Source: Bacillota bacterium (lineage in GTDB: Bacteria; Bacillota; Clostridia; UBA1381). From it: DNA of 64,000 nt. The notes under the pieces were generated by a model, which saw only the letters and a list, made by a program, of their open reading frames with translations, made no database searches and was not told the DNA's origin. A program made the position numbers and the translations under genes. Position 1 is the first letter of the stretch, and every line of letters starts with the position of its first letter. The stretch is from positions 6,115 through 70,114 of the forward strand of contig JAQXIJ010000028.1 of assembly GCA_029007725.1 (NCBI GenBank). Direction: 5' to 3'. Positions 1 through 64,000 of this stretch are shown here, one piece after another.

Positions 1-247
1 ATAAAAAGTTAAAAAACTGTAAATATGCAATTGCGGCTTTTAAGGAAACTGTTTCCGGCATTGACGACGGATAAGCTTTCCTCTGATCGGTAAAGAATTT
101 TAGAACAGCGGCGGACATTTTCGGGTTAATATTACAAACGGATATAGCTTGTATGCACAAACGAAAGCCATTTTTTTAATATCGTTTTGATAAAAAGCGT
201 TATTCTGCTACATCCTGCACGATCGGGTAATGCTTGTATCAGAGTTG

Positions 248-298
248 TAACATTGTAACAATTTGCCGAGTGTTGTTTGTTACAATGTTATTTTTTTT
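248..298 (+). terminator. Orphan intrinsic-terminator-like hairpin
   Basis: Perfect 14-bp stem TAACATTGTAACAA (248-261) / TTGTTACAATGTTA (277-290) with a 15-nt loop, followed by T8 (291-298). No credible + strand CDS lies upstream within the window. Confidence 0.6.
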
Positions 299-414
299 GG
301 AATTATATGTTTTTTATAAAGTTGGAGAATGGCTTAGTAAAGCCGATTTTTAAAATAATGCTATGATATTTATTAAAAAAGTATTACAAAAAATTAAAAA
401 TATATTAAAAATGT

Positions 415-443
415 TTGACAAAATGCGATAAATAGTGTATAAT
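415..443 (+). promoter_or_regulatory. Sigma-70-type promoter of the NlpC/P60 gene
   Basis: TTGACA (415-420), 17-nt spacer, TATAAT (438-443). It lies about 45 nt upstream of the ATG at 486. Confidence 0.7.
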
Positions 444-485
444 AGTTTTGTAACAATTTAGAAATATTTTTTTGGGAGGATTATA

Positions 486-1880
486 ATGGGGAACTTGAAG
501 CATACGATAGCGGCACTTGCAGCTGTATCGTTGGTCAGCACACTTGCGGCTGTTCAAATGATGAATCTGGATTCTGTCCGTGCTGACAAGCTTGCTCAGA
601 AAATCGAAACCGTAGATGAACTTCCTGTTCTTGTCGGTGACGGCGAGGGTGAAACGGTGGACTTTAATGTACCGTCGTCTTCGCCGCTTAAGCAGAACTA
701 CGCAGGTCAGGATGCATATATTCTTACGTCAGGCGGAAGCATCAATCTGAGGGCTGCCGCAGATACCGAAAGCACGATCCTTGATGTTTTGCAGGTGGGC
801 ACCAAGGTTAGCATTCTCGATGTAGATGATGGCTGGTTCAAGGTTAAGTCGGGAGAATTTACAGGCTATATCAAATCTGAATTTGTAAGCCTTGACTATG
901 ACCGTGTTAAAGAGGTTATGCTTGGCACTTCGATGTACCAAAACGGTACGGTATCATATGAGAGCATAAACGTACGCTGTAAGGCTGACGAGACCTCACC
1001 TATTTTGGCACAGGTTGCCGAAGGAGAAAGGGTCATTATTCTTGAAACAACCGACAATGGTTGGCAGAAGATATATTTCGGCGAAAACTATGATATAGGC
1101 TATGTTTCGGCACAGTATATAGAAGTGGGTGATATGGTATCGAGAAAAGACGTTGCAAAGGCACGAAATGAGCGCATTGCTCAAATTGCTAAAGATGCCA
1201 ATATAAAAACCGCTGCATCTGCCGTAGAAGTAAAGCTTATACCGAGTGATGACGGTGAGGTGATAACGACTCTTGCGGATAACGCAAAGTGCAGAATAAT
1301 CAGCGGCGGCACAAAATGGACAAAAATCATTGTTTCCGCAACCAACGAAATCGGATATGTCAGGACGGACAATGTTGCACAGGTTGTTGAGAAAAAAGAA
1401 CCTGTAAAGATTGCAGAGACGAAAAAAACAGAGAAAAAATCGGCAGAGACGAAAACAGCGGCGGATACAAAGCAAAGTAAAACGGCAAGCATAGCGCAAA
1501 GCGCACCGAAATCATCTGACGGAAGCAGTCTTGTTGCTCAGGCATCAAAGTATATAGGAACAAAATATGTTTACGGCGGATCATCTCCATCAGGCTTTGA
1601 CTGCTCGGGTCTTGTGCAGTACTGCTGTAAAAATCTTGGAGTTTCGGTCAGCCGTTCGTCAAAAGGTCAGTATTCAAATGGAATGGCGGTAAGTAAAAGT
1701 GACCTTCAGCCGGGAGACTTGGTATTCTTTTCAAGAGGCGGAAGTATTTCTCATGTGGCTATTTATGCCGGCAACGGTCAGGTGATTCATGCGCCGCGTT
1801 CCGGAAAAACTGTTTGCTACCAGTCACTTAGCACGCTTTGTTCTTCAAGCAAATATGTTGGAGCAAGACGGGTTCTGTAA
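486..1880 (+). CDS. Secreted peptidoglycan endopeptidase with SH3b repeats and a C-terminal NlpC/P60 domain
   Basis: N-terminal hydrophobic signal/anchor. Repeated SH3b-like modules end in GYIKSEFV, GYVSAQYI and GYVRTDNV. The C-terminal catalytic core reads GFDCSGLVQY...ISHVAIYAGNGQVIHAP (Cys/His of NlpC/P60). RBS GGGAGG lies upstream. Confidence 0.9.
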   Translation: MGNLKHTIAALAAVSLVSTLAAVQMMNLDSVRADKLAQKIETVDELPVLVGDGEGETVDFNVPSSSPLKQNYAGQDAYILTSGGSINLRAAADTESTILDVLQVGTKVSILDVDDGWFKVKSGEFTGYIKSEFVSLDYDRVKEVMLGTSMYQNGTVSYESINVRCKADETSPILAQVAEGERVIILETTDNGWQKIYFGENYDIGYVSAQYIEVGDMVSRKDVAKARNERIAQIAKDANIKTAASAVEVKLIPSDDGEVITTLADNAKCRIISGGTKWTKIIVSATNEIGYVRTDNVAQVVEKKEPVKIAETKKTEKKSAETKTAADTKQSKTASIAQSAPKSSDGSSLVAQASKYIGTKYVYGGSSPSGFDCSGLVQYCCKNLGVSVSRSSKGQYSNGMAVSKSDLQPGDLVFFSRGGSISHVAIYAGNGQVIHAPRSGKTVCYQSLSTLCSSSKYVGARRVL

Positions 1881-1895
1881 ATAAAATAAAGGTTC

Positions 1896-1925
1896 AGAAC
1901 TGCACGGTTTCGTGCAGTTCTTTTT
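1896..1925 (+). terminator. Rho-independent terminator after the NlpC/P60 gene
   Basis: Stem AGAACTGCAC / GTGCAGTTCT with a 6-nt loop, followed by TTTT. Confidence 0.8.
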
Positions 1926-2019
1926 GTACCGTTGATTTAGTAATTTGTGCATATTGCGCCGTGCGGGAATGTGTGGTACAATATACGCATGAGGTATTTT
2001 GGGAAAGGGGATGACTGTG

Positions 2020-4329
2020 ATGCCGGACATTATGATCTGCGCCGCGGCGTATGCACTCGGAGTGCTTGTTTCATCAAAGGTGAGCCTTTTCTATGTGCTG
2101 ATGTATTCTGTGTGTATGTTTATTGTTGGACTTATTGTGAACCACTTTTCCAAAAGAAAAAATTCGGTTCTGCTGATTGCCATAATAGTTTTTGCTTTTG
2201 GCGGTGTAAGATACTATCAGGCAAATTCAAACCGGCTTTATAATGCACTTCCGGACAAATATATCACCCTCGGCGGCACGGTAAATTCTATACCGCAAAA
2301 GACCGACAGCGGAAAATATAAATACTTTTTGTCCGCTGAATCGGCAGAATATTTGGGTCAAACCTATAAAATACGTCAGGAAATACTGCTTTATTTAAAA
2401 GAAGATGTCGAGTACGGAGACATTATTTCGGTTAAGGGTTTTCTTGACAAGCTGCCTGAAAAGATGAATCAGTCCGATTTTGACACTGCCATGTACTATA
2501 AAAGCAAGGGCATATACAACAGCCTTTCCGCCGATGAGATGATAAAAATCGGAGCAAAACACTCCTGCTCACCTGTGTTTTTGTTGGGAAAGCTGAAAAG
2601 CGAAATATACAAAATTATAGACGCAAACTATACGCGTGATGCCGGTGCGCTGCTTAAAGCCATTATTATCGGCTGCAAATCTGACTTTTCGGATGATTAC
2701 TACAGGTTGCTGCTTAAAACTGGCATGCTTCGGTTTTTATACGCGCCGTTTATACATATCTATATAATATTTTTCGCCATAGGACTTTTGTCAATGCTGA
2801 AGAAAAAAGTTCGTGACACTTTGGCGGTGATTTTGCTGACAATGTACGCGTTGGCAAACAGCGGATCGCTTATTATAGCCAAGGCGGTGATTATATCACT
2901 TATGTTAATTGCCGAACGTCGTATTTTCGGGTATTCCTCTTTGCTGCACACAATTTCGGCCGCGGTTCTTGTAATGCTGCTCATAAACCCGTTGCTTTGC
3001 TATAACTACGGATTTGTGATGTCGGTTGTTGCAGCACTTTTACTGCATCTGCTTTATGAACCGATTGAGGACAAAACCAAACCGTTGTTTGAAAAGCTGC
3101 ATATCGGAAGATACCTGCAGCGAACGCTTATTGTTTGGGTTACGATAACCATTGGAACACTGCCGCTTGCTGCGTTTTATTTTAACGGAATTTCGGTTTA
3201 CGGCATAATTTTTACGCTGCTTGCCGTTCCGTGTATAATGATTATAATTTTGCTTTCGCCTATTCTGCTTGCCATGCTTGCGCTTTTTGGCAGGGCACCG
3301 CTTATCGGCGATATTGTGGGCTTTATTTTGTATTTTATAAAAAATATGCCATATGTAGTGCATAGGCTTCCCGGATGTTATGTAATGCTCAAAACACCGT
3401 CAATACTGACGATAATCGATTTTTATCTTTCTCTGTGGATTTTTGCGCGTTGGCTGAAAAAGAGGAGTGATACCGGTTTTACGAAAATTCTTGCCTGCGC
3501 TCTCGCCGGATTTATTGCGTGCGGAATAATGACGTATGATTTTGGAGCGCTTAACATATATTTTGTGAATGTCGGTCAGGGCGACGGTGCAGTGCTGCAC
3601 ACCGCACGCGGAGAAACAGTTTTAATTGACGGCGGGGGCGCGCCGGTGTACAAAACCTATAATGTCGGCGAAAAAATATATGTGCCGTATCTTATAGCTC
3701 ACGGTTTCACAGACATAGACGTGGCCGTGGTCAGCCATTATCACAAAGACCATGTTGAGGGAATAATTGCTGCGGCGGAAAATCTTAAAATAAACACGCT
3801 TATTATGCCGGATTCCGAAAAGGGAGGAGAATACCGGACAAAGCTTGAAGAGGTTGCAAGGAACAAGAATATTAAGATTGAATATCTGCGCGAGAGTGAC
3901 GAAATCCGCTTTAGATCCGGAATGATTATGGAATTGCTCGCACCGGAAGAGGGTATGATGAAAAGTAATGATTTGAACACGACATCGATTGTGCTCCATG
4001 TAAAATACGGCGAATTTGACGCGCTGTTTACCGGTGATTCGCCGGATAATCGGATTTCGGAATATCCGAAAAATGTCGAGCTTTTAAAGGTTCCACATCA
4101 CGGCTCAAAAACGTCAAGTAGCGCCGAATATGTTTCATGGATAAATCCGCTGTTTGCGGTGATAAGCGTAGGAAAGAACAATACCTACGGACTGCCGAAA
4201 GAAGAGGTTTTAAACCGCTACCGGGAGACCGGTTCCCAAATTTTGCGAACTGATGAGCTCGGCGACATACGCTTTACGGTTGACAAAAAGAACAATATAA
4301 AATACGATTCGTACATGGGAGTTGAATAA
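2020..4329 (+). CDS. comEC: DNA internalization competence protein ComEC/Rec2
   Basis: Polytopic membrane core followed by a C-terminal metallo-beta-lactamase fold (NIYFVNVGQGDGAVLH, VVSHYHKDHVEG, KVPHHGSK). The ORF opens at 1999 (TTG). ATG 2020 has the best spacing to the GGGG Shine-Dalgarno; ATG 2011 is an alternative. Confidence 0.85.
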   Translation: MPDIMICAAAYALGVLVSSKVSLFYVLMYSVCMFIVGLIVNHFSKRKNSVLLIAIIVFAFGGVRYYQANSNRLYNALPDKYITLGGTVNSIPQKTDSGKYKYFLSAESAEYLGQTYKIRQEILLYLKEDVEYGDIISVKGFLDKLPEKMNQSDFDTAMYYKSKGIYNSLSADEMIKIGAKHSCSPVFLLGKLKSEIYKIIDANYTRDAGALLKAIIIGCKSDFSDDYYRLLLKTGMLRFLYAPFIHIYIIFFAIGLLSMLKKKVRDTLAVILLTMYALANSGSLIIAKAVIISLMLIAERRIFGYSSLLHTISAAVLVMLLINPLLCYNYGFVMSVVAALLLHLLYEPIEDKTKPLFEKLHIGRYLQRTLIVWVTITIGTLPLAAFYFNGISVYGIIFTLLAVPCIMIIILLSPILLAMLALFGRAPLIGDIVGFILYFIKNMPYVVHRLPGCYVMLKTPSILTIIDFYLSLWIFARWLKKRSDTGFTKILACALAGFIACGIMTYDFGALNIYFVNVGQGDGAVLHTARGETVLIDGGGAPVYKTYNVGEKIYVPYLIAHGFTDIDVAVVSHYHKDHVEGIIAAAENLKINTLIMPDSEKGGEYRTKLEEVARNKNIKIEYLRESDEIRFRSGMIMELLAPEEGMMKSNDLNTTSIVLHVKYGEFDALFTGDSPDNRISEYPKNVELLKVPHHGSKTSSSAEYVSWINPLFAVISVGKNNTYGLPKEEVLNRYRETGSQILRTDELGDIRFTVDKKNNIKYDSYMGVE

Positions 4330-4330
4330 T

Positions 4331-5341
4331 ATGGCTGTAAAAGAGGATAATTTTATAAAGTTAAAACAGCAGATAAAAAGTGGCGATATAAAAAATCTAT
4401 ATTTGTTTTTCGGTGAGGAAACCTTTTTAAAGGATATGTACCTGAAACGCATGGGGAAAACCGTGCCGGAGGACGGTTTTTCGGATTTTAACCGCATATT
4501 GCTTGAGGGAAACGACGTTACATCAGACAGCGTCGATGATGCAGTGGACTCTTTTCCGATGATGAGCGAAAAAAAGCTGCTTGTAATAAAGGATAGTGGG
4601 ATTTTTAAGTCGCCTAATGAAGAAACCAAGGTGTTTTGGCAAAAGCGGCTGGCGGATATCCCTGACTATCTGCTGATGATCTTTGATGAGAAAAGTGTTG
4701 ATAAACGCAGCGTTACCTATAAGGCACTGGCAAAGTACGGGATGCCGGTGGAATTTAAGTATATCAAGGAGTATGAGCTTGTCGCATGGGTTGTGCGCGA
4801 GGCTACGAAGTCCGGAAAAAAGATTTCAAAGGAAAATGCAGAATATCTTGTGGGAATCTGCGACAGTGGTCTGCAAAACCTGAAAAACGAGCTGGACAAG
4901 CTGATAAATTACTGCAACGGCGAGATTTATAAAAGCGATATAGACAAGGTTGTGTCGCGGCATATGGGCATTGTGATTTTTGAACTTACCGACGCAATTA
5001 TGGCAAAGGACAATGATAGGGCGATGAAGATTTTGCTTGACCTCAAAGAAAAAAAGGAGTCGCCATTTAATATACTTTACCTTTTATCATCGGCGTTTGA
5101 CAAAATGCTGCAGTGCTGTTTGATTTTGTCAGAGGGCGGACGGTATGATGAAATTGCGGCAAAGCTGAAACTGCCGCCGTTTGTTGCACGGAAGTATATT
5201 GACAGCTCAAAGGGATTTTCGCAGGACTTTTTAATAGACCGAATCTGCCGTACGGCAGACTATGACCTTGCAATCAAGCAGGGCGAAATTGATGAATGGA
5301 CTGCGCTTTTGCAATATGTTTTTGACGGTGTAAAAAGATAG
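4331..5341 (+). CDS. holA: DNA polymerase III delta subunit
   Basis: About 336 aa, immediately after comEC (the conserved comEC-holA arrangement in Firmicutes). The N-terminus ...LYLFFGEETFLK... is typical of HolA. The ATG lies 1 nt after the comEC stop. Confidence 0.8.
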   Translation: MAVKEDNFIKLKQQIKSGDIKNLYLFFGEETFLKDMYLKRMGKTVPEDGFSDFNRILLEGNDVTSDSVDDAVDSFPMMSEKKLLVIKDSGIFKSPNEETKVFWQKRLADIPDYLLMIFDEKSVDKRSVTYKALAKYGMPVEFKYIKEYELVAWVVREATKSGKKISKENAEYLVGICDSGLQNLKNELDKLINYCNGEIYKSDIDKVVSRHMGIVIFELTDAIMAKDNDRAMKILLDLKEKKESPFNILYLLSSAFDKMLQCCLILSEGGRYDEIAAKLKLPPFVARKYIDSSKGFSQDFLIDRICRTADYDLAIKQGEIDEWTALLQYVFDGVKR

Positions 5342-5402
5342 ATCAAAAAACTCAAAAAACGTACAAAACCCCTGAAAGCGCCCTATAAAAGAAAAATTAT
5401 GA

Positions 5403-6758
5403 CTATTTTTCATCTCGCATACTTTTCAAAAATGCAATTCCGAACGGTACGCTCACAAGGGACGAAAAAACGTCTGCGATAGGCTGGGTAAATTCCACAC
5501 CGCCTATTCCGAAAATTCGTGGCAGAATCAGTATTAGAGGAATGAAAAATATTCCTTGGCGCAAACAGGCAAGAAAGGTTGCAGACCACGAGCGCCCGCT
5601 CATTTGAAGCGTCATATTGCAGACTGTGCAGACCGGAACAAAAGGCAGAGCGGCGCACTGCGCCCGAAGTGCAACAGTACCGATTTTTATCACATCCAGG
5701 TCGTCTTTTGTAAATCGGCTTATAATCTGCCGTGCGAATATGAAGGTCGGAAATCCGAGAGCCGCCATTACTGCCGCGCCGAGTACTACCGTAAAATACA
5801 TTGCCGACTTTACGCGCCTGTATTTTTTTGCACCGTAATTGAAACCGACAACAGGCTGCATACCCTGACCGATTCCTATCATAACCGAGAAAATCATCAT
5901 AAAAATTTTGCCGACAATGCCCATTGCGGCAATTGCCGCATCACCATAGCCGCGGACTCCGAGATTAAGAAAAATTGTTGAAATACTTGCAAGCCCCTGC
6001 CGAGCGAAGGACGGAAGCCCGGCTTTTATGATGTTCATGTAGAGCGCGATATTTTTTGACATACAAGTGATTTTAAGCCGCACCATGCTTGTCCCTTTTA
6101 TATAAAAAGAAAGCAGTATAACGAAGCTGATGCACTGGCTGATGAGCGTTGCGATTGCTGCACCTGCGGTACCGAGATTAAACACAAAAATCAGCAGCGG
6201 GTCAAGAGCGATGTTGATTATTCCACCGGCACCTATACCGAGCATGGCAAATTGGGCCTTTCCCTGAGAGCGGAGAATATTGTTCATTATAAATGAGCCT
6301 ATCATGACAGGTGCGCCGATAATTATGAAGCGCGCATAGCGCACGGCGTAGGGAAGAATGGTTTGCGTTGCGCCGAACATCAGCATGATTCTGCCTGTCG
6401 CAAGTGAACCTATGAGCGCAAGAAGGATACCTATTGCAATGCCCGAAAAAAATCCACTTGATGCAACGGTCGTTGCCTCATCGTTTTTCTGCTGACCCAA
6501 AAGTCGCGAAATCATGCTGCCCGAACCCATGCCAAGTGTAAATCCGACCGCCTGAATTATCGCCATAAGCGAAAAAACTATGCTGACCGCGCCTGATGCA
6601 CTTGTACCCAGCCGTGACACGAAAAATGTGTCTGCAGTGTTGTAGACAGCAGTGACAAGCATACTGATTATCGTCGGCACAGACAGCGAAACAATCAGAT
6701 TTGGGATGGCGTTTTCTGTCATTTTTTTGTACTGTGCCACACTACTGCTTGTATTCAT
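5403..6758 (-). CDS. MATE family efflux transporter
   Basis: 451 aa with 12 predicted TM helices. The N-terminus ...IPNLIVSLSVPTIISMLVTAVYNTADTFFVS... is typical of MatE repeats. Confidence 0.85.
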   Translation of the reverse strand: MNTSSSVAQYKKMTENAIPNLIVSLSVPTIISMLVTAVYNTADTFFVSRLGTSASGAVSIVFSLMAIIQAVGFTLGMGSGSMISRLLGQQKNDEATTVASSGFFSGIAIGILLALIGSLATGRIMLMFGATQTILPYAVRYARFIIIGAPVMIGSFIMNNILRSQGKAQFAMLGIGAGGIINIALDPLLIFVFNLGTAGAAIATLISQCISFVILLSFYIKGTSMVRLKITCMSKNIALYMNIIKAGLPSFARQGLASISTIFLNLGVRGYGDAAIAAMGIVGKIFMMIFSVMIGIGQGMQPVVGFNYGAKKYRRVKSAMYFTVVLGAAVMAALGFPTFIFARQIISRFTKDDLDVIKIGTVALRAQCAALPFVPVCTVCNMTLQMSGRSWSATFLACLRQGIFFIPLILILPRIFGIGGVEFTQPIADVFSSLVSVPFGIAFLKSMRDEK

Positions 6759-6774
6759 AAAACAGCCCCCGTGT

Positions 6775-7299
6775 TTAATAGATTTTTAAATTCCGTATAT
6801 ATTCAAAGGTTTTTTCTTCACCATCATCACGCAGCATTGTAAGCAGACGTTCCAGAAGATCAGACGTTTCGGGGTGAATCATACGCTTGCCTTTGCCGCG
6901 CTGAAAATATTCAATCGGGTGCGAGTCGGTATAATTTTCACCCTGATAGATTTTGCTTGCCGCAAGCCTGTCGCAAAACATTTCTTTCACATATTTAAGC
7001 GGCATTTTTACCGGTCCGTAAATTCGCGTTTGCGGATCATAGTCTGTCCAGTATTCAAAGTGGTGGCGGTTTCTGCCCTTGTGGTGAAGCCACGCCCTTG
7101 AATATCCGTATGCTTCACGCTCCGAATCGTTCGGACTTCGTACTCCTTGGTAGTACTTTGCTCCGGCGATAAACTCGGTTGGTGAATACTTCGATAGGTC
7201 GTGGCGCAGACCTTGAAACAGTATTCCTGCCTTTTTGCAGTTTTTTATCACCTCATGGCGGTGTTTTGTTATTGTTCTAAAATGCCTGAAAGCTTTCAT
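6775..7299 (-). CDS. Conserved hypothetical protein (I recall this family as DUF5662, sometimes mislabelled catalase)
   Basis: HFRTITKHRHEV...GLRHDLSKYSP...HHKGRNRHHFEYW. The second in-frame ATG (7299) has RBS AAAGGGA. The family name is from memory and unverified. Confidence 0.6.
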   Translation of the reverse strand: MKAFRHFRTITKHRHEVIKNCKKAGILFQGLRHDLSKYSPTEFIAGAKYYQGVRSPNDSEREAYGYSRAWLHHKGRNRHHFEYWTDYDPQTRIYGPVKMPLKYVKEMFCDRLAASKIYQGENYTDSHPIEYFQRGKGKRMIHPETSDLLERLLTMLRDDGEEKTFEYIRNLKIY

Positions 7300-7405
7300 A
7301 TTATTCCCTTTCTGCATAAGATTATTTGCTTCATATTATAAAAGTATATCACCAAAAAAAATTTTTTTCAAGCGCGTAGAATAAAAAAACCTTGTCTCTA
7401 AGTTA

Positions 7406-7434
7406 TTGATAACCCGGGCGAATACTGATATAAT
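7406..7434 (+). promoter_or_regulatory. Sigma-70-type promoter of the orphan lipoprotein gene
   Basis: TTGATA (7406-7411), 17-nt spacer, TATAAT (7429-7434). Confidence 0.65.
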
Positions 7435-7467
7435 ATTTTACAGATAATTATACTGCTGAGGTGAGAT

Positions 7468-9141
7468 ATGACTGTGAATAAAAATATTATGAGCGCAGTT
7501 ATCGGTATCTTTCTGATATTTCTGCTTTGCTCATGCAAGGACGAGAACATAACCGAAAATTCGCAGTTTGCAGGCGATGAGGTGTACTATGATCCGTCCG
7601 CGCCCCTAATAAGCTTTACGGCGAAAATGCGTTCGGAGGACAATATGCCGGAATTCTATCTTTTTGACGACAATCCGGAGCATCTTAATCCGCGATTTCT
7701 GGCGGATGGCGGTGAGCCCTCATCTATTGCACATTTTGAAAAGCTAGGAAGCGGTGTGTATACTGTGTTCAGCTATCATCACCGCGGCGATTCGTGCAGC
7801 TTTGACAGCGAGCTTTTCTTTGACGCGGCGTTTTCGTCCCAAAGTGAAGCGGAAATTGAGCTTCTTGCGGTGGGAATAAATAATTCGTGGGATTGGAACA
7901 AGGCATGGGCTGATTATACCGGCGTGCCTGTTATTATGCCGGAATTTTACCGCACCTTTGACTGCATATGCGAGGGCAACTGCCTGTGCAGAGGCGGCAG
8001 CGACAAATGCAAGAGCGATTGCCCTGCTATAATACGCGGAGAAGAAAGAATTCCCGACACGGAGCTTTATGATGGGTTGAATATCAAAATTTCACTTTCG
8101 GACAGTCCTCTTTTTTTGAGCGACTTGGTAAATTATATTTCCAAAAACAGTCTTAACAAATTCCGCACCGGCGGATATAACGAGCCGATGTGGCTGATGA
8201 TGAAGTTCCGCATAAATTCGGGCAGTGCCGTATTTGACACACTGGCTTACCGAGACAAGAACGCAGCGGTCGAAAATTTTTCTGAACTTAAAAAAGGCGC
8301 ATATGACAATGAGCCGCAGTATAAGGGGATTGCGCAAAACGCACCGATTATGACGGCGGAATTTGGTATTAAGCTGGACGAAGTTGCGCAAAGCGGTGCG
8401 ATTGCAGTGACGGTGAAAAATTCGCGCGTTCCTTCGGGTTGTACGATTAAAAACGGAACCTTTGCAACAAATGTAAACACGTGGAGGGAGCGTTTTCCGA
8501 TTGCTGCGGAATCTGATCTCATGCGTTTTGAATATATCGATGCGGAAAAGGTGAATCTATACGGCAGGAAGCAAAACGTCCGCAGCGACGTGTGGCGGTT
8601 TGACGCTTTTCATACAAAGCTTTATACCGACGGCGGCTTTGAGGAGCGTAGGAGGCTTGAGCAGTTCGGCGCAGAAACCGGAGAACGCTTTGTACCGAAC
8701 GGCGAAATTGCGGACATAAAGCACCCGAGCGGAAATGAGGAATCTACCGATGAATTTTACAGTGCGATTGCCTGCAATCTCGGTAATTTCGGAGTTACAA
8801 ACAGATATATTATTCATCTTGAAAACAGCGCTGACTCGGACAGGCGCTTCTGCTTCAATATAGCATCAACAGCAGGGCAGGTATACCGCTTCTGTCAGAT
8901 CGATTCGGACGGAAAAGAAGTATACGGGGACGGTGGCTGTTACTATATGAAGAAGTTTGATGACAATCCGGCTGAGGATCCGTCATCAAACACAAATCCG
9001 AAAGCTAGGCTGAAAGCGGCAGAATACAGTGACAAGCTGAGCTTTTTGGCAAAAAAAAACTCGTCGTGTACGCTGGAAATTGAAGTGACGACCCTGACCG
9101 GCTGCAATGCGCCGACATATATAACAATGAGCGCAGAATAA
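7468..9141 (+). CDS. Uncharacterized lipoprotein with a Cys-rich insert
   Basis: Lipobox-like signal peptide (...IFLIFLLCSCKDE). RBS GAGGTGAG lies upstream. Long uninterrupted ORF of 557 aa. Cys-rich block CICEGNCLCRGGSDKCKSDCP. I recognise no family. Confidence 0.75.
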   Translation: MTVNKNIMSAVIGIFLIFLLCSCKDENITENSQFAGDEVYYDPSAPLISFTAKMRSEDNMPEFYLFDDNPEHLNPRFLADGGEPSSIAHFEKLGSGVYTVFSYHHRGDSCSFDSELFFDAAFSSQSEAEIELLAVGINNSWDWNKAWADYTGVPVIMPEFYRTFDCICEGNCLCRGGSDKCKSDCPAIIRGEERIPDTELYDGLNIKISLSDSPLFLSDLVNYISKNSLNKFRTGGYNEPMWLMMKFRINSGSAVFDTLAYRDKNAAVENFSELKKGAYDNEPQYKGIAQNAPIMTAEFGIKLDEVAQSGAIAVTVKNSRVPSGCTIKNGTFATNVNTWRERFPIAAESDLMRFEYIDAEKVNLYGRKQNVRSDVWRFDAFHTKLYTDGGFEERRRLEQFGAETGERFVPNGEIADIKHPSGNEESTDEFYSAIACNLGNFGVTNRYIIHLENSADSDRRFCFNIASTAGQVYRFCQIDSDGKEVYGDGGCYYMKKFDDNPAEDPSSNTNPKARLKAAEYSDKLSFLAKKNSSCTLEIEVTTLTGCNAPTYITMSAE

Positions 9142-9156
9142 AATATAACCACGATT

Positions 9157-9185
9157 TTGACAAATGCGGTATTTTTGTGTATAAT
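9157..9185 (+). promoter_or_regulatory. Sigma-70-type promoter upstream of the DUF512/der cluster
   Basis: TTGACA (9157-9162), 17-nt spacer, TATAAT (9180-9185). Confidence 0.7.
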
Positions 9186-9282
9186 GGTTATCAGAGGTAA
9201 TTTTGTATCGTTTTTTGATAAACACCGATTAAATGGGTATCCTAAAAAGAAAACGACGTTTTGTCTTGGGGGAGCTGATTTT

Positions 9283-10605
9283 ATGCATAAGGAGGATACG
9301 ACAATTTCATACGTCGAACCGGATTCACTTGCCGAAGTAGCCGGGATTGTGCCGGGCGACAGGCTTATGAGCATAAATGGGCATAGGTTTCACGATATTC
9401 TCGAGTATCGATATCTCGTTTCGGAGTATGAGGTGACGCTTGAGGTGCTAAAAAAAAGCGGCGATACCGAGATGATTACTGTCGAAAATGATTATGAGGA
9501 TCTGGGCATTGAATTTAAGCAAGGGTTGATTGATACCGCACAGTGCTGCAAAAATAAGTGTATTTTTTGCTTTATCGACCAACTGCCAAAGGGTATGCGC
9601 AGTACGGTCTATTTCAAGGACGATGATACGCGGCTTTCATTTTTGCAGGGCAACTATGTAACGCTCACCAACATGACAGATGAAGAAATTGATCGCCTTA
9701 TCGCAATGCACGTGTCGCCGATAAATATTTCGGTCCATACCACAAATCCCGACCTTAGGGTAAAAATGCTTAAAAATCCGAATGCTGCGCGGATTTATGA
9801 GATAATGAAAAAATTTGCGGAAAACGAGATATACATGAACTGCCAGATTGTTCTCTGCCCGGGCTATAATGATAAGGCGGAGCTGGACCGCACTATTTCT
9901 GACATGGCAGCGTTGTTTCCTTATGTGTCGAGCTGTTCGGTTGTGCCGGTCGGACTGACGCGTTACCGTGCCGGTTTGTGTCATCTTGAGCCGTTCGACC
10001 GCCAAAGCTCGCTCCACAACATAAAGCAGATATCGCAGTGGCAGAAAAAGTTTAAAAAGGACTTTGGCATAAATCTTGTATATCTTTCGGACGAGTTTTA
10101 TATAAATGCGGGGGTTCCGATCCCCGAGGCACAGGAGTATGATGGATTTCCGCAGATTGAAAACGGTGTAGGACTGGTTTCGTCCATGCGCGAGGAGTTT
10201 GACAGCGCCGAAAAGCTGATAAAGCCGGGCAATTATAACCGAAATGTCGCAATCGCGACCGGCGAAATTGCATATGAGTTTATAAACGGTCTTGCACAAA
10301 GACTGATGAAAAAATGCAGCGGACTGAAAATCAAGGTATATCCGGTAAAAAACGAATTTTTTGGCGGCGGAGTAAATGTTTCGGGACTGGTTACCGGAAG
10401 CGACATTCTGCGCACGCTTTCGGGCGAGCCAAAGTATGACGAGTTTTTTATACCCGATTGTATGCTCCGTGATGGAGAAGATATTTTTCTTGATGATATC
10501 CTGCTTTCCGAACTGTCGGAAAGACTTGGCATGACGGTTACTCCGGTTTATAACGACGGATATGTTTTTGTTGAAAAAATCCTGAATACAGAGCTTGAAT
10601 TTTAA
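9283..10605 (+). CDS. PDZ plus radical-SAM-like DUF512 domain protein
   Basis: N-terminal PDZ-like segment (SLAEVAGIVPGDRLMSINGH), CxxxCxxC motif (CKNKCIFC) and a C-terminal DUF512-like region. The ATG at 9283 follows RBS GGGGAG. The position directly upstream of der is the usual context for this family in Firmicutes. Confidence 0.8.
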   Translation: MHKEDTTISYVEPDSLAEVAGIVPGDRLMSINGHRFHDILEYRYLVSEYEVTLEVLKKSGDTEMITVENDYEDLGIEFKQGLIDTAQCCKNKCIFCFIDQLPKGMRSTVYFKDDDTRLSFLQGNYVTLTNMTDEEIDRLIAMHVSPINISVHTTNPDLRVKMLKNPNAARIYEIMKKFAENEIYMNCQIVLCPGYNDKAELDRTISDMAALFPYVSSCSVVPVGLTRYRAGLCHLEPFDRQSSLHNIKQISQWQKKFKKDFGINLVYLSDEFYINAGVPIPEAQEYDGFPQIENGVGLVSSMREEFDSAEKLIKPGNYNRNVAIATGEIAYEFINGLAQRLMKKCSGLKIKVYPVKNEFFGGGVNVSGLVTGSDILRTLSGEPKYDEFFIPDCMLRDGEDIFLDDILLSELSERLGMTVTPVYNDGYVFVEKILNTELEF

Positions 10606-10616
10606 AGGAGAAACAC

Positions 10617-11942
10617 ATGAAACCCATTGTAGCAATAGTAGGACGCCCGAATGTGGGGAAATCCACATTATTTAATAAAATATCGGGACAGAGAATAAGT
10701 ATAGTAGAGGACACACCCGGCGTAACACGCGACCGCATATATGCCGACGTATCCTGGCTCGACAAGCACTTTACACTAATTGACACTGGTGGAATCGAGC
10801 CTAATTCAAAGGATGAGATTCTAAGTCAGATGCGCCGTCAGGCGGAGCTTGCTATAGACATGGCAGACGTTGTGGTGCTGATGACGAATGTTGCCGACGG
10901 TGTTACGTCAAACGACCTTGATGTTGCGTCTATGCTGCTTAAAGCAAAAAAGAAAATAGTGCTCGCCGTGAACAAGGTAGACAGTATAGGCGATCCTCCT
11001 ATGGAATTTTATGAATTTTATAATCTCGGACTTGGTGACCCGATTGCTATTTCTTCTACACACGGACTTGGAGTGGGAGATTTGCTGGACGAAATCTGCG
11101 CAAACTTTCCGTCCGACGCCGACACGAGCGAGGACGAGGAAGAAATTAAGGTGGCGGTAATCGGCAGACCTAACGCCGGAAAATCCAGCCTTATAAATCG
11201 TATTCTAGGTGAAAACCGAGTTATTGTTTCAAACGTTGCCGGCACAACGCGTGACGCCATTGATTTGCATTATGAGCGCGGAACGGACAAATATCTATTT
11301 ATAGACACTGCCGGCATGAGAAAACGAAAAAAAATTGATGAAAATGTTGAGCACTACAGCGTTGTGCGCGCGCTTGCTGCGGTTGACCGAAGTGATGTGT
11401 GCGTGATTATGCTGGATGCAAACGAAGGAGTGACCGAGCAGGATACAAAAATTGCCGGCTATGCGCACGAGCAGGGCAAGGCATGCATAATTGCGGTAAA
11501 CAAGTGGGATTCAATCGCAAAGGACACCAAAACGATGAAGAACTTTACAAACCAGGTGCGAGAGGGATTTGCGTTTATGGCATATGCATCGGTGATGTTT
11601 ATTTCGGCAAAAACCGGTCAGTGCATTGATAAGCTGCTGGACGAAATTAAGCTTGTTGATGAACAGCACAAGCGCAGAATTTCGACCGGAATGTTAAACG
11701 ATGTGTTAAACGACGCAATGTCGAAACAACAGCCGCCGTCAGATAAAGGAAAACGGCTCAAAATTTATTACGGAACACAGGCTTCGGCCGAGCCGCCGAC
11801 ATTTGTGCTTTTCTGCAATTCTAAGGAACTGTTCCATTATTCATATCTGCGGTTTATCGAAAATCAGATTCGTGCCGCATTTGGCTTTAACGGAACACCA
11901 ATAAACTTTATACTCCGTGAAAAAGGGAAAAAGGAACAATAA
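10617..11942 (+). CDS. der: Ribosome biogenesis GTPase Der (EngA)
   Basis: Two tandem GTPase domains (GRPNVGKST...DTGG and GRPNAGKSS...DTAG, with NKVD/NKWD) plus a KH-like C-terminus. Confidence 0.95.
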   Translation: MKPIVAIVGRPNVGKSTLFNKISGQRISIVEDTPGVTRDRIYADVSWLDKHFTLIDTGGIEPNSKDEILSQMRRQAELAIDMADVVVLMTNVADGVTSNDLDVASMLLKAKKKIVLAVNKVDSIGDPPMEFYEFYNLGLGDPIAISSTHGLGVGDLLDEICANFPSDADTSEDEEEIKVAVIGRPNAGKSSLINRILGENRVIVSNVAGTTRDAIDLHYERGTDKYLFIDTAGMRKRKKIDENVEHYSVVRALAAVDRSDVCVIMLDANEGVTEQDTKIAGYAHEQGKACIIAVNKWDSIAKDTKTMKNFTNQVREGFAFMAYASVMFISAKTGQCIDKLLDEIKLVDEQHKRRISTGMLNDVLNDAMSKQQPPSDKGKRLKIYYGTQASAEPPTFVLFCNSKELFHYSYLRFIENQIRAAFGFNGTPINFILREKGKKEQ

Positions 11943-11960
11943 GAAAAGTGAGGTATTCTT

Positions 11961-12698
11961 ATGTTATATATGATAGCAGGACTTACGGCATTTGTCGCAT
12001 ATCTTATCGGCAGCATCAACACGTCGATAATTCTTTCTCGAAACCTCGCGGGCGATGATATACGCAACTCGGGTTCGGGCAACGCTGGGGCTACAAATAT
12101 GCTGCGCACGCACGGCAAGGGTATGGCAGCTGCAACGCTGATATGCGATATTTTAAAGGGAGTTTTTGCGGTTGTCTGCGCCACGTGGCTGGATATTTTT
12201 CTGGCACACATGACAAAAACAAATCCACCGACGCATTTTGAACGTATTTATATTCTTGATAATCTGAAATATATAGCGGCGGTTTTTGTTGTGCTGGGTC
12301 ACGATTTTCCGCTGTATTTCGGTTTCCGTGGGGGAAAGGGTGTTGCTACAAGCCTCGGCGCTATAATCGTTCTTGACTGGAGAATCGGTCTGATTGTTCT
12401 TGCTTTTGCAATAATGATTATGATTGCGTCAAGGTATGTTTCGCTGGGGGCGGTGATGGCGGCGGCGGTTTATCCGTTTTTGGTACTTACCGTAATGGTT
12501 GCCAATGCGGAAATCGACATTACATATCTTGCAACATCGGTAATTCTTGCACTCATACTGGTGCTTAAGCACCGCACAAATATACGGCGTTTGCGTGAGG
12601 GAACCGAAAGCAAGCTTTTTGCGCGCAAAGAGACACAGGAGACAGACGGTGAAAATGATGCCGGCATTGGTGAAGATTATGGGGAGGAAGAAGAATGA
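11961..12698 (+). CDS. plsY: Glycerol-3-phosphate acyltransferase PlsY with an acidic C-terminal tail
   Basis: GSINTSIILSR...GSGNAGATN...GGKGVAT motifs. The extra tail reads ...ETQETDGENDAGIGEDYGEEEE. Confidence 0.9.
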   Translation: MLYMIAGLTAFVAYLIGSINTSIILSRNLAGDDIRNSGSGNAGATNMLRTHGKGMAAATLICDILKGVFAVVCATWLDIFLAHMTKTNPPTHFERIYILDNLKYIAAVFVVLGHDFPLYFGFRGGKGVATSLGAIIVLDWRIGLIVLAFAIMIMIASRYVSLGAVMAAAVYPFLVLTVMVANAEIDITYLATSVILALILVLKHRTNIRRLREGTESKLFARKETQETDGENDAGIGEDYGEEEE

Positions 12699-13687
12699 AA
12701 ATAGCGGTAATAGGCTCCGGCAGCTGGGGCTGCGCAATAGCAATACTTCTTGCAAACAAAGGAAACACGGTATATTTGTGGAGCTGGCAGCAGTCCGAAA
12801 CAGACCGCCTAAGCGCTGACCGCGAGAACAAAGAGGTTCTTCCGGGAGCACATTTTCCTGATAATATAGTATGCACGCATGACATGGGCAATTGTACCGA
12901 CGGCGCAGCACTGGTGGTGACGGTTGTGCCCAGCCCGGCAACGCGGTCGACTGCAAGAGAACTTTCCGGACACATTGCAGACGGGCAGATTTTGATGAAT
13001 CTTTCAAAGGGGCTTGAAGAAAGCACACTTATGCGGCTTTCGCAGGTGTATGCTCAGGAAATTCCTCAGGCAAAAATTGCCGTAATGAGCGGCCCTTCGC
13101 ACGCGGAGGAGGTAAGCCAAGGACTGCCTACAACCAATGTTATTGCCTCGGATGATCCGAAGACGGCAGAATTTATACAGAATATTTTTATGGACAGAGT
13201 TTTCCGCGTTTATACAGGCGACGACGTAACAGGCGTTGAACTGGGAGGAGCGCTTAAAAACGTAATCGCACTCTGTTCGGGAATTTCAGATGGCATGGGT
13301 TATGGCGACAACACGCGCGCGGCGCTTATGACACGCGGCATTGCGGAAATAAAGCGGCTTGGTGTGGCGATGGGCGCAAAACCCGAAACCTTTGCAGGAC
13401 TTTCGGGAATCGGCGACCTGATTGTAACTTGTACCAGCGTTCATTCTCGCAATCACCGCGCGGGAATTCTTCTCGGACAGGGAAAATCGCTTGATGAGGC
13501 TCTTGCCGAGGTGCATATGGTGGTTGAGGGAGTGAATACTGCGCGTGCGGCATATAAGCTAAGCAAAAAATATGGTGTTTCAATGCCTATTACCGAGGAG
13601 GCGTACAAGGTGCTGTTTGAGGGCAAAAATCCTCACGACGCCGTGAACGACCTCATGACGAGAAGCAAATCGCAGGAACATAGTTAA
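12695..13687 (+). CDS. gpsA: NAD(P)H-dependent glycerol-3-phosphate dehydrogenase
   Basis: MKIAVIGSGSWG Rossmann N-terminus, then ...GALKNVIA...GDLIVTC...RN. ATGA overlap with plsY. Confidence 0.95.
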   Translation: MKIAVIGSGSWGCAIAILLANKGNTVYLWSWQQSETDRLSADRENKEVLPGAHFPDNIVCTHDMGNCTDGAALVVTVVPSPATRSTARELSGHIADGQILMNLSKGLEESTLMRLSQVYAQEIPQAKIAVMSGPSHAEEVSQGLPTTNVIASDDPKTAEFIQNIFMDRVFRVYTGDDVTGVELGGALKNVIALCSGISDGMGYGDNTRAALMTRGIAEIKRLGVAMGAKPETFAGLSGIGDLIVTCTSVHSRNHRAGILLGQGKSLDEALAEVHMVVEGVNTARAAYKLSKKYGVSMPITEEAYKVLFEGKNPHDAVNDLMTRSKSQEHS

Positions 13688-13702
13688 GGGGTTTTAGTAT
13701 TT

Positions 13703-14275
13703 ATGAATTCACAAGATATAATTTCAGTATTTTTAATAGCAATCGGTCTTGCAATGGACGCATTTTCGGTTGCGGTCACCGACGGGATAGTTATCGGCAG
13801 AGTAAAGGCGCGCCAGGCAATAAAAATTGGTCTTTTTTTCGGAGTTTTTCAGTTTTTTATGCCGTGTATCGGATTTCTGCTCGGAACCGCATTTGCACGC
13901 TATATAAAAGCGTTTGACCACTGGGTTGCGTTTATTTTGCTGGTGTTTGTCGGCGGAAAAATGATTTTTGAGGCTCTTACCGAAAAGGACGAAGCCGAAG
14001 CGGTTAAAGATCCGCTTTCAAACAAGACGCTCACCGTGCTTGCTATTGCAACAAGCATAGATGCACTTGCGGTCGGTGTGACCTTTGCAACGGTAGAAAT
14101 TCCACTTTTTGCTGCTGCGGCCATAATCGGAGTTGTTGCGTTTGTTTTGTCGTTTGCCGGGGTATATATCGGCAGCAAATGCGGAAATTTGTTCGGTAAC
14201 AAGGCGGAAATTGCCGGAGGAGTTGTTTTGGTTGGCATTGGAGTAAAAATTCTGGTGGAACATTTGTTTTTTTAG
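13703..14275 (+). CDS. mntP: Manganese efflux pump MntP
   Basis: 190-aa 6-TM protein with the duplicated motif LAMDAFSVA / SIDALAVG typical of MntP (DUF204). Confidence 0.85.
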   Translation: MNSQDIISVFLIAIGLAMDAFSVAVTDGIVIGRVKARQAIKIGLFFGVFQFFMPCIGFLLGTAFARYIKAFDHWVAFILLVFVGGKMIFEALTEKDEAEAVKDPLSNKTLTVLAIATSIDALAVGVTFATVEIPLFAAAAIIGVVAFVLSFAGVYIGSKCGNLFGNKAEIAGGVVLVGIGVKILVEHLFF

Positions 14276-14284
14276 AGGTTTTGT

Positions 14285-15346
14285 ATGAAAAAGGTTCTTA
14301 TAGGAATGAGCGGCGGTGTTGACTCTTCGGTGGCCGCCGCTTTACTTAAAAAACAAGGATATGAAGTTATAGGCGCAACAATGCTTTTGTGGAGGAAAAC
14401 CGACGGATGTGGCGGCAATCTTGCGGTTAAAGACGCAGAAAAGGTATGTAAATTTTTAGAAATTGAGCACCGTGTCCTTGATTTTACCGATATCTTTAAA
14501 GATAAGGTGGTTTCCTACTTCATCAACGAATACATTAATGGCAGAACCCCCAATCCATGCATATGCTGCAACAAATATTTAAAGTTTGGAAAAATGCTTG
14601 ACTATGCCCTGGCAAACGGAATAGACTATGTTGCGACGGGTCACTATGCGCGGATTGAATGTGACGGAGAAAAATATCATTTGTATATGAGCCATTCTGA
14701 GGGAAAGGATCAGAGCTATGTGCTATATAATTTCACGCAAAAGCAGCTTGCGCATACGCTTATGCCGCTTGCCGATATGGACAAGCCGGCCGTTCGCGCA
14801 CTTGCGGAGAAAATGGGGCTTTTCGTTGCAAAAAAGCCGGACTCACAGGAGATATGTTTTGTGCCGAATGACGATTATGCGCGGTTTATAATAGAACATT
14901 CGGATCATGTGCCGAAAAAGGGCGATATTCTGGACACAAAAGGAAATTTTATAGGACAGCACAAGGGAATTATATATTACACGGTAGGACAGCGCAAGGG
15001 CATTGGATCATATGGCAGACCTATGTTTGTGCTGTCGGTAAATCCGCATGATAACACCATTGTTCTTGGCGAAAAGGGTATGGAATTTACCGACACATTA
15101 ACGGCGACAGACATAAACTTTTTGTCGGGAGATTTTCCAGACAGACACGCGGAGCTTACGGCGAAAATCCGCTATCAGGCAAAGCCGGCGGCCTGCACGC
15201 TTATGACGATGCCGGAAGGCAGAGTCAAGGTGAAATTCTCAGAGCCTCAAAGAGCCGTCACACCGGGACAGTCGGTTGTTTTTTACCGAGGAAACGAGCT
15301 TTTGGGCGGCGGAATCGTGGTGCGCGAAACCGCGAATTCTGAATGA
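14285..15346 (+). CDS. mnmA: tRNA 2-thiouridine(34) synthase MnmA
   Basis: PP-loop GMSGGVDSS, NPCICCNK and ATGHYAR motifs; 353 aa. Confidence 0.95.
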   Translation: MKKVLIGMSGGVDSSVAAALLKKQGYEVIGATMLLWRKTDGCGGNLAVKDAEKVCKFLEIEHRVLDFTDIFKDKVVSYFINEYINGRTPNPCICCNKYLKFGKMLDYALANGIDYVATGHYARIECDGEKYHLYMSHSEGKDQSYVLYNFTQKQLAHTLMPLADMDKPAVRALAEKMGLFVAKKPDSQEICFVPNDDYARFIIEHSDHVPKKGDILDTKGNFIGQHKGIIYYTVGQRKGIGSYGRPMFVLSVNPHDNTIVLGEKGMEFTDTLTATDINFLSGDFPDRHAELTAKIRYQAKPAACTLMTMPEGRVKVKFSEPQRAVTPGQSVVFYRGNELLGGGIVVRETANSE

Positions 15347-15471
15347 AGTTTTTATTGACTTTTTTTGACGATTATTATATAATAATTGTGTTAGTTTACA
15401 ATGGAGCAGGCCGGACGCTTTGTTTGGTTTGCCCTTTTTTAAATAATTAAAAGAAAGAGGGTGGTTTTTAA

Positions 15472-16479
15472 TTGGAAAACCTTATTATCCCAAAGGACTA
15501 TAAATCAATTTTATCCATACGCGAAACCGAGGTTGCAATAAAAAAGGTAAAGGATTTTTTTGAACGAGATCTTGCGATACAGCTGAATTTGACGCGTGTG
15601 TCTGCACCGCTTTTTGTAAACAGAAGCACGGGACTTAACGATACGCTAAACGGAGTCGAAAGACCGGTTGCGTTCGATATAAAGGGAATAGACGGCGATT
15701 TTGAAATCGTTCACTCGCTTGCAAAGTGGAAAAGATATGCCTTAAAGCACTACGGATTCGGTCATGACGAAGGACTATACACAGATATGAACGCAATCCG
15801 CCGCGACGAGGACACCGATAATCTGCATTCAGTATATGTAGATCAGTGGGATTGGGAAAAGATAATCGACAAGTCGGAGCGTAATACGGAGACACTAAAA
15901 AAGACGGTTCACTGCATATACAACACGCTGAGGCACACCGAAAGATATATTGCAACAGAGTATGATTTTGCGGAAATGTATCTGCCAGAGGATATTTATT
16001 TTATCACGACGCAGGAACTTGAGAATATGTACCCAGACAAGACTCCGAAAGAGCGCGAGTATGAAATTGCAAAGGACAAGGGCGCGGTATTCCTTATGCA
16101 GATCGGTGGCAAGCTTAAATCCGGAATCATGCATGACGGACGCGCACCCGACTATGACGACTGGACGCTAAACGGAGATATAATTGTATATTATCCAGTT
16201 TTGGACATTGCACTTGAACTGTCGTCTATGGGCATACGCGTTGACGAGGACGCGCTTGTGCGCCAACTTAAAATTCGCGGTAATGAAGAAAACGCAGACC
16301 TACCGTTTCAACAGGCGCTTTTAAGCGGAGAGCTGCCGTACACAATCGGCGGAGGAATCGGTCAGTCGAGAATTTGTATGTATTTTCTGCGCAAGGCTCA
16401 TGTCGGTGAGGTTCAGTCTTCGGTATGGCCACAGGAAATGCTTGAAGAATGTGCTGCGCACGGAATTAATATTTTATAA
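15472..16479 (+). CDS. asnA: Aspartate--ammonia ligase (asparagine synthetase A)
   Basis: TTG start after RBS AGAGGGTGG. ...LSIRETEVAIKKVKDFFE...LTRVSAPLF...VDQWDWEK...GGGIGQSR, typical of AsnA. Consensus promoter TTGACT-17-TATAAT lies at about 15356-15384. Confidence 0.9.
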   Translation: MENLIIPKDYKSILSIRETEVAIKKVKDFFERDLAIQLNLTRVSAPLFVNRSTGLNDTLNGVERPVAFDIKGIDGDFEIVHSLAKWKRYALKHYGFGHDEGLYTDMNAIRRDEDTDNLHSVYVDQWDWEKIIDKSERNTETLKKTVHCIYNTLRHTERYIATEYDFAEMYLPEDIYFITTQELENMYPDKTPKEREYEIAKDKGAVFLMQIGGKLKSGIMHDGRAPDYDDWTLNGDIIVYYPVLDIALELSSMGIRVDEDALVRQLKIRGNEENADLPFQQALLSGELPYTIGGGIGQSRICMYFLRKAHVGEVQSSVWPQEMLEECAAHGINIL

Positions 16480-16484
16480 AAAAG

Positions 16485-16528
16485 ACAGGATCCTGCAGAA
16501 AAAATTTTGCAGATCCCTGTTTTTTTTA
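16485..16528 (+). terminator. Rho-independent terminator after asnA
   Basis: ACAGGATCCTGCA ... TGCAGATCCCTGT imperfect stem followed by T8. Confidence 0.8.
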
Positions 16529-16576
16529 TTCACAAAAGTCAACTTGGGAGATAATATATTATATGAGGTGATTTAT

Positions 16577-16792
16577 ATGAGCGGCGAGGACTTGGCTGTG
16601 TTGGTGACGGCGGTTGCGATTACATCGGCACAGAGCCTTTCGGTAAAGGATTTGAATATTTTGGTAGCGGTTTTTACTCAGCTGGCAGACACCTATGCTA
16701 CAATTTCAGTTATACGCTCGCTCGAAGAGGAAAAAACCGAAACCCCGGCCGCACAGCAGGAGGAGGACATAGTTGCTCTTGAAACCACATAA
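16577..16792 (+). CDS. Small hypothetical protein (71 aa)
   Basis: RBS GAGGTG lies 5 nt upstream of the ATG. MSGEDLAVLVTAVAITSAQSLSVKDLNILVAVFTQLADTYATISVIRSLEEE... resembles a small Clostridia-specific family that I recall as DUF6774 (unverified). Own promoter-like TTCACA-17-TAATAT. Confidence 0.55.
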   Translation: MSGEDLAVLVTAVAITSAQSLSVKDLNILVAVFTQLADTYATISVIRSLEEEKTETPAAQQEEDIVALETT

Positions 16793-16797
16793 CGCGG

Positions 16798-17211
16798 TTA
16801 TGCATCAATATGTTTTCCAAAACAGTCAAACAGCTCCGGTGCCATTTTCTTTAAGGATATAACCTTTCCATCAGAGTCAATAAAGCAGTGAGTTGACTCT
16901 CCACAGGCATGTTCCTCACCGTTTTCGGGGTCGCAAACGACATAGTGAAAGGTAAAGCGGACGTTGCCGAAGCTTTTTAAAACGGTGCAGATTTTCACAC
17001 TTGTGCCGAAAATCACCGATTTTTTGTAGTTGCACTGCACCGAAAGCACGGGGCAGATGAAGCCGCTGCCCTCAAGGGATTTGTACGATATGCCGATTTT
17101 GTCGAGGTAGTCGATGCGCGCCTCCTCAAACCAGCGAATGTAGTTTGAATGATGGACTATACCCATTTTGTCCGTTTCGTAGTACTGAACTTTGTGTATG
17201 TATTCCTGCAT
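16798..17211 (-). CDS. Acyl-CoA thioesterase, hotdog fold (YbgC/4HBT type)
   Basis: MQEYIHKVQYYETDKMGIVHHSNYIRWFEEAR... is the classic 4HBT N-terminus. RBS AAGGAG precedes ATG 17211. Confidence 0.85.
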   Translation of the reverse strand: MQEYIHKVQYYETDKMGIVHHSNYIRWFEEARIDYLDKIGISYKSLEGSGFICPVLSVQCNYKKSVIFGTSVKICTVLKSFGNVRFTFHYVVCDPENGEEHACGESTHCFIDSDGKVISLKKMAPELFDCFGKHIDA

Positions 17212-17370
17212 TTTTTTACGCTCCTTAGCTTTGTGATTACGACTATTATACCACTTCAAAAAACGTTTGCAACAGGATTTTGAAAAAAATCATGCACTTA
17301 TAAACAATATTGATTTTTATGTGTTGCTGTATTATAATATTTGTAATCAAATTCGGAGGATAGGGCGAGA

Positions 17371-18522
17371 ATGATAAAATTATACGATGAGGACAGCTAT
17401 ATTAAAGAATTTTCTGCAGCTGTAACAGATTGTGAAGAAGCGGATGGGCTTTGGAAGGTTGCACTTTCACAGACCGCTTTTTTTCCTAATTCAGGCGGGC
17501 AGGAATGTGACGGCGGAATACTTGACGGTCAACAGGTACATGCGGTCGAGATACAAAATGATACCGTATATCATTTTGTAGAAGGTAAAATTGAAATGGG
17601 CAAAACGGTTTTGGGCAGAATTGATTTTAAAAAGCGGTTCCGAAATATGCAACATCACACCGCGGAACATATTGTTTCAGGCGTGGTTCACAGCTTGTTC
17701 GGATACGATAACGTGGGGTTTCATCTCAGTTCAAAAGAGGTCACAATGGACTATAACGGTGTGCTGTCTGCGGATGACGTTTTAAAGGCAGAGCAGCTTG
17801 CGAACGAGGCGGTGTACAAAAACATAGCAGTAAAGGCGGAATATCCGCCGGAGGACAAGCTCGGAGAAATGGAATATAGAAGTAAGCTTGACCTGACCGA
17901 AAATGTGCGCATAGTCAAAATTGAGGGAGTGGATGTGTGTGCCTGTTGTGCTCCACACGTTGCGCACACCGGTGAAATCGGGCTGATAAAGCTCAAGGAT
18001 GCAATTCATTATAAGGGCGGTATGCGCATACGAATGATTTGCGGAGCGGATGCACTGCGCGACTATAATGTAAAGCAGGAAAACGCGGTGCACATATCGA
18101 ATATGCTTTCCGCAAAGCAGGACAAAATTGCCGATAGTGTGGAAAGAATAATATCCGAAAATGACTTGCTCAAGCAAAAGGTTTCTCAGTTGTCGAAAAA
18201 GATTGCCGCCGTGCGTGCCGATAGTCTTTGTGAAACAGACGGAAACATATGCGTTTTTGAGGACGATGCGGACAGTGACGCTCTGCGGTTTTTCGTGAAC
18301 GAGGGCAAGAAAAAATGCAGGATTTTCGCCGCCTGCAACGGAAACGATAAAAACGGATATGCCTACATTATAGGAAGTAGCCGTGTGAATTTGCGCGAGT
18401 GTGCAAATGATATAAATTCGGCTCTGTGCGGCAGGGGCGGCGGAACCGAAGACATGATTCGTGGATTTTTTCAGTGCAGAAAAGACAAAATTGAAAAATT
18501 TTTTGGAGAGTATAAAAAATAA
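17371..18522 (+). CDS. Alanyl-tRNA editing protein (AlaX-L type)
   Basis: Editing-site motifs HTAEHIVSG and CCAPH, with a C-terminal DHHA1-like GGG region. It has no aminoacylation domain. Confidence 0.8.
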   Translation: MIKLYDEDSYIKEFSAAVTDCEEADGLWKVALSQTAFFPNSGGQECDGGILDGQQVHAVEIQNDTVYHFVEGKIEMGKTVLGRIDFKKRFRNMQHHTAEHIVSGVVHSLFGYDNVGFHLSSKEVTMDYNGVLSADDVLKAEQLANEAVYKNIAVKAEYPPEDKLGEMEYRSKLDLTENVRIVKIEGVDVCACCAPHVAHTGEIGLIKLKDAIHYKGGMRIRMICGADALRDYNVKQENAVHISNMLSAKQDKIADSVERIISENDLLKQKVSQLSKKIAAVRADSLCETDGNICVFEDDADSDALRFFVNEGKKKCRIFAACNGNDKNGYAYIIGSSRVNLRECANDINSALCGRGGGTEDMIRGFFQCRKDKIEKFFGEYKK

Positions 18523-18541
18523 AGAATACGCAGTTTTGATT

Positions 18542-18572
18542 GCACCCCAAAAGCGTCTGACTTTTGGGGTGC
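18542..18572. terminator. Bidirectional terminator between the convergent alaX-like and trpB2 genes
   Basis: GCACCCCAAAAG / CTTTTGGGGTGC, a 12-bp perfect stem flanked by T/A-rich tracts on both strands. Confidence 0.8.
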
Positions 18573-18611
18573 ATAGTAGTTTTCCACAATTTTTTTGCAT
18601 CGGGTATGTGG

Positions 18612-19982
18612 TTAAAAATCAACTTTAGGAAGAGTGTCGAAGCCCCTTTGCAAATCTTCATCGGTCGGGATATAGTCGGTCATTGTACCGTCGTTAAATG
18701 CCTTGTATGCTGACAGGTCAAAGTAGCCCGTTCCGGTCAGCCCGAAAATAATGGTCTTTTCTTCGCCTGATTCCTTGCATTTAAGCGCCTCATCGATTGC
18801 TACACGGATTGCGTGTGATGACTCGGGCGCAGGCAGAGTACCCTCTGTTTTTGCGAAAAAGGTTGCGGCTTCAAATACCTTTGTCTGTTCAACAGCCACC
18901 GCATCTATGTAGCCGTCATGATACAGCTTTGAAAGTATAGCAGACATACCGTGGTAACGCAAGCCACCAGCGTGGTTCGGTGAAGGCATAAATCCGCTGC
19001 CGAGAGTGTACATTTTTATAAGCGGTGTGGTTTTTCCGGTGTCGCCGAAATCAAAGGCATATTTTCCTCGTGTCAGTGATGGGCAGGATGCAGGCTCGAC
19101 TGCAATGAACTTTATGTCCGATTTGCCCTCGAGATTGTCTGCCATAAACGGAGAAATCAGTCCGCCTAGGTTAGATCCACCGCCGGCACAGCCGATGATT
19201 ATGTCTGGATGAATGTCATATTTTTCGCAGGCGGTCTTTGTTTCTTGACCGATTACGGTCTGATGCAGCAAAACGTGGTTTAAAACGCTGCCCAGAACAT
19301 AGCGGCAGTTCGGTGTATGAGTTGCGACCTCCATAGCCTCGGAGATTGCACAGCCAAGCGAACCTCCAGTTCCGGGGTTTTCCGCAAGAATTTTTCTGCC
19401 GACTTGGGTGGTGGTGGACGGCGACTTGATAACCTTTCCGCCGTAGGTTTCTATAACCGATTTGCGATAAGGTTTCTGCTCCGCCGAAACCTTAACCATG
19501 TAAACCGTAAGATCCATACCGTAGAACGCACACGCCATTGACAACGCCGTGCCCCACTGTCCTGCTCCAGTTTCGGTGGTGAGCGAAGTGAGCCCCTGTT
19601 TTTTTGCATAGTAAACCTGTGCGATAGCGGAGTTCAACTTGTGAGAGCCGGATGTGTTTGTACCCTCAAATTTGTAGTATATTTTTGCCGGGGTGTCAAG
19701 CGCTTTTTCAAGATTATATGCACGCACCAACGGAGACGGGCGGTACATTTTATAAAATGCCTGAACTTCTTCCGGAATGTCGATAAGCTTGTCGGTTACG
19801 TTGAGCTCCTGCTTGATAAGCTCGTGACAGAACACCGGCTCCAAGTCTTCTGCCGTACACGGCTGTCCGGTTGCTGGATTGATGAAAGGCTCTGGCAGTT
19901 CCTTCATGTACGGTCTGATGTTGACCCACTGTTTTGGCATTTCACTTTCTTCAAGATAAATTTTGTACGGAATTTTCGCCAT
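18612..19982 (-). CDS. trpB: TrpB-like PLP-dependent enzyme (tryptophan synthase beta, TrpB2 type)
   Basis: 456 aa with the long N-terminal extension typical of TrpB2 (MAKIPYKIYLEESEMPKQW...). ...FEGTNTSGSHKLNSA (PLP lysine) and ...GCAGGGSN. Confidence 0.9.
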   Translation of the reverse strand: MAKIPYKIYLEESEMPKQWVNIRPYMKELPEPFINPATGQPCTAEDLEPVFCHELIKQELNVTDKLIDIPEEVQAFYKMYRPSPLVRAYNLEKALDTPAKIYYKFEGTNTSGSHKLNSAIAQVYYAKKQGLTSLTTETGAGQWGTALSMACAFYGMDLTVYMVKVSAEQKPYRKSVIETYGGKVIKSPSTTTQVGRKILAENPGTGGSLGCAISEAMEVATHTPNCRYVLGSVLNHVLLHQTVIGQETKTACEKYDIHPDIIIGCAGGGSNLGGLISPFMADNLEGKSDIKFIAVEPASCPSLTRGKYAFDFGDTGKTTPLIKMYTLGSGFMPSPNHAGGLRYHGMSAILSKLYHDGYIDAVAVEQTKVFEAATFFAKTEGTLPAPESSHAIRVAIDEALKCKESGEEKTIIFGLTGTGYFDLSAYKAFNDGTMTDYIPTDEDLQRGFDTLPKVDF

Positions 19983-20016
19983 GATAAAAACCTCTTTTCT
20001 TTAATTTGCAGAAAAT

Positions 20017-20051
20017 AAAAAAGCCCTTGCTCGAATATGCCAGAACAAGGG
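20017..20051 (-). terminator. Leader (attenuator) terminator upstream of trpB2
   Basis: Minus-strand RNA CCCUUGUUC-UGGCAUAUUC-GAGCAAGGG, followed by CUUUUUUAUUUU. It lies between the promoter and the trpB2 start codon. Confidence 0.75.
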
Positions 20052-20098
20052 TATAGTTTTTATACGGTAAAAGAAATTTCATAATTAAATTTTAAAAT

Positions 20099-20151
20099 CT
20101 CATCTAATCTAATTAGGTTTTCAAAAAACTAATCTGTTCTAATCTATTCTC
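20099..20151 (-). promoter_or_regulatory. 5-nt-periodic NAG triplet array (TRAP-binding-site-like) in the trpB2 leader
   Basis: Minus-strand RNA GAG-aa-UAG-au-UAG-aa-CAG-au-UAG, a 17-nt gap, then UAG-au-UAG-au-GAG. All triplets share one 5-nt register. That register spans 11 slots, 8 of them occupied. Confidence 0.5.
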
Positions 20152-20162
20152 TGCTTGATGAC

Positions 20163-20191
20163 AATATAGCAGAAAATAAATGCCGTGTCAA
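20163..20191 (-). promoter_or_regulatory. Sigma-70-type promoter of the trpB2 leader
   Basis: On the minus strand: TTGACA (20191-20186), 17-nt spacer, TATATT (20168-20163). Confidence 0.7.
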
Positions 20192-20215
20192 GGGTTTTTG
20201 TAAAAAAAGTTTAAA

Positions 20216-21082
20216 TTAAATTTTTCGAATATCCATATCGTGCGGAACGGGCGCGATTATTTCAATTTTTTCGCTGTTTATAGGGTGGATAAAATTCAGT
20301 TTGCGGCAGTGCAGGAACAGTCGTCTGTTTTCTGCAATGCCGTACAGGCTGTCGCCTAAAATCGGTATTCCTATATGCACCATATGAAGCCTAAGCTGAT
20401 GTGTCCTGCCGGTGCGAGGAACGAGCCGCGCAAGACTCAGTCCGTTCGCTTCGTCAATTATTGTGTAGTCGGAAACCGCCGGTTTTCCGTCCTGGCTTAT
20501 GCAGCGTTTTATGATTCCATTATGTTCACGTCGTATTGGTGCGGAAATTCTGCCGGACTTTTCGTATACCGTTCCGACGCATATAGCAAGATATTCCTTA
20601 TATAGTTCCTTTGCACGAAGCTGTTCCGAAAGGCGGGCGCAGGCGTATGCGTTTTTTGCAATGAGCACCACACCGGACGTTTCACGGTCGAGCCGCGTTA
20701 CGGCACGGAAGGTAAACGGCGCATCCTTATAATAGTAGCAAACCGCATTTGCAAGAGTGCCCTCAAAGTGCCCATGAGATGGATGCGTGGGCATATTGTA
20801 TGGCTTGTTTACCGCCAGAAGATCCTCATCTTCATGCAAAATATCAAGAGGAATATTGTTGGGGACAATGCCTTGTGAGCTGGATTCGGGGAGGATTATG
20901 CTCAGTCTGTCACCGACGCTGACCAATTTGTTCACAAATACTCGTTCACCGTTTAAGAAAATTCCACCGCCATTTTTAAGCCGTGTTATCATTGCGGCGG
21001 AAAAACAAAAATTGGTTTTGAGAATATATTTTATTTCTTTGCCGCAAAGGCTGTCTGTGATGTCAAGTATAAATTGTCGCAT
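20216..21082 (-). CDS. RluA-family 23S rRNA/tRNA pseudouridine synthase with an S4-like N-terminus
   Basis: ...LLAVNKPYNMPTHPS...VTRLDRETSGVVLIAK...GRTHQLRLHM motifs. Confidence 0.9.
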   Translation of the reverse strand: MRQFILDITDSLCGKEIKYILKTNFCFSAAMITRLKNGGGIFLNGERVFVNKLVSVGDRLSIILPESSSQGIVPNNIPLDILHEDEDLLAVNKPYNMPTHPSHGHFEGTLANAVCYYYKDAPFTFRAVTRLDRETSGVVLIAKNAYACARLSEQLRAKELYKEYLAICVGTVYEKSGRISAPIRREHNGIIKRCISQDGKPAVSDYTIIDEANGLSLARLVPRTGRTHQLRLHMVHIGIPILGDSLYGIAENRRLFLHCRKLNFIHPINSEKIEIIAPVPHDMDIRKI

Positions 21083-21170
21083 TTTTTCACCTCATAATAG
21101 TATAATTATACGATAAAATGCCGCAAAGTGCAATATTTTTGATAAAATTGTACAATATTGAAATTTATGC

Positions 21171-21200
21171 TTGACAAATATCGTTCATGGGTGCTATAAT
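21171..21200 (+). promoter_or_regulatory. Sigma-70-type promoter of the aro operon leader
   Basis: TTGACA (21171-21176), 18-nt spacer, TATAAT (21195-21200). Confidence 0.7.
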
Positions 21201-21228
21201 GAAAAAAAATCGAATTTGGAGAAATAAA

Positions 21229-21312
21229 ATGAGAAACTTAAGCAGCACATTTGCATACTTTTATGGCTTTACATATTATTGTAAGGCCTTGTTGTGTTGC
21301 TCTGACAGTTAA
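21229..21312 (+). CDS. Phe/Tyr-rich leader peptide of the aromatic amino-acid operon (27 aa)
   Basis: RBS GGAGA lies 6 nt upstream of the ATG. The peptide is MRNLSSTFAYFYGFTYYCKALLCCSDS. Seven of ten consecutive codons (8-17) are Phe or Tyr. The stop is 19 nt before a terminator hairpin. Confidence 0.7.
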   Translation: MRNLSSTFAYFYGFTYYCKALLCCSDS

Positions 21313-21330
21313 TTCATTTTTGTTTTAACA

Positions 21331-21366
21331 GGACTGCAGTGTAACACACCGCAGTCCATTTTTTAT
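21331..21366 (+). terminator. Attenuator terminator of the aro operon leader
   Basis: GGACUGC-A-GUGU-aac-ACAC-c-GCAGUCC, followed by AUUUUUUAU. It lies 64 nt upstream of the DAHP synthase start. Confidence 0.8.
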
Positions 21367-21429
21367 ATAAAAAATAAGGCATGCCAACTTATTCACAAAG
21401 CGTTTTTAAGAAAGGAAAGGGACAAGAAA

Positions 21430-22437
21430 ATGATACTCGTACTTAAAGAAAATTATGACAAAAAGCAGCTTGAAAATCTTACCTCATGGCTTAAAGAACA
21501 GAACATAGACATTCACCTGAGTCAAGGTAAGCAGACGACAATTCTCGGACTTATCGGTGATACGTCCGCGCTTGATATCGATATGCTGTCAACGCTCGAC
21601 ATTGTTGAAACCGCAAAGAGAATTCAGGAGCCTTACAAAAATGCCAACAGAAAATTCCACCCGGACGACACCGTGATAAGTGTGGGAGATGTAAAAATCG
21701 GCGGCGGAAACTTTGGAATAATTGCAGGACCGTGTTCTGTCGAATCGGAGGAGCAACTCTGCACTATTGCAGAGGATGTAAAGGCTTCGGGTGCAAAAAT
21801 GCTGCGTGGAGGCGCTTTCAAGCCGAGAACATCTCCGTATGCTTTCCAGGGTCTGCGCGAAAAGGGAATTGAGCTTTTGCTGCGAGCAAAAGAAAAAACA
21901 GGACTTCCGATTGTGACAGAAATTATGGATCTTTCACATCTGCCACTGTTCAAGGATGTTGACGTCATTCAGGTTGGAGCAAGAAATATGCAGAATTTTG
22001 AGCTTTTGAAGGAGCTTGGAAAAACAAATAAGCCTATTTTGTTAAAGCGTGGTCTTTCAAGCACTTTGCAGGAGCTGCTGATGAGTGCCGAATACATCAT
22101 GGCGGGCGGAAACAGCAACGTTATACTGTGTGAGCGAGGCATAAGAACCTTTGAAACAGCAACGCGAAATACGCTTGATTTGTCGGCAGTACCGCTTTTA
22201 AGACAAATGACGCATCTGCCTATTATAGTTGACCCCAGCCACGCTACCGGAATTGCAAAGCTGGTAAAGCCTATGGCCGTTGCGGCTACGGCTGCTGGAT
22301 CAGACGGATTGATTATAGAGGTACACAACGATCCACCCCATGCATTGTGCGACGGTGCCCAGTCACTTACTCCGGAGCAGTTTGCAGACCTTAAGAAATC
22401 GGTGGATAATGTGCTGCCGTTTGCATGCAGATCATGA
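21430..22437 (+). CDS. aroF: 3-deoxy-7-phosphoheptulonate (DAHP) synthase, type I-beta, with an N-terminal regulatory domain
   Basis: A ~70-aa ferredoxin-like N-domain followed by the catalytic barrel (GPCSVES...[14 protein letters not shown]...KRG...DPSH). The architecture matches Thermotoga-type DAHPS. Confidence 0.9.
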
Positions 22438-23276
22438 AAATTGCAGTAATAGGACTCGGGCTTATCGGCGGTTCGATTGCAAAGGGCTTTAAAAAATACA
22501 CAGACTATGGTATACTGGGATATGATACGGATGAGACGGTTATGAAAAAAGCGCTCGAAAGCGGTGCGATTGACCGCACTTTGGGCGATGAGCTGGCGGA
22601 GTGCGACATTGTGGTACTTGGGCTCTATCCCGAAACAGCAATTAATGTTATGAAAAAATACGCTCCCATTATCGGAAAAAACACGGTTGTAACCGACTGC
22701 GGCGGTGTGAAGGAAAAGGTTTGCCGCGGAATTTTTCCGATTGCAAGGGAGTACGGCTTTACATTTATCGGAGCGCACCCTATGGCAGGTATAGAACAGT
22801 TCGGGTTTGACTGGTCAAATGCAGATATGTTTAAGGGTGCCTCGCTTATACTTACACCGTTTGATGAAACTCCTGACGAAAAGACGCTGTTTTTGTGGAA
22901 TGCATTTTCAAAAATCGGTTTTTCAAGACTTCAGATGTCAACTCCTGAAGAACATGACAAAATTATCGCATATACATCTCAGCTTGCCCACGTTGTTTCA
23001 AGCAGCTATATAAAAAGCCCAACAGCAATGAATCATACAGGTTTTTCGGCAGGTAGCTTCCGTGATATGACACGTGTTGCACGCCTGAATGAGGATATGT
23101 GGACCGAGCTGTTTTTGGAAAATGCCGGCAATCTTACAAATGAGATTGATTTTGTTGTCGACAAAATGCAGGAATTTTCAGACGCAATAAAGGCAAGGGA
23201 CGCTGAAACTCTGCGAAAGCTTTTGAAGGAAGGCAGAGAAAAAAAGGAGCTGTCTGAAAAGTGCGATATGCAGTGA
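22434..23276 (+). CDS. tyrA: Prephenate dehydrogenase
   Basis: [14 protein letters not shown] Rossmann motif, ...GAHPMAG... and ...[12 protein letters not shown] overlap with the DAHPS stop. Confidence 0.9.
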
Positions 23277-23344
23277 GGTTTAAGTCGTAAAAGTATTTTT
23301 ATGTAGTTAAGTTTTGTTCATTGACACGGAAAGGAATATTTATC

Positions 23345-24403
23345 ATGATGAAAAAAATTCAGGTGCGTGCGTCAACCGAATATGAGGTGCTTATATCGAG
23401 CGGAATTATGGGTGATTCGGGAAAGCTTGTGCGGCAGGTGATAAAGCCATGCCGTGTGATGCTTGTAAGCGATGATAAGGTTTTCGGACTTTACGGCGCC
23501 TGTGTACAAAAGTCGCTAGAAGAAGCCGGATATGAGGTTTCGGTGCATGTTTTCAAAAACGGAGAAAAATCAAAAATCATGCAGGAGTACATAAAGATAC
23601 TCGAAACGGCGGCGGAAAACAGGCTAACAAGAACCGACGCAATGGTGGCACTTGGAGGCGGAGTTGTCGGTGATATGACCGGTTTTGCGGCGGCGACATA
23701 TCTGCGCGGAATAAAATTTGTTCAGCTGCCGACAACATTTTTGGCTGCGGTAGATTCGTCGGTCGGAGGAAAGACGGGCGTTAATCTGAAGCACGGAAAA
23801 AACCTCGCAGGAGCATTTCATCAGCCATCGCTGGTGGTCTGCGATACCGACAGCTTTGCTACTCTAGATGACCGAACTTTTTCCGACGGTGTTGCCGAAA
23901 CGGTTAAGTGCGGAATGATATGTGATGCGGAGCTGTTCGTTAAAATGCACGGCGATTTCAGAAAAAGTATTAGTGATATTACCGCGGAATGCGTGTCGAT
24001 AAAGCGCGATGTAGTCTGTGAGGACGAGTTTGACACCGGAAAGCGGCAGCTTTTGAATTTTGGTCACACAATAGGTCATGCGATAGAGAAATGCAGCAAT
24101 TTTGAAATAACACACGGCCATGCAGTAGCAATAGGAATGGCGGCTGTGACGCGCGCCGCCGAAAAGCTTAATATCTGCGAAAAGGGTACATCGGACGCGC
24201 TTTGCGATACACTAAAAAAATGTTCTCTGCCGACGGAATGTACATTTTCGGCAAAAGAGCTTTACGGCGTGATGCTTGCGGACAAAAAGAGATCCGGCGA
24301 CGTGATTACGATTGTTGTTCCGAAAAAAATAGGCAAATGTGTATTGTATAGAATACCTGTGGTCGAGCTTTTGAATTTTGTTGAAAAAGGACTTGAAAAA
24401 TGA
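23345..24403 (+). CDS. aroB: 3-dehydroquinate synthase
   Basis: ...ALGGGVVGDMTGFAAATYLRGI.FVQLPTTFLAAVDSSVGGKTGVN... and HTIGHAIE...HGHAVAIGM metal-site motifs. Confidence 0.95.
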   Translation: MMKKIQVRASTEYEVLISSGIMGDSGKLVRQVIKPCRVMLVSDDKVFGLYGACVQKSLEEAGYEVSVHVFKNGEKSKIMQEYIKILETAAENRLTRTDAMVALGGGVVGDMTGFAAATYLRGIKFVQLPTTFLAAVDSSVGGKTGVNLKHGKNLAGAFHQPSLVVCDTDSFATLDDRTFSDGVAETVKCGMICDAELFVKMHGDFRKSISDITAECVSIKRDVVCEDEFDTGKRQLLNFGHTIGHAIEKCSNFEITHGHAVAIGMAAVTRAAEKLNICEKGTSDALCDTLKKCSLPTECTFSAKELYGVMLADKKRSGDVITIVVPKKIGKCVLYRIPVVELLNFVEKGLEK

Positions 24404-25599
24404 AGGTTATAATAACTCCGAAAAGGCTTTCAGGTAAGATATCGGCCGTCACGTCTAAGTCGGATGCACACCGTTTGATAATAGCCGCGGCACTTGCCGA
24501 CAAGCCTACAAAGATATTTATGAATAATTTTTCCGAGGATATAAACGCAACAATTGATTGCATAAAGGCTCTCGGAGGCGGATGCGAACCGATAAGCGAC
24601 GGTATAACGGTGTCGCCGATAGGGCAGGCGGCGGAAAACGTGGTGCTGCGTTGCCGTGAAAGCGGCTCTACAGCAAGGTTTATGCTTCCTGTCGCGGCGG
24701 CGGTGTGTAAAAATGCAGAGGTTTGCGGAAGTGCGCGGCTGATTGAGCGACCTTTTGCTGAGCTTACGCGCGTTCTGCGCAGCCATGGTACCGAAATCGA
24801 CCGTGATTTTCTGCCAATAAAGCTACGCGGCGGAATTACCGGAGGCGAGTTTGCGCTTGCTGGCAACATCAGCTCTCAGTATATTACCGGACTTTTGTTC
24901 GCACTGCCGTTGGTTGCGGGCGGCGGAAAAATCTGTCTTACAACGCCGCTGGAATCGGCGGCATATGTGGATATGACATTGGATACGCTTGAAAAATTCG
25001 GTGTTCGGATAAATGTCGGTGACGGTTTTTATGAAGTGGGTCAGCAGAAATATATTTCGCCGGGTGAGATTTTTGCGGATGGTGACTGGTCAAATGCGGC
25101 ATTTTGGATTGCGGCAAATACTATGGGAGCAGCGGTGGAAGTCGGCGGCTTGTCCGAAAGTTCGCATCAGGGTGACAAAAGGATCATCGGACTTTTGCAC
25201 AAAAACGAAATTGACGCATCACAGATCCCAGATCTTGTTCCTATACTTGCGACTGCGGCTGCGGCGAAAAAGGGTAGGACGGTTATAAAAAATGCTGCGC
25301 GGCTGCGGCTGAAGGAAAGCGACAGGTTGACCGCCATGTGCAAAAATCTTAACAGTATAGGAGGAGAAGTCACCGAAACTGCCGATGGATTGGTAATAAA
25401 CGGACATGGATTTCTTTTGGGAGGAGAGGTTTGCGGCTTCAACGACCACAGGATAGTAATGGCTATGGCGATTGCTTCAATTATATGTATGGATAAGCTT
25501 GCGATAAACGGTGCAGAGGCTGTAAAAAAGTCATATCCGGCATTTTTTAATGATTTTAGAAAGCTTGGGGGTGTTTTTGATGTCGTATCAGATAGGTGA
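24400..25599 (+). CDS. aroA: 3-phosphoshikimate 1-carboxyvinyltransferase (EPSP synthase)
   Basis: ...SKSDAHR... and ...ESGSTARF... followed by ...LKESDRL...DHRIVMA motifs. At 399 aa it is somewhat short for the family. Confidence 0.9.
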   Translation: MKVIITPKRLSGKISAVTSKSDAHRLIIAAALADKPTKIFMNNFSEDINATIDCIKALGGGCEPISDGITVSPIGQAAENVVLRCRESGSTARFMLPVAAAVCKNAEVCGSARLIERPFAELTRVLRSHGTEIDRDFLPIKLRGGITGGEFALAGNISSQYITGLLFALPLVAGGGKICLTTPLESAAYVDMTLDTLEKFGVRINVGDGFYEVGQQKYISPGEIFADGDWSNAAFWIAANTMGAAVEVGGLSESSHQGDKRIIGLLHKNEIDASQIPDLVPILATAAAAKKGRTVIKNAARLRLKESDRLTAMCKNLNSIGGEVTETADGLVINGHGFLLGGEVCGFNDHRIVMAMAIASIICMDKLAINGAEAVKKSYPAFFNDFRKLGGVFDVVSDR

Positions 25600-26659
25600 A
25601 AAAATCAGAGTAACAATTTTCGGTCAGTCACATTCCGAAGCAATCGGTGCGGTGATTGACGGCATACCGGCGGGGATACGTCTTGATACGGATAAAATAA
25701 GAGCGCATATGCAAAGGCGCGCGCCGGGCAGGGACAGATTTTCGACGCCGCGCCGCGAGACGGACGAGCCGGAAATAATCTCCGGTCTTTCGGATGGAAT
25801 CACCTGCGGTGCACCGATTTGCGCAGTAATAAAAAACACTAACACTAAAAGCAGCGATTACGAAAGTTTAAAATATCTGCCGCGCCCCGGTCATTCCGAC
25901 TTTGCGGCATTTATGAAATACGGCGGCGCGAACGATATACGCGGCGGAGGGCAGTTTTCGGGCAGAATGACGGCACCGCTTTGTTTCGCAGGTGCGGTGT
26001 GTATGCAGCTGCTTGAAGAAGATGGCATTTTTGTCGGTGCGCATATTGCGAAAATTCACGGCGTGAGTGATGAAGCGTTCGATGCGGCAAATGTGGAAAA
26101 GAATTTGCTTGACGGTCTGAAAAACAAGCCTTTTGCGGTCATTTCGGATGCGCAAGGGGAAAAAATGAAGGCAGAAATTGCGAAGGCAAAAGAAAATCTT
26201 GACTCTGTAGGCGGCGTTATTGAATGTGCAGTTTTGGGTATGCCTCCCGGAATCGGCGGTGCACTGTTTGACGGACTGGAGGGCTGTATTTCAAAGGCGG
26301 TTTTCGGTATTCCGGCGGTGAAGGGAATTGAATTCGGCGCGGGATTTGCAGCGGCAGATATGTACGGCTCGGAAAATAACGACAGCTTTTATTTTGCAGA
26401 GAACGGCAAGGTGAAAACGCGTACGAACAATCACGGAGGAATTCTCGGCGGAATTTCAAGCGGAATGCCACTGATTTTCAGAACAGCGGTGAAACCCACA
26501 CCATCAATAGCGTGCACGCAGAAGACGGTAAACCTTAAGACCGGCACGGAGGAAAAACTTAAAATAACGGGGCGGCATGATCCGTGCATCGTGCATCGTG
26601 CTGTACCGGCGGTCGAATCGGCTGCTGCGATTGCGATTCTTGACAAAATGAGAGGTTGA
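25580..26659 (+). CDS. aroC: Chorismate synthase
   Basis: ...FGQSHSEAIGAVIDG.P...RRAPGR...RPGHSD...GGGQFSGR...GGISSG motifs. The start overlaps the aroA 3' end. Confidence 0.95.
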   Translation: MSYQIGEKIRVTIFGQSHSEAIGAVIDGIPAGIRLDTDKIRAHMQRRAPGRDRFSTPRRETDEPEIISGLSDGITCGAPICAVIKNTNTKSSDYESLKYLPRPGHSDFAAFMKYGGANDIRGGGQFSGRMTAPLCFAGAVCMQLLEEDGIFVGAHIAKIHGVSDEAFDAANVEKNLLDGLKNKPFAVISDAQGEKMKAEIAKAKENLDSVGGVIECAVLGMPPGIGGALFDGLEGCISKAVFGIPAVKGIEFGAGFAAADMYGSENNDSFYFAENGKVKTRTNNHGGILGGISSGMPLIFRTAVKPTPSIACTQKTVNLKTGTEEKLKITGRHDPCIVHRAVPAVESAAAIAILDKMRG

Positions 26660-26664
26660 CAAAT

Positions 26665-27798
26665 ATGGATTTGGAAAATGTAAGAACAGACATAGACAAT
26701 ATAGACGATAAGCTGGTAAAGCTTTTTGTAGAGCGAATGAGCGACGTGCTTGAGGTTGCAAAGTATAAAAAAGAACATAATCTGCCTGTTTATAACGGAC
26801 AGCGCGAACGCGAAATTATAAACAGCCTTACTGCAAAGGTGCCGGAGGAGCTGGCGCTTTATGTAAAGGTACTTTACGGAACTCTGTTTGATGTCAGCAG
26901 GTCATACCAAAGCAAAAAAATCGCAAAATCCTCTAAAATTGTTGAAGACATAAAGACTGCACTTGCGGACACAGACAACAAATTTCCCGATTATGCGGTT
27001 GTTGCATGTCAGGGAACCGAGGGTGCGTATTCGCAGAAAGCTTGCGAGAAACTGTTTTTCAATCCGTCGGTGATGTTTTTCGAAAATTTCAAGGGAGTGT
27101 TTGACGCTGTTGACAGCGGAATGTGCCGGTATGGGGTTCTGCCGCTTGAAAACAGCATCTACGGCACGGTTACCGAGGTTTGTGACTTGATGAACAGATA
27201 TGATTTTTCTATTGTCAAAGCGGCGAAAATTCAGATAAATCACATTCTTGCGACGAAAAGCGGCACGACCGAAATAACAGAGATTTTTTCGCACAGACAG
27301 GCAATCGGGCAGTGCGAAAAGTTTTTGAAAGGTCTTAAGAATGTTAAGATTACCCCGTGCGAAAATACGGCTGTGGCGGCATCTATGGTGGCAAAGTCTG
27401 ACAGAAACGACGTTGCCGCAATTTGCTCTAAGGAGTGTGCATCACTCTACGGTCTCAGTGTGATGAAGGATTCAATTGCCGACAGCGACAACAACTATAC
27501 AAGATTCATCTGCATTTCAAAGAAAAAGGAGATTTATCCTGGTGCGGACAAAATCAGCTTTATGATAACTCTGCCGCACACCGCAGGTTCACTGTATGCA
27601 ACAATTTCAAAGTTTGCAGCTGCGGGGATAAACCTTACAAAAATCGAGAGCCGTCCAATCGCTGGAAGAGACTTTGAGTTTTCGTTTTATTTTGAAATGG
27701 AGGTTTCGGTTTATTCGGATGAGCTTTACGCAATTTTGGCTGAGCTGGAAAACTCGGACGAAAAGTTTAAATTTTACGGATGCTATCTTGAAACATAA
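26665..27798 (+). CDS. pheA: Bifunctional chorismate mutase / prephenate dehydratase (P-protein) with a C-terminal ACT domain
   Basis: AroQ chorismate mutase N-terminus (LENVRTDIDNIDDKLVKLFVERM), a PDT domain (...VACQGTEGAYS...ENS.YG.V...TRF) and an ACT region. A TTG at 26656 is an alternative start. Confidence 0.9.
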   Translation: MDLENVRTDIDNIDDKLVKLFVERMSDVLEVAKYKKEHNLPVYNGQREREIINSLTAKVPEELALYVKVLYGTLFDVSRSYQSKKIAKSSKIVEDIKTALADTDNKFPDYAVVACQGTEGAYSQKACEKLFFNPSVMFFENFKGVFDAVDSGMCRYGVLPLENSIYGTVTEVCDLMNRYDFSIVKAAKIQINHILATKSGTTEITEIFSHRQAIGQCEKFLKGLKNVKITPCENTAVAASMVAKSDRNDVAAICSKECASLYGLSVMKDSIADSDNNYTRFICISKKKEIYPGADKISFMITLPHTAGSLYATISKFAAAGINLTKIESRPIAGRDFEFSFYFEMEVSVYSDELYAILAELENSDEKFKFYGCYLET

Positions 27799-27862
27799 AC
27801 AGATGAAAAACCACTGTTCCTTTTAAAGGCACGCTAGTTTACTAGTATAAGGAGAGAATAAA

Positions 27863-28312
27863 ATGGGTATATATGAAGAAAAAGCGTCCGCTCTTTTCAA
27901 AAGCGGATACAACTGTGCACAGGCGGTATTTCTTGCATTTGCGGAAAAAATGAATATTGACAGGGAAACGGCGATAAAGTTGTCATCTTCCTTCGGGGGA
28001 GGAATTGGCAGAATGCGCGAGGTCTGCGGTGCGGTCAGCGGAATGTGTATGGTAATAGGTGTTCTGTACGGCTATTCCGATGTGGATGACGTTACCGCAA
28101 AAAAAGAGCACTATGAGAGAATTCGGAAGCTTGCCGCAGAATTTAAGGCGGAAAACGGCAGCATAATCTGTCGCGAACTTTTGGGAATCAAGACGGCGGA
28201 AAAGTCTGCGGCACCGGAACCGCGCACCGAACAGTATTTTCATTCGCGTCCGTGCGAAAAAATGGTTGCCGATGCGGCAATACTGACAGAGGAATATATA
28301 AATACACACTAA
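27863..28312 (+). CDS. C_GCAxxG_C_C family protein
   Basis: N-terminal ...SGYNCAQAVFLAF... signature with further conserved Cys residues (CGAVSG, CRELL, RPC). Confidence 0.75.
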   Translation: MGIYEEKASALFKSGYNCAQAVFLAFAEKMNIDRETAIKLSSSFGGGIGRMREVCGAVSGMCMVIGVLYGYSDVDDVTAKKEHYERIRKLAAEFKAENGSIICRELLGIKTAEKSAAPEPRTEQYFHSRPCEKMVADAAILTEEYINTH

Positions 28313-28424
28313 GGCGGCAGAATGAATTTTTGCAATAGTTGAACTATTGACGTTTTTAAGAAAATATGTTAAAATATCATGAAATAAACAGCTATTGAGA
28401 TACAGCCTGTAGGAGGAATTATAA

Positions 28425-28997
28425 ATGAGCAGAGTTTCAACAAAAAATCTGGCACTCGCGGCAATACTGACTGCGCTTGTCGTTATACTGCAGTTTCTCG
28501 GAGCTTTTATTAAGCTCGGACCGTTTTCGATTTCAACGGTTTTGATACCCATTGTTGTCGGTTCGGCAATCTGTGGCGTCGGCATAGGTGCGTGGCTTGG
28601 GTTTGTTTTCGGTGTTGTAGTACTTTTGAGCGGCGATGCGGCTGCGTTTTTGGCGGTTAATGTGCCGGGAACTATTATAACGGTGCTTTTAAAGGGTACA
28701 CTATGCGGTCTGGCAGCAGGAGTAGTTTACAGGCTGCTGGCAAAATTCAGCACCTATGCTGCAGTTGCGGCTGCTGCGGTTGTGTGTCCGATTGTAAACA
28801 CGGGCGTGTTTCTTTTGGGATGTCTTTTGTTCTTTATGCCAACAGTAACTGAATGGGCGGCAGCTGCAGGACTGGGTGAAAATGTTGCGCAGTTTATGAT
28901 TGTCGGACTTGTGGGACTTAATTTTCTTGTTGAAATGGGAATAAATATCGTTTTAAGTCCTATTATCGTAAGACTGCTTAATGCAAGAAATAAATAA
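28425..28997 (+). CDS. ECF transporter S component (substrate unknown)
   Basis: 190-aa, 6-TM protein. N-terminus ...TKNLALAAILTALVVILQF.... It lies just upstream of the ecfA1A2T module. RBS AGGAGG. Promoter TTGACG-17-TAAAAT lies upstream. No riboswitch-sized leader is present. Confidence 0.7.
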   Translation: MSRVSTKNLALAAILTALVVILQFLGAFIKLGPFSISTVLIPIVVGSAICGVGIGAWLGFVFGVVVLLSGDAAAFLAVNVPGTIITVLLKGTLCGLAAGVVYRLLAKFSTYAAVAAAAVVCPIVNTGVFLLGCLLFFMPTVTEWAAAAGLGENVAQFMIVGLVGLNFLVEMGINIVLSPIIVRLLNARNK

Positions 28998-29011
28998 ATC
29001 CGGAGAAAAGT

Positions 29012-29881
29012 ATGTGGTATTCTGAAGACTGGAAGGACTATATTTTAATTGATGCTGCTGGCGGCGAAAAGCTGGAATATTGGGGCAATGTGTTGCTGCG
29101 TCGTCCCGATCCGCAGGCAATCTGGACCGAAAAGAGCAAAACCGTACTTTGGACAAATACCGATGCGACCTATCACAGGAGCAAGTCGGGCGGTGGCAGC
29201 TGGGAATATTTCAACAAAAAAATGCCGCAGCGCTGGACTGTCAGATACAAAAATCTTACATTTAACATAAAGCCGATGGGGTTTAAGCACACGGGGCTTT
29301 TTCCAGAGCAGGCGGTCAACTGGGACTGGTTTTCAGAGATTATAAAAAACGAAAAAAGACCGGTTAGGATTTTAAACCTTTTTGCATACACAGGTGGTGC
29401 GACCGTTGCGGCACTGGCTGCCGGAGCTGAGGTGTGCCATGTTGACGCTTCAAAGGGTATGGTGACGTGGGCAAAGGAAAATGTAGCATCATCGGGGCTT
29501 TCCGAACGCCCCGTGCGATATATAGTTGACGATGTGAAAAAGTTCGTTGCGCGTGAGGGACGCCGCGGAAAAAAGTATGATGCGGTTATAATGGATCCAC
29601 CGTCCTACGGTAGAGGCCCGAGCGGCGAGCTTTGGAAAATCGAAGACGAGCTTTATCCGCTTATCGAGGATTGTATGAAAATTTTGTCTGATAAACCGTT
29701 GTTTTTTTTAATCAATTCGTATACAACCGGCTTGTCACAGACAATTATGGATAATGTTCTCACACTGACAATGAAAGAAAAATACGGCGGCAGGGTTAGC
29801 TGCGACGAAATCGGACTTATGATGCGCGAAAAACAGATGATTCTTCCGTGTGGAATAAGCTGCCGCTGGAATAAGGAATAA
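29012..29881 (+). CDS. Class I SAM-dependent methyltransferase (RlmI/RlmK-like catalytic domain)
   Basis: ...ILNLFAYTGGATVAA...VDAS...VIMDPPSYGRGP motifs (SAM binding plus the DPP catalytic motif). Confidence 0.8.
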   Translation: MWYSEDWKDYILIDAAGGEKLEYWGNVLLRRPDPQAIWTEKSKTVLWTNTDATYHRSKSGGGSWEYFNKKMPQRWTVRYKNLTFNIKPMGFKHTGLFPEQAVNWDWFSEIIKNEKRPVRILNLFAYTGGATVAALAAGAEVCHVDASKGMVTWAKENVASSGLSERPVRYIVDDVKKFVAREGRRGKKYDAVIMDPPSYGRGPSGELWKIEDELYPLIEDCMKILSDKPLFFLINSYTTGLSQTIMDNVLTLTMKEKYGGRVSCDEIGLMMREKQMILPCGISCRWNKE

Positions 29882-29886
29882 TTTTG

Positions 29887-30735
29887 ATGATAGATGTTGA
29901 AAATCTGTCCTTTTCGTATGACGATGAGGACAGCGAAGCGAAAAGATATGTAATAGAGGGACTCAATCTGCACATAGAAAAGGGCAGCTTTGTTGCCGTG
30001 CTCGGACATAACGGTTCGGGAAAATCCACGCTGGCAAAGCACTTTAACGGTATACTGCTGCCAAGCGGAGGCAAGGTGTACGTTGCGGGCATGGATACCA
30101 CTGACGAGAAACATATATATGATATACGCAGTACTGCAGGAATGGTCTTTCAGAATCCGGATAATCAGATTGTCGCGGCGATTGTCGAGGATGAAATTGC
30201 TTTTGCACCGGAAAATCTTGGAGTTGCGCCGCAAGATATACGAAAACGCGTTGATGAGTGTCTTAGAATTGTTCATATGACGGAGTTTGCAAAGGCTTCT
30301 CCGTCGCGGCTTTCGGGAGGGCAAAAGCAGAGAGTTGCAATCGCCGGAGTGCTTGCAATGGAGCCGGACTGCATAATTTTGGACGAGGCTACCGCAATGC
30401 TTGACCCTCAGGGCAGACGTGATGTTATGACAACGATAAAAGACCTTAACCGCGAAAAAGGCATAACGGTTGTACTTATCACACACTACATGGATGAAGC
30501 TGCCATGGCGGACCGCATTGTTGTTATGGAAAAAGGGAAAGCAGTGATGGATGACGTACCGAAAAAAGTTTTTTCGCAGGTAGACAGAATCAAAAAAATC
30601 GGTCTTGACGTACCGCAGGTGACCGAGCTATTGTTCAATCTGCGCAATCTCGGCATAGATTTGCCGCAGGATGTCATAACAGTTGAGGAATGCGAAAAGA
30701 TACTGCTCGGAAAGCTGAAGGGACACGAAAAATGA
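29887..30735 (+). CDS. ecfA1: Energy-coupling factor transporter ATPase EcfA1
   Basis: Walker [10 protein letters not shown], signature [13 protein letters not shown], Walker [11 protein letters not shown]. Confidence 0.95.
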
Positions 30736-31592
30736 TTAAAGTAACGGATTTGAATTATATATATCAGCAGGGAATGCCGTTTGAAAAAAAAGCACTTTCG
30801 GACGTCAGTTTCGAGATTCCTGACGGCGATTTTGTCGCAATTATCGGTCATACCGGTTCAGGAAAATCTACGCTTATTCAACATCTTAACGCGCTTGTGC
30901 GTCCAACGAGCGGCAGAATTGAAATTGACGGTATTGACATAACCGATCCTAAAACCGATTTGCGCGAAATCAGGAAAAAGGTTGGACTTGTGTTTCAGTA
31001 TCCCGAGCACCAGCTGTTTGAAGAAAGCGTGTATAAGGATATAGCTTTCGGACCGGTGAATATGGGACTTTCTGAGGAAAAGGTGCGTGAACGTGTATAT
31101 GAGGCAATCGGCCTTGTTGGACTGGACGAAACGCTTCTTGAAAAATCTCCGTTTGAACTTTCGGGCGGACAAAAGCGCCGCACAGCAATCGCCGGAGTGC
31201 TTTCCATGAAACCGAAGGTACTTATACTCGATGAACCGACAGCCGGACTTGACCCTCACGGCAGAGATGAAATTTTGGGACAGCTGCTGCGGCTGCATGA
31301 GCAAAACTCCGGCATGACAATTATTTTCGTGTCACATTCGATGGAGGATGTTGCAAAAATCGCAAAAAACGTTCTTGTGATGAACAGGGGCAGGCTTGTC
31401 ATGCACGGAAGCGTGGCAGAGGTTTTTGCACGCGGAGAAGAACTAAAAAAAATCGGACTTGATGTTCCTCAGATTACAGAGCTGACGCAGCTTTTGATAA
31501 AGGATGGTATAAATATTCGTCCCGATGTATATACTGTGAAATTTGCCTCGGAGCTTTTAGCGAAGATGATAAAGGAGACAGAAAATGTTTAA
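30732..31592 (+). CDS. ecfA2: Energy-coupling factor transporter ATPase EcfA2
   Basis: Walker [10 protein letters not shown], signature [13 protein letters not shown], Walker [15 protein letters not shown] overlap with ecfA1. Confidence 0.95.
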
Positions 31593-32397
31593 GGATATTA
31601 CTATCGGACAGTATATTGAGGGCGATTCTTTTATACATAAAATGGACGCAAGAATGAAGATTCTGCTAGGAATGTTTTATATCATAATTTTGTTTATTAT
31701 CAGTACACCTGCTGCATATGCGGCATTCACGCTGTTTACGGCACTTCTTATCATTGTATCAAAAATGCCGTTTAAATATATTGTTCGCGGCTTAAAGCCG
31801 ATGCTTTATATACTTGTCTTTACAGCAGTAATAAACCTGTTCATGACGCAGGGACAGACGATTCTGTGGGTATGCCCGTTCTGGAGTGCACTAAAAATTA
31901 CCCAAGAGGGACTAAGAACTGCGGTTTTGATGATACTCCGTCTTGTATATCTTGTTATAGGCACGTCAATTCTTACACTAACGACTTCGCCGCTTATGCT
32001 GACCGACGGTATAGAAAGCCTTTTGAAACCGTTTGAAATAATAAAGCTGCCGTCACACGAAATTGCGATGATGATGACAATTGCAATTCGTTTTATACCA
32101 ACACTTTCGGAGGAAACCGAAAAAATTATTAAGGCGCAGACTGCGCGCGGTGCGGATTTTGAAAGTGGGAATATTTTTCGCAGAGCAAAAGCAATGGTGC
32201 CGCTTCTGGTGCCGTTGTTCATAAGTGCATTCAGACGGGCGGACGACCTTGCGGTTGCAATGGATGCGCGGTGCTATAACGGAGGCAAAAACCGCACGCG
32301 AATGAAACAGATGAAAATGACCGCACGTGATGCTTTTGCGGCGATATTCATGCTGATTTTCGCAGTAGTTGTCATTGCAATGCAGAAAGTTATGTAG
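31585..32397 (+). CDS. ecfT: Energy-coupling factor transporter transmembrane subunit EcfT
   Basis: 270-aa membrane protein containing ...ARG.DFE...F...A..LA.AM..R, the EcfT coupling-helix motifs. Its start overlaps the ecfA2 end. Confidence 0.9.
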
Positions 32398-32407
32398 AGG
32401 TGGCATA

Positions 32408-33142
32408 ATGCGAAATATTAAGCTGACTCTTCAATATGACGGAACGAATTATCATGGCTGGCAGACACAGGAAAACGCTGTAACGGTGCAGGAGGTTGTC
32501 GAAAAGGCAATCGCCGCGGTTATCGGTGCGCGCCCGAAGCTTGTCGGATGCGGCAGAACCGATTCGGGTGTTCATGCAATGCGTTATGTGTGCAATTTTA
32601 AGTCGGAAACGCATATTCCGGAGCGAAAGCTGCCTCTGGCGCTTAATGCGCACCTTCCGGCCGATATAGTATGCATGGCAGCGGAAGACGTATCGGCAGA
32701 CTTTGATGCTCGATATTCGGCAAAGAAAAAATGCTACAAATATTATATTCAAAATTCACAGTTCCCCAATGTATTTAGACTTAATAGAATCTGGCACTAT
32801 CCGCATCCGCTGGATATAGAAAAAATGAGACACGCAGCTGAGGCTTTTTTGGGCGAGCACGACTTTATTGGCTTTGCAGCGCGCGGATTTACGGTGAAAA
32901 CAACGGTCAGAACGATTTATTCCATTGATATTTCAAAGAAAGATGACATTATCGAAATTTCGGTATGCGGAAACGGTTTTTTATATAATATGGTCAGAAT
33001 AATTGCCGGTACCCTTGTTTTTGTCGGAGGCGGAAAGCTCAATCCTGATGACATGTCGGACATAATAGCATCGTGTGACCGAAAAAGAGCCGGAATGACG
33101 GCACCCGCAGCAGGACTATATCTATCGGAGGTGTATTATTAA
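32408..33142 (+). CDS. truA: tRNA pseudouridine(38-40) synthase TruA
   Basis: MRNIKLTLQYDGTNYHGWQ.Q... and GCGRTDSGVHA (catalytic Asp). The ecfAAT-truA order is conserved. Confidence 0.95.
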   Translation: MRNIKLTLQYDGTNYHGWQTQENAVTVQEVVEKAIAAVIGARPKLVGCGRTDSGVHAMRYVCNFKSETHIPERKLPLALNAHLPADIVCMAAEDVSADFDARYSAKKKCYKYYIQNSQFPNVFRLNRIWHYPHPLDIEKMRHAAEAFLGEHDFIGFAARGFTVKTTVRTIYSIDISKKDDIIEISVCGNGFLYNMVRIIAGTLVFVGGGKLNPDDMSDIIASCDRKRAGMTAPAAGLYLSEVYY

Positions 33143-34563
33143 TGGATATAAAGAAAAATGTTATTAAAATATTCCTTGTAATTTTATGCCTTTTTGCTGT
33201 GGGATTTTTTGCTATGGTGCAATCAGGCACCGAAATGCCGCTTGTTCAGACATATAAAAATAATTTTAAGAGAAACGTTAGCGGAATTTGCCGAATACTG
33301 AAAATTGATGTTCCGCTTGAAATGCAGTTTTATCTCAATGATATGTCAACACCGGCGCCGGCACCGACGATGATTCCGGCTGATGAACAGCGCGAAATGG
33401 ACGAGGCACTGGGTTATCCGGTGAGCGATGAGGAAGAAATTGTTCCGCACGAGGGAACAGTGGCGCTTACAACTAAGGAGCCAATCAAATCGAACGCAAA
33501 AAAGGAAAATCAGCCTATTGCGTTTGATGCGGCAGAAAATTCAAAATTTGCTGTGTATAAAAACTATATTGTGTGCGCAAATGAAACAAATTACATTGCA
33601 TATGATGCAGGCGGAAATCTTGTGTGGAAGCAGAAACTGCAGATGCAGAACCCGATTTTGAAGGTCAGCGGAGATTATGTTTTGCTGGCAGAAACTGGGG
33701 CAAAAAAACTGAGCCTGTACAAGGGCAAAAAGCTGATTTTTGGCACAAAAACCGCAGGAAATATAATAACGGCAAGTGTGTCAAAAAACGGCGATGTTGT
33801 GGCGGTTACAGAAAAGGAATTTTATAAAGGACAGGTTGTTGTTTATAATAAAAAGGGAGAGAGGATTTTTGCATGGGATTCCGGTTCATACAACATTCTC
33901 GACGCTGTCATTTCGCCGCACCGTAAGGTTGCGGTTTCAATGCTCAATACCGACTCTGGCGCGGACAGCTTTATTACCTGTTTTGGCGTCGACGGAAAAG
34001 AACGATATAAAACCGAAAATTTTTCTGGTATGATTATTTTTGCCCTGGAATATAACGGCGAAAATCTGACAGCATTTTCTGATACAAAGTGCATGGGCAT
34101 ATCCCAAAAGGGCAAAACCACATGGGAATATGACTACGGCGGAAAAAATATTGAGCATTATACCGTTGCCGAGAACGGCAACAAGCTGCTCCTGTTTGAC
34201 AACGACAACACGGGCGAGCTTTTGGGAATTGCGGGATCGGGCAAGACATGCGAGCCGATTAAGGCAGAGAGTATGCCGGACTGCATAGACATTAAATTGG
34301 ATTACGTAGCATATAATAATGGACGAGATGTAATTGTTATGAGCATGAATGCAAAAACTGCCCTTACCGCTTCCTGCAGTTCGGATATAAAGCAGCTTCA
34401 CATTCTTGATTCAAAGCACGTTCTTGCCGTTTACAGCTCAAGCATTCAGTTTAAAAAACTTTTAAAGACGGTGAATACCGATAATAAGGCCAGAACCGAA
34501 GCATCCGCAACACCGGTGGCTTCGCCTGAACCGTCCGGAAATCCGAAGGAGGGAGAGAAATAG
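33142..34563 (+). CDS. Membrane-anchored hypothetical protein, possibly a beta-propeller (I recall it as DUF5711-like)
   Basis: One N-terminal TM helix, then repeated beta-rich segments (...YDAGGNLVWKQ..., ...GDVVAVTE..., ...GERIFAWD...) and a Pro/Ser/Glu-rich tail. The family name is from memory and unverified. Confidence 0.6.
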   Translation: MDIKKNVIKIFLVILCLFAVGFFAMVQSGTEMPLVQTYKNNFKRNVSGICRILKIDVPLEMQFYLNDMSTPAPAPTMIPADEQREMDEALGYPVSDEEEIVPHEGTVALTTKEPIKSNAKKENQPIAFDAAENSKFAVYKNYIVCANETNYIAYDAGGNLVWKQKLQMQNPILKVSGDYVLLAETGAKKLSLYKGKKLIFGTKTAGNIITASVSKNGDVVAVTEKEFYKGQVVVYNKKGERIFAWDSGSYNILDAVISPHRKVAVSMLNTDSGADSFITCFGVDGKERYKTENFSGMIIFALEYNGENLTAFSDTKCMGISQKGKTTWEYDYGGKNIEHYTVAENGNKLLLFDNDNTGELLGIAGSGKTCEPIKAESMPDCIDIKLDYVAYNNGRDVIVMSMNAKTALTASCSSDIKQLHILDSKHVLAVYSSSIQFKKLLKTVNTDNKARTEASATPVASPEPSGNPKEGEK

Positions 34564-34564
34564 C

Positions 34565-35275
34565 ATGAATTTCGTTTGGAATACCGCGCTTGTATGGGAT
34601 ATCGCACTGGTGGCAATAATAATTATTTGCGTTTCGGTTTCGGCAAAGCGCGGATTCATAAAATCGTCACGAACAATTCTTGCGATAATTCTGACGGCAT
34701 TGTTGCTTATAACCGTGCAGGCTCAGACAATGAATTTTTTGCACAATTCGCCGATCGGAGAAACAATACGGACAACCGTGATAGAAAACGTTACAAAAAC
34801 ATATGAAAAAAAAGAACTTCCGCAAGATGCCGACACTACCGATACCGAAAAATCCCTTGCTATATGTGAGGCTATGTCGCTGCCGAAGTTTTTGTCGCAC
34901 GGCATAGAAATGCAGATAAAGCAGATGTCCGAGATAAAGAACAATGTGCTTGACCTGATAGCAGATACGCTGTCAAACTTTATTATAAAGGTGATTTCAA
35001 TTGTTCTTTTATTTGTGCTGGTACGCCTTTTCGTATTTATTCTGCTCAAAATTCTCGACAGCTTGTTCAGCCTGCCGGGACTCAGAACTGTAAACAGAAC
35101 TATGGGCGCGATGATCGGAATTTTCAACGCTCTGCTGATGGTTTACATAATCTGCGGCGCGGTTAGCCTGTTTACACCGGTTGACAATCTCGAAGCAGTT
35201 CAAAATACGGTCAATTCTACATATATTCTAAAGTATTTCTATGATAATAATTTATTAATGTCACTGTTTGTATAA
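34565..35275 (+). CDS. CvpA family membrane protein
   Basis: N-terminus ...WDIALVAIIIICVSVSAKRGFIKS... is typical of the colicin V production protein family. Four TM segments. Confidence 0.7.
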   Translation: MNFVWNTALVWDIALVAIIIICVSVSAKRGFIKSSRTILAIILTALLLITVQAQTMNFLHNSPIGETIRTTVIENVTKTYEKKELPQDADTTDTEKSLAICEAMSLPKFLSHGIEMQIKQMSEIKNNVLDLIADTLSNFIIKVISIVLLFVLVRLFVFILLKILDSLFSLPGLRTVNRTMGAMIGIFNALLMVYIICGAVSLFTPVDNLEAVQNTVNSTYILKYFYDNNLLMSLFV

Positions 35276-35284
35276 GAAAGAGGT

Positions 35285-36706
35285 GTGATTTTGCAGGAAA
35301 ATATTGCTTTGCAGCACAAAACAAGAGAAGAATTGAAGTATATAGCGCACGACCTGGGAATCAGACGCATATCTGCGATGAAAAAAGATGATATCATAGC
35401 AGCGATAGTTGAAAAACGTGCGCAAACAGAGGTTCGAGAGCCTAAACAGAATACGTCTGACCGGGAAGAATCTCTAAAAACGCAGGAAGAGACAAACCGC
35501 ACGGAGTCTGACCGTAAAAGCACAAATTCAAAAAATGACGATGCACAGGCGCAGCAAAAACAGCGACGCCGTCACGATGATGTGGTTGAAGTTTGCGGTG
35601 TTTTGGACGTTATGGCTGAGGGCTTTGGCTTTTTGCGGTTCGAAAACTATCGCTCGGGAGAAAACGATATATATGTTTCTCCTACTCAAATTCGTAGGTT
35701 CGGACTGAAAACAGGAGACGAAATAACGGGTGTCGCAAGACCGATTATGGATGAGGACAAATATTCGCCTCTGCTGTTTGTGAAACAAATAAATGGCGAT
35801 ACGATTGACGTTGCATTAAAGCGCCGCAGTTTTGAGCGTCTTACGCCGATCTATCCGAATAAAAAGCTTGTACTGGATACCGGTGAAAGAACAAAATATG
35901 CGTCAAGACTTTTGGATATTATAGCGCCGATAGGCAAGGGGCAGCGTGGAATGATTGTCGCACCGCCAAAAGCGGGAAAAACCACGCTGATTAAACAGAT
36001 AGCGCAGTCGGTTTCAAAAAACTATCCCGATGTAAAGCTTATTGTTTTGCTGATCGACGAAAGACCGGAGGAAGTAACCGATATGCGCCGCTCAATAGAT
36101 GGCGAGGTTATCTATTCAACATTTGACCAGACTCCGGCAAATCATACAAAATGCGCTGAAATGGTGTTGGAACGTGCAATGCGCCTTGTTGAACAAAAAA
36201 GGGATGTTGTGATACTGCTTGACTCGATAACAAGGCTGGCGCGTGCATACAATCTGACCGTTACACCGACGGGCAGAACGCTTTCGGGCGGACTGGACCC
36301 TGACGCGCTTATAAAGCCGAAAAAGTTTTTTGGAGCCGCGAGAAATATCGAGGAAGGCGGAAGCCTTACCATTCTTGCAACTGCGCTTGTTGAAACCGGT
36401 TCAAGAATGGATGACGTTATTTTTGAGGAATTTAAGGGCACGGGCAACATGGAACTTAAGCTAGACAGAGGCTTGCAGGAAAGGCGAATTTTTCCGGCAA
36501 TTGACATCTTAAAATCTGGTACGCGACGCGAGGAAACGCTTCTGTCACCTATTGAAAAAGAGGCGCTGTGGGCAATACGCCGAAGCGTAAATCCGCAGAA
36601 TACCTATGACACTATGGCGGTTTTGCTGAACCTTTTGAAAAATACACAGACAAACAGCGAGTTTGTGGGAATGCTTTTAAAGCATTTTAACAATAACAGA
36701 AATTGA
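35285..36706 (+). CDS. rho: Transcription termination factor Rho with a ~55-aa low-complexity insertion
   Basis: Rho_N segment (ELKYIAHDLGIRRISAMKKDDIIAAI), CSD-like RNA-binding domain (GVLDVMAEGFGFLR), Walker A (APPKAGKT) and LLIDERPEEV. GTG start. Confidence 0.95.
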   Translation: MILQENIALQHKTREELKYIAHDLGIRRISAMKKDDIIAAIVEKRAQTEVREPKQNTSDREESLKTQEETNRTESDRKSTNSKNDDAQAQQKQRRRHDDVVEVCGVLDVMAEGFGFLRFENYRSGENDIYVSPTQIRRFGLKTGDEITGVARPIMDEDKYSPLLFVKQINGDTIDVALKRRSFERLTPIYPNKKLVLDTGERTKYASRLLDIIAPIGKGQRGMIVAPPKAGKTTLIKQIAQSVSKNYPDVKLIVLLIDERPEEVTDMRRSIDGEVIYSTFDQTPANHTKCAEMVLERAMRLVEQKRDVVILLDSITRLARAYNLTVTPTGRTLSGGLDPDALIKPKKFFGAARNIEEGGSLTILATALVETGSRMDDVIFEEFKGTGNMELKLDRGLQERRIFPAIDILKSGTRREETLLSPIEKEALWAIRRSVNPQNTYDTMAVLLNLLKNTQTNSEFVGMLLKHFNNNRN

Positions 36707-36761
36707 CGATACCAATTATGATTAAATCCTTATTAACAAAAGAGAAGAAGGAGATGATCAG

Positions 36762-37574
36762 ATGATTTTATCCAACTTCCATACACATACTTCATTTTGC
36801 GACGGATACGATACGCCGGAGAGCATAGTGCTGGAGGCAATTTCGATGGGGTTTGATACACTGGGATTTTCGGATCATAGCCACACTGCGTTTGACCCAG
36901 TGCGATCAATGAGCAGGGAGAACACGGCTAAATACATAAAAACCGTGAACGAACTTAAGGAGAAGTACCGAGATAAGATTAAAATTCTTTGCGGAGTAGA
37001 ACAGGATTTGTTTTCGGATATGCCGACAGACGAATATGACTACGTGATAGGTGCGGTGCACCATATTATTAAGGACGGGGAATATATTCAGATTGATAAA
37101 TCTCCGACTGCGCTGAGAATAGCTGCGGACAAATATTTCGGCGGGGATCTGTATTCACTCGCGGAGGAATATTATGCAAATATGGAGCGCCTTGCTTCGC
37201 GCAGTGACGTTGATGTTATGGCGCATTTTGACCTTGTTGCACTTTTCAGCGGCAGAATGCGCGATTTTGACGAAAACAACAAGCGGTATAAAAATGCAGC
37301 TTTGCACGCAATGAGAAGAGCGCTGGAAAATGATAAGATAATTGAAATAAACACCTTTCCGGTGCGAAGGGGATTTAAGGTATATCCATATCCGTCAGAA
37401 TTTTTGCTGAAAGAAGTCCTGCACAAAAAGGGTAAAATTCTGTTTTCAAGCGATAGCCATAAAAAAAACACGCTCGACAACGGCTTCGGTATAGCGCAGG
37501 CATATGCATATGAATGCGGCTTTTCCGTAATCGCAATCGACCGTGCAAACGATGTGCTGAAAAATATTGAATAA
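36762..37574 (+). CDS. HisJ-family histidinol-phosphatase (PHP domain)
   Basis: N-terminal ...NFHTHTSFCDG... followed by ...GFSDH...GAVHH...HFDL...SDSH metal-ligand motifs. Confidence 0.8.
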   Translation: MILSNFHTHTSFCDGYDTPESIVLEAISMGFDTLGFSDHSHTAFDPVRSMSRENTAKYIKTVNELKEKYRDKIKILCGVEQDLFSDMPTDEYDYVIGAVHHIIKDGEYIQIDKSPTALRIAADKYFGGDLYSLAEEYYANMERLASRSDVDVMAHFDLVALFSGRMRDFDENNKRYKNAALHAMRRALENDKIIEINTFPVRRGFKVYPYPSEFLLKEVLHKKGKILFSSDSHKKNTLDNGFGIAQAYAYECGFSVIAIDRANDVLKNIE

Positions 37575-37576
37575 CA

Positions 37577-38098
37577 CTATTTCTTTTTTGCAAACCGCAG
37601 TGCCGACTGAATGTGATTGCTCGGATATGCGTTTGATCTTTTAAAGATTTCGTAGACGGAGCATGCCTTGTCAACAATACTGACGATGTATGCTTCTGTG
37701 CTTTTCGGCGGAATGATTGTAAGCGGAAACATATGCTTTTTTATAATATCTTTTTCTGTCGGAGTGAGAGAAAAGTCTTCTTCGGCATTTCTAAGTGCGG
37801 TGTATGGATGCGAAAATCCGTGCAGACGGTGAGATTTGTCATTTTCGTGCCAGTCGTACAAAAAATAGTCGTGCAAAAGTGCGCCGCGGATGATATCCTC
37901 CTTGCGGCAGCGGATAAATCTGACCAATGTCGAAATCCGATAGCTGATGTATGCAACGGCGATGCAGTGCAAAAGGCATGAGGTGGTTCCGTGCTGAATA
38001 AAATCCTGCATCTCGGATATGCGTGAGTTCAGCACTGTATCGTGGAAAATAATCTGAAAAAAATTCAGGTCGTTAGATGTAATTTTATGTAAATGCAT
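37577..38098 (-). CDS. HD-domain phosphohydrolase
   Basis: ...HCIAVAY...GALLHDYFLYDWH... HD motif; 173 aa. Confidence 0.75.
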   Translation of the reverse strand: MHLHKITSNDLNFFQIIFHDTVLNSRISEMQDFIQHGTTSCLLHCIAVAYISYRISTLVRFIRCRKEDIIRGALLHDYFLYDWHENDKSHRLHGFSHPYTALRNAEEDFSLTPTEKDIIKKHMFPLTIIPPKSTEAYIVSIVDKACSVYEIFKRSNAYPSNHIQSALRFAKKK

Positions 38099-38181
38099 GG
38101 GAATAACTTCTTTCTTGGGTTTTATAAAATATTATTGCACAAAAACCGAAAAATACAGCATTTATTTAATATATTTAATAA

Positions 38182-38413
38182 TTAAATGCCTAAAATGGCA
38201 CAGAAGGCTTTTTTGAAAGCGTCATTGTTTTCCTTTCTGCGCTTCGGTGCAGAGTGAAGCCTGCCGCCGCAACGGCGGATTTTTTTCGTTTCGGCGCCGT
38301 CATTATTAAATAGATGTGTCGCAGACGATTATATATTTTATGTTATGCCGGTGCGCAATTTCGGTTGCAATGTCTACAACCGGACAACCATCGGCATCAA
38401 TTAAAATTCGCAT
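38182..38413 (-). pseudogene. Internally deleted, frameshifted remnant of a YaiI/YqxD (UPF0178) family gene
   Basis: RBS GGAGG plus ATG 38413 opens MRILIDADGCPVVDIATEIAHRHNIKYIIVCDTSI*, a typical UPF0178 N-terminus. A different frame then reads ...GGRLHSAPKRRKENNDAFKKAFCAILGI*, like the family C-terminus. About 70 central residues are missing. Confidence 0.65.
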
Positions 38414-38554
38414 ATTTCCTCCGTAAAGCTTAATTTAATTGAATTTTATCATAGTTAACTATAAATAACAATACTATTGAAAAAAATTTTGTTTGTGTTA
38501 TAATATTCAGTAACAAAACGAAAGAGAGGAACGGCATCGAAGCCGTAATTTACC

Positions 38555-39421
38555 ATGAGATTATCAGAACTTTTTGCACAAAACAGACCAACACTGTCCT
38601 TTGAAGTATTTCCGCCAAAGACGGGCGACGGATTTGAAAAAGTTAAGACGGCAACCGAAGAGATTGCCGGTTTGAGACCGGACTATATGAGCGTAACCTA
38701 TGGAGCTGGCGGCGGAACAAGCCGTTATACTGTGTCGGTTGCAGCGAACCTTCTTAACAATTACGAAATAACAACGCTTGCGCATCTTACATGTGTATCA
38801 TCAGATAAGGAGGGTATAACGCGGCAGCTTGACGATCTGAAAAAGAACGGGATTGAAAATATTCTTGCCTTAAGGGGTGACATTCCAGAGAATTATACTC
38901 CCGGACAGTACCGCTATGCAAGCGAGCTTATACATGAGATAAAGGCGCATAATGCAGGTTTTTGTATAGGAGGTGCATGCTATCCGGAAGGGCATATAGA
39001 ATCAAAAAATCGCGCGGACGATATCCGGCATCTTAAAGAAAAGGTTGACGCAGGCTGCGATTTTTTGACTACGCAGATGTTTTTTGACAATAATATACTT
39101 TACAGCTTTTTATATAAAATTCGTGAAGCCGGCATAACCGTGCCGGTGGTTGCCGGAATTATGCCGGTTACAAATGCTAAGCAGATTGCGCGTATATGCG
39201 CTCTGTCAGGAACATATCTTCCGCAGCGATTCAAATCAATTGTTGACCGATTTGGTGACGATAATGCTGCGATGGCGCAAGCGGGCATTGCATATGCAAC
39301 CGACCAGATTATTGACCTGATTGCAAATGGCGTGAATGCTGTTCATGTTTATTCAATGAATAAGCCAGAGGTCGCGAGGGCAATTCAGAGCAATCTGTCG
39401 GAAATTATAACACAGAGGTAG
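38555..39421 (+). CDS. metF: Methylenetetrahydrofolate reductase
   Basis: ...TLSFEVFPPKT...YMSVTYGAGGGT...LAHLTC...ALRGD...TQMFFD motifs. Confidence 0.9.
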   Translation: MRLSELFAQNRPTLSFEVFPPKTGDGFEKVKTATEEIAGLRPDYMSVTYGAGGGTSRYTVSVAANLLNNYEITTLAHLTCVSSDKEGITRQLDDLKKNGIENILALRGDIPENYTPGQYRYASELIHEIKAHNAGFCIGGACYPEGHIESKNRADDIRHLKEKVDAGCDFLTTQMFFDNNILYSFLYKIREAGITVPVVAGIMPVTNAKQIARICALSGTYLPQRFKSIVDRFGDDNAAMAQAGIAYATDQIIDLIANGVNAVHVYSMNKPEVARAIQSNLSEIITQR

Positions 39422-39427
39422 AAGAAA

Positions 39428-40102
39428 TTGCAGATAGAAAAACACAGAGCGCAGAGTATAAAAATTCCCAAAGATGAGGTACTGCGTTATCTCGGTTACG
39501 GGAAAAATACTGCCGAGGGAAGAAGCGGAGTATTGATAGACGAGTGCATTCGCGCGGTGACGGCTGTGCTTGATTGCCGCGCGTGCTATGCGGAGTTTGA
39601 TATTGCAAAAAAAGACGGAAATCTGATTGATTTGGGATTTACTGCAGTACATTCGGAGGCATTGACCAAAAATCTTGACGGCTGCGATAAAATTGTTTTG
39701 TTCACAGCGACAATCGGTATGGAAACCGACAGGCTGATACAAAAATATTCGCAGGTTTTGCCATCGAGGGCGGTTGTTTTTCAGGCGGTGGGCGCAGCGG
39801 CGATTGAGGAATATTGCGATTTTTTAAGCTGCGAAATTGCCGAAAAATATGCCTTGCGCGATCTATATCCACGGCCGCGGTTTAGCCCAGGATATGGAGA
39901 TTTTCCTATATCATGCCAAAAAAATATTTTTGACGTACTTGACTGCACACGAAAAATAGGTGTAATGCTGACCGACGGTATGCTTATGATGCCGTCAAAA
40001 TCTGTTTCGGCGATCATCGGTTTTTCAAAGGAGCGGACGAGCTGTGCGGAAAGTGACTGCAGCGGTTGCGGCAAAACCGATTGCGCTTTCAGAAGAATTT
40101 AA
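39428..40102 (+). CDS. Stand-alone methionine synthase activation (AdoMet-binding) domain protein
   Basis: TTG start 9 nt after RBS AGAGG. ...YPRPRFSPGYGDFPI...Q..IF..L is typical of the MetH C-terminal reactivation domain. Extra C-terminal CSGCGKTDC motif. Confidence 0.75.
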   Translation: MQIEKHRAQSIKIPKDEVLRYLGYGKNTAEGRSGVLIDECIRAVTAVLDCRACYAEFDIAKKDGNLIDLGFTAVHSEALTKNLDGCDKIVLFTATIGMETDRLIQKYSQVLPSRAVVFQAVGAAAIEEYCDFLSCEIAEKYALRDLYPRPRFSPGYGDFPISCQKNIFDVLDCTRKIGVMLTDGMLMMPSKSVSAIIGFSKERTSCAESDCSGCGKTDCAFRRI

Positions 40103-40117
40103 TGGAGGTTGGGACAT

Positions 40118-42526
40118 ATGAACATCTTGGGAAAGCTGAAAAGCGGACTTGTATATTTTGACGGAGGCACGGGAAGCATGCTTCAGTCTATGGGGCTTTT
40201 GCCAGGAGAACAACCGGAGCTTTGGAACTTGACACATCCGGACGAAATTATTGCTTTGCACAAAAGCTATATTGCCGCCGGCTGCGATATTATAAATGCA
40301 AATACCTTCGGTGCAAATCCGCTAAAATTTGATGGAAAAAATCTTCCGGGTTTTGAAAAAATAATAAAGGCGGCTATGGGAAATGCACGCGCGGCTTGTT
40401 GCGATTCTGATGGGAAAAAGGTGTACGTTGCTCTTGACATAGGACCTCTTGGCAGGCTTTTGAAGCCGCTCGGTACACTTGCTTTTGAAGCCGCGGTAAA
40501 CGCATTTGCAAAAATGGTACGCATTGGTGCAGAAAACGGGGCTGATCTTGTTTTGATTGAAACGATGAACGACAGCTACGAAACAAAAGCGGCGGTTCTG
40601 GCTGCAAAAGAAAACTGCAGTTTGCCGATTTTTGTAACTAATGCCTATGACGAAAGCGGCAAGCTGATGACTGGAGCAACGCCGGCCGCTATGGTTGCGC
40701 TTTTGGAGGGATTGGGGGCGGACGCAATCGGAATGAATTGCGGACTCGGCCCCAGACAGATGAAAAAGATTCTGCCCGAGCTTATAAAGTATTCGTCCGT
40801 ACCGGTTATAGTGACGCCGAACGCAGGACTACCGAAAATGCGCGGTAGTGTAACGGTTTATGACGTAGATCCCGAGGAGTTTGCTGCGGATATGGCGGAA
40901 ATTGCGAAAATGGGTGCAAGTATACTTGGCGGTTGCTGCGGAACCACTCCAGAGCATATTCGGCGCATGATTGAACATACGCGCGGCTTTGTACCCGCGC
41001 CTGTAAGCAAGAAGGATTTTACAATGGTTTCATCCTATACCCATGCGGCGGTGTTTGACAAAAAGCCGCTGCTTATCGGCGAAAGAATAAATCCAACCGG
41101 TAAAAAGCGCTTTAAAGAAGCGCTTAGGAAGCACAATCTCGACTATATTTTAAACGAGGGTATCTCGCAGCAAGAGCACGGTGCGGATATACTGGACGTA
41201 AACGTGGGACTGCCGGAAATTGATGAGCCAAAAATGTTGTGCGAGTGCATAGAACGGCTTCAGGGCGTGACGAATCTACCGCTTCAGATAGATACATCAG
41301 ATTTTGGTGCAATGGAGCGTGCAATGCGGATTTATAATGGAAAGCCAATGGTAAATTCGGTCAACGGCAAAGCAGAAAGCATGGAAAAGATTTTTCCGCT
41401 TGTTAAAAAATACGGTGGTGTTGTCGTTGCACTGACACTTGATGAAAGCGGCATACCGGACACACCGAAGGGCAGAGCCAAAATTGCAGAAAAAATTTAT
41501 AAAACGGCAGCAATGTACGGAATAGAAAAAAAGGATATAGTTGTAGATACTCTTGTTATGACGGTAAGCTCGGACAAAAATGCCGCATCAACAACGCTTG
41601 ATACGCTGAAAATTATAAAAAAGGATTTTGATGGAAAAACAAGCCTTGGCGTTTCAAATGTATCCTTCGGACTGCCGAACCGCGAATTCATAAACTCAAC
41701 ATTTTTTGCAATGGCGCTTGCAAGCGGATTGGATGCCGCGATTATGAATCCCTTTTCACAGGAGATGATGAAGAGCTATTACAGCTTTTGCGCGCTCAGC
41801 GGAATAGATGAACGCTGTGAGGAATATATAGATTTTGCATCTTCGGTTACTGTTACCATGCAGGAAAACGCAAGTGCTTGCGTGGAAAAAAGCGATGGCA
41901 GTGGACTGAAAGGAGCAATTATAAAGGGACTTAAAGAGGCGGCGTCGGAGATGGCGGCTGAGCTTTTGAAAACGAAACAACCGCTTGAGATAATTGACGG
42001 AGAAATCATTCCGGCATTGAATTTCGTTGGAAAAGGCTTTGAGAGCAAAACGTTATTTTTGCCCCAGCTTTTGATAAGTGCAGAAACCGCAAAATCAGCA
42101 TTTGAGGTGATAAAAAGATCAATCGGCAGGCAGGCAGGAGGAAAAAAGTGTAAGGTTATAGTTGCAACGGTTTTCGGAGATATTCATGATATCGGAAAAA
42201 ATATAGTAAAGGTTCTGCTTGAAAGCTATAATTTCGACGTAATCGATTTGGGCAAAGACGTTCCACCCGAAAAAATAGTAAAGACAGCAAAGGAAGAAAA
42301 TGTTCCGCTGGTAGGACTCAGTGCTCTGATGACTACAACCGTGCCAGCTATGGAGAATACCATAAAGCTTTTGCGTGAGCAGATGCCCGAATGCCGCGTT
42401 ATGGTGGGCGGAGCTGTGCTTACTCAGGAATATGCGGACATGATGGGGGCGGATTCCTATTCAAAGGACGCAATGGGTGCAGTGCACTATGCCGAGAAAG
42501 TGTACAACGAAATCAAGAAAATATAA
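40118..42526 (+). CDS. metH: Cobalamin-dependent methionine synthase core (Hcy-binding, pterin-binding and B12-binding domains; no activation domain)
   Basis: Hcy S-methyltransferase domain (...GGCCGTTPEHI), pterin-binding domain (...VNVG...NS.N...SFGLP) and B12-binding motif (GDIHDIGKNIV...SALMTTT). Confidence 0.9.
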   Translation: MNILGKLKSGLVYFDGGTGSMLQSMGLLPGEQPELWNLTHPDEIIALHKSYIAAGCDIINANTFGANPLKFDGKNLPGFEKIIKAAMGNARAACCDSDGKKVYVALDIGPLGRLLKPLGTLAFEAAVNAFAKMVRIGAENGADLVLIETMNDSYETKAAVLAAKENCSLPIFVTNAYDESGKLMTGATPAAMVALLEGLGADAIGMNCGLGPRQMKKILPELIKYSSVPVIVTPNAGLPKMRGSVTVYDVDPEEFAADMAEIAKMGASILGGCCGTTPEHIRRMIEHTRGFVPAPVSKKDFTMVSSYTHAAVFDKKPLLIGERINPTGKKRFKEALRKHNLDYILNEGISQQEHGADILDVNVGLPEIDEPKMLCECIERLQGVTNLPLQIDTSDFGAMERAMRIYNGKPMVNSVNGKAESMEKIFPLVKKYGGVVVALTLDESGIPDTPKGRAKIAEKIYKTAAMYGIEKKDIVVDTLVMTVSSDKNAASTTLDTLKIIKKDFDGKTSLGVSNVSFGLPNREFINSTFFAMALASGLDAAIMNPFSQEMMKSYYSFCALSGIDERCEEYIDFASSVTVTMQENASACVEKSDGSGLKGAIIKGLKEAASEMAAELLKTKQPLEIIDGEIIPALNFVGKGFESKTLFLPQLLISAETAKSAFEVIKRSIGRQAGGKKCKVIVATVFGDIHDIGKNIVKVLLESYNFDVIDLGKDVPPEKIVKTAKEENVPLVGLSALMTTTVPAMENTIKLLREQMPECRVMVGGAVLTQEYADMMGADSYSKDAMGAVHYAEKVYNEIKKI

Positions 42527-42544
42527 AAACAGCCGCATGAGAGG

Positions 42545-42657
42545 TGAACTGTCCCGGTTTGTGCGAGACAGTACGAAAAAGCCCCTATGGCAGTTTATAT
42601 TATTCTGCCATAGGAGGGGGTATTTTCTCTATTGTCCGTTTTTACCGGTTCTGTTTA
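42545..42657 (-). mobile_element. MITE-like palindromic element derived from the ends of the IS3-family element at 54879-55422
   Basis: TGAACTGTCCCGG...CCCCTATGGCAG-tttatattatt-CTGCCATAGGAGGGG...CCGGTTCTGTTTA. The reverse complement aligns block-wise with both termini of the IS remnant. It sits between the convergent metH and antiporter genes. Confidence 0.6.
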
Positions 42658-42729
42658 AAAACGGATCAGGTGTTTTTTATGAACACATTCAACGTCCAAT
42701 GCCGTACTGTGTATTTTTTAATTTTCCGT

Positions 42730-43908
42730 CTATGCTTCCTCCGGATGTTTTGCATAAAGTATTTTTAGGAAGATAGGCGTCAATATTGAGGACGCAATTA
42801 TCAGCAGAATTACCGAGGTAAAGTAGACAGGCTCCAAAAGCCCCACTGCAAGACCCTTTTGCGAAACTATAAGCGCAACCTCACCCCTTGTCATCATTCC
42901 GACACCGATTTTAAGCGAGTCGCCGCTTTTGAATCCGCAAGCGCGTGCAACAAGCCCGCAGCCGATAATCTTTGACAGCAACGCAACAATCACAAACGCA
43001 ACCGAAAAAAGCAGAATTGACATATTAAAGCTGTCTATGTTGGTTTTCAGTCCAATACTCGCAAAAAATACCGGTCCGAACAGCATATATGAATTGATAT
43101 CCATTTTTCGTGCGATATATCCACTGTCACTTATGCTGCACAGCACAATCCCGGCGACATATGCACCGGTTATATCGGCAATTCCGAAGTATTTTTCAGC
43201 TATGTACGAAAGCGCCAGACAGAACGCTAAACCCATAATAGGTATTCTGCGCGTTCTTTTGTATTTTATATCGAACCATTTGAAGAACTTGTATGCAGCA
43301 AAACCTACCACAGCAGCAAATATAAAGAACAACACGGTATGAAACACAACAGATGACGGATGGACATCGGGATTTTTAAATCCGATTACAAAGGTCAGTA
43401 CCAAAATACCGATAACATCGTCGATAATCGCCGCACTCATAATTGTAGTTCCGACTCTGCCTTTTAAATGTCCCAATTCCCGAAGCGACTGAACCGTTAT
43501 ACTTACCGAGGTAGCAGTCATTATTGTACCCATAAACACAGCTTTAAAAAAGTTTTCGCTTCCCCACGGCGCCGTTCCGTAAAAGAACATATACATAACA
43601 GTTCCGGCAACAAGCGGTACGGCAACTCCGCAGCACGCAACCAAAAAGGCAATAGGGCCGGTTTTGATAAGCTCACGCAGATTTGTTTCAAGTCCTGCCG
43701 AAAACATCAGAAGAATCACGCCGATTTCTGCCATTTTTGTTATAAATTCAGTCTGGCTTACCCACCCGAGAATGCAAGGACCTATTACAAGCCCGGCGAT
43801 GATTTCGCCGACCACCTGCGGCGCCTTGCACTTGCGTGCCAAAATACCGAACAATTTTGCTGCCACTATTATGATAGCAATATCTCTTAATACGCTGTAT
43901 GATTCCAT
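42730..43908 (-). CDS. Cation:proton antiporter (CPA2/Kef-NapA type)
   Basis: ATG 43908 follows RBS GGGGGA. MESYSVLRDIAIIIVAAKLFG.LARK...PQVVGEIIAGLVIGP is the canonical Na_H_exchanger N-terminus. 12-13 TM helices. Confidence 0.85.
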   Translation of the reverse strand: MESYSVLRDIAIIIVAAKLFGILARKCKAPQVVGEIIAGLVIGPCILGWVSQTEFITKMAEIGVILLMFSAGLETNLRELIKTGPIAFLVACCGVAVPLVAGTVMYMFFYGTAPWGSENFFKAVFMGTIMTATSVSITVQSLRELGHLKGRVGTTIMSAAIIDDVIGILVLTFVIGFKNPDVHPSSVVFHTVLFFIFAAVVGFAAYKFFKWFDIKYKRTRRIPIMGLAFCLALSYIAEKYFGIADITGAYVAGIVLCSISDSGYIARKMDINSYMLFGPVFFASIGLKTNIDSFNMSILLFSVAFVIVALLSKIIGCGLVARACGFKSGDSLKIGVGMMTRGEVALIVSQKGLAVGLLEPVYFTSVILLIIASSILTPIFLKILYAKHPEEA

Positions 43909-44032
43909 TTTCTTCCCCCTGTTTTCTATAAATTCCAAATATCTATTATACGACATGTGGCTTTTTTTGTCAACATAATACAAAATTTTCTGAATTAATA
44001 CAAATTTTTGCCCAAAAAAGAACGTTCTATTT

Positions 44033-45154
44033 TTATTTTGCAACGTTCTCGTTTTCAAGCCATTTTATTATCGCACACGAATTGGGGTGCACGGGATTCC
44101 CCCGCTTTTTATTGAATTCGCATACCCTGCGTACACAGGCAAGTACCGCCTTGTCAATATTCGAAAACGCTAGCTTCCTCAGCTCTTCCAGTCCACTGAA
44201 AGTTCTGTTAGGCTCTACAAGATCGGCGACAAATATAATTTTTTCCAAAAGTGTCATATCCACGCGTCCTATCGTATGCCATCGTATAGCACCGATAATC
44301 TCGCTGTCACAAATCACGAAAACGCATTTTGCCGTTTCTGCCCCAAGCTTTGCATGAAGCAGCCCCGGATTTTCACGTTCAAATTCATCAATTTCAGCCT
44401 CAAGGTCGATGCAGCGCTCAAGCTGGTTGTCCAAATTTTTCGCATTATCGTGTAAAAGTCCGGCAATTGCTGCTTTCTTTGCATCGGCACCGAAAATATC
44501 TGCCATCTTTACCGCCGTGTCACGTACACCGACACTATGCCGATACCTCTCCGGTTTCAAAATCTCCGCAAGCCGCTCTTCCATTGGTATCTCGCGCTCA
44601 TACAGATGATGCCGATATATAAAATCCGCTGTGCTTTTTACAACCATGCCGGAAATATCTCCGCCGTTTTTCGCCAGCTCACGAATTTCCGTAGAAGATA
44701 TATCACATTTTTCACCGTGAACAGGCAGCGCAAAATTCGACTCAAATTTTCCGCCGTTTCTTTCATAGACCAATATTGTACACAGTTTCAAAATTTCCTG
44801 CGGCTTGTACCATGTATCAAAATCTCGCAGAGAATCACCGCCGATTATAAAAAACAGCTCGTCATTAGGATAAATCTCTTTAAAATGCTGCATTGTATTT
44901 AGGGTATAAGAATATTCGCTGCGATTTACCTCATAGTCACACGGCTCAAATCCTCTCATATTGCTTATAGCCTTTTTGACCATTATATGACGAATTTTCG
45001 CATCCAAAATTCTTTCATGCCTCTTGTGCGGCGGATTTCCGCTGGTTAAAAAAATCACTTTATCCAGAGCATATTCTCTTTTTGCCGTTTGCGCCATTTT
45101 TATATGTCCGTTATGAATCGGGTTAAAGGTCCCGCCCAAAATTCCTATTCTCAT
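44033..45154 (-). CDS. nadD: Fusion protein: nicotinate-nucleotide adenylyltransferase (NadD) plus a YqeK-type HD hydrolase
   Basis: N-half GILGGTFNPIHNGH...ISST.IR (NadD). C-half ...RYRHSVGV...AGLLHDNAK...H (YqeK HD domain). One uninterrupted 373-codon ORF. Confidence 0.85.
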   Translation of the reverse strand: MRIGILGGTFNPIHNGHIKMAQTAKREYALDKVIFLTSGNPPHKRHERILDAKIRHIMVKKAISNMRGFEPCDYEVNRSEYSYTLNTMQHFKEIYPNDELFFIIGGDSLRDFDTWYKPQEILKLCTILVYERNGGKFESNFALPVHGEKCDISSTEIRELAKNGGDISGMVVKSTADFIYRHHLYEREIPMEERLAEILKPERYRHSVGVRDTAVKMADIFGADAKKAAIAGLLHDNAKNLDNQLERCIDLEAEIDEFERENPGLLHAKLGAETAKCVFVICDSEIIGAIRWHTIGRVDMTLLEKIIFVADLVEPNRTFSGLEELRKLAFSNIDKAVLACVRRVCEFNKKRGNPVHPNSCAIIKWLENENVAK

Positions 45155-45456
45155 TATTTTCTCTGCAACTCTATCTTTCTGTTTTTTTCCTTTTTAGCCT
45201 GCTTGTACAAAACAAACTTCGACCCAATCGACTGAACAGGCTCAGCACCGAGCTTTTCAGCAATGTCACTGCAGGTCATCTTTGTATCCAGCAACGCCGT
45301 TTCGAGAATTTTTACCTTTATAAGCTCCCTTGCTTCAAGCGCGTCCGCTATCTGCGAAATAACCGCATCCGAAATGCCGCCCTTTCCTATTTGAAAAATT
45401 GGCTCCAGCTGATTTGACATCTTTCTTAAATATGCACGCTGTTTACTTGTTATCAT
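45154..45456 (-). CDS. yhbY: YhbY-family (CRM domain) RNA-binding protein
   Basis: MITSKQRAYLRKMSNQLEPIFQIGKGGISDAV...LIKVK. RBS GGAAAGGA. The stop overlaps the nadD start (ATGA). Confidence 0.85.
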   Translation of the reverse strand: MITSKQRAYLRKMSNQLEPIFQIGKGGISDAVISQIADALEARELIKVKILETALLDTKMTCSDIAEKLGAEPVQSIGSKFVLYKQAKKEKNRKIELQRK

Positions 45457-45583
45457 AACAATATCCTTTCCATTTTTGGACATAAATACACCATATCCGT
45501 CATGCAAAATTAATTTTACCACATTTTACCCCATCCAGCAATAGATTTTGCCGTAATTATTGCACTTATTGTGGGTACCCAAC

Positions 45584-45629
45584 AAAAAATATGCACCCTC
45601 AAAAGTGTATAGCCTTTAAAGGTGCACAT
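45584..45629 (-). terminator. Rho-independent terminator after pckA
   Basis: Minus-strand AUGUGCACC ... GGGUGCAU stem followed by AUUUUUUG. Confidence 0.7.
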
Positions 45630-45644
45630 TCGATTTTGCTGAAA

Positions 45645-47249
45645 TTATGCCTTTGGACCTGCTGCAACCAGTGCCTTACCTGCCGGGTTGCCTTCATATT
45701 TTTCAAAGTTCTTTATGAATCTGCCTGCAAGATCCTTAGCCTTTGCTTCCCATTCGGAAGCATCGGCATATGTGTCTCTCGGGTCAAGGATATTTGAATC
45801 AACACCCGGAAGCTCTGTAGGTACTTCAAAATCGAAGTATGGGATTTTCTTTGTAGGAGCCTTTGCAATGTCGCCGTTTAGAATAGCGTCAATTATTCCT
45901 CTTGTGTCGCGGATAGAAATACGCTTGCCTGTGCCGTTCCAACCGGTGTTTACAAGGTATGCCTTAGCGCCGCTCTTCTGCATCTTTTTAACAAGCTCTT
46001 CAGCATACTTTGTAGGATGCAGTTCCAAAAATGCCTGACCGAAGCAAGCAGAAAAAGTCGGAGTAGGTTCTGTAATTCCGCGCTCTGTACCTGCAAGCTT
46101 TGCAGTGAAACCTGACAGGAAGTAGTACTGAGTCTGTTCCGGTGTAAGGATTGAAACCGGAGGAAGTACGCCGAATGCATCAGCTGACAGGAAGATTACG
46201 TTCTTTGCATCCGGAGCTGCCGAAACAGGACGAACGATATTTTCAATATGGTTGATAGGATAAGATACACGGGTATTTTCTGTAACGCTCTTGTCGTTAA
46301 AATCAATTTTTCCGTCCTTATCCAGTGTTACATTTTCAAGAAGAGCATTTCTCTTTATTGCGTTGTAAATGTCAGGCTCTGAATCCTTGTCAAGGTTTAT
46401 TACCTTTGCGTAGCAGCCGCCCTCAAAGTTAAACACGCCGTTATCATCCCAACCGTGTTCGTCATCACCGATCAACAAACGCTTCGGGTCGGTTGAAAGA
46501 GTAGTTTTGCCTGTTCCCGAAAGACCAAAGAAGATAGCTGTATTTTTGCCGTCCTTATCGGTATTTGCGGAGCAGTGCATTGATGCAATGCCTTTAAGCG
46601 GCAGATAGTAGTTCATCATCGAGAACATACCTTTCTTCATTTCACCGCCGTACCATGTATTTACGATAACCTGCTCGCGGCTTGTTATGTTGAACATTAC
46701 GGCTGTTTCAGAGTTAAGACCCAGCTCCTTGTAATTTTCAACCTTAGCCTTTGAAGCGTTGTAAACAACGAAGTCAGGTTCGAAGTTCTCAAGCTCTTCC
46801 TCAGTGGGCTTAATGAACATATTTGTAACAAAGTGAGCCTGCCAAGCAACCTCAACTATAAATCGGATTGCCATACGTGTGTCCTTGTTTGTACCGCAGA
46901 ATGCGTCTACAACGAACAGTCTTTTGTTTGACAGCTCCTTAATCGCTATATCTTTTACTGCATCCCAAGCCTTTTTGCTTGCAGGATGATTGTCATTTTT
47001 ATACTCGTCCGATGTCCACCAAACTGTATCCTTTGAATTTTCATCTTCAACAATAAACTTATCTTTAGGTGAACGTCCAGTATAAACTCCTGTCATTACA
47101 TTAACGGCGCCCAACTCGCTGACCTGACCTTTTTCAAATCCCTCAAGTCCCGGTTTTGTTTCCTCTTCAAACAGTATTTCATATGAAGGATTATGCACAA
47201 TCTCTGTAGTTCCGGTAATTCCATACTTACTCAAATTAATATCTGCCAT
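45645..47249 (-). CDS. pckA: Phosphoenolpyruvate carboxykinase (ATP)
   Basis: ...GRSPKDKF...[13 protein letters not shown]...IGDDEHGW...GGCYAK motifs; 534 aa. Promoter TTGCAA-17-TATAAT lies at about 47320-47350 on the minus strand. Confidence 0.95.
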
Positions 47250-47644
47250 ATTATATTACCTCTTTTCTTTTTAGTGCATCACCGTATCCCACAGCAGACG
47301 CTGTACGGATTACAATTTTACACCTTTCCTATAATTATATTTAATTTATCCCAAAATTGCAAGCGTTTATTACAATTTTATTAATATACTTTTTTTAAAT
47401 AGCTATTTTGGCGAATTTTCTATACTTTTATGCTCTATAATGCAACAAACTGCCGAAAAAATGCAGGTTGAAATCGGGTATGTTTTAATGACGTCAGCGG
47501 GTCCGTACATTTTTCTGTGATGCTTTTCAAATGCATTCCTACCCTGCAAAATAACCAACATTCTGAAAAGCTTAGGAGATGGAAATGCTATAACAAGCAC
47601 CGAATTTTATACTTATTTAATGCAATCATAGAGAATTTCCGTTA

Positions 47645-48490
47645 TCAGTGAGTACAAAATTTTTTTCTGTATCGCTTCGGCGGCTCGCCGTACTTTTTCT
47701 TGAAGGCTGTTGAAAAATAATTCGAGTCCGAAAATCCGGAGGCAAATGCGGTTTCGGTCACACTCAAGCCGGAATTTTTCAGTATTTCTGCGGCGTGCGA
47801 CAGTCGGACTCCGTTTATATACTCAAGTACCGAGCTACCGGCCTCGATTCTGAAAATACCGCGCAGATAAGCTTCAGAGCAGCCTACGGCAGCCGCGACA
47901 TCTGCGCACAAAATTCCGTTCATATAGTTGTCGTATATATATTTTATCGCGCGTGTAAAAATCTGCGGCTGCCTTGTATCTGCGGTTTTTCGGCTTGCAC
48001 ATTCGTCATAGAGTGCGCACACCATATATTCAATTGGGCGAAGCATTGCTGTAATTTCCGACATTTCCGGAACATCACTAGAAAGAGCAGCATAAAGACC
48101 GTAAAAATGCTCATCGCAGTATTTGGCCGTACTTTCGGCAAGTGCGCGCGCACGCGGGCATTGTCCCCTGTAGCCCGAAACATTAACGCACATTATGGTT
48201 TTTCCGTAATAAACTATCGGATAAACAAATTCCTCTATGCCGGCATAGCAGTGCGAATAGTACGGTTTGTTCGGGTGTTTTTGCTCCAAAAGCCGCTTGT
48301 TATGTATACATTTGTCATGAAGACGCGGATTTGATTTAATATATCGGCAAACGGCAGGCCTGTGAACCTCATATTCCAGCAGCACCGGCATACAGCTGCC
48401 GTAATATCCATCAAAACAGCTCAGCATAACAGAAAATCCCTTTCCTCGCAAAAAATCTATATATCCGGTTATATCACTCAATATTTTCAC
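47645..48490 (-). CDS. AraC-family transcriptional regulator with an N-terminal sensor domain
   Basis: C-terminal double HTH (...YLRGIFR...L.HAAEIL....LSVTETAFASGFSDSNYFSTAFKKKYG.PP..YR). GTG 48490 follows a GGGGTG Shine-Dalgarno. The ORF extends to ATG 48580, which has no RBS. Confidence 0.8.
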   Translation of the reverse strand: MKILSDITGYIDFLRGKGFSVMLSCFDGYYGSCMPVLLEYEVHRPAVCRYIKSNPRLHDKCIHNKRLLEQKHPNKPYYSHCYAGIEEFVYPIVYYGKTIMCVNVSGYRGQCPRARALAESTAKYCDEHFYGLYAALSSDVPEMSEITAMLRPIEYMVCALYDECASRKTADTRQPQIFTRAIKYIYDNYMNGILCADVAAAVGCSEAYLRGIFRIEAGSSVLEYINGVRLSHAAEILKNSGLSVTETAFASGFSDSNYFSTAFKKKYGEPPKRYRKKFCTH

Positions 48491-48621
48491 ATCAGCACCC
48501 CACAAAACCTTTTTACTGAAATTTGTATTGAAACTCAAAGAAAATATATCAAAAATCAAAGGTTTTTTTAGTAAATCCATTATACAATAAAATCAGAAAA
48601 AAATCAATAGGAGGAAAAACG

Positions 48622-49917
48622 ATGGACACATATATTGAAAAATCAAAGGAGCTTCCGGTAATTGCGGATATTGACGTACTTGTATGCGGCGCAGGCCCGG
48701 CAGGAATCGGCGCAGCAATTAGGGCGGCGCGTCTCGGAATGTCGGTAATGATAGTGGAAGCAATGGACTGCCTAGGCGGAGTCGCAACTGCCGGAATGAT
48801 GTCACACTGGACCGGCTACTCGTCAAGCCATCTTCTGTCCGAAATTTATGACCGCCATTACAAAAAATGCCAAATGCTCGGTTGGGCAAAAGAAAATAAC
48901 TGCGGCGAACACATTATCAACCAAGAGGTTTTAAAAATCGTTCTGGAGGAAGTTGCAGAGGAAGCCAAAATAAAGACGCTATACTATACTCTTGTATGCG
49001 ACGCTCTTGTTGCAGACGGCAGTATCTATGGCGTAATTATCCAAAACAAGAGCGGCAGAAGCATAATAAAAGCAAAACGCATAATTGATGCTACAGGTGA
49101 TGGCGATGTTGCGGCTTCTGCCGGCGTTCCGTTCTTCAAAGGACGTGAAACCGATGGCAAAATGCAGCCGTGTACGATAATGTTCAAGGTCGGCGGAGTT
49201 GATTATGAAAGAGCGGTTTTTCCAGAGTCGTTTGAAACAACGGTTCAAACGGAAAAGGGTGAGCTTCAGGCGCTTGCAAAGGAGATTTTGCCGTTCCCGG
49301 CAGGACACGTGCTGTTATATCCGCAGACTACCCCTGGTACCGTTTGCTGCAATATGACAAACTGCATAAACATAGATGGCACCGACGGCGAAAGCCTGTC
49401 AAAGGGGATTCATGTATGCCGCTCGCAGATTGAGCCCATCGTAAGCTTTTTGCGCAAGTACGCACCCGGCTACGAAAACTGCTGGCTGATGAGCTCTGCA
49501 AATCTTCTGGGGCTTAGAGAAACGCGGCATTTTGAGGGGCAAAAGTCTCTGTCTGCCGAAGACATTCTTGAAGCAAAAGTACACAGTGACTGGGTTGTTC
49601 GGCGTGCTTTCTTCAATTTTGACGTACACAACATGAGCGGGGCAAGCCTTGACACAACCGGTATACAGAAAAAATGGAAGCAAAATGAACCATACACTAT
49701 TCCATACGGATGTCTGCTGCCAAAAAATATAGAAGGTCTGCTTCTTTCGGGCAGAAATATAAGCGGAAGCCATCTTGCACATTCCAACTTCCGCGTCATG
49801 CCGATAGCTATGGCAGTCGGCGAAGCAGCCGGAACTGCCGCGGCTCTTTCTATAAAGGAAAATCGCCTGCTGCGCAATGTTGACACGGCTGAAATTCAGA
49901 AAATTGTCGGCGAATAA
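48622..49917 (+). CDS. FAD-dependent oxidoreductase
   Basis: N-terminal dinucleotide-binding motif DVLVCGAGPAGIGAA, with a strong RBS AGGAGG. The substrate is not inferable. Confidence 0.8.
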   Translation: MDTYIEKSKELPVIADIDVLVCGAGPAGIGAAIRAARLGMSVMIVEAMDCLGGVATAGMMSHWTGYSSSHLLSEIYDRHYKKCQMLGWAKENNCGEHIINQEVLKIVLEEVAEEAKIKTLYYTLVCDALVADGSIYGVIIQNKSGRSIIKAKRIIDATGDGDVAASAGVPFFKGRETDGKMQPCTIMFKVGGVDYERAVFPESFETTVQTEKGELQALAKEILPFPAGHVLLYPQTTPGTVCCNMTNCINIDGTDGESLSKGIHVCRSQIEPIVSFLRKYAPGYENCWLMSSANLLGLRETRHFEGQKSLSAEDILEAKVHSDWVVRRAFFNFDVHNMSGASLDTTGIQKKWKQNEPYTIPYGCLLPKNIEGLLLSGRNISGSHLAHSNFRVMPIAMAVGEAAGTAAALSIKENRLLRNVDTAEIQKIVGE

Positions 49918-50160
49918 CTAATATAAAAACGGCACTTTAGGAGCGGCTGAAGCAGATTCTGGAGCACCGTTTTTTTGAAATTTGCACTGAATCATGATAC
50001 AAGAATTTCGGCACAGCCTTCCGCTGAGCGAGAATATGCCACAAAATATGTTGGATACCCATATAACGTAGCTATATATTCCACTATTATGAGCGATGAA
50101 GCCGATAACGGCGAATTTATGTATATAAAACGAATTTTATTGATTTTTTTCATAAATCTG

Positions 50161-50189
50161 TTGACAAATTCATTAAAATATGGTATTGT
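50161..50189 (+). promoter_or_regulatory. Promoter of the solitary tRNA-Leu gene
   Basis: TTGACA (50161-50166), 17-nt spacer, TATTGT (50184-50189). It lies 19 nt upstream of the tRNA 5' end. Confidence 0.55.
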
Positions 50190-50207
50190 AAAAAAGCAGT
50201 TTAAAAT

Positions 50208-50294
50208 GCCGATGTGGTGGAATTGGCAGACGCGCGGGACTCAAAATCCCGTGGTAGCGATACCGTGTGGGTTCGACCCCCACCATCGGCACCA
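50208..50294 (+). tRNA. tRNA-Leu (anticodon CAA), class II, with encoded CCA
   Basis: Acceptor stem GCCGATG/CATCGGC, D-loop AATTGGCAGA, anticodon stem CGGGA/TCCCG with loop CUCAAAA, long variable arm, T-arm GTGGG-TTCGACC-CCCAC, then A-CCA. Confidence 0.95.
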
Positions 50295-50304
50295 GACGTA
50301 TTTT

Positions 50305-50345
50305 CCGCATAAATGCTTGAAATTGTAGTGTTTATGCGGTTTTTC
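50305..50345 (+). terminator. Rho-independent terminator after tRNA-Leu
   Basis: CCGCATAAA / TTTATGCGG stem followed by TTTTT. Confidence 0.75.
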
Positions 50346-50504
50346 TTTACTTTTTATGTTTGTTGTTTTGCAGCATTTTAAAGCGTTTTAATATGTTTTT
50401 GTTGTCAAACTGTTGTCACCAAAAAAGCAGATAGATTCAAACGAATCCCACTGCCTTTATTCTTATTTTTTTCGAAAATACAATACCATGTCTTATAGTT
50501 TGTG

Positions 50505-51878
50505 TTATTGGACTCGGAAATTGGCTCTTTTGCGCCATCTTCCAGACAAATAAAACACGATGAATGCTATGCTCCGTACTGTCCAGTCGATTATCATTGC
50601 AAAATACACTCCGGCAGTTTTCAAACCGAAATTATACGCAAGAATATAGCTGAACGCAATTCTGAATACAAGCATGGACAAAACCGACACAGTCATTGTG
50701 TATGTCACGTTGTTCGACGCGCGCAGGGCATTCGGAAAGGAAAATGACACCGGCCATATTAATATTGCAAAGCAGGCGTGTATCATGGTCAACTCATATG
50801 CAAGCGATGCCGTTTCGCCCGAAATATTGTACATTTTAAGCAACAGCGGCAGCGACGCAGCAAGCATTACATTTATCGCACCGTTATAAATATATGCCTT
50901 TTTCAAGGTCCATTTTACAAAAAATCTTGTTTGTTCCTCGCTTCCCGCACCGACACACTGCCCCACAACTGTAAGCATCGCAAGCCCCATGGCACTTCCC
51001 GGAATACATGCAATTGAACAAAAATTTACCGCAACGGCATTTGCCGCAACGTGCATGGTTCCGAATGACGAAATTATTCCGCCGGTTATAAGCTTTCCGA
51101 ACTGAAACAGGCTGTTTTCAAATGCCGACGGTATGCCGATATGAAGTATTTTCTTCAAAATTCTCCCGTTAAATCTCAACCTTTGCTTAAAATTTATAAA
51201 AAGCATTCGCGATTTATCAGATATAAGCAATGTGATTACCACTGCACCGAGTATTCGCGAAAACAACGTTGAAATTGCTGCTCCCGCAACTCCCATGCGG
51301 AAAACATATATAAGTACGGCATTTCCTGTAATATTTACAAGATTTACCATAAGCGACAAAAACATTGGCACCTTTGAATTTCCCATAGATCGAAACAGCG
51401 CCGCACAGCCATTGAATACGCCTAAAAAAACAAAGGATATCGCCGTGATTGTAAAATATGTCATTGCGCTTGCTAAAACGTCATCCTCAATTTTTCCGAA
51501 AAATCGCATAAATATTGCTTTACGCAGCGGCATACAAAATGCGGTCATGGCAAGCGAAAAAATCGCAACGAATACATACAGCTGATGTGCCGACATACAA
51601 GCACGTTTTTTATCCCCTGCACCGATAAATTGCGAACAAATCACCGCGCCGCCTGTTCCCAGAGCTGCAAAAAGCCCTATAAACAGCTGGTTTATCATAT
51701 CCACCAGCGAAACACCCGACATGGCAGCCTCTCCCACCGATGAAATCATTATCGTGTCGAACATTCCTACTGAAACTGCCAGAGTCTGCTCTATAATCAG
51801 CGGAATTATAAGTTTGCTCATAGACTGATTTGTAAATATGTAGTTGTACGGTATCTTTTTTCTAAAAAAAACAGGCAT
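50505..51878 (-). CDS. MATE family efflux transporter
   Basis: 457 aa with 12 TM helices. ...LIIPLIIEQTLAVSVGMFDTIMISSVGEAAMSGVSLV... is a MatE repeat signature. Confidence 0.85.
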   Translation of the reverse strand: MPVFFRKKIPYNYIFTNQSMSKLIIPLIIEQTLAVSVGMFDTIMISSVGEAAMSGVSLVDMINQLFIGLFAALGTGGAVICSQFIGAGDKKRACMSAHQLYVFVAIFSLAMTAFCMPLRKAIFMRFFGKIEDDVLASAMTYFTITAISFVFLGVFNGCAALFRSMGNSKVPMFLSLMVNLVNITGNAVLIYVFRMGVAGAAISTLFSRILGAVVITLLISDKSRMLFINFKQRLRFNGRILKKILHIGIPSAFENSLFQFGKLITGGIISSFGTMHVAANAVAVNFCSIACIPGSAMGLAMLTVVGQCVGAGSEEQTRFFVKWTLKKAYIYNGAINVMLAASLPLLLKMYNISGETASLAYELTMIHACFAILIWPVSFSFPNALRASNNVTYTMTVSVLSMLVFRIAFSYILAYNFGLKTAGVYFAMIIDWTVRSIAFIVFYLSGRWRKRANFRVQ

Positions 51879-52134
51879 TTCAATCCCTCCACACAGCTTC
51901 TTATTATATCACCTAAATATACATTTTACAACAAATTTTTCCAATGTGAATATAATTCTTTATTTAAAAACAAAATTTTCTAAAAAAATTAGAAAAATTA
52001 TGCAACATTTTTGCACGCTCAAAAGTATTATATATGAAATCAATAAAAGCGGCATAACCTGTCCTCCGGTGAGTATTATAGTATGTAGCTGTCAGCATCT
52101 TATGGATACAAAAAATTACGGAGGAATTTGAGTT

Positions 52135-52548
52135 ATGAATTTCAGAAAAAAATTGATTTTGAACAGTGTTCTGACATTTGCGCTTGCCGCACTGTGCATC
52201 TTGACCGGCAGAGAAAGTCCACTTCTTTTCGGCATGGGCATTGCGACGGCTGCAGTCGGCACAATAAGCAGCATACGACTTGCATATGTTTTGTCAAGCC
52301 ACACAAGGTTTTGCGCATACAGGCAAAAATGCCTTGCCGCCAAAAGTTCCTATGCCGTGCAAAAGAGCTATTCTGCTGCAATGCGCATTTCGGTCTGGGC
52401 GGAATTTTGCGCAATGTACATACTGCTTTATCTTGGCTGCAGCATAAGTGCCGTCGTTCTGTCCTACGTGATATGTGGTCAGATGTTAATTTATTCGCTG
52501 TTATTAATAATATATTCGCATATATTAAAAAAATTTTCTGATAAATAG
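52135..52548 (+). CDS. Small hypothetical membrane protein (137 aa, about 4 TM)
   Basis: RBS GGAGGA lies 8 nt upstream. Four hydrophobic segments. No recognisable family. Confidence 0.6.
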   Translation: MNFRKKLILNSVLTFALAALCILTGRESPLLFGMGIATAAVGTISSIRLAYVLSSHTRFCAYRQKCLAAKSSYAVQKSYSAAMRISVWAEFCAMYILLYLGCSISAVVLSYVICGQMLIYSLLLIIYSHILKKFSDK

Positions 52549-52699
52549 ACATACAATTGCGGTAACATCAAAAGGCGAACAATTCGCATTGACAGTTTTT
52601 TTGATAACGGATATAATTATGGTAATAGGAATGTATGGCAACACAAATCTAAGAACAAAACACCAAACAGGATTAACACAATTAAGGAGATGCAATTTC

Positions 52700-54832
52700 A
52701 TGAAAAAATTAGTATGCTTTCTTCTTGCGGGAGCAATGGCATCGACAAGCGTATGTGCGTTTGCCGAAGCACCTACAATTTCGGCGATGCCTGTAATTAG
52801 CGACTCGAACTCAAAGGCGCTTTCGCTTGAGAGTGCGCTTGCAAAGGTTAAGTCAAAGATCGACATTCCGTCAGAATTTTCAGACTTTAACAGCAACACC
52901 AATAAACACGGGAACACTGTAAGCTACAGCTTCAATTGGAGTACACAGGACGGTGAAAAAGCAATAGGCATAAGCTGCGACGGGCATGGCAGAATCGAGT
53001 CATACTGGAGATATGAAAACTCCGATGACAAAAGCGCGAGACTCGGAAATGTCGATAAAGAAACTGCTCTTAACTATGCCGAAAGCTTTCTGCTTAAAGC
53101 ACTGCCAGAGGTATTCATATCTGAAAATGACAAGCCGGTATATAACCCATTGAGCTATTACGGATATATGAGCGGACAAGGCACCTCATACAGTTTCAGC
53201 TTTGTCCGCCAAAAAGACGGTGTTGAAGTTTCATCAAACTCTGTATACATGAGCCTTAAAATTTCCGGAGATTCATTATATGTTGAAAACCTGAATGTCG
53301 ACTATGACTATGACGCAAAATTTGAAGAGCCAGGAGTACTGCTCGAAAATCCGGAACATAAATATAAAGAAGTATTCCCTCTCGAGCTGGTTTATGAAAC
53401 GGAATACGATCATGATTTTGTGCCGCTTGATGCAAGAACAAAGGATGACAAAAATGAAACAAAAACCGTGCTGAAATATCGCATTAACAATCCGAATTTT
53501 GAATATATTTCGGCGTATACAGGCGAAAAGGTAAGTGAAAGAGCCGATATGAGTGCGTTTAAAGAAAAAGGCATGAGTGCAAAATCTTTGGCAGAAGGCG
53601 GAAATGGAGGAGATTTTGCACCTGTATTCACGCCGGAAGAACTGAAAGAAATTCAAAGTGTGGCGAACTTGAAATCAGCGTCACAAATCGAGACGTCATT
53701 AAGAAAGCTACCAAACCTTAAAATGCAGAATATGAAGCTTGATTCATCAAATATATATAAAAAAGGTGACAGCGACGACGATTATACAATTTCATTGTCT
53801 TTCATAAACCCCGACAGCGATACATACGATGGTATGTATGTACAGACAAATGCAAAAACGGGAGAAATTACGTCAATCAGCAAGTCATGCCGTTATGATA
53901 ACAAAATCGAAAAACTAAGCGAATCGAAGCTTATGCTTGCAAAATCAAAGGCAGACGAATTTATAAAAGCAGCAGCTCCCGACAAGGCAGTGGAGTATGA
54001 AATGACCTATTCCTCCGACAACAGCGGCGTTGTGTACATAACCTATACAAGAGTGGTAAACGGTATAAAGTATAATGATGATACTCTTAGCATTGACTAC
54101 AATACAAACGACGGCTCAATATGCAACTACTACATCAACTATACAAAGGACGCCGTTTTTGCGGATGCAAAAAATGTTGTCAGCGCAGAGGATGCGTATG
54201 CCGAGCTTTTAAAAGTCTCTCCGCTTAACAAGATATACATCAGAACAGAGGACGGAATATATAAGCTTTGCTTGGCGGCAAACTACAACAGCTACACAGA
54301 CATTGATGCACTCACGGGAAAGCCGTTCGACTATGCCGCCGACAAAACTGGCGAATACAGCGACATAAGCGGTCACTGGTGCGAATCAACCGTTAAAAAG
54401 CTTGCCGATGTAGGAGTTGCTCTTCCGGGTGACAAATTTAATCCCGACGATGCAATCACCGGCAAGGACTTGTGGAATCTTTTCGACTCGGCACTCGGAA
54501 ATTATCAATACTATAAAATCATAAACGATACTCTAGTATGCGACTCAATTAACTCTATTCCGGACAGTGCAAAGGACGCTCCGGTTACAAGAGAAGATGC
54601 CTGTGTCTACCTCGCTTCTATGACAGGCTACAGCAAAATTGCAAAGCATTACGACATCTTCCGAGCAAACTTTGCCGACAGTGACCAAATTGCGCCCGAA
54701 AAAATCGGCTATGCCGCAATTATGTCAGCGCTCGGCGCGGTAAACGGCAGCGGCGGTATTCTTCGTCCAAAGGACAGCATTACCCGTGCTGAAGCAGCCG
54801 TTATGCTCTACAATTATCTGGTAAACAACTGA
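52700..54832 (+). CDS. Secreted cell-surface protein with repeated YcdB/PepSY-like modules and C-terminal SLH domains
   Basis: RBS AAGGAGA plus signal peptide MKKLVCFLLAGAMASTSVCAFA. The C-terminal ~180 aa hold three SLH-like repeats (...DISGHWCESTVKKLADVGV..., ...VTREDACVYLA..., ...ITRAEAAVMLYNYL). Confidence 0.8.
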   Translation: MKKLVCFLLAGAMASTSVCAFAEAPTISAMPVISDSNSKALSLESALAKVKSKIDIPSEFSDFNSNTNKHGNTVSYSFNWSTQDGEKAIGISCDGHGRIESYWRYENSDDKSARLGNVDKETALNYAESFLLKALPEVFISENDKPVYNPLSYYGYMSGQGTSYSFSFVRQKDGVEVSSNSVYMSLKISGDSLYVENLNVDYDYDAKFEEPGVLLENPEHKYKEVFPLELVYETEYDHDFVPLDARTKDDKNETKTVLKYRINNPNFEYISAYTGEKVSERADMSAFKEKGMSAKSLAEGGNGGDFAPVFTPEELKEIQSVANLKSASQIETSLRKLPNLKMQNMKLDSSNIYKKGDSDDDYTISLSFINPDSDTYDGMYVQTNAKTGEITSISKSCRYDNKIEKLSESKLMLAKSKADEFIKAAAPDKAVEYEMTYSSDNSGVVYITYTRVVNGIKYNDDTLSIDYNTNDGSICNYYINYTKDAVFADAKNVVSAEDAYAELLKVSPLNKIYIRTEDGIYKLCLAANYNSYTDIDALTGKPFDYAADKTGEYSDISGHWCESTVKKLADVGVALPGDKFNPDDAITGKDLWNLFDSALGNYQYYKIINDTLVCDSINSIPDSAKDAPVTREDACVYLASMTGYSKIAKHYDIFRANFADSDQIAPEKIGYAAIMSALGAVNGSGGILRPKDSITRAEAAVMLYNYLVNN

Positions 54833-54878
54833 TTTAAAACATCCAATTAATAAAAACAGCCGCACGGGGGCTCAAACC

Positions 54879-55422
54879 TGAACAGAACCGGACAATAGAA
54901 AAAATCCTCCTATGGTAGAATAATATAACCTATCATAGGAGGATTTTTTAAGACCATATCAATCAGTATGAAAAAGAGATAGTAGAGTTAAAAACGCAAG
55001 GTTTAACATACGGGAGATTGGAGAAAAGCCGTATTTAAGTCGGGAACAGGTAAAAGAATTTTTTAAACTAAAAGAAAAATGAAAGAAAGTTTGCGGCGGA
55101 AATAGCATTGAAACGAAAGTGACAACTGCCGAAAGACCAAATCAATATTTCATATATAAAAACAAACCAAGGAGCGTTGTACTTAATGATAATGCTGTAT
55201 CTGAAAACTTCTTTTCGATTTCCAAGACATAAATATTTATCGTACCAAGCTTGAGGCTTATATTCATAGATGAATATATATATCCATTTTTACAATAACG
55301 AAAGAATTCAACTAAAAACAAAACTGACTCCGCCCTAAAACGAAGTCAGTATGCTACTTAAAATTTAATATCGACTGCCATAGTGGCTTTTGTACTGTAT
55401 GCATAAACCTATGGGCAGTTAA
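54879..55422 (+). mobile_element. Highly decayed IS3-family insertion sequence (terminal repeats retained, transposase reduced to fragments)
   Basis: Ends TGAACAGAACCGG... and ...GGGCAGTTAA. Internal frames broken by stops read ...LTYREIGEKPYLSREQVKEFFK (OrfA HTH), ...ISYIKTNQGALYL (start of the DDE core) and ...YIHFYNNERIQLKTKLTP (the IS3/IS150 C-terminal signature). Confidence 0.7.
54904..54949 (+). terminator. Rho-independent terminator after the SLH protein gene (formed by the left-end hairpin of the IS remnant)
   Basis: ATCCTCCTATGGTAG-aataatataac-CTATCATAGGAGGAT followed by TTTTTT. Confidence 0.8.
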
Positions 55423-55451
55423 TTTTATGAGCGAGTTTTTTATTGTTATCA

Positions 55452-57053
55452 TTAGTTATCTTTATAAAGTGCTGCGCCAACAAATCCGACAAAAAGCGGA
55501 TGAGCTTTGTTAGGTCTTGACTTAAATTCCGGATGGAACTGAACGCCGACAAAGAAGTCATTGTCGGGAATTTCGACCGTTTCGACGATTCTGCCGTCGG
55601 GTGAAGTGCCGCTTAAAACAAGACCGTTGTTCTGCATGATTTCGCGGTATTCGTTATTAAATTCGTAGCGGTGTCGGTGACGTTCCGAGATCAGCGTGCT
55701 GTCATAGCAGCGGAACATTTGTGTTCCTTCGGCAACTTTGCACGGATATGCACCCAGGCGGAGTGTGCCGCCTTTTGCGATTTCATCGTTTTGGTCAGGC
55801 ATAAAATCTATAACCTTGTTTATGTTGTCCGGATCAAATTCGCCGGAGTTTGCGCCGGTAAGTCCGCATACATTTCTCGCAAATTCAATAACTGCAATCT
55901 GCATTCCGAGACATATACCAAGGTACGGGATATTATTTTCACGCGCGTATTGGGCAGAAGCAATCATACCCTCGATTCCTCTGCTGCCGAAACCGCCCGG
56001 AACAAGTATGCCGCTGCAGCTGCCGAGAATTTGTCCTACATTTTCTTTTGTGATAAGCTCGGAGTCAATCCATTCGATTTCTATCTTTGAATTAAACTGG
56101 TAGCCTGCATGGCGCAATGCCTCAGCAACAGACAGATATGCATCATGCAGCTGAACATACTTCCCTACAAGGGCGATTTTTACACTTTTGTCCCTGGACG
56201 CAATGTGCGCAAGCATATCGTTCCAGCCCTTCATGTCGGGCTCTTTTGATTTTATGCCCAGCTCACGGCATACGATTTTCGAAAAATTATTCTTCTCAAG
56301 CATGAGAGGCGCTTCGTAAAGAACCGGTATTGTCATGTTTTCAATAACGCAGTCGGGTTTTACATTACAGAACAGCGCAATTTTTCTGAAGATTGATTCT
56401 TCAAGCGGTTCGTCGCAGCGCAAAACGATGATGTCAGGCTTTATGCCCATGCCCTGAAGCTCTTTTACCGAGTGCTGAGTAGGTTTTGACTTGTGTTCTT
56501 CCGAGCCATGCAGATACGGAACTAGCGTTACGTGAATATACAAGGAGTTTTCGGTACCGACTTCAAGACCTACCTGACGGATCGCTTCAAGGAACGGCTG
56601 GCTTTCAATATCGCCGGTGGTGCCGCCTATTTCGGTGATTACAACGTCCGCATTTGTCTTTTTTCCGACAGAATATATAAATGTTTTGATTTCGTTTGTG
56701 ATGTGAGGAATAACTTGTACTGTTTCACCTAGATACTCTCCGTTTCGTTCCTTGTTAAGAACATTCCAGTACACCTTTCCCGTAGTGAGATTAGAAAATT
56801 TATTAAGATCCTCGTCAATAAAACGCTCATAATGACCGAGGTCAAGATCTGTTTCCGCTCCGTCCTCAGTTACGAAAACCTCGCCGTGCTGATATGGGCT
56901 CATTGTTCCGGGGTCGACGTTTATATACGGGTCAAGCTTCTGAGCCGCGACCTTAAGCCCTCTTGCTTTTAATAATCTTCCGAGCGATGCTGCTGTTATG
57001 CCCTTGCCAAGACCTGACACAACGCCGCCTGTAACAAAAATATATTTTGTCAT
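55452..57053 (-). CDS. pyrG: CTP synthase
   Basis: [19 protein letters not shown]..., with a glutaminase domain carrying GICLGMQ and HRHRYE. Confidence 0.97.
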
Positions 57054-57157
57054 TGCTACTTATAACTCCTTCATCGATATTTACACAAAAAAGCACCTCC
57101 AGGCGCGGTGAGCTTCGTGCCGAAAGCGCGAATGCCGAAACCTGCCTGACGGCCACT

Positions 57158-57195
57158 AAAAAAAACGGGCACTCATCGAACCATAATGAACGCCC
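57158..57195 (-). terminator. Leader attenuator terminator upstream of pyrG
   Basis: Minus-strand GGGCGUUCAU-uaugguucg-AUGAGUGCCC (10 bp including 2 G-U pairs), followed by GUUUUUUUU. It begins about 5 nt after the predicted transcription start. Confidence 0.7.
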
Positions 57196-57206
57196 TTGAC
57201 CTTTAT

Positions 57207-57235
57207 ATTATACCATCTTATAAATTGTGTGTCAA
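57207..57235 (-). promoter_or_regulatory. Sigma-70-type promoter of pyrG
   Basis: On the minus strand: TTGACA (57235-57230), 17-nt spacer, TATAAT (57212-57207). Confidence 0.7.
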
Positions 57236-57249
57236 TAATTTATTGACGA

Positions 57250-57726
57250 TTAAGAAAATATTTTGTATTTTTTTAACACCGAACCGAGCAGAGCACCAAA
57301 AATTCCGCAAGAAATTATTTCTCCTATGCCGACAGTCATCATAAAATACGGAATTGTGCCCTGTATGTGATATGCATATGCGAGCACGAACGGAATGATA
57401 AGCGTATTTGAAATAATCGGTGGAATAAGTGACAGATAGATGTTTTTGCGCAGTGTACGTGTACAAAACGCGCCGATTAGTGTTGCAAGACTACCAAAAA
57501 TCACGTCGGTCATAATTCCGCCGGTCAGAAAGTTAGAAAGCAAGCAACCTGCAAACAGTCCCCAGACTGCCGCGGGCATGAAACAGGGCAGAACGCACAG
57601 TGCCTCAGAAAGGCGCACCTGAACGGCGCCGCTCGACATTCCGAACGCTGCGGAAACGTAGGTCAGCACGACATACAGCGCTGCTGTCATTGCACCCTGA
57701 GAGATTTTTTTTGCGGTAGTATTCAT
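57250..57726 (-). CDS. queT: Queuosine-precursor transporter QueT (ECF S component)
   Basis: 158 aa. ...AMTAALYVVLTYVSAAFGMSSGAVQVRLSEAL..LP... is typical of the QueT family. A preQ1 riboswitch lies immediately upstream. Confidence 0.8.
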   Translation of the reverse strand: MNTTAKKISQGAMTAALYVVLTYVSAAFGMSSGAVQVRLSEALCVLPCFMPAAVWGLFAGCLLSNFLTGGIMTDVIFGSLATLIGAFCTRTLRKNIYLSLIPPIISNTLIIPFVLAYAYHIQGTIPYFMMTVGIGEIISCGIFGALLGSVLKKYKIFS

Positions 57727-57735
57727 CTTTAATTT

Positions 57736-57779
57736 CTCCTTTAGTTTTGTTTTAAGTGAGGAAGGTCACGAACTCACTG
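57736..57779 (-). ncRNA. preQ1-I riboswitch (translational, sequestering the queT Shine-Dalgarno)
   Basis: Minus-strand RNA AGUGAG-UUCGUGACCUUC-CUCACU-UAAAACAAAACUAAAGGAG. It has a 6-bp P1 stem, a 12-nt loop starting UUC and an A-rich tail ending ACUAAAGGAG. This matches the B. subtilis queC and Thermoanaerobacter preQ1-I layouts. Confidence 0.75.
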
Positions 57780-57785
57780 AAATGT

Positions 57786-57814
57786 ATTATAACGCAAACT
57801 GTGCGTACAGTCAA
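57786..57814 (-). promoter_or_regulatory. Sigma-70-type promoter of the preQ1-queT unit
   Basis: On the minus strand: TTGACT (57814-57809), 17-nt spacer, TATAAT (57791-57786). Confidence 0.7.
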
Positions 57815-58114
57815 CCGTGGAGTTGAAAAATAAAATACTAAGCCTGTCAAAGCCTGCCGAAAAGACGTCAGACAGAAGCAGAATATGTTGCAGGTTGTAC
57901 GGAAGTTAAGCGATCAAAATCCGGAATAAAACTTCTATTTGAGTAATGCTATACAAATTAGCCGGAATTTTATTATATTTCAAGCTTTGTGATTGTTTCT
58001 GATCGATGGGCCGTCTGTCTTACCAATGTCATAGACGAGCTCGTATCGAGCAGCTTTAAATTCTTTTTTAAAGGTCTGCGGTTTATAAACGTGCTGTGCA
58101 TTTTTGAAAAAATG

Positions 58115-58657
58115 CTATTTCACAAACCGGATTAGCTTTTTTACGCAGAGAGCCGCGAGCATTATTTTTATAATATCGGGGATTATAAATGGAAACACGC
58201 ATTTCAAAAGCACGCTTATAATTCCGATGCTACCGGTGTTTGCGGAATAGATGCAGATGTACCATACCGTGCCGAATGCGTAGCAGACTGCGACTCCGGC
58301 GAGCATGGACGGAATCAGTACGCGCATTTTTCTGCCGAAACGCTCCGCGGCAAAACCGCTTATAAGAGCGAGGAACAAAAATCCTATGACATAGCCGCCA
58401 GTAGCACCGAGAATAACCTCGGCACCTGACTTAAAGGATGCGAACACAGGCAGGCCTATTGCACCGAGAAGAATGTAGATTAAAACCGACAGTGTGCCGC
58501 GCTTTGCGCCAAGAAGTCCTCCGGCAGCCGCAACAGCAAAGGTTTGCAGCGTGAAGGGGACCACGGATGGAACGGCAATCCATGCGCAGACCGTAATCAG
58601 GGCAGTGCACATTGCAATATAGGAAATATTTTTTGTTGAACCTGATATTTTTGACAT
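58115..58657 (-). CDS. bioY: Biotin transporter BioY (ECF S component)
   Basis: ...PFTLQTFAV...G..LG...G......YILLGAIGLPVFA....G......ATGGYVIGF motifs; 180 aa. Confidence 0.9.
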   Translation of the reverse strand: MSKISGSTKNISYIAMCTALITVCAWIAVPSVVPFTLQTFAVAAAGGLLGAKRGTLSVLIYILLGAIGLPVFASFKSGAEVILGATGGYVIGFLFLALISGFAAERFGRKMRVLIPSMLAGVAVCYAFGTVWYICIYSANTGSIGIISVLLKCVFPFIIPDIIKIMLAALCVKKLIRFVK

Positions 58658-58707
58658 ATTTTTTCTCCGTTCGTTAAATTTAATATTATGCTAACACAAT
58701 ATAATGT

Positions 58708-58743
58708 AATTGTCAACTATAAATTCTAAAAAAGTTGACAATT
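58708..58743. promoter_or_regulatory. BirA-type operator overlapping the bioY promoter
   Basis: Perfect inverted repeat AATTGTCAAC (58708-58717), 16-nt spacer, GTTGACAATT (58734-58743). This compares with the Bacillus bioO half-site ATTGTTAAC. The promoter-proximal half-site supplies a TTGACA -35 element on the minus strand. Confidence 0.65.
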
Positions 58744-58847
58744 CTCAAAAGCCTTGCAGTGCCTTAGCCTGCGGCACTTTGATAAAAAAATATCAAAATG
58801 ACACCGAAATATAATACACAATATATAGAAAAAATTTAAAAAAAGGC

Positions 58848-58875
58848 TTGCAATTGGAACAATATATGGTATAAT
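58848..58875 (+). promoter_or_regulatory. Sigma-70-type promoter of nrdDG-dut with embedded NrdR-box-like sequence
   Basis: TTGCAA (58848-58853), 16-nt spacer, TATAAT (58870-58875). The spacer contains AACAATATATGGT. Confidence 0.6.
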
Positions 58876-59008
58876 AGATATTGCCCTTTGTAGTGACACT
58901 TTATGAATTTACACAAAAATATTATATATAGGAAACGGTTCGGCGTGTTGCATTTTGTCAAAAAGCGCAAACGTCAAGGTAAAAGAGATATTTTTAAGGA
59001 GAGCAGAC

Positions 59009-61186
59009 ATGAAGATTATTAAAAGAAACGGAACTGAAGTTGTTTTCGATCCTGCAAAAATCAGAATGGCTATAAAAAAGGCGAATGAGAGCGTTTTGGA
59101 AAGCGAGCGCATGACCGATGAGCAGATAGACACCATTTCGGAAAATGTAACAAATGCCTGTGCGAATATTAAGCGTTCGATGAGTGTTGAGGAGATTCAG
59201 GATCGCGTTGAGGATCAGATTATGAATCAAAAAGCGTTCGATGTTGCGCGAAATTACATTACATACAGATACAACAGATCTCTTGTGCGTAAGTCTAACA
59301 CCACCGATGAACAAATTTTAACACTTATCGAGTGCAACAACGAAGAGGTCAAACAAGAAAATTCCAATAAAAACCCTACCGTAAACAGTGTTCAGCGCGA
59401 CTATATGGCAGGTGAGGTCAGCAAGGATATTACCAAGAGAATTCTGTTGCCGCAGGATATTGTCGAGGCGCACGAGGCGGGAATAATTCACTTCCACGAT
59501 GCTGATTATTTTGCGCAGCATATGCACAACTGCGACCTTGTAAACCTTGAGGATATGCTGCAGAACGGTACGGTAATTTCTGGCACGATGATTGAAAAGC
59601 CGCACAGCTTTTCTACCGCCTGCAACATTTCGACGCAGATTATTGCACAGGTGGCGTCTAGCCAGTACGGCGGGCAGAGTATTTCGCTTACGCATCTTGC
59701 ACCTTTCGTAGATGTCAGCCGCAAAAAAATTCGCAGGGACGTTGAGGCAGAAATTAAAGAACTCGGGGCTTCGGCAAGTGATGATGTAATATCGGATATT
59801 GTCGAAAGACGGCTGCGTGATGAAATCAAAAAAGGCTGCCAGATGATTCAGTACCAGGTTGTTACGCTTATGACCACAAACGGTCAGGCGCCTTTTGTAA
59901 CCGTATTTATGTATCTCGGCGAGGCCAAGGAGTCGCAGCTTAAGCATGATTTGGCTATGATTATAGAAGAAATGCTAAATCAGCGCATCGTCGGCGTAAA
60001 GAATGAGTCGGGTGTGTGGATCACTCCGGCATTTCCGAAGCTGATTTATGTGCTTGAAGAGGATAACATTCACGAGGATTCAAAATATTACTACCTTACA
60101 AAGCTTGCGGCAAAATGTACTGCAAAGCGCATGGTTCCGGACTATATTTCGGAAAAAATGATGCTTAAGCTGAAGGTGGACAAAAACGGCGAGGGGCACT
60201 GCTACACCTGCATGGGTTGCCGTTCGTTCCTAACTCCGTATGTTGACGAAAACGGAAAGCCGAAGTATTACGGCCGATTTAATCAGGGTGTAGTTACTCT
60301 TAATCTTGTTGATATTGCATTGTCATCGGGTAGAGATAAGGCAAAATTCTGGAAAATTTTTGACGAGCGGCTGGAGCTTTGCTACCGAGCGCTTATGTGC
60401 AGGCATAATCGGCTCAAGGGTACCTTGAGCGATGCAGCGCCGATTTTGTGGCAGTATGGTGCACTTGCGCGTCTTAAAAAGGGCGAACCTATTGATAAGC
60501 TGCTTTACGGAGGTTACTCTACCATTTCACTAGGCTATGCTGGACTGTATGAATGTGTAAAGTACATGACAGGAAAATCCCACACCGACCCTGAGGCAAC
60601 GCCGTTTGCGCTGGACGTTATGAAATATCTTAACCTTGCGACTCAAAAGTGGAAGGAACAGGAGAACATTGATTTCAGCCTTTATGGAACGCCGCTTGAA
60701 TCGACAACATATAAGTTTGCAAAGTGCCTGCAAAAGAGATTCGGCATAATTGAGGGAATTACCGACAAAAATTATATAACAAACAGCTACCATGTTCATG
60801 TTACAGAGAAAATTGACGCATTTTCAAAGCTGGCATTTGAATCGCAGTTCCAGCAGCTTTCACCCGGCGGTGCGATAAGCTATGTTGAAGTTCCGAATAT
60901 GCAGAACAATCTTGAGGCAGTGCTGGAACTGATGAAGTTTATCTATGATAATATTATGTATGCAGAACTTAATACCAAGTCGGACTACTGTCAGTGCTGC
61001 GGATTTGACGGTGAAATTGAAATAGTAACCGATGAGGACGGTAAGCTCATCTGGAAATGCCCTAACTGCGGCAATACAGATGAAACAAAGCTGAATGTGG
61101 CAAGGCGCACCTGCGGATATATCGGAACTCAGTTCTGGAATCAAGGCAGAACGCAGGAAATTAAAGAACGTGTTTTGCATTTATAG
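59009..61186 (+). CDS. nrdD: Anaerobic ribonucleoside-triphosphate reductase
   Basis: RBS AAGGAGAG precedes ATG 59009. ATP-cone N-terminus (MKIIKRNGTEVVFDPAKI), C-terminal Zn ribbon (CQCCGF...CPNCG) and glycyl-radical motif RRTCGYIG. Confidence 0.95.
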   Translation: MKIIKRNGTEVVFDPAKIRMAIKKANESVLESERMTDEQIDTISENVTNACANIKRSMSVEEIQDRVEDQIMNQKAFDVARNYITYRYNRSLVRKSNTTDEQILTLIECNNEEVKQENSNKNPTVNSVQRDYMAGEVSKDITKRILLPQDIVEAHEAGIIHFHDADYFAQHMHNCDLVNLEDMLQNGTVISGTMIEKPHSFSTACNISTQIIAQVASSQYGGQSISLTHLAPFVDVSRKKIRRDVEAEIKELGASASDDVISDIVERRLRDEIKKGCQMIQYQVVTLMTTNGQAPFVTVFMYLGEAKESQLKHDLAMIIEEMLNQRIVGVKNESGVWITPAFPKLIYVLEEDNIHEDSKYYYLTKLAAKCTAKRMVPDYISEKMMLKLKVDKNGEGHCYTCMGCRSFLTPYVDENGKPKYYGRFNQGVVTLNLVDIALSSGRDKAKFWKIFDERLELCYRALMCRHNRLKGTLSDAAPILWQYGALARLKKGEPIDKLLYGGYSTISLGYAGLYECVKYMTGKSHTDPEATPFALDVMKYLNLATQKWKEQENIDFSLYGTPLESTTYKFAKCLQKRFGIIEGITDKNYITNSYHVHVTEKIDAFSKLAFESQFQQLSPGGAISYVEVPNMQNNLEAVLELMKFIYDNIMYAELNTKSDYCQCCGFDGEIEIVTDEDGKLIWKCPNCGNTDETKLNVARRTCGYIGTQFWNQGRTQEIKERVLHL

Positions 61187-61194
61187 GAGATATA

Positions 61195-61713
61195 ATGAAC
61201 TATTGCGGCATTAAAAAAAATGATATTGCAAACGGAACTGGGGTGCGCGTGACACTGTTTGTTTCGGGGTGTACGCACCGGTGTCATGGCTGTTTTCAGC
61301 CGCAGACATGGGATTTTTCGTACGGAGATGAATTTACGACGGAAGTCGAGGCGGAGATTATGACAGCGCTTGAACCGAGTTACATTCACGGACTGACGCT
61401 TTTGGGCGGAGAACCGTTTGAGCCGGAAAACCAGCGTGTGCTTGTGGATTTTTTGACACGTGTGCGAGAGCGCTTTCCGCAAAAGTCCATTTGGTGCTAC
61501 ACCGGCTATCTCTTTGACAAAGAGCTTATGAGGCCTTCACGTGCAAGATGCGAGGTTACGGACAGAATGCTGTCGATGATTGACGTTCTTGTTGACGGCG
61601 AGTTTGTACTGAGCAAGAAAAATATAAGTTTGCAGTTCAGAGGCTCCGAAAACCAGCGCATAATTGATGTAAAAAAATCTGTGTCAGCCGGAAAAATCGT
61701 GTTATGGAGCTGA
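61195..61713 (+). CDS. nrdG: Anaerobic ribonucleotide reductase activating protein (radical SAM)
   Basis: ...NGTGVRVTLFVSGCTHRCHGCFQPQTW (CxxxCxxC cluster motif); 172 aa. Confidence 0.9.
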   Translation: MNYCGIKKNDIANGTGVRVTLFVSGCTHRCHGCFQPQTWDFSYGDEFTTEVEAEIMTALEPSYIHGLTLLGGEPFEPENQRVLVDFLTRVRERFPQKSIWCYTGYLFDKELMRPSRARCEVTDRMLSMIDVLVDGEFVLSKKNISLQFRGSENQRIIDVKKSVSAGKIVLWS

Positions 61714-61736
61714 CGCGCCTGTGGAAAGGTAAAAAT

Positions 61737-62171
61737 ATGAATGTGTATATAAAAAAATTGAGAGAAAATGCGGTGATACCTACGCGTGGCTCTGAAAACG
61801 CAGCAGGCTATGACCTTTATGCCTGCATTGATGAGCCGATTGAAATTAAGCCTCACTGTACCGCAAAAATCGGTACGGGACTGGCGCTTGCTGTGCCGGA
61901 CGGTTATTTCGGTGCAATTTTTGCAAGAAGCGGACTGGCGGCAAAACAGGGACTCAGACCGTCAAATTGCGTCGGCGTTGCCGACAGCGACTACCGCGGC
62001 GAATATATTGTGGCGCTTCACAACGACGGCGAGGAGACAAGGATGGTAAATCCGAACGACCGTATTGCACAGCTGGTGGTTATGCCATATCTTCCGGTTT
62101 GCTTTGAGGAAACCGACAGCTTGGACGAAACTGTGCGAGGTGAAGGCGGCTTCGGGAGTACTGGAAAATAA
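61737..62171 (+). CDS. dut: dUTP diphosphatase
   Basis: ...PTRGSENAAGYDLYA...ARSGLA...G.ADSDYRGE...RIAQLV...RGEGGFGSTG, all five dUTPase motifs. Confidence 0.95.
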   Translation: MNVYIKKLRENAVIPTRGSENAAGYDLYACIDEPIEIKPHCTAKIGTGLALAVPDGYFGAIFARSGLAAKQGLRPSNCVGVADSDYRGEYIVALHNDGEETRMVNPNDRIAQLVVMPYLPVCFEETDSLDETVRGEGGFGSTGK

Positions 62172-62177
62172 AATTAA

Positions 62178-62215
62178 AGCGTGAGCGGATTTTGAAGTTC
62201 CGCCCGCGCTTTTTT
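62178..62215. terminator. Bidirectional terminator between dut and tspO
   Basis: AGCGTGAGCGGA / TCCGCCCGCGCT stem (one mismatch, one wobble), flanked by T5 on the + strand and a U-rich tract on the - strand. Confidence 0.7.
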
Positions 62216-62669
62216 ATGAATTGATGAGCCATATAGCAAAGGTCAGATAGCCGGCATATGACGCCCACAAAAGGTAAGGAACCTGTATCCATGCGGCATT
62301 TTTGTCGATTGATATAAAGTCTATAATCATCATTATAATCAGCACAACCAGCAGGAGCAGCCATATGAACGCGAACAAAAATGCGCGCATATTAAAAAAA
62401 ATCAGCGTCCATGCAAAGTTTACAAAAAGCTGCAGCCAGTATGAAAACGGAATGCTGCCGCTTTTGATTTTGCATATTGCCGCTCCGGATCCCATAAGCA
62501 CGAAGAGTATTGTCCATATTATCGGAAACACGAATGCCGAGGGTGTTCCGGGTGGGGTTATGATTTCGTCAAATAAGCTAAAATTTCCCATTGTAAGCAG
62601 TGACGAAACGGCGCCGGTCAACAGTGTAATAGCAATCTGCAAAGCGTATGTTTTTATTTTCGATTTCAC
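62214..62669 (-). CDS. tspO: TspO/MBR family (tryptophan-rich sensory) membrane protein
   Basis: 151 aa with 5 TM helices. ...PPG..F..IWTILF.LMG... and ...W...Y.LW...A..L...IW motifs. Confidence 0.85.
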   Translation of the reverse strand: MKSKIKTYALQIAITLLTGAVSSLLTMGNFSLFDEIITPPGTPSAFVFPIIWTILFVLMGSGAAICKIKSGSIPFSYWLQLFVNFAWTLIFFNMRAFLFAFIWLLLLVVLIIMMIIDFISIDKNAAWIQVPYLLWASYAGYLTFAIWLINS

Positions 62670-62827
62670 AATATCACCTCGTATAAATAGTATATTTCAT
62701 GCGACACATAATATGCTGTTTATGCACGTTTTGATTGTAAATTGGAAGAAAAAGTATATAATCGGTATATGTTGTGGTTATATTTTTGAAAAAATTAAAA
62801 AACATACAATATTTATTAAGAAAAGTG

Positions 62828-62856
62828 TTGCAATTTGTCAAACGGTGTGATATAAT
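62828..62856 (+). promoter_or_regulatory. Orphan sigma-70-type promoter
   Basis: TTGCAA (62828-62833), 17-nt spacer, TATAAT (62851-62856). Confidence 0.6.
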
Positions 62857-62910
62857 GTAATCGTAGATGGAAATTACATTCTACCCTTTTATCCTATACA
62901 TATCAAGCCT

Positions 62911-62936
62911 AAAAGCATCGTACACCGATGCTTTTT
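62911..62936 (+). terminator. Intrinsic terminator about 75 nt downstream of the orphan promoter
   Basis: AAAAGCAUCG-uacac-CGAUGCUUUUU (6-bp GC-containing stem extendable through A/U pairs, then U5). Confidence 0.6.
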
Positions 62937-63395
62937 CGTTTTGAAATGAAAGGAAAAAGGTTAGCTGTATCCGTCATACGGAAAAAGGGAATGACTGTAG
63001 ACAATCTGAGCGCATATGTAGCTATTTTTAAAATTGCCGTTTATGTGGTATCATTTATAGTCTATGATGAACTATATAATGTCGGCGTCGCTGTTTTCAT
63101 CAACGAACGGTTGGATTTGGAATTTGCCTCTTCGCCGTTAATGTTTATTCTTGGTTCATCTATAACTGCTACCTGTGACTCGGCATTTTTTTACTCTCTG
63201 CGTTTGTGTAAGTGGAAAGAATTAAAACCGGCAAAAGTACGCATGAAAATCTTTTAAAATTATTCCGATCTACTCTTTGTTACATTAGGCGTAAATTTGC
63301 CGTAGCATAAATCGAGCCGGAAAGCAATTTATGCACGGAAATGAGAGAGAAAACAATATGTTTTGGTGTATATTACACAAAAATAAATAAAATTG

Positions 63396-63424
63396 TTGAC
63401 AAGTATAAAAAAATATGCGATAAT
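63396..63424 (+). promoter_or_regulatory. Sigma-70-type promoter of the lysine riboswitch leader
   Basis: TTGACA (63396-63401), 17-nt spacer, GATAAT (63419-63424). Confidence 0.65.
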
Positions 63425-63454
63425 TGAAAGTAGCATTAGAATATCGTATAAAAC

Positions 63455-63689
63455 CGACGAATGTTAGAGGTGCGGTATTTATAAGTAGGACGCTTCGACT
63501 GTAGGCAAAGGGGGCGCGCCGAAAGGAAACACCGCCGAAATATACAGCTTTGTTGCCTTGGGGCTGTATATTGGGCTGCAGCATAACATGCTGCGGACTG
63601 TCACACTTGTGAAGCGCTAACCGTAGTTTTAAGTATTTGAGTTTGTTTATTAAACCGTGTACGTAGACTATCAGCGTTCACGGTTTTTT
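63455..63689 (+). ncRNA. Lysine riboswitch (L-box) with a terminator expression platform
   Basis: Conserved blocks AGAGGUGCG, AAGUAGG, AAAGGGGGCGCGCCGAAAGG and GGACUGUCA in the order seen in B. subtilis lysC. P1 pairs GUUAG with CUAAC. The terminator AACCGUG...CACGGUU plus U6 lies at 63653-63689. Confidence 0.85.
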
Positions 63690-63732
63690 GAATTTCTTAT
63701 GCATAAAATATTTTTAAAAGGTGGTAAGATAT

Positions 63733-64000
63733 ATGAAAAAAATTATTTCTGTTTTAATGGCTGCGGCAGTTGTGCTGGGTCTTGCAGGATGTGGCGCTAC
63801 AAAAGACGACACTGCAAAGGATGACAGCGTTCTGCGTGTAGGCATGGAGTGCAACTATGCACCTTACAACTGGTCACAGGCGGACGATTCAAACGGAGCG
63901 GTTGCCATCGCAAACGTTGACAATATGTACACAAACGGCTACGATGTTCAGGTTGCACAAAAGATTGCCGACACTATGGGCAAAAAGCTTGAAATTTATT
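63733..64000 (+). CDS. Amino-acid ABC transporter substrate-binding lipoprotein (5' part; runs off the window)
   Basis: RBS AAGGTGG. Lipoprotein signal MKKIISVLMAAAVVLGLAGCG. ...LRVGMECNYAPYNW... is typical of family-3 solute-binding proteins. It sits under L-box control. Confidence 0.8.
   Translation, partial: MKKIISVLMAAAVVLGLAGCGATKDDTAKDDSVLRVGMECNYAPYNWSQADDSNGAVAIANVDNMYTNGYDVQVAQKIADTMGKKLEIY

Follow-up and report, generated by a model that had tools for sequence, protein, structure and literature searches.

What controls trpB2, a stand-alone gene in the genome of an uncultured gut member of the Clostridia? The DNA examined here, called the window, is a 64,000-nt stretch of a metagenome-assembled genome (MAG) with a GC content of 43.7%. 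Between the trpB2 promoter and its start codon, NAG triplets recur every 5 nt and are followed by an intrinsic terminator. An initial annotation likened this run of triplets to a site for TRAP, the MtrB protein that acts on the trpEDCFBA leader of Bacillus subtilis. We asked whether the array is more than chance, whether it is coupled to the terminator and which protein would read it.

The gene product (MDD6213967.1) matches the families NF009057 (679 bits) and TIGR01415 (584 bits) and, judged by its sequence, is TrpB2. Upstream of the gene, on the same strand, lies a gene for an RluA-family pseudouridine synthase, and downstream lies a convergent AlaX-like gene. A divergent aromatic amino-acid operon starts at 21430 and encodes DAHP synthase, prephenate dehydrogenase, dehydroquinate synthase, EPSP synthase, chorismate synthase and chorismate mutase/prephenate dehydratase.

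The leader lies where the initial annotation placed it, on the minus strand between a near-consensus promoter and trpB2, and the triplet coordinates and the description given there are correct (Table 1). Transcription likely starts near A20156-A20159. The eight (G/U/C)AG triplets and the terminator that the annotation described after them are all present. The triplets (2 GAG, 5 UAG and 1 CAG) share a single 5-nt register that runs over 11 slots from first to last, and 6 of 6 internal spacers are 2 nt long. An in-register AAG at 20156-20154 is a possible ninth triplet, which would bring the array to 9 triplets in 12 slots. Between the last triplet and the start of the terminator are 47 nt of AU-rich RNA. 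The terminator hairpin alone has a predicted folding energy of -13.2 kcal/mol; it was missing from a program scan for terminators because its loop exceeds the 8-nt limit of that scan.

Table 1. Features of the trpB2 leader and gene. Positions are those of the window; triplet positions give the first base on the minus strand, and the plus-strand numbers used in the initial annotation denote the same triplets.
Feature	Position	Strand	Basis
Complete trpB2 leader	20191-19983	minus	Read from sequence
Sigma-70-type promoter: TTGACA (20191-20186), 17 nt, TATATT (20168-20163), TG extension	20163-20191	minus	11/12 matches
Triplet block 1: GAG-aa-UAG-au-UAG-aa-CAG-au-UAG, 5 triplets with 2-nt spacers (GAG 20151, UAG 20146, UAG 20141, CAG 20136, UAG 20131)	20129-20151	minus	Register and statistics
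Proposed antiterminator 5' strand, within the array: GAAUA, UUAGAACAG, UAGUUUUU	20124-20149	minus	Duplex calculation
Array interruption of 17 nt; small local hairpin possible (AUUAGUUUU / AAAACCUAAU), taking in the fifth triplet	20112-20134	minus	Predicted folds
Triplet block 2: UAG-au-UAG-au-GAG, in the 5-nt register of block 1 (UAG 20111, UAG 20106, GAG 20101)	20099-20111	minus	
Proposed antiterminator 3' strand: AAAAACUA, CUUGUUCUGG, UAUUC	20033-20061	minus	Duplex and fold
Intrinsic terminator: 9-bp stem (one G-U pair) with arms CCCUUGUUC (20051-20043) and GAGCAAGGG (20032-24), 10-nt loop, then the U-run CUUUUUUAUUUU	20012-20051	minus	Sequence and fold
Ribosome-binding site GAGG, 8 nt 5' of the ATG, clear of the array	19991-19994	minus	Sequence
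trpB2: TrpB-like PLP enzyme, 456 aa, stands alone, ATG at 19982	18612-19982	minus	PALP domain

With 8 of 11 slots occupied (7 of 11 when only G/U-AG is counted), the array has the top score on both strands of the window, where the runner-up reaches 5. Of 200 first-order Markov simulations of 64 kb, 105 peaked at a score of 4, 90 at 5 and 5 at 6. The 241-nt leader is identical base for base in three other independent assemblies of the same organism and is therefore no assembly artefact. The array as such is confirmed. About 1.3 Mb of fetched loci were scanned for arrays of this kind. Arrays filling at least 7 of 11 slots occurred only before trpB2. Five or more canonical triplets in a chain were likewise confined to this place, with the exception of a single weaker run, a chance one with 3-nt spacers in a coding region.

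The annotation had also suggested a comparison of orthologous trpB2 leaders, for which 160 orthologue loci with 70-84% protein identity were collected (80 metagenomic, 80 from GTDB genomes). In 4 of the 160 (L008, L100, L102 and L131) the same place holds a triplet array with a terminator after it, and most of the other orthologues carry a Trp T-box. A T-box motif occupies the same slot in 80 of 160, with a GAA-UGG-R specifier in 68 of these 80, and Rfam confirmed an RF00230 T-box in L030, L103, L143 and L104. Among the array leaders, that of L131, a Hadza gut MAG, has 9 consecutive triplets with 2-nt spacers throughout, directly after a consensus promoter. The L008 leader has 10 triplets, that of L100 (an Oscillospiraceae MAG) has 6, and that of L102 has 6 plus 3 looser ones. 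The span of exactly 11 slots reported in the initial annotation is thus true of the window and is not a conserved feature, as the relatives have 6 to 10 triplets. The array sequences are not identical among leaders; what is kept is the AG core, a G or U (sometimes C) as first base, and the spacing, with 2-nt spacers predominating across the five array leaders. The genes flanking trpB2 differ among the window, L102 and L131, so the array leader goes with trpB2 and not with its neighbourhood.

One further orthologue (L006:3700-4000, plus strand) has neither T-box nor array. Its leader contains a short ORF, MEQLYIFRW-stop, followed by a terminator-like hairpin, and looks like a Trp-codon leader-peptide attenuator in the trpB2 slot. 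Since T-boxes with a Trp specifier and this Trp leader peptide occupy the slot, it is a Trp-sensing position in which at least three interchangeable devices, among them the array leader, are found. Separately, the closest TrpB2 relatives, L099 (84% identity) and L101 (83%), both from genomes of 35% GC, have upstream of position 4001 a consensus promoter and a short leader with no array, T-box or terminator, and their trpB2 looks unregulated at the leader level. A c-di-AMP riboswitch (RF00379, 90.6 bits; L005:2708-2844, plus strand) lies just downstream of another trpB2 orthologue.

The initial annotation had pointed to a complementarity between AGAACA in the array and UGUUCU in the 5' arm of the terminator. 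This pairing is present and extends to three predicted helices, GAAUA:UAUUC, UUAGAACAG:CUUGUUCUGG and UAGUUUUU:AAAAACUA, in which the 3' strand spans pre-terminator sequence, most of the terminator 5' arm and the terminator loop. The duplex between array and terminator region in the window comprises 22 bp at -16.3 kcal/mol (p = 0.016 against dinucleotide shuffles), a significance that requires the flanking AAAAACUA plus the loop UAUUC in the test; with the terminator 5' arm alone the window duplex is not significant (p about 0.3). The same test in the relatives gave p = 0.03 for L131, 0.06 for L102, 0.15 for L008 and 0.21 for L100, and Fisher's combined p for the five leaders is 0.002.

When the nascent RNA of the window is folded up to the terminator loop, UUAGAACA of the array pairs with UGUUCUGG of the terminator 5' arm, and when the array is held single-stranded, the terminator is the sole remaining structure. 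The full-length window leader is still predicted to fold into the terminator at equilibrium, which counts against the proposed switch; read-through would therefore depend on the kinetics of co-transcriptional folding. For the free RNA of L131 and L102, the minimum-energy fold is the antiterminator, and the terminator appears only with the array held single-stranded. An array that overlaps an antiterminator exclusive of the terminator is thus predicted for the window and seen more clearly in the predictions for L131 and L102.

In Bacillus, Trp-activated TRAP binds 9-11 NAG repeats and occludes an antiterminator, and the terminator forms (PMC4347634). The 2-nt spacers and the preference for G or U at the first triplet position match this known site signature and support a TRAP reading of the window array (PMC4347634). 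A scheme of the following kind would account for the leader. Transcription would start about 5 nt before the first triplet. At low Trp, the five triplets of the first block in the nascent RNA (20149-20124) would pair with 20061-20033, which would block the terminator hairpin and let RNA polymerase read into trpB2. When Trp is plentiful, a Trp-activated multi-subunit RNA-binding protein would occupy the (G/U/C)AG triplets, set 5 nt apart in two blocks. The binder would most likely be a ring-shaped TRAP (MtrB, PF02081) homologue encoded elsewhere in the genome. The bound protein would keep the array single-stranded, so that the terminator could form and transcription would stop before trpB2.

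We infer the binding of a protein to the array, its identity as a TRAP homologue and the role of tryptophan as the signal. It is likely that the trpB2 leader is some form of attenuator worked by a protein and related to tryptophan. With moderate confidence we favour the reading in which this protein is a TRAP homologue and acts in the manner of the Bacillus transcription attenuator.

How close is the leader to its model? As in the B. subtilis trp leader, (G/U)AG triplets lie mostly 2 nt apart, the target gene functions in tryptophan synthesis, the array shares sequence with the 5' strand of an antiterminator, a structure in competition with an intrinsic terminator (by prediction in the window), and the bound protein causes termination (as proposed here). 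The differences lie in number, composition, position and target. A TRAP site has nine to eleven continuous repeats, and the B. subtilis trp leader has 11 that are nearly contiguous, whereas the window has 8 (9 with the AAG) in two blocks split by 17 nt, with the register kept across the split. The window array is UAG-rich with one CAG, and it begins within about 5 nt of the transcription start without a 5' stem-loop. Its target is not the trp operon but a trpB2 that stands alone, and its host is an uncultured gut member of the Clostridia known from a MAG. The imperfections by Bacillus standards (the CAG, the 17-nt split and the lack of an upstream 5' stem-loop) count against the TRAP reading.

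Sub-maximal numbers of NAG repeats (about 9) and occasional longer spacers are also found at the B. subtilis TRAP sites of trpG, trpP and ycbK. At those genes the site coincides in part with the ribosome-binding site or the start codon, whereas the window array lies about 105 nt 5' of the ribosome-binding site. Its location far 5' of that site, paired with a terminator, implies that control would be transcriptional.

Two other systems invite comparison. The tRNA-Trp T-box leaders (RF00230) of trpB2 orthologues share with the window leader the slot, the gene, a terminator and presumably a tryptophan-supply signal. T-boxes, however, recognise uncharged tRNA through contacts between the two RNAs and work by antitermination, and the window leader has neither the sequence nor the structure of one. 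HutP, which acts on the hut leader of B. subtilis, is likewise a ring-shaped protein that recognises repeated UAG triplets in a leader with a terminator. HutP sites have 4-nt spacers and two sets of three triplets, and HutP, unlike the regulator envisaged here, is a histidine-dependent antiterminator in the context of histidine utilisation. The 2-nt spacers of the window array do not fit a HutP-type site.

The protein itself was sought by homology. The initial annotation reported no mtrB in the window, and tblastn together with two TRAP HMMs agrees: no TRAP-like ORF was found in the 64 kb. A 71-aa ORF at 16577-16792, considered as a possible small regulator, does not resemble TRAP. Nor did tblastn and HMMs find a PF02081 gene within 4 kb on either side of trpB2 at the 160 orthologue loci; among all fetched loci, matches were confined to those retrieved by way of TRAP proteins. 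The TRAP reading of the initial annotation holds up in its cis part (array, register, terminator and pairing), which the recurrence of arrays in relatives strengthens, whereas its trans part, a TRAP homologue, was found neither in the window nor at the trpB2 loci.

TRAP is nevertheless common in gut Clostridia. With the Geobacillus MtrB protein as query, only Bacillaceae were among the matches listed; a profile search of cluster representatives retrieved about 50 full-length TRAP types, in a family of about 150 representatives at 50% identity with large clades from gut and anaerobic Clostridia. The clade around P0165/P0276 comprises 47 proteins, some of them present on more than 1000 contigs, and the clade around P0156 comprises 547 proteins and includes Anaerotignum and Epulopiscium; the only names returned by look-ups of the TRAP clusters were Anaerotignum, Epulopiscium and 'Clostridia bacterium'. 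The Bacillus TRAP gene sits in the mtrAB operon. In every inspected contig of both Clostridia clades (hosts of 31-52% GC), mtrB lies between dnaE and pfkA; the loci inspected were L085-L098, L179-L187, L190-L200 and L188/L189. The last pair belongs to a high-GC MAG (59%) outside both clades, and its TRAP gene is near dnaE without adjoining pfkA. No triplet arrays occur near the TRAP genes in the fetched TRAP loci.

None of these genes could be assigned to the window organism. No retrieved TRAP protein has an accession near MDD62139xx, the range of the window MAG, and none of the TRAP contigs inspected in nine look-ups comes from samples SRR20662460, SRR20662473, SRR24151132 or ERZ27280508, which hold that organism. 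TRAP hosts range from 31 to 60% GC, and the L194 host, at 43%, is near the 43.7% of the window. L194 is also the best tetranucleotide match to the window among TRAP contigs (r = 0.80), but this is too low to infer the same genome; pieces of the window itself reach 0.95-0.97. We count the spread of TRAP genes through gut and anaerobic Clostridia, one host having 43% GC, in favour of the TRAP reading, and the lack of a TRAP gene tied to the window genome against it. The presence of TRAP in the window lineage is plausible.

Key residues vary within the TRAP family. Bacillus TRAP binds RNA through Lys37, Lys56 and Arg58. Proteins of the P0165 clade vary at the position that corresponds to Lys37 (G/A/V/M/S/N/Q) and have K or R at position 58, often Lys instead of Arg58. 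P0207, P0247, P0248, P0258 and P0267 are without the GxTRGxDT...HH loop.

These variants bear on the alternative that survives best, in which the leader works by the same logic and is read by a different multi-subunit RNA-binding protein, either outside PF02081 or a very divergent TRAP-like one, with tryptophan, indole or something else as the signal. Clades with altered key residues exist within the TRAP family, the arrays are UAG-rich and tolerate a CAG, and no TRAP gene is linked to any of the five array-bearing genomes. We nevertheless regard a different protein as unlikely: the period of 5 nt, the NAG core and the association with a trp gene all point specifically to TRAP, no family other than TRAP is known to bind NAG triplets spaced by 2 nt, and the absence of TRAP concerns the window and the trpB2 loci rather than the whole genome. 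We also think it quite unlikely that the trpB2 arrays of these gut Clostridia are read by anything other than a canonical TRAP, be it a TRAP of a divergent clade or an unrelated ring protein. Candidates for such a reader could be the clade with a variable position 37 and K or R at position 58, or a clade without the tryptophan-binding loop, and its ligand might be indole or some other compound that suits a TrpB2 engaged in indole salvage.

Could the array be a neutral 5-nt microsatellite, a TAGAT-like slippage product in an AT-rich leader whose only functional element, if any, is the terminator? The repeat unit is simple (UAGAU / UAGAA), its surroundings are AT-rich and the window leader reaches the terminator fold unaided at equilibrium. 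Slippage would not be expected to yield what the orthologues show, namely arrays with other spacers and triplet orders in four leaders with differing neighbour genes, conserved in AG core and spacing only, as selection on a binding site would leave them. Arrays are, moreover, essentially absent elsewhere in the 1.3 Mb, and we judge this explanation very improbable.

A DNA-level operator, in which the direct repeats would bind a repressor just downstream of the transcription start, is a still fainter prospect. The array does lie between about +5 and +58, a location from which a roadblock repressor could act, and its repeats are direct. A period of 5 bp, however, would put successive sites on opposite faces of the DNA helix, the NAG triplets are on the sense strand in 5 of 5 leaders, which is a strand-specific conservation, and each leader keeps a terminator and an array complementarity that would have no role in a DNA operator.

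We give next to no credence to a T-box, riboswitch or leader-peptide attenuator that happens to contain triplets, even though orthologous genes use T-boxes and in one case a leader peptide, since the window leader has no Rfam match at E-values up to 10, the T-box motif (GGUGGNACCGC) was not found in it, and the AUG-started frames in 20156-19983 have neither a ribosome-binding site nor an in-frame UGG.

We return to TRAP-type attenuation as the preferred reading. To our knowledge, nearly all work on TRAP control concerns Bacillus and its close relatives. A literature search, covering mostly sources other than subscription journals, turned up nothing on TRAP in Clostridia or on TRAP sites upstream of trpB2; subscription journals do contain comparative work on trp regulation in Gram-positive bacteria. 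The window leader is probably a TRAP-type attenuator on a new target and in a new host group. If so, TRAP-type sites would extend to uncultured Clostridia of the gut, a setting in which the metabolism of tryptophan and indole is important to the host, and the targets of TRAP would include a stand-alone, indole-scavenging trpB2. The gene would also be a case of natural regulatory turnover, in which related genomes control trpB2 through a tRNA-Trp T-box, through a Trp leader peptide or through a protein switch that reads triplet repeats. The array offers a simple sequence signature for finding TRAP regulons in metagenomes.

Other regulatory elements were seen in the window. The leader of the divergent aromatic operon (21171-21364, plus strand) resembles a ribosome-mediated attenuator. 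It has a promoter with TTGACA (21171-21176) and TATAAT (21195-21200), a GGAG ribosome-binding site 5' of a leader ORF of 27 codons (21229-21312; MRNLSSTFAYFYGFTYYCKALLCCSDS) with 3 Phe and 4 Tyr in 10 residues, and a strong terminator at 21331-21364; the fold z-score is -5.9. Control of an aro operon by leader-peptide attenuation is, as far as we know, unusual in Firmicutes. Downstream of this operon, there is an ECF-transporter S component (28425-28997, plus strand) with no NCBIfam match. It has a promoter-like region of its own, without a recognised riboswitch or array, and its substrate may be related to aromatic amino acids. A lysine riboswitch (RF00168, 96 bits) lies near the end of the window, at 63457-63627 on the plus strand.

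Follow-up and report, generated by a model that had tools for sequence, protein, structure and literature searches.

What controls the entry of RNA polymerase into an operon that carries the whole common aromatic pathway together with both tyrA and pheA (by Pfam)? Such an operon was found in a Bacillota bacterium (Clostridia; UBA1381; assembly GCA_029007725.1), within a stretch of 64,000 nt (contig JAQXIJ010000028.1, positions 6,115-70,114, forward strand) that was analysed as a whole and is called the window here. The original prediction read the region upstream of the operon as a ribosome-mediated attenuator with a Phe/Tyr-rich leader peptide, and the elements on which it was built, i.e., a consensus promoter, a GGAGA Shine-Dalgarno (SD) sequence, a 27-codon open reading frame (ORF), a terminator and six genes with the expected Pfam domains, were all present (Table 1). 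The composition of codons 8-17 was likewise confirmed, with three Phe and four Tyr codons (seven F/Y in ten) and no Trp codon, and the terminator does follow the ORF, with a trivial correction of the distance between the stop codon and the terminator stem from 19 to 18 nt. The promoter matches the hexamers at 12 of 12 positions, has the TG extension and was the top promoter-like site in the 11 kb scanned, and transcription probably starts near 21207. A longer in-frame ORF of 41 aa, starting from the ATG at 21187, was rejected because this start falls within the promoter, 5' of the -10 box. Other leader-type ORFs, rich in W, H, L, ILV, T, C, M, R or K, were sought in the window and none was convincing. 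As argued below from sequence comparison, the locus is best read as a classical ribosome-mediated (leader-peptide) transcription attenuator that would sense charged tRNA-Phe and tRNA-Tyr, a reading to which we give a probability of roughly 85%.

Table 1. Features of the aro leader and its operon in window coordinates; helices and their roles are predicted.
Feature	Position	Strand	Details and basis
Sigma-70-type promoter	21171-21200	+	-35 TTGACA 21171-21176, 18-nt spacer, extended -10 TGcTATAAT 21192-21200
P0 5' strand (SD/AUG region)	21214-21232	+	Pairs with U-rich spacer past stop codon; minimum-energy fold
SD sequence of leader ORF, GGAGA	21218-21222	+	6 nt 5' of ATG
Leader ORF, MRNLSSTFAYFYGFTYYCKALLCCSDS	21229-21312	+	27 codons plus TAA; ATG 21229, TAA 21310-21312
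Segment 1 = P1 5' strand (anti-antiterminator), AGCAGCACA	21241-21249	+	Codons 5-7; pairs with 21295-21303
Putative regulatory codon run, F-A-Y-F-Y-G-F-T-Y-Y	21250-21279	+	Codons 8-17
Hairpin P2 in F/Y run, GGCUUUACA / UGUAAGGCC	21265-21288	+	9 bp, then U-rich tract; folding, alignment
Segment 2	21295-21310	+	21295-21303 = P1 3' strand; 21295-21310 = antiterminator 5' strand
U-rich spacer = P0 3' strand	21313-21330	+	Fold and cognate duplex test
Intrinsic terminator hairpin (segments 3, 4), GGACUGCAGUGU-AAC-ACACCGCAGUCC	21331-21357	+	-15.6 kcal/mol, z -5.3
Terminator parts	5' arm 21331-21342, loop 21343-21345, 3' arm 21346-21357	+	
Terminator T6 tract	21359-21364	+	Preceded by one A after hairpin
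Operon	21430-27798	+	Pfam domains: DAHP synthase, tyrA, aroB, aroA, aroC, pheA
DAHP synthase with FXD domain	21430-22437	+	Pfam
tyrA, prephenate dehydrogenase	22425-23276	+	Pfam
aroB, DHQ synthase	23321-24403	+	Pfam
aroA, EPSP synthase	24400-25599	+	Pfam
aroC, chorismate synthase	25550-26659	+	Pfam
pheA, CM-prephenate dehydratase (CM-PDT)	26656-27798	+	Pfam

The regions upstream of the DAHP synthase gene were compared among 77 related species genomes, with at least six F/Y in ten residues as the criterion for a leader ORF. Small ORFs of this kind were detected in 64 of the 77 genomes, whereas the reverse strand yielded one in 77 and dinucleotide shuffles of comparable upstream regions yielded ten in 385; seven F/Y in ten residues, the density of the window, appeared in a single one of the 385 shuffles. 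The leader arrangement is more than chance, and a hairpin lies downstream in all of the 70 loci carrying an F/Y-rich ORF. A strict rule recognized this hairpin as a terminator in 67 of the 70, at 13-62 nt past the leader stop codon, and the other three, with offset U-runs, were accepted by eye. The expectation that relatives bearing the hairpin would keep the small ORF and its aromatic run was thus borne out, and the gene order DAHPS-tyrA-aroB-aroA is also kept in most related loci. Oscillibacter valericigenes Sjm18-20, Angelakisella massiliensis and Hominicoprocola fusiformis are the candidates among cultured organisms for carrying the leader. A metagenome scan with the conserved core produced 17 matches, 14 of them genuine and three due to chance, the latter without leader features. 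Of the 14 genuine matches, 12 immediately precede a gene for DAHP synthase and two lie on truncated contigs; no other target genes, as a wider regulon would have, were found among these core-motif matches.

The leader RNA is predicted to fold into a rod composed of the helices P0, P1 and P2, with a z of -5.5 for the whole-leader fold. Segment 1, the 5' strand of P1 (21241-21249), sits directly 5' of the F/Y run, and its end lies 1 nt ahead of the first Phe codon. In the alignment of related leaders, P1, P2 and the terminator taken together are 83% paired, against 38-51% in slid controls, with 139 double-change cells against 34-47 and a covariation score of 0.47 against about 0.1. The terminator helix is the best paired (97%, 8 of its 10 pairs showing compensatory changes) and P1 the weakest (65%), while P2, 83% paired and with changes on both sides in 7 of 11 pairs, is the RNA element most strongly conserved in the family. 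P0 was evaluated by duplex formation between cognate and non-cognate partners, which gave a z of -10.5 over 63 loci, and it overlaps the SD/AUG region in 58 of these 63. Since P0 pairs this region with the spacer, the ribosome-binding site of the leader would be sequestered in the closed form.

A strongly structured rod with covarying helices is also what favors a very improbable alternative, namely that the terminator is under the direct control of a structured RNA that is not translated (a riboswitch, or an element that binds a protein or a tRNA), with a fortuitous small ORF; P2 is indeed conserved in its nucleotides, and part of the peptide conservation (FAAEY..GKA) is due to RNA pairing. 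The coding signature of the leaders argues against it. Among 67 homologous leaders, on which the composition, start and SD counts rest, 65 start with ATG and 55 have an SD core, with no clear core in the other 12. In a MAFFT alignment (A1) built without fitting to any structure, the start codon belongs to the few invariant or nearly invariant columns. The coding part has 78 gap runs, of which 68 are multiples of three; in the non-coding spacer this is true of 35 out of 105. P2 follows segment 1 at a distance of 19, 22, 25 or 28 nt in all but two of 30 sequences, and the frame is preserved in peptides that range from 14 to 47 residues. The F/Y enrichment is specific to strand and frame and well above the shuffles: leader residues are 18% Phe and 15% Tyr (33% together) and 0.2% Trp, against 4% F+Y in DAHP synthase, and synonymous TTT/TTC and TAT/TAC variants occur among the leaders. 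The rod itself lacks conserved internal loops or junctions such as ligand pockets need. An Rfam cmscan of 20900-21700 at E up to 10 returned only chance matches to unrelated families, without a T-box (RF00230) and without similarity to Phe_leader or the leu/phe leader. At the gathering threshold, the window and 12 related loci showed no leader family, T-box or riboswitch at the aro leaders, and no T-box was detected in related loci without the leader either. Elsewhere, the Rfam matches comprised a lysine riboswitch and a tRNA.

In another alternative, the ORF is translated but tRNA charging is not the signal: the nascent aromatic peptide would arrest its ribosome upon sensing a free ligand (TnaC-like) or under general translation stress. 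One subgroup does share the peptide motifs FAAEYFYF..FGKA..GLAEN, and the known ribosome-mediated attenuators of Firmicutes reportedly sense, for the most part, drugs via arrest peptides. Beyond the F/Y run, however, the peptides differ across the family (e.g., MKLNGFYFYGYYFFEPIS vs MSTFTFAAEYRYFSFTYYFGKAYFGLAENECV), and where flanking residues are conserved, they fall on helix strands. The sole universal feature of the peptides is their density of codons for the two end products of the pathway, with 6-9 aromatic codons per leader in the Clostridia family. Sensing through an arrest peptide is judged just as improbable as direct control by an untranslated RNA.

As antiterminator, the original prediction had the 3' end of the ORF pairing with the 5' half and loop of the terminator; such a hairpin exists and is conserved, with compensatory changes, in a slightly different register. 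In the window it joins 21295-21310 to 21332-21346 at -13.7 kcal/mol, which is the minimum-energy fold of 21290-21346, i.e., without the 3' arm of the terminator. Equilibrium folding of the complete leader kept the terminator in the minimum-energy structure under every ribosome mask, so that antitermination would have to be kinetic, as in E. coli trp. Because equilibrium folding is unable to demonstrate a switch of this kind, duplex, shuffle, cognate-swap and covariation tests were used instead. Taken by itself, the antiterminator of the window does not stand out: folded alone it reached a z of -1.1, with 35 of 200 shuffles equally good, and a z of -2.2 in the duplex test. Over 67 loci and independently of any alignment, the antiterminator duplex averaged -14.7 kcal/mol against -10.9 for shuffled sequences, with a mean z of -1.7 and with 28% of the loci above -1. 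In the alignment, the antiterminator is 73% paired (27-48% in slid controls), with a covariation of 0.25 (0.03-0.09), and the comparison of cognate with non-cognate partners gave a z of -11.6 for the antiterminator and of -12.4 for P1. In leader-only folds across the loci, 66% of the segment-2 bases of the antiterminator pair with the region that a stalled ribosome would cover.

Altogether, the predicted helices P0, P1 and P2, the terminator and the antiterminator covary or show cognate-specific complementarity, in line with the anticipated compensatory changes in the stems of related leaders. A view of the hairpin as a constitutive or leaky terminator or insulator, behind an ORF coding for a hydrophobic micro-protein with its own function, is the least credible of all, for although gene callers predict these ORFs and public records hold them as hypothetical proteins, the ORF always sits between promoter and terminator directly upstream of DAHP synthase, its peptide sequence is unconstrained except in F/Y content, and the cognate-specific complementarity of segment 2 to both segment 1 and the terminator arm would be needless for a plain terminator. 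The ribosome-mediated attenuator put forward originally is instead supported by start-codon conservation, indels in threes and covarying alternative helices, a body of evidence drawn from sequences.

Under ribosome-mediated attenuation, the nascent leader would fold into P0, P1 and P2, followed by the terminator at 21331-21357 with its U6 tract. When Phe or Tyr is scarce, the ribosome would stall at 21250-21279 and mask both segment 1 and the P2 5' strand, leaving segment 2 free to pair with the emerging 5' arm and loop of the terminator (21332-21346). The antiterminator formed in this way would block the terminator, and the polymerase would enter DAHP synthase-tyrA-aroB-aroA-aroC-pheA. When both Phe and Tyr are plentiful, the ribosome would reach the stop codon, cover segment 2 and be released, so that the terminator forms; an untranslated leader would form P0, P1 and P2 and then the terminator as well. 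In the window, segment 2 takes in the final five sense codons together with the first stop-codon base and would therefore be covered by a terminating ribosome, but in about 40% of the loci, where peptides are short, it lies past the stop codon, so this cover would not be universal. As Phe and Tyr codons alternate, lack of one of the two amino acids should suffice for read-through, which amounts to an OR-gate input. The response to Phe/Tyr supply and the kinetic folding order are both inferred.

In Bacillus subtilis, RNA polymerase reportedly outruns the ribosome. A polymerase ahead of the ribosome would oppose attenuation unless a pause synchronises the two, and P2 may serve as a transcription pause hairpin. 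A pause-type motif of the NusG type, TTNTTT, follows P2 in 20 of the 67 loci, against 14% by chance, a weak enrichment, and is absent in the window.

The mechanism itself is a textbook one. In the pheL-pheA and pheM-pheST leaders of E. coli and the leu/phe leader of Lactococcus lactis, a Phe-rich peptide is combined with an intrinsic terminator and with 1:2, 2:3 and 3:4 hairpins that exclude one another, the same mechanism as that proposed for the window. The leaders of the pheL/pheM type, however, rely on Phe codons alone, and their target is a terminal-branch enzyme or a tRNA synthetase, not DAHP synthase. In thrL (Thr/Ile) and ilvL (Leu/Val/Ile) of E. coli, the codons are interleaved and a shortage of any one amino acid relieves termination; these leaders are multivalent like that of the window, but they belong to other pathways in another phylum and are not homologous to it. 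The T-box leaders of aromatic genes in Firmicutes share its position, its terminator/antiterminator output and the sensing of tRNA charging, although they bind uncharged tRNA directly, without translation.

The original prediction overstated how unusual such a leader would be in Firmicutes, as the L. lactis example already indicates. His leaders have been described in this phylum (PMC9413887), and B. subtilis has ribosome-mediated attenuators of antibiotic-resistance genes in tlrB/yxjB (PMC6851288) and, reportedly, in bmrCD and vmlR. In tlrB/yxjB, a ribosome stalled on the leader ORF prevents the terminator in a Firmicute, with polymerase pausing to synchronise the two machines, but there it is the drug that stalls the ribosome, at an arrest motif, and not a lack of charged tRNA (PMC6851288). 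The dual Phe/Tyr leader has precedents as well, one tested and one predicted. In Corynebacterium glutamicum, aroR upstream of aroF is an experimentally tested attenuator (Neshat et al. 2014, as cited in PMC11802643), with Phe and Tyr codons in the leader of an operon headed by DAHP synthase and with ribosome stalling that raises transcription. The review PMC11802643 reports a response to Phe limitation and gives none to Tyr. By the description there, this actinobacterial leader has a three-codon F-Y-F run, in contrast to the 6-9 aromatic codons of the Clostridia, and its operon, unlike that of the window, does not take in the full common pathway along with tyrA and pheA. The predicted precedent, the uORFC-13-1 motif, is known from 24 sequences of Acholeplasma and unassigned environmental DNA, exclusively upstream of aroF (Brewer et al. 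2021, PMC8632094). It consists of a predicted uORF with promoter, RBS, start codon, a Phe-coding U run and an adjoining intrinsic terminator, and an extra conserved helix is also reported, in the same location and with the same gene association as in the Clostridia leader. Compared with the Clostridia family by description only, it differs in having 'at least one' Phe codon and in that Tyr is unmentioned (PMC8632094).

The family occurs widely among gut Clostridia and has no counterpart in Rfam, NCBIfam or Pfam. Searches with ten leader peptides in NCBIfam and five in Pfam returned no family at E up to 10, and public records list the leader peptides as hypothetical or unnamed. In the literature covered, no description of an aro leader element in Clostridia was found; subscription papers fell mostly outside this coverage, and an earlier description is possible. 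We hold as a finely balanced judgement that these leaders constitute an uncurated, apparently undescribed 'aro leader' family and the chief means by which gut Clostridia control the common aromatic pathway. If so, the family would extend over Oscillospiraceae, Ruminococcaceae-type, Christensenellales-type and related Clostridia, with at least 64 species genomes, and translation-coupled attenuation of an amino-acid operon would be widespread in a class of a phylum thought to favor T-boxes. In the model organism of this phylum, transcription reportedly runs ahead of translation. The family has extra conserved features, i.e., P0, the position of P2 within the codon run and the strong UUU bias, which may have been adapted to coordinating the polymerase with the ribosome, and the leader offers a natural test of transcription-translation coordination in Clostridia. 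It provides a concrete, probably widespread answer to how the shikimate/Phe/Tyr pathway is regulated in many abundant gut Clostridia and joins, with good support, the small number of leader-peptide attenuators known for amino-acid operons of Firmicutes. Annotation could label the small ORFs that are now unnamed or 'hypothetical', and metatranscriptomic read-through at the leader terminator could report Phe/Tyr limitation in situ in gut communities.

The 347-nt intergenic gap between the pseudouridine synthase and DAHP synthase genes houses all leader elements (see table). The promoter, GGAGA, small ORF, hairpin, and T6 tract were as the original prediction had described them, and so was the operon, for which Pfam confirmed DAHP synthase, prephenate dehydrogenase, 3-dehydroquinate synthase, EPSP synthase, chorismate synthase, and chorismate mutase-prephenate dehydratase; the sole slip concerned the spacer between ORF and hairpin, which had been counted as 19 nt. 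An identical DAHP synthase protein was found in gut metagenome assemblies, pig gut among them, and its closest relatives (65-77% identity) belong to uncultured and cultured Clostridia, mainly Oscillospiraceae and neighbours. Elsewhere in the window, the region 3' of pheA has its own promoter-like site, a lysine riboswitch aptamer was detected, and a Phe-rich ORF behind a tRNA gene is probably a chance ORF.

Features of the leader, its flanking genes, and other elements of the window
Feature	Position	Strand	Details
Pseudouridine synthase gene	20216-21082	-	divergent from DAHP synthase gene
Sigma-70-type promoter, perfect	TTGACA 21171-21176; TGcTATAAT to 21200	+	18-nt spacer
Helix P0	21214-21232 with 21313-21330		
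GGAGA (Shine-Dalgarno)	21218-21222	+	
Leader ORF	ATG 21229 to TAA 21310-21312	+	27 codons; peptide MRNLSSTFAYFYGFTYYCKALLCCSDS; codons 8-17 FAYFYGFTYY
Helix P1	21241-21249 with 21295-21303		AGCAGCACA with UGUGUUGCU
Helix P2	21265-21288		GGCUUUACA/UGUAAGGCC
Antiterminator	21295-21310 with 21332-21346		
U-rich spacer	between leader stop and hairpin	+	18 nt
Terminator hairpin	21331-21357	+	GGACUGCAGUGU-AAC-ACACCGCAGUCC
Terminator T6 tract	21359-21364	+	preceded by A
DAHP synthase gene	21430-22437	+	Pfam
C_GCAxxG_C_C putative redox protein and ECF-transporter S component	27863-28997	+	3' of pheA
Promoter-like site	28347-28375		TTGACG/TAAAAT, TG-extended
tRNA gene	50208-50291	+	
Phe-rich ORF	50313-50381	+	22 codons, 22 nt past tRNA; MLEIVVFMRFFFTFYVCCFAAF; 6 F/Y in 10
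Lysine riboswitch aptamer	63457-63627	+	Rfam RF00168, 96 bits

The best 80 DAHP synthase loci, one per species-representative genome (77 usable), were scanned over 300 nt upstream for small ORFs with a high content of Phe and Tyr (F/Y). Such an ORF, with at least six F/Y per 10-residue window, was found on the forward strand in 64 of the 77 loci, compared with one of 77 on the reverse strand and 10 of 385 dinucleotide shuffles. The leader peptides comprise 14-47 residues and are very diverse outside the aromatic run (e.g., MFAAEYFYTYFTFFSGKVDFAALR, MKLNGFYFYGYYFFEPIS, MSTFTFAAEYRYFSFTYYFGKAYFGLAENECV). Across 67 leaders, Phe and Tyr account for 18% and 15% of residues (4% for both together in the adjoining DAHP synthase genes) and Trp for 0.2%; the start is ATG in 65, and a Shine-Dalgarno core precedes it in 55. 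When 30 leaders were aligned with MAFFT with no structure fitted, the start codon was among the few invariant columns. Gap runs were multiples of three in 68 of 78 cases within the coding part, compared with 35 of 105 for the non-coding spacer, and in 28 of the 30 sequences the spacing between the segment-1 helix strand and P2, the conserved hairpin, took one of four values (19, 22, 25, or 28 nt). These patterns place the leader ORF under coding constraint; it is no by-product of U-rich RNA.

Leader Phe codons are heavily biased toward TTT (261 TTT to 62 TTC in 67 loci, window 21229-21312 included), whereas the adjacent DAHP synthase genes favour TTC (272 TTT to 350 TTC), and leader Tyr codons exhibit no comparable shift. 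The bias is explained in part by the pairing of UUU with AAG in P2, and it could possibly tune stall sensitivity. Three Tyr-dominated leaders (L010, L041, and L071: MLMARYAYYYVLYGKCRA, MSSSRFGYYYYYVLCSLCRA, MHRHFGFYYYVLFM) have YYYVL in common and precede the DAHP synthase match by ~80-170 nt, and no tyrA or aroB follows that gene within the available sequence; this subgroup may be a Tyr-specific variant governing a stand-alone DAHP synthase isozyme. A weaker candidate, MFRYFFTRTIS (4 F/Y), located ~135-25 nt upstream of the match on a contig labelled Alloprevotella (L079) and followed by a good terminator (GGCGGCACAGATTACACTGTGCCGCT + T5), may represent a shortened form of the family's leader or come from a mis-binned contig.

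The ORF and the terminator co-occur. In 67 loci, a strong hairpin plus U-run (-10 to -27 kcal/mol) follows the leader stop at a distance of 13-62 nt; three loci missed by the strict terminator rule carry equivalent hairpins whose U-run is slightly displaced, and the clearly leaderless loci, several of them from other phyla, lack the pair. Retention of the hairpin without the ORF, which the original prediction had set against itself, was not what the relatives displayed.

Unmasked, the window leader forms a rod with the terminator behind it (z -5.5), and this architecture of three rod helices plus terminator recurs in relatives. Helix P0 pairs the Shine-Dalgarno/AUG region with the spacer past the leader stop; its complementarity is cognate-specific over 63 loci (z -10.5), overlaps the Shine-Dalgarno/AUG in 58 of them, and may limit leader translation to the first ribosome. 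P1, the anti-antiterminator, joins the codons directly 5' of the aromatic run to the ORF 3' end (in many relatives GCAGCUGAAU, read 'AAE', and UUUGGCUG), and P2 is an inner hairpin within the aromatic run (AGCUUUACC/GGUAAGGCU in relatives, read 'SFT' and 'GKA'). On the MAFFT leader alignment A1, P1, P2, and the terminator together exhibited 83% paired cells, 139 cells changed on both sides, and a covariation score of 0.47, against 38-51%, 34-47, and about 0.1 in controls whose helix partners were slid by 1-3 columns; P1 was the least well paired helix (65%).

In the antiterminator, the P1 3' strand (segment 2) pairs with the terminator loop and the inner part of the terminator 5' arm. The pairing originally proposed, between the ORF 3' end and the terminator 5' half and loop, was recovered in a slightly shifted register: when 21290-21346 was folded without the terminator 3' arm, this hairpin reached -13.7 kcal/mol (terminator, -15.6), which taken alone is statistically unremarkable. 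Over 67 loci, the best duplex per locus that the terminator 5' arm and loop can form with the region 3' of a stalled ribosome averaged -14.7 kcal/mol versus -10.9 in shuffles (mean z -1.7; below -1 in 72%), and in the leader-only fold 66% of the segment-2 bases involved pair with sequence that such a ribosome would cover. On A1, the antiterminator was 73% paired with a covariation score of 0.25 (27-48% and 0.03-0.09 when slid), and compensating lineage-specific variants were observed (GUUUUGCUGC:GCAGUGAAAC, GAUUUGUGC:GCACAAAUC, GGUUUGGCUG:CAGCCAAACC). An alignment-free test, in which each locus's strand was combined with its own or other loci's partners, revealed cognate pairs to be 3.6-4.6 kcal/mol more stable (P1, z -12.4; antiterminator, z -11.6; P0, z -10.5).

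From these conserved and co-evolving elements, we infer a response to Phe/Tyr supply. Since segment 1, the P1 5' strand, adjoins the regulatory codons, a ribosome awaiting Phe-tRNA or Tyr-tRNA would cover it along with the P2 5' strand, and the freed segment 2 would capture the terminator 5' arm ahead of synthesis of the 3' arm. In the window, a ribosome at the stop codon would instead cover segment 2 (last five codons and first stop base); in short-peptide variants it would be released at the stop, letting P1 re-form. Without translation, the P0-P1-P2 rod would form, leading to termination. Given the alternating YFYF pattern, shortage of either amino acid should suffice, which fits an operon making both via tyrA and pheA. 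Equilibrium folds keep the terminator in every case, so the switch must be kinetic. For a pause that would synchronise polymerase with ribosome there are only hints: P2 and its U-rich tract (21265-21297) were flagged as terminator-like by a consensus scan, the consensus past P2 in relatives is GGCUUnUUU, and the NusG-type TTNTTT pause motif, absent after P2 in the window, occurs in 20 of 67 loci versus 14% in shuffles, an only about two-fold enrichment. In every respect that could be tested computationally, the parts and their arrangement are those of a classical attenuator; the conservation of the F/Y ORF with the hairpin, coding constraint, covarying helices, and cognate specificity all support the attenuator originally proposed.

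No Rfam family matches the leader even at E up to 10, which rules out a T-box as well as the curated leaders of the Phe, leu/phe, His, Trp, and Thr kinds; the leader peptides likewise match no model in NCBIfam or Pfam, and gene-caller predictions of the ORFs are unnamed or 'hypothetical'. The leader would work like a classical attenuator, and it belongs to no curated sequence family. In Corynebacterium glutamicum, the F-Y-F leader aroR upstream of aroF was studied experimentally and responds to Phe, though reportedly not to Tyr (PMC11802643). The predicted uORFC-13-1 of Acholeplasma and environmental DNA (PMC8632094) is described as a uORF with a terminator upstream of aroF. Within Firmicutes, His-leader attenuators are known in a few lineages (PMC9413887), and in Bacillus subtilis drug-sensing ribosome-mediated attenuators reliant on polymerase pausing are described, such as tlrB (PMC6851288). 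A description of a Clostridia F/Y leader family was not found in the accessible literature, whose coverage is incomplete. Because two other phyla offer functional precedents, the Clostridia leader is not conceptually new; it is a new, widespread case of a well-known kind of regulator. Its interest lies in its broad spread in gut Clostridia, in what would be a clean either-Phe-or-Tyr input, and in the apparent placement of a biosynthetic operon under classical attenuation in a Firmicute class.
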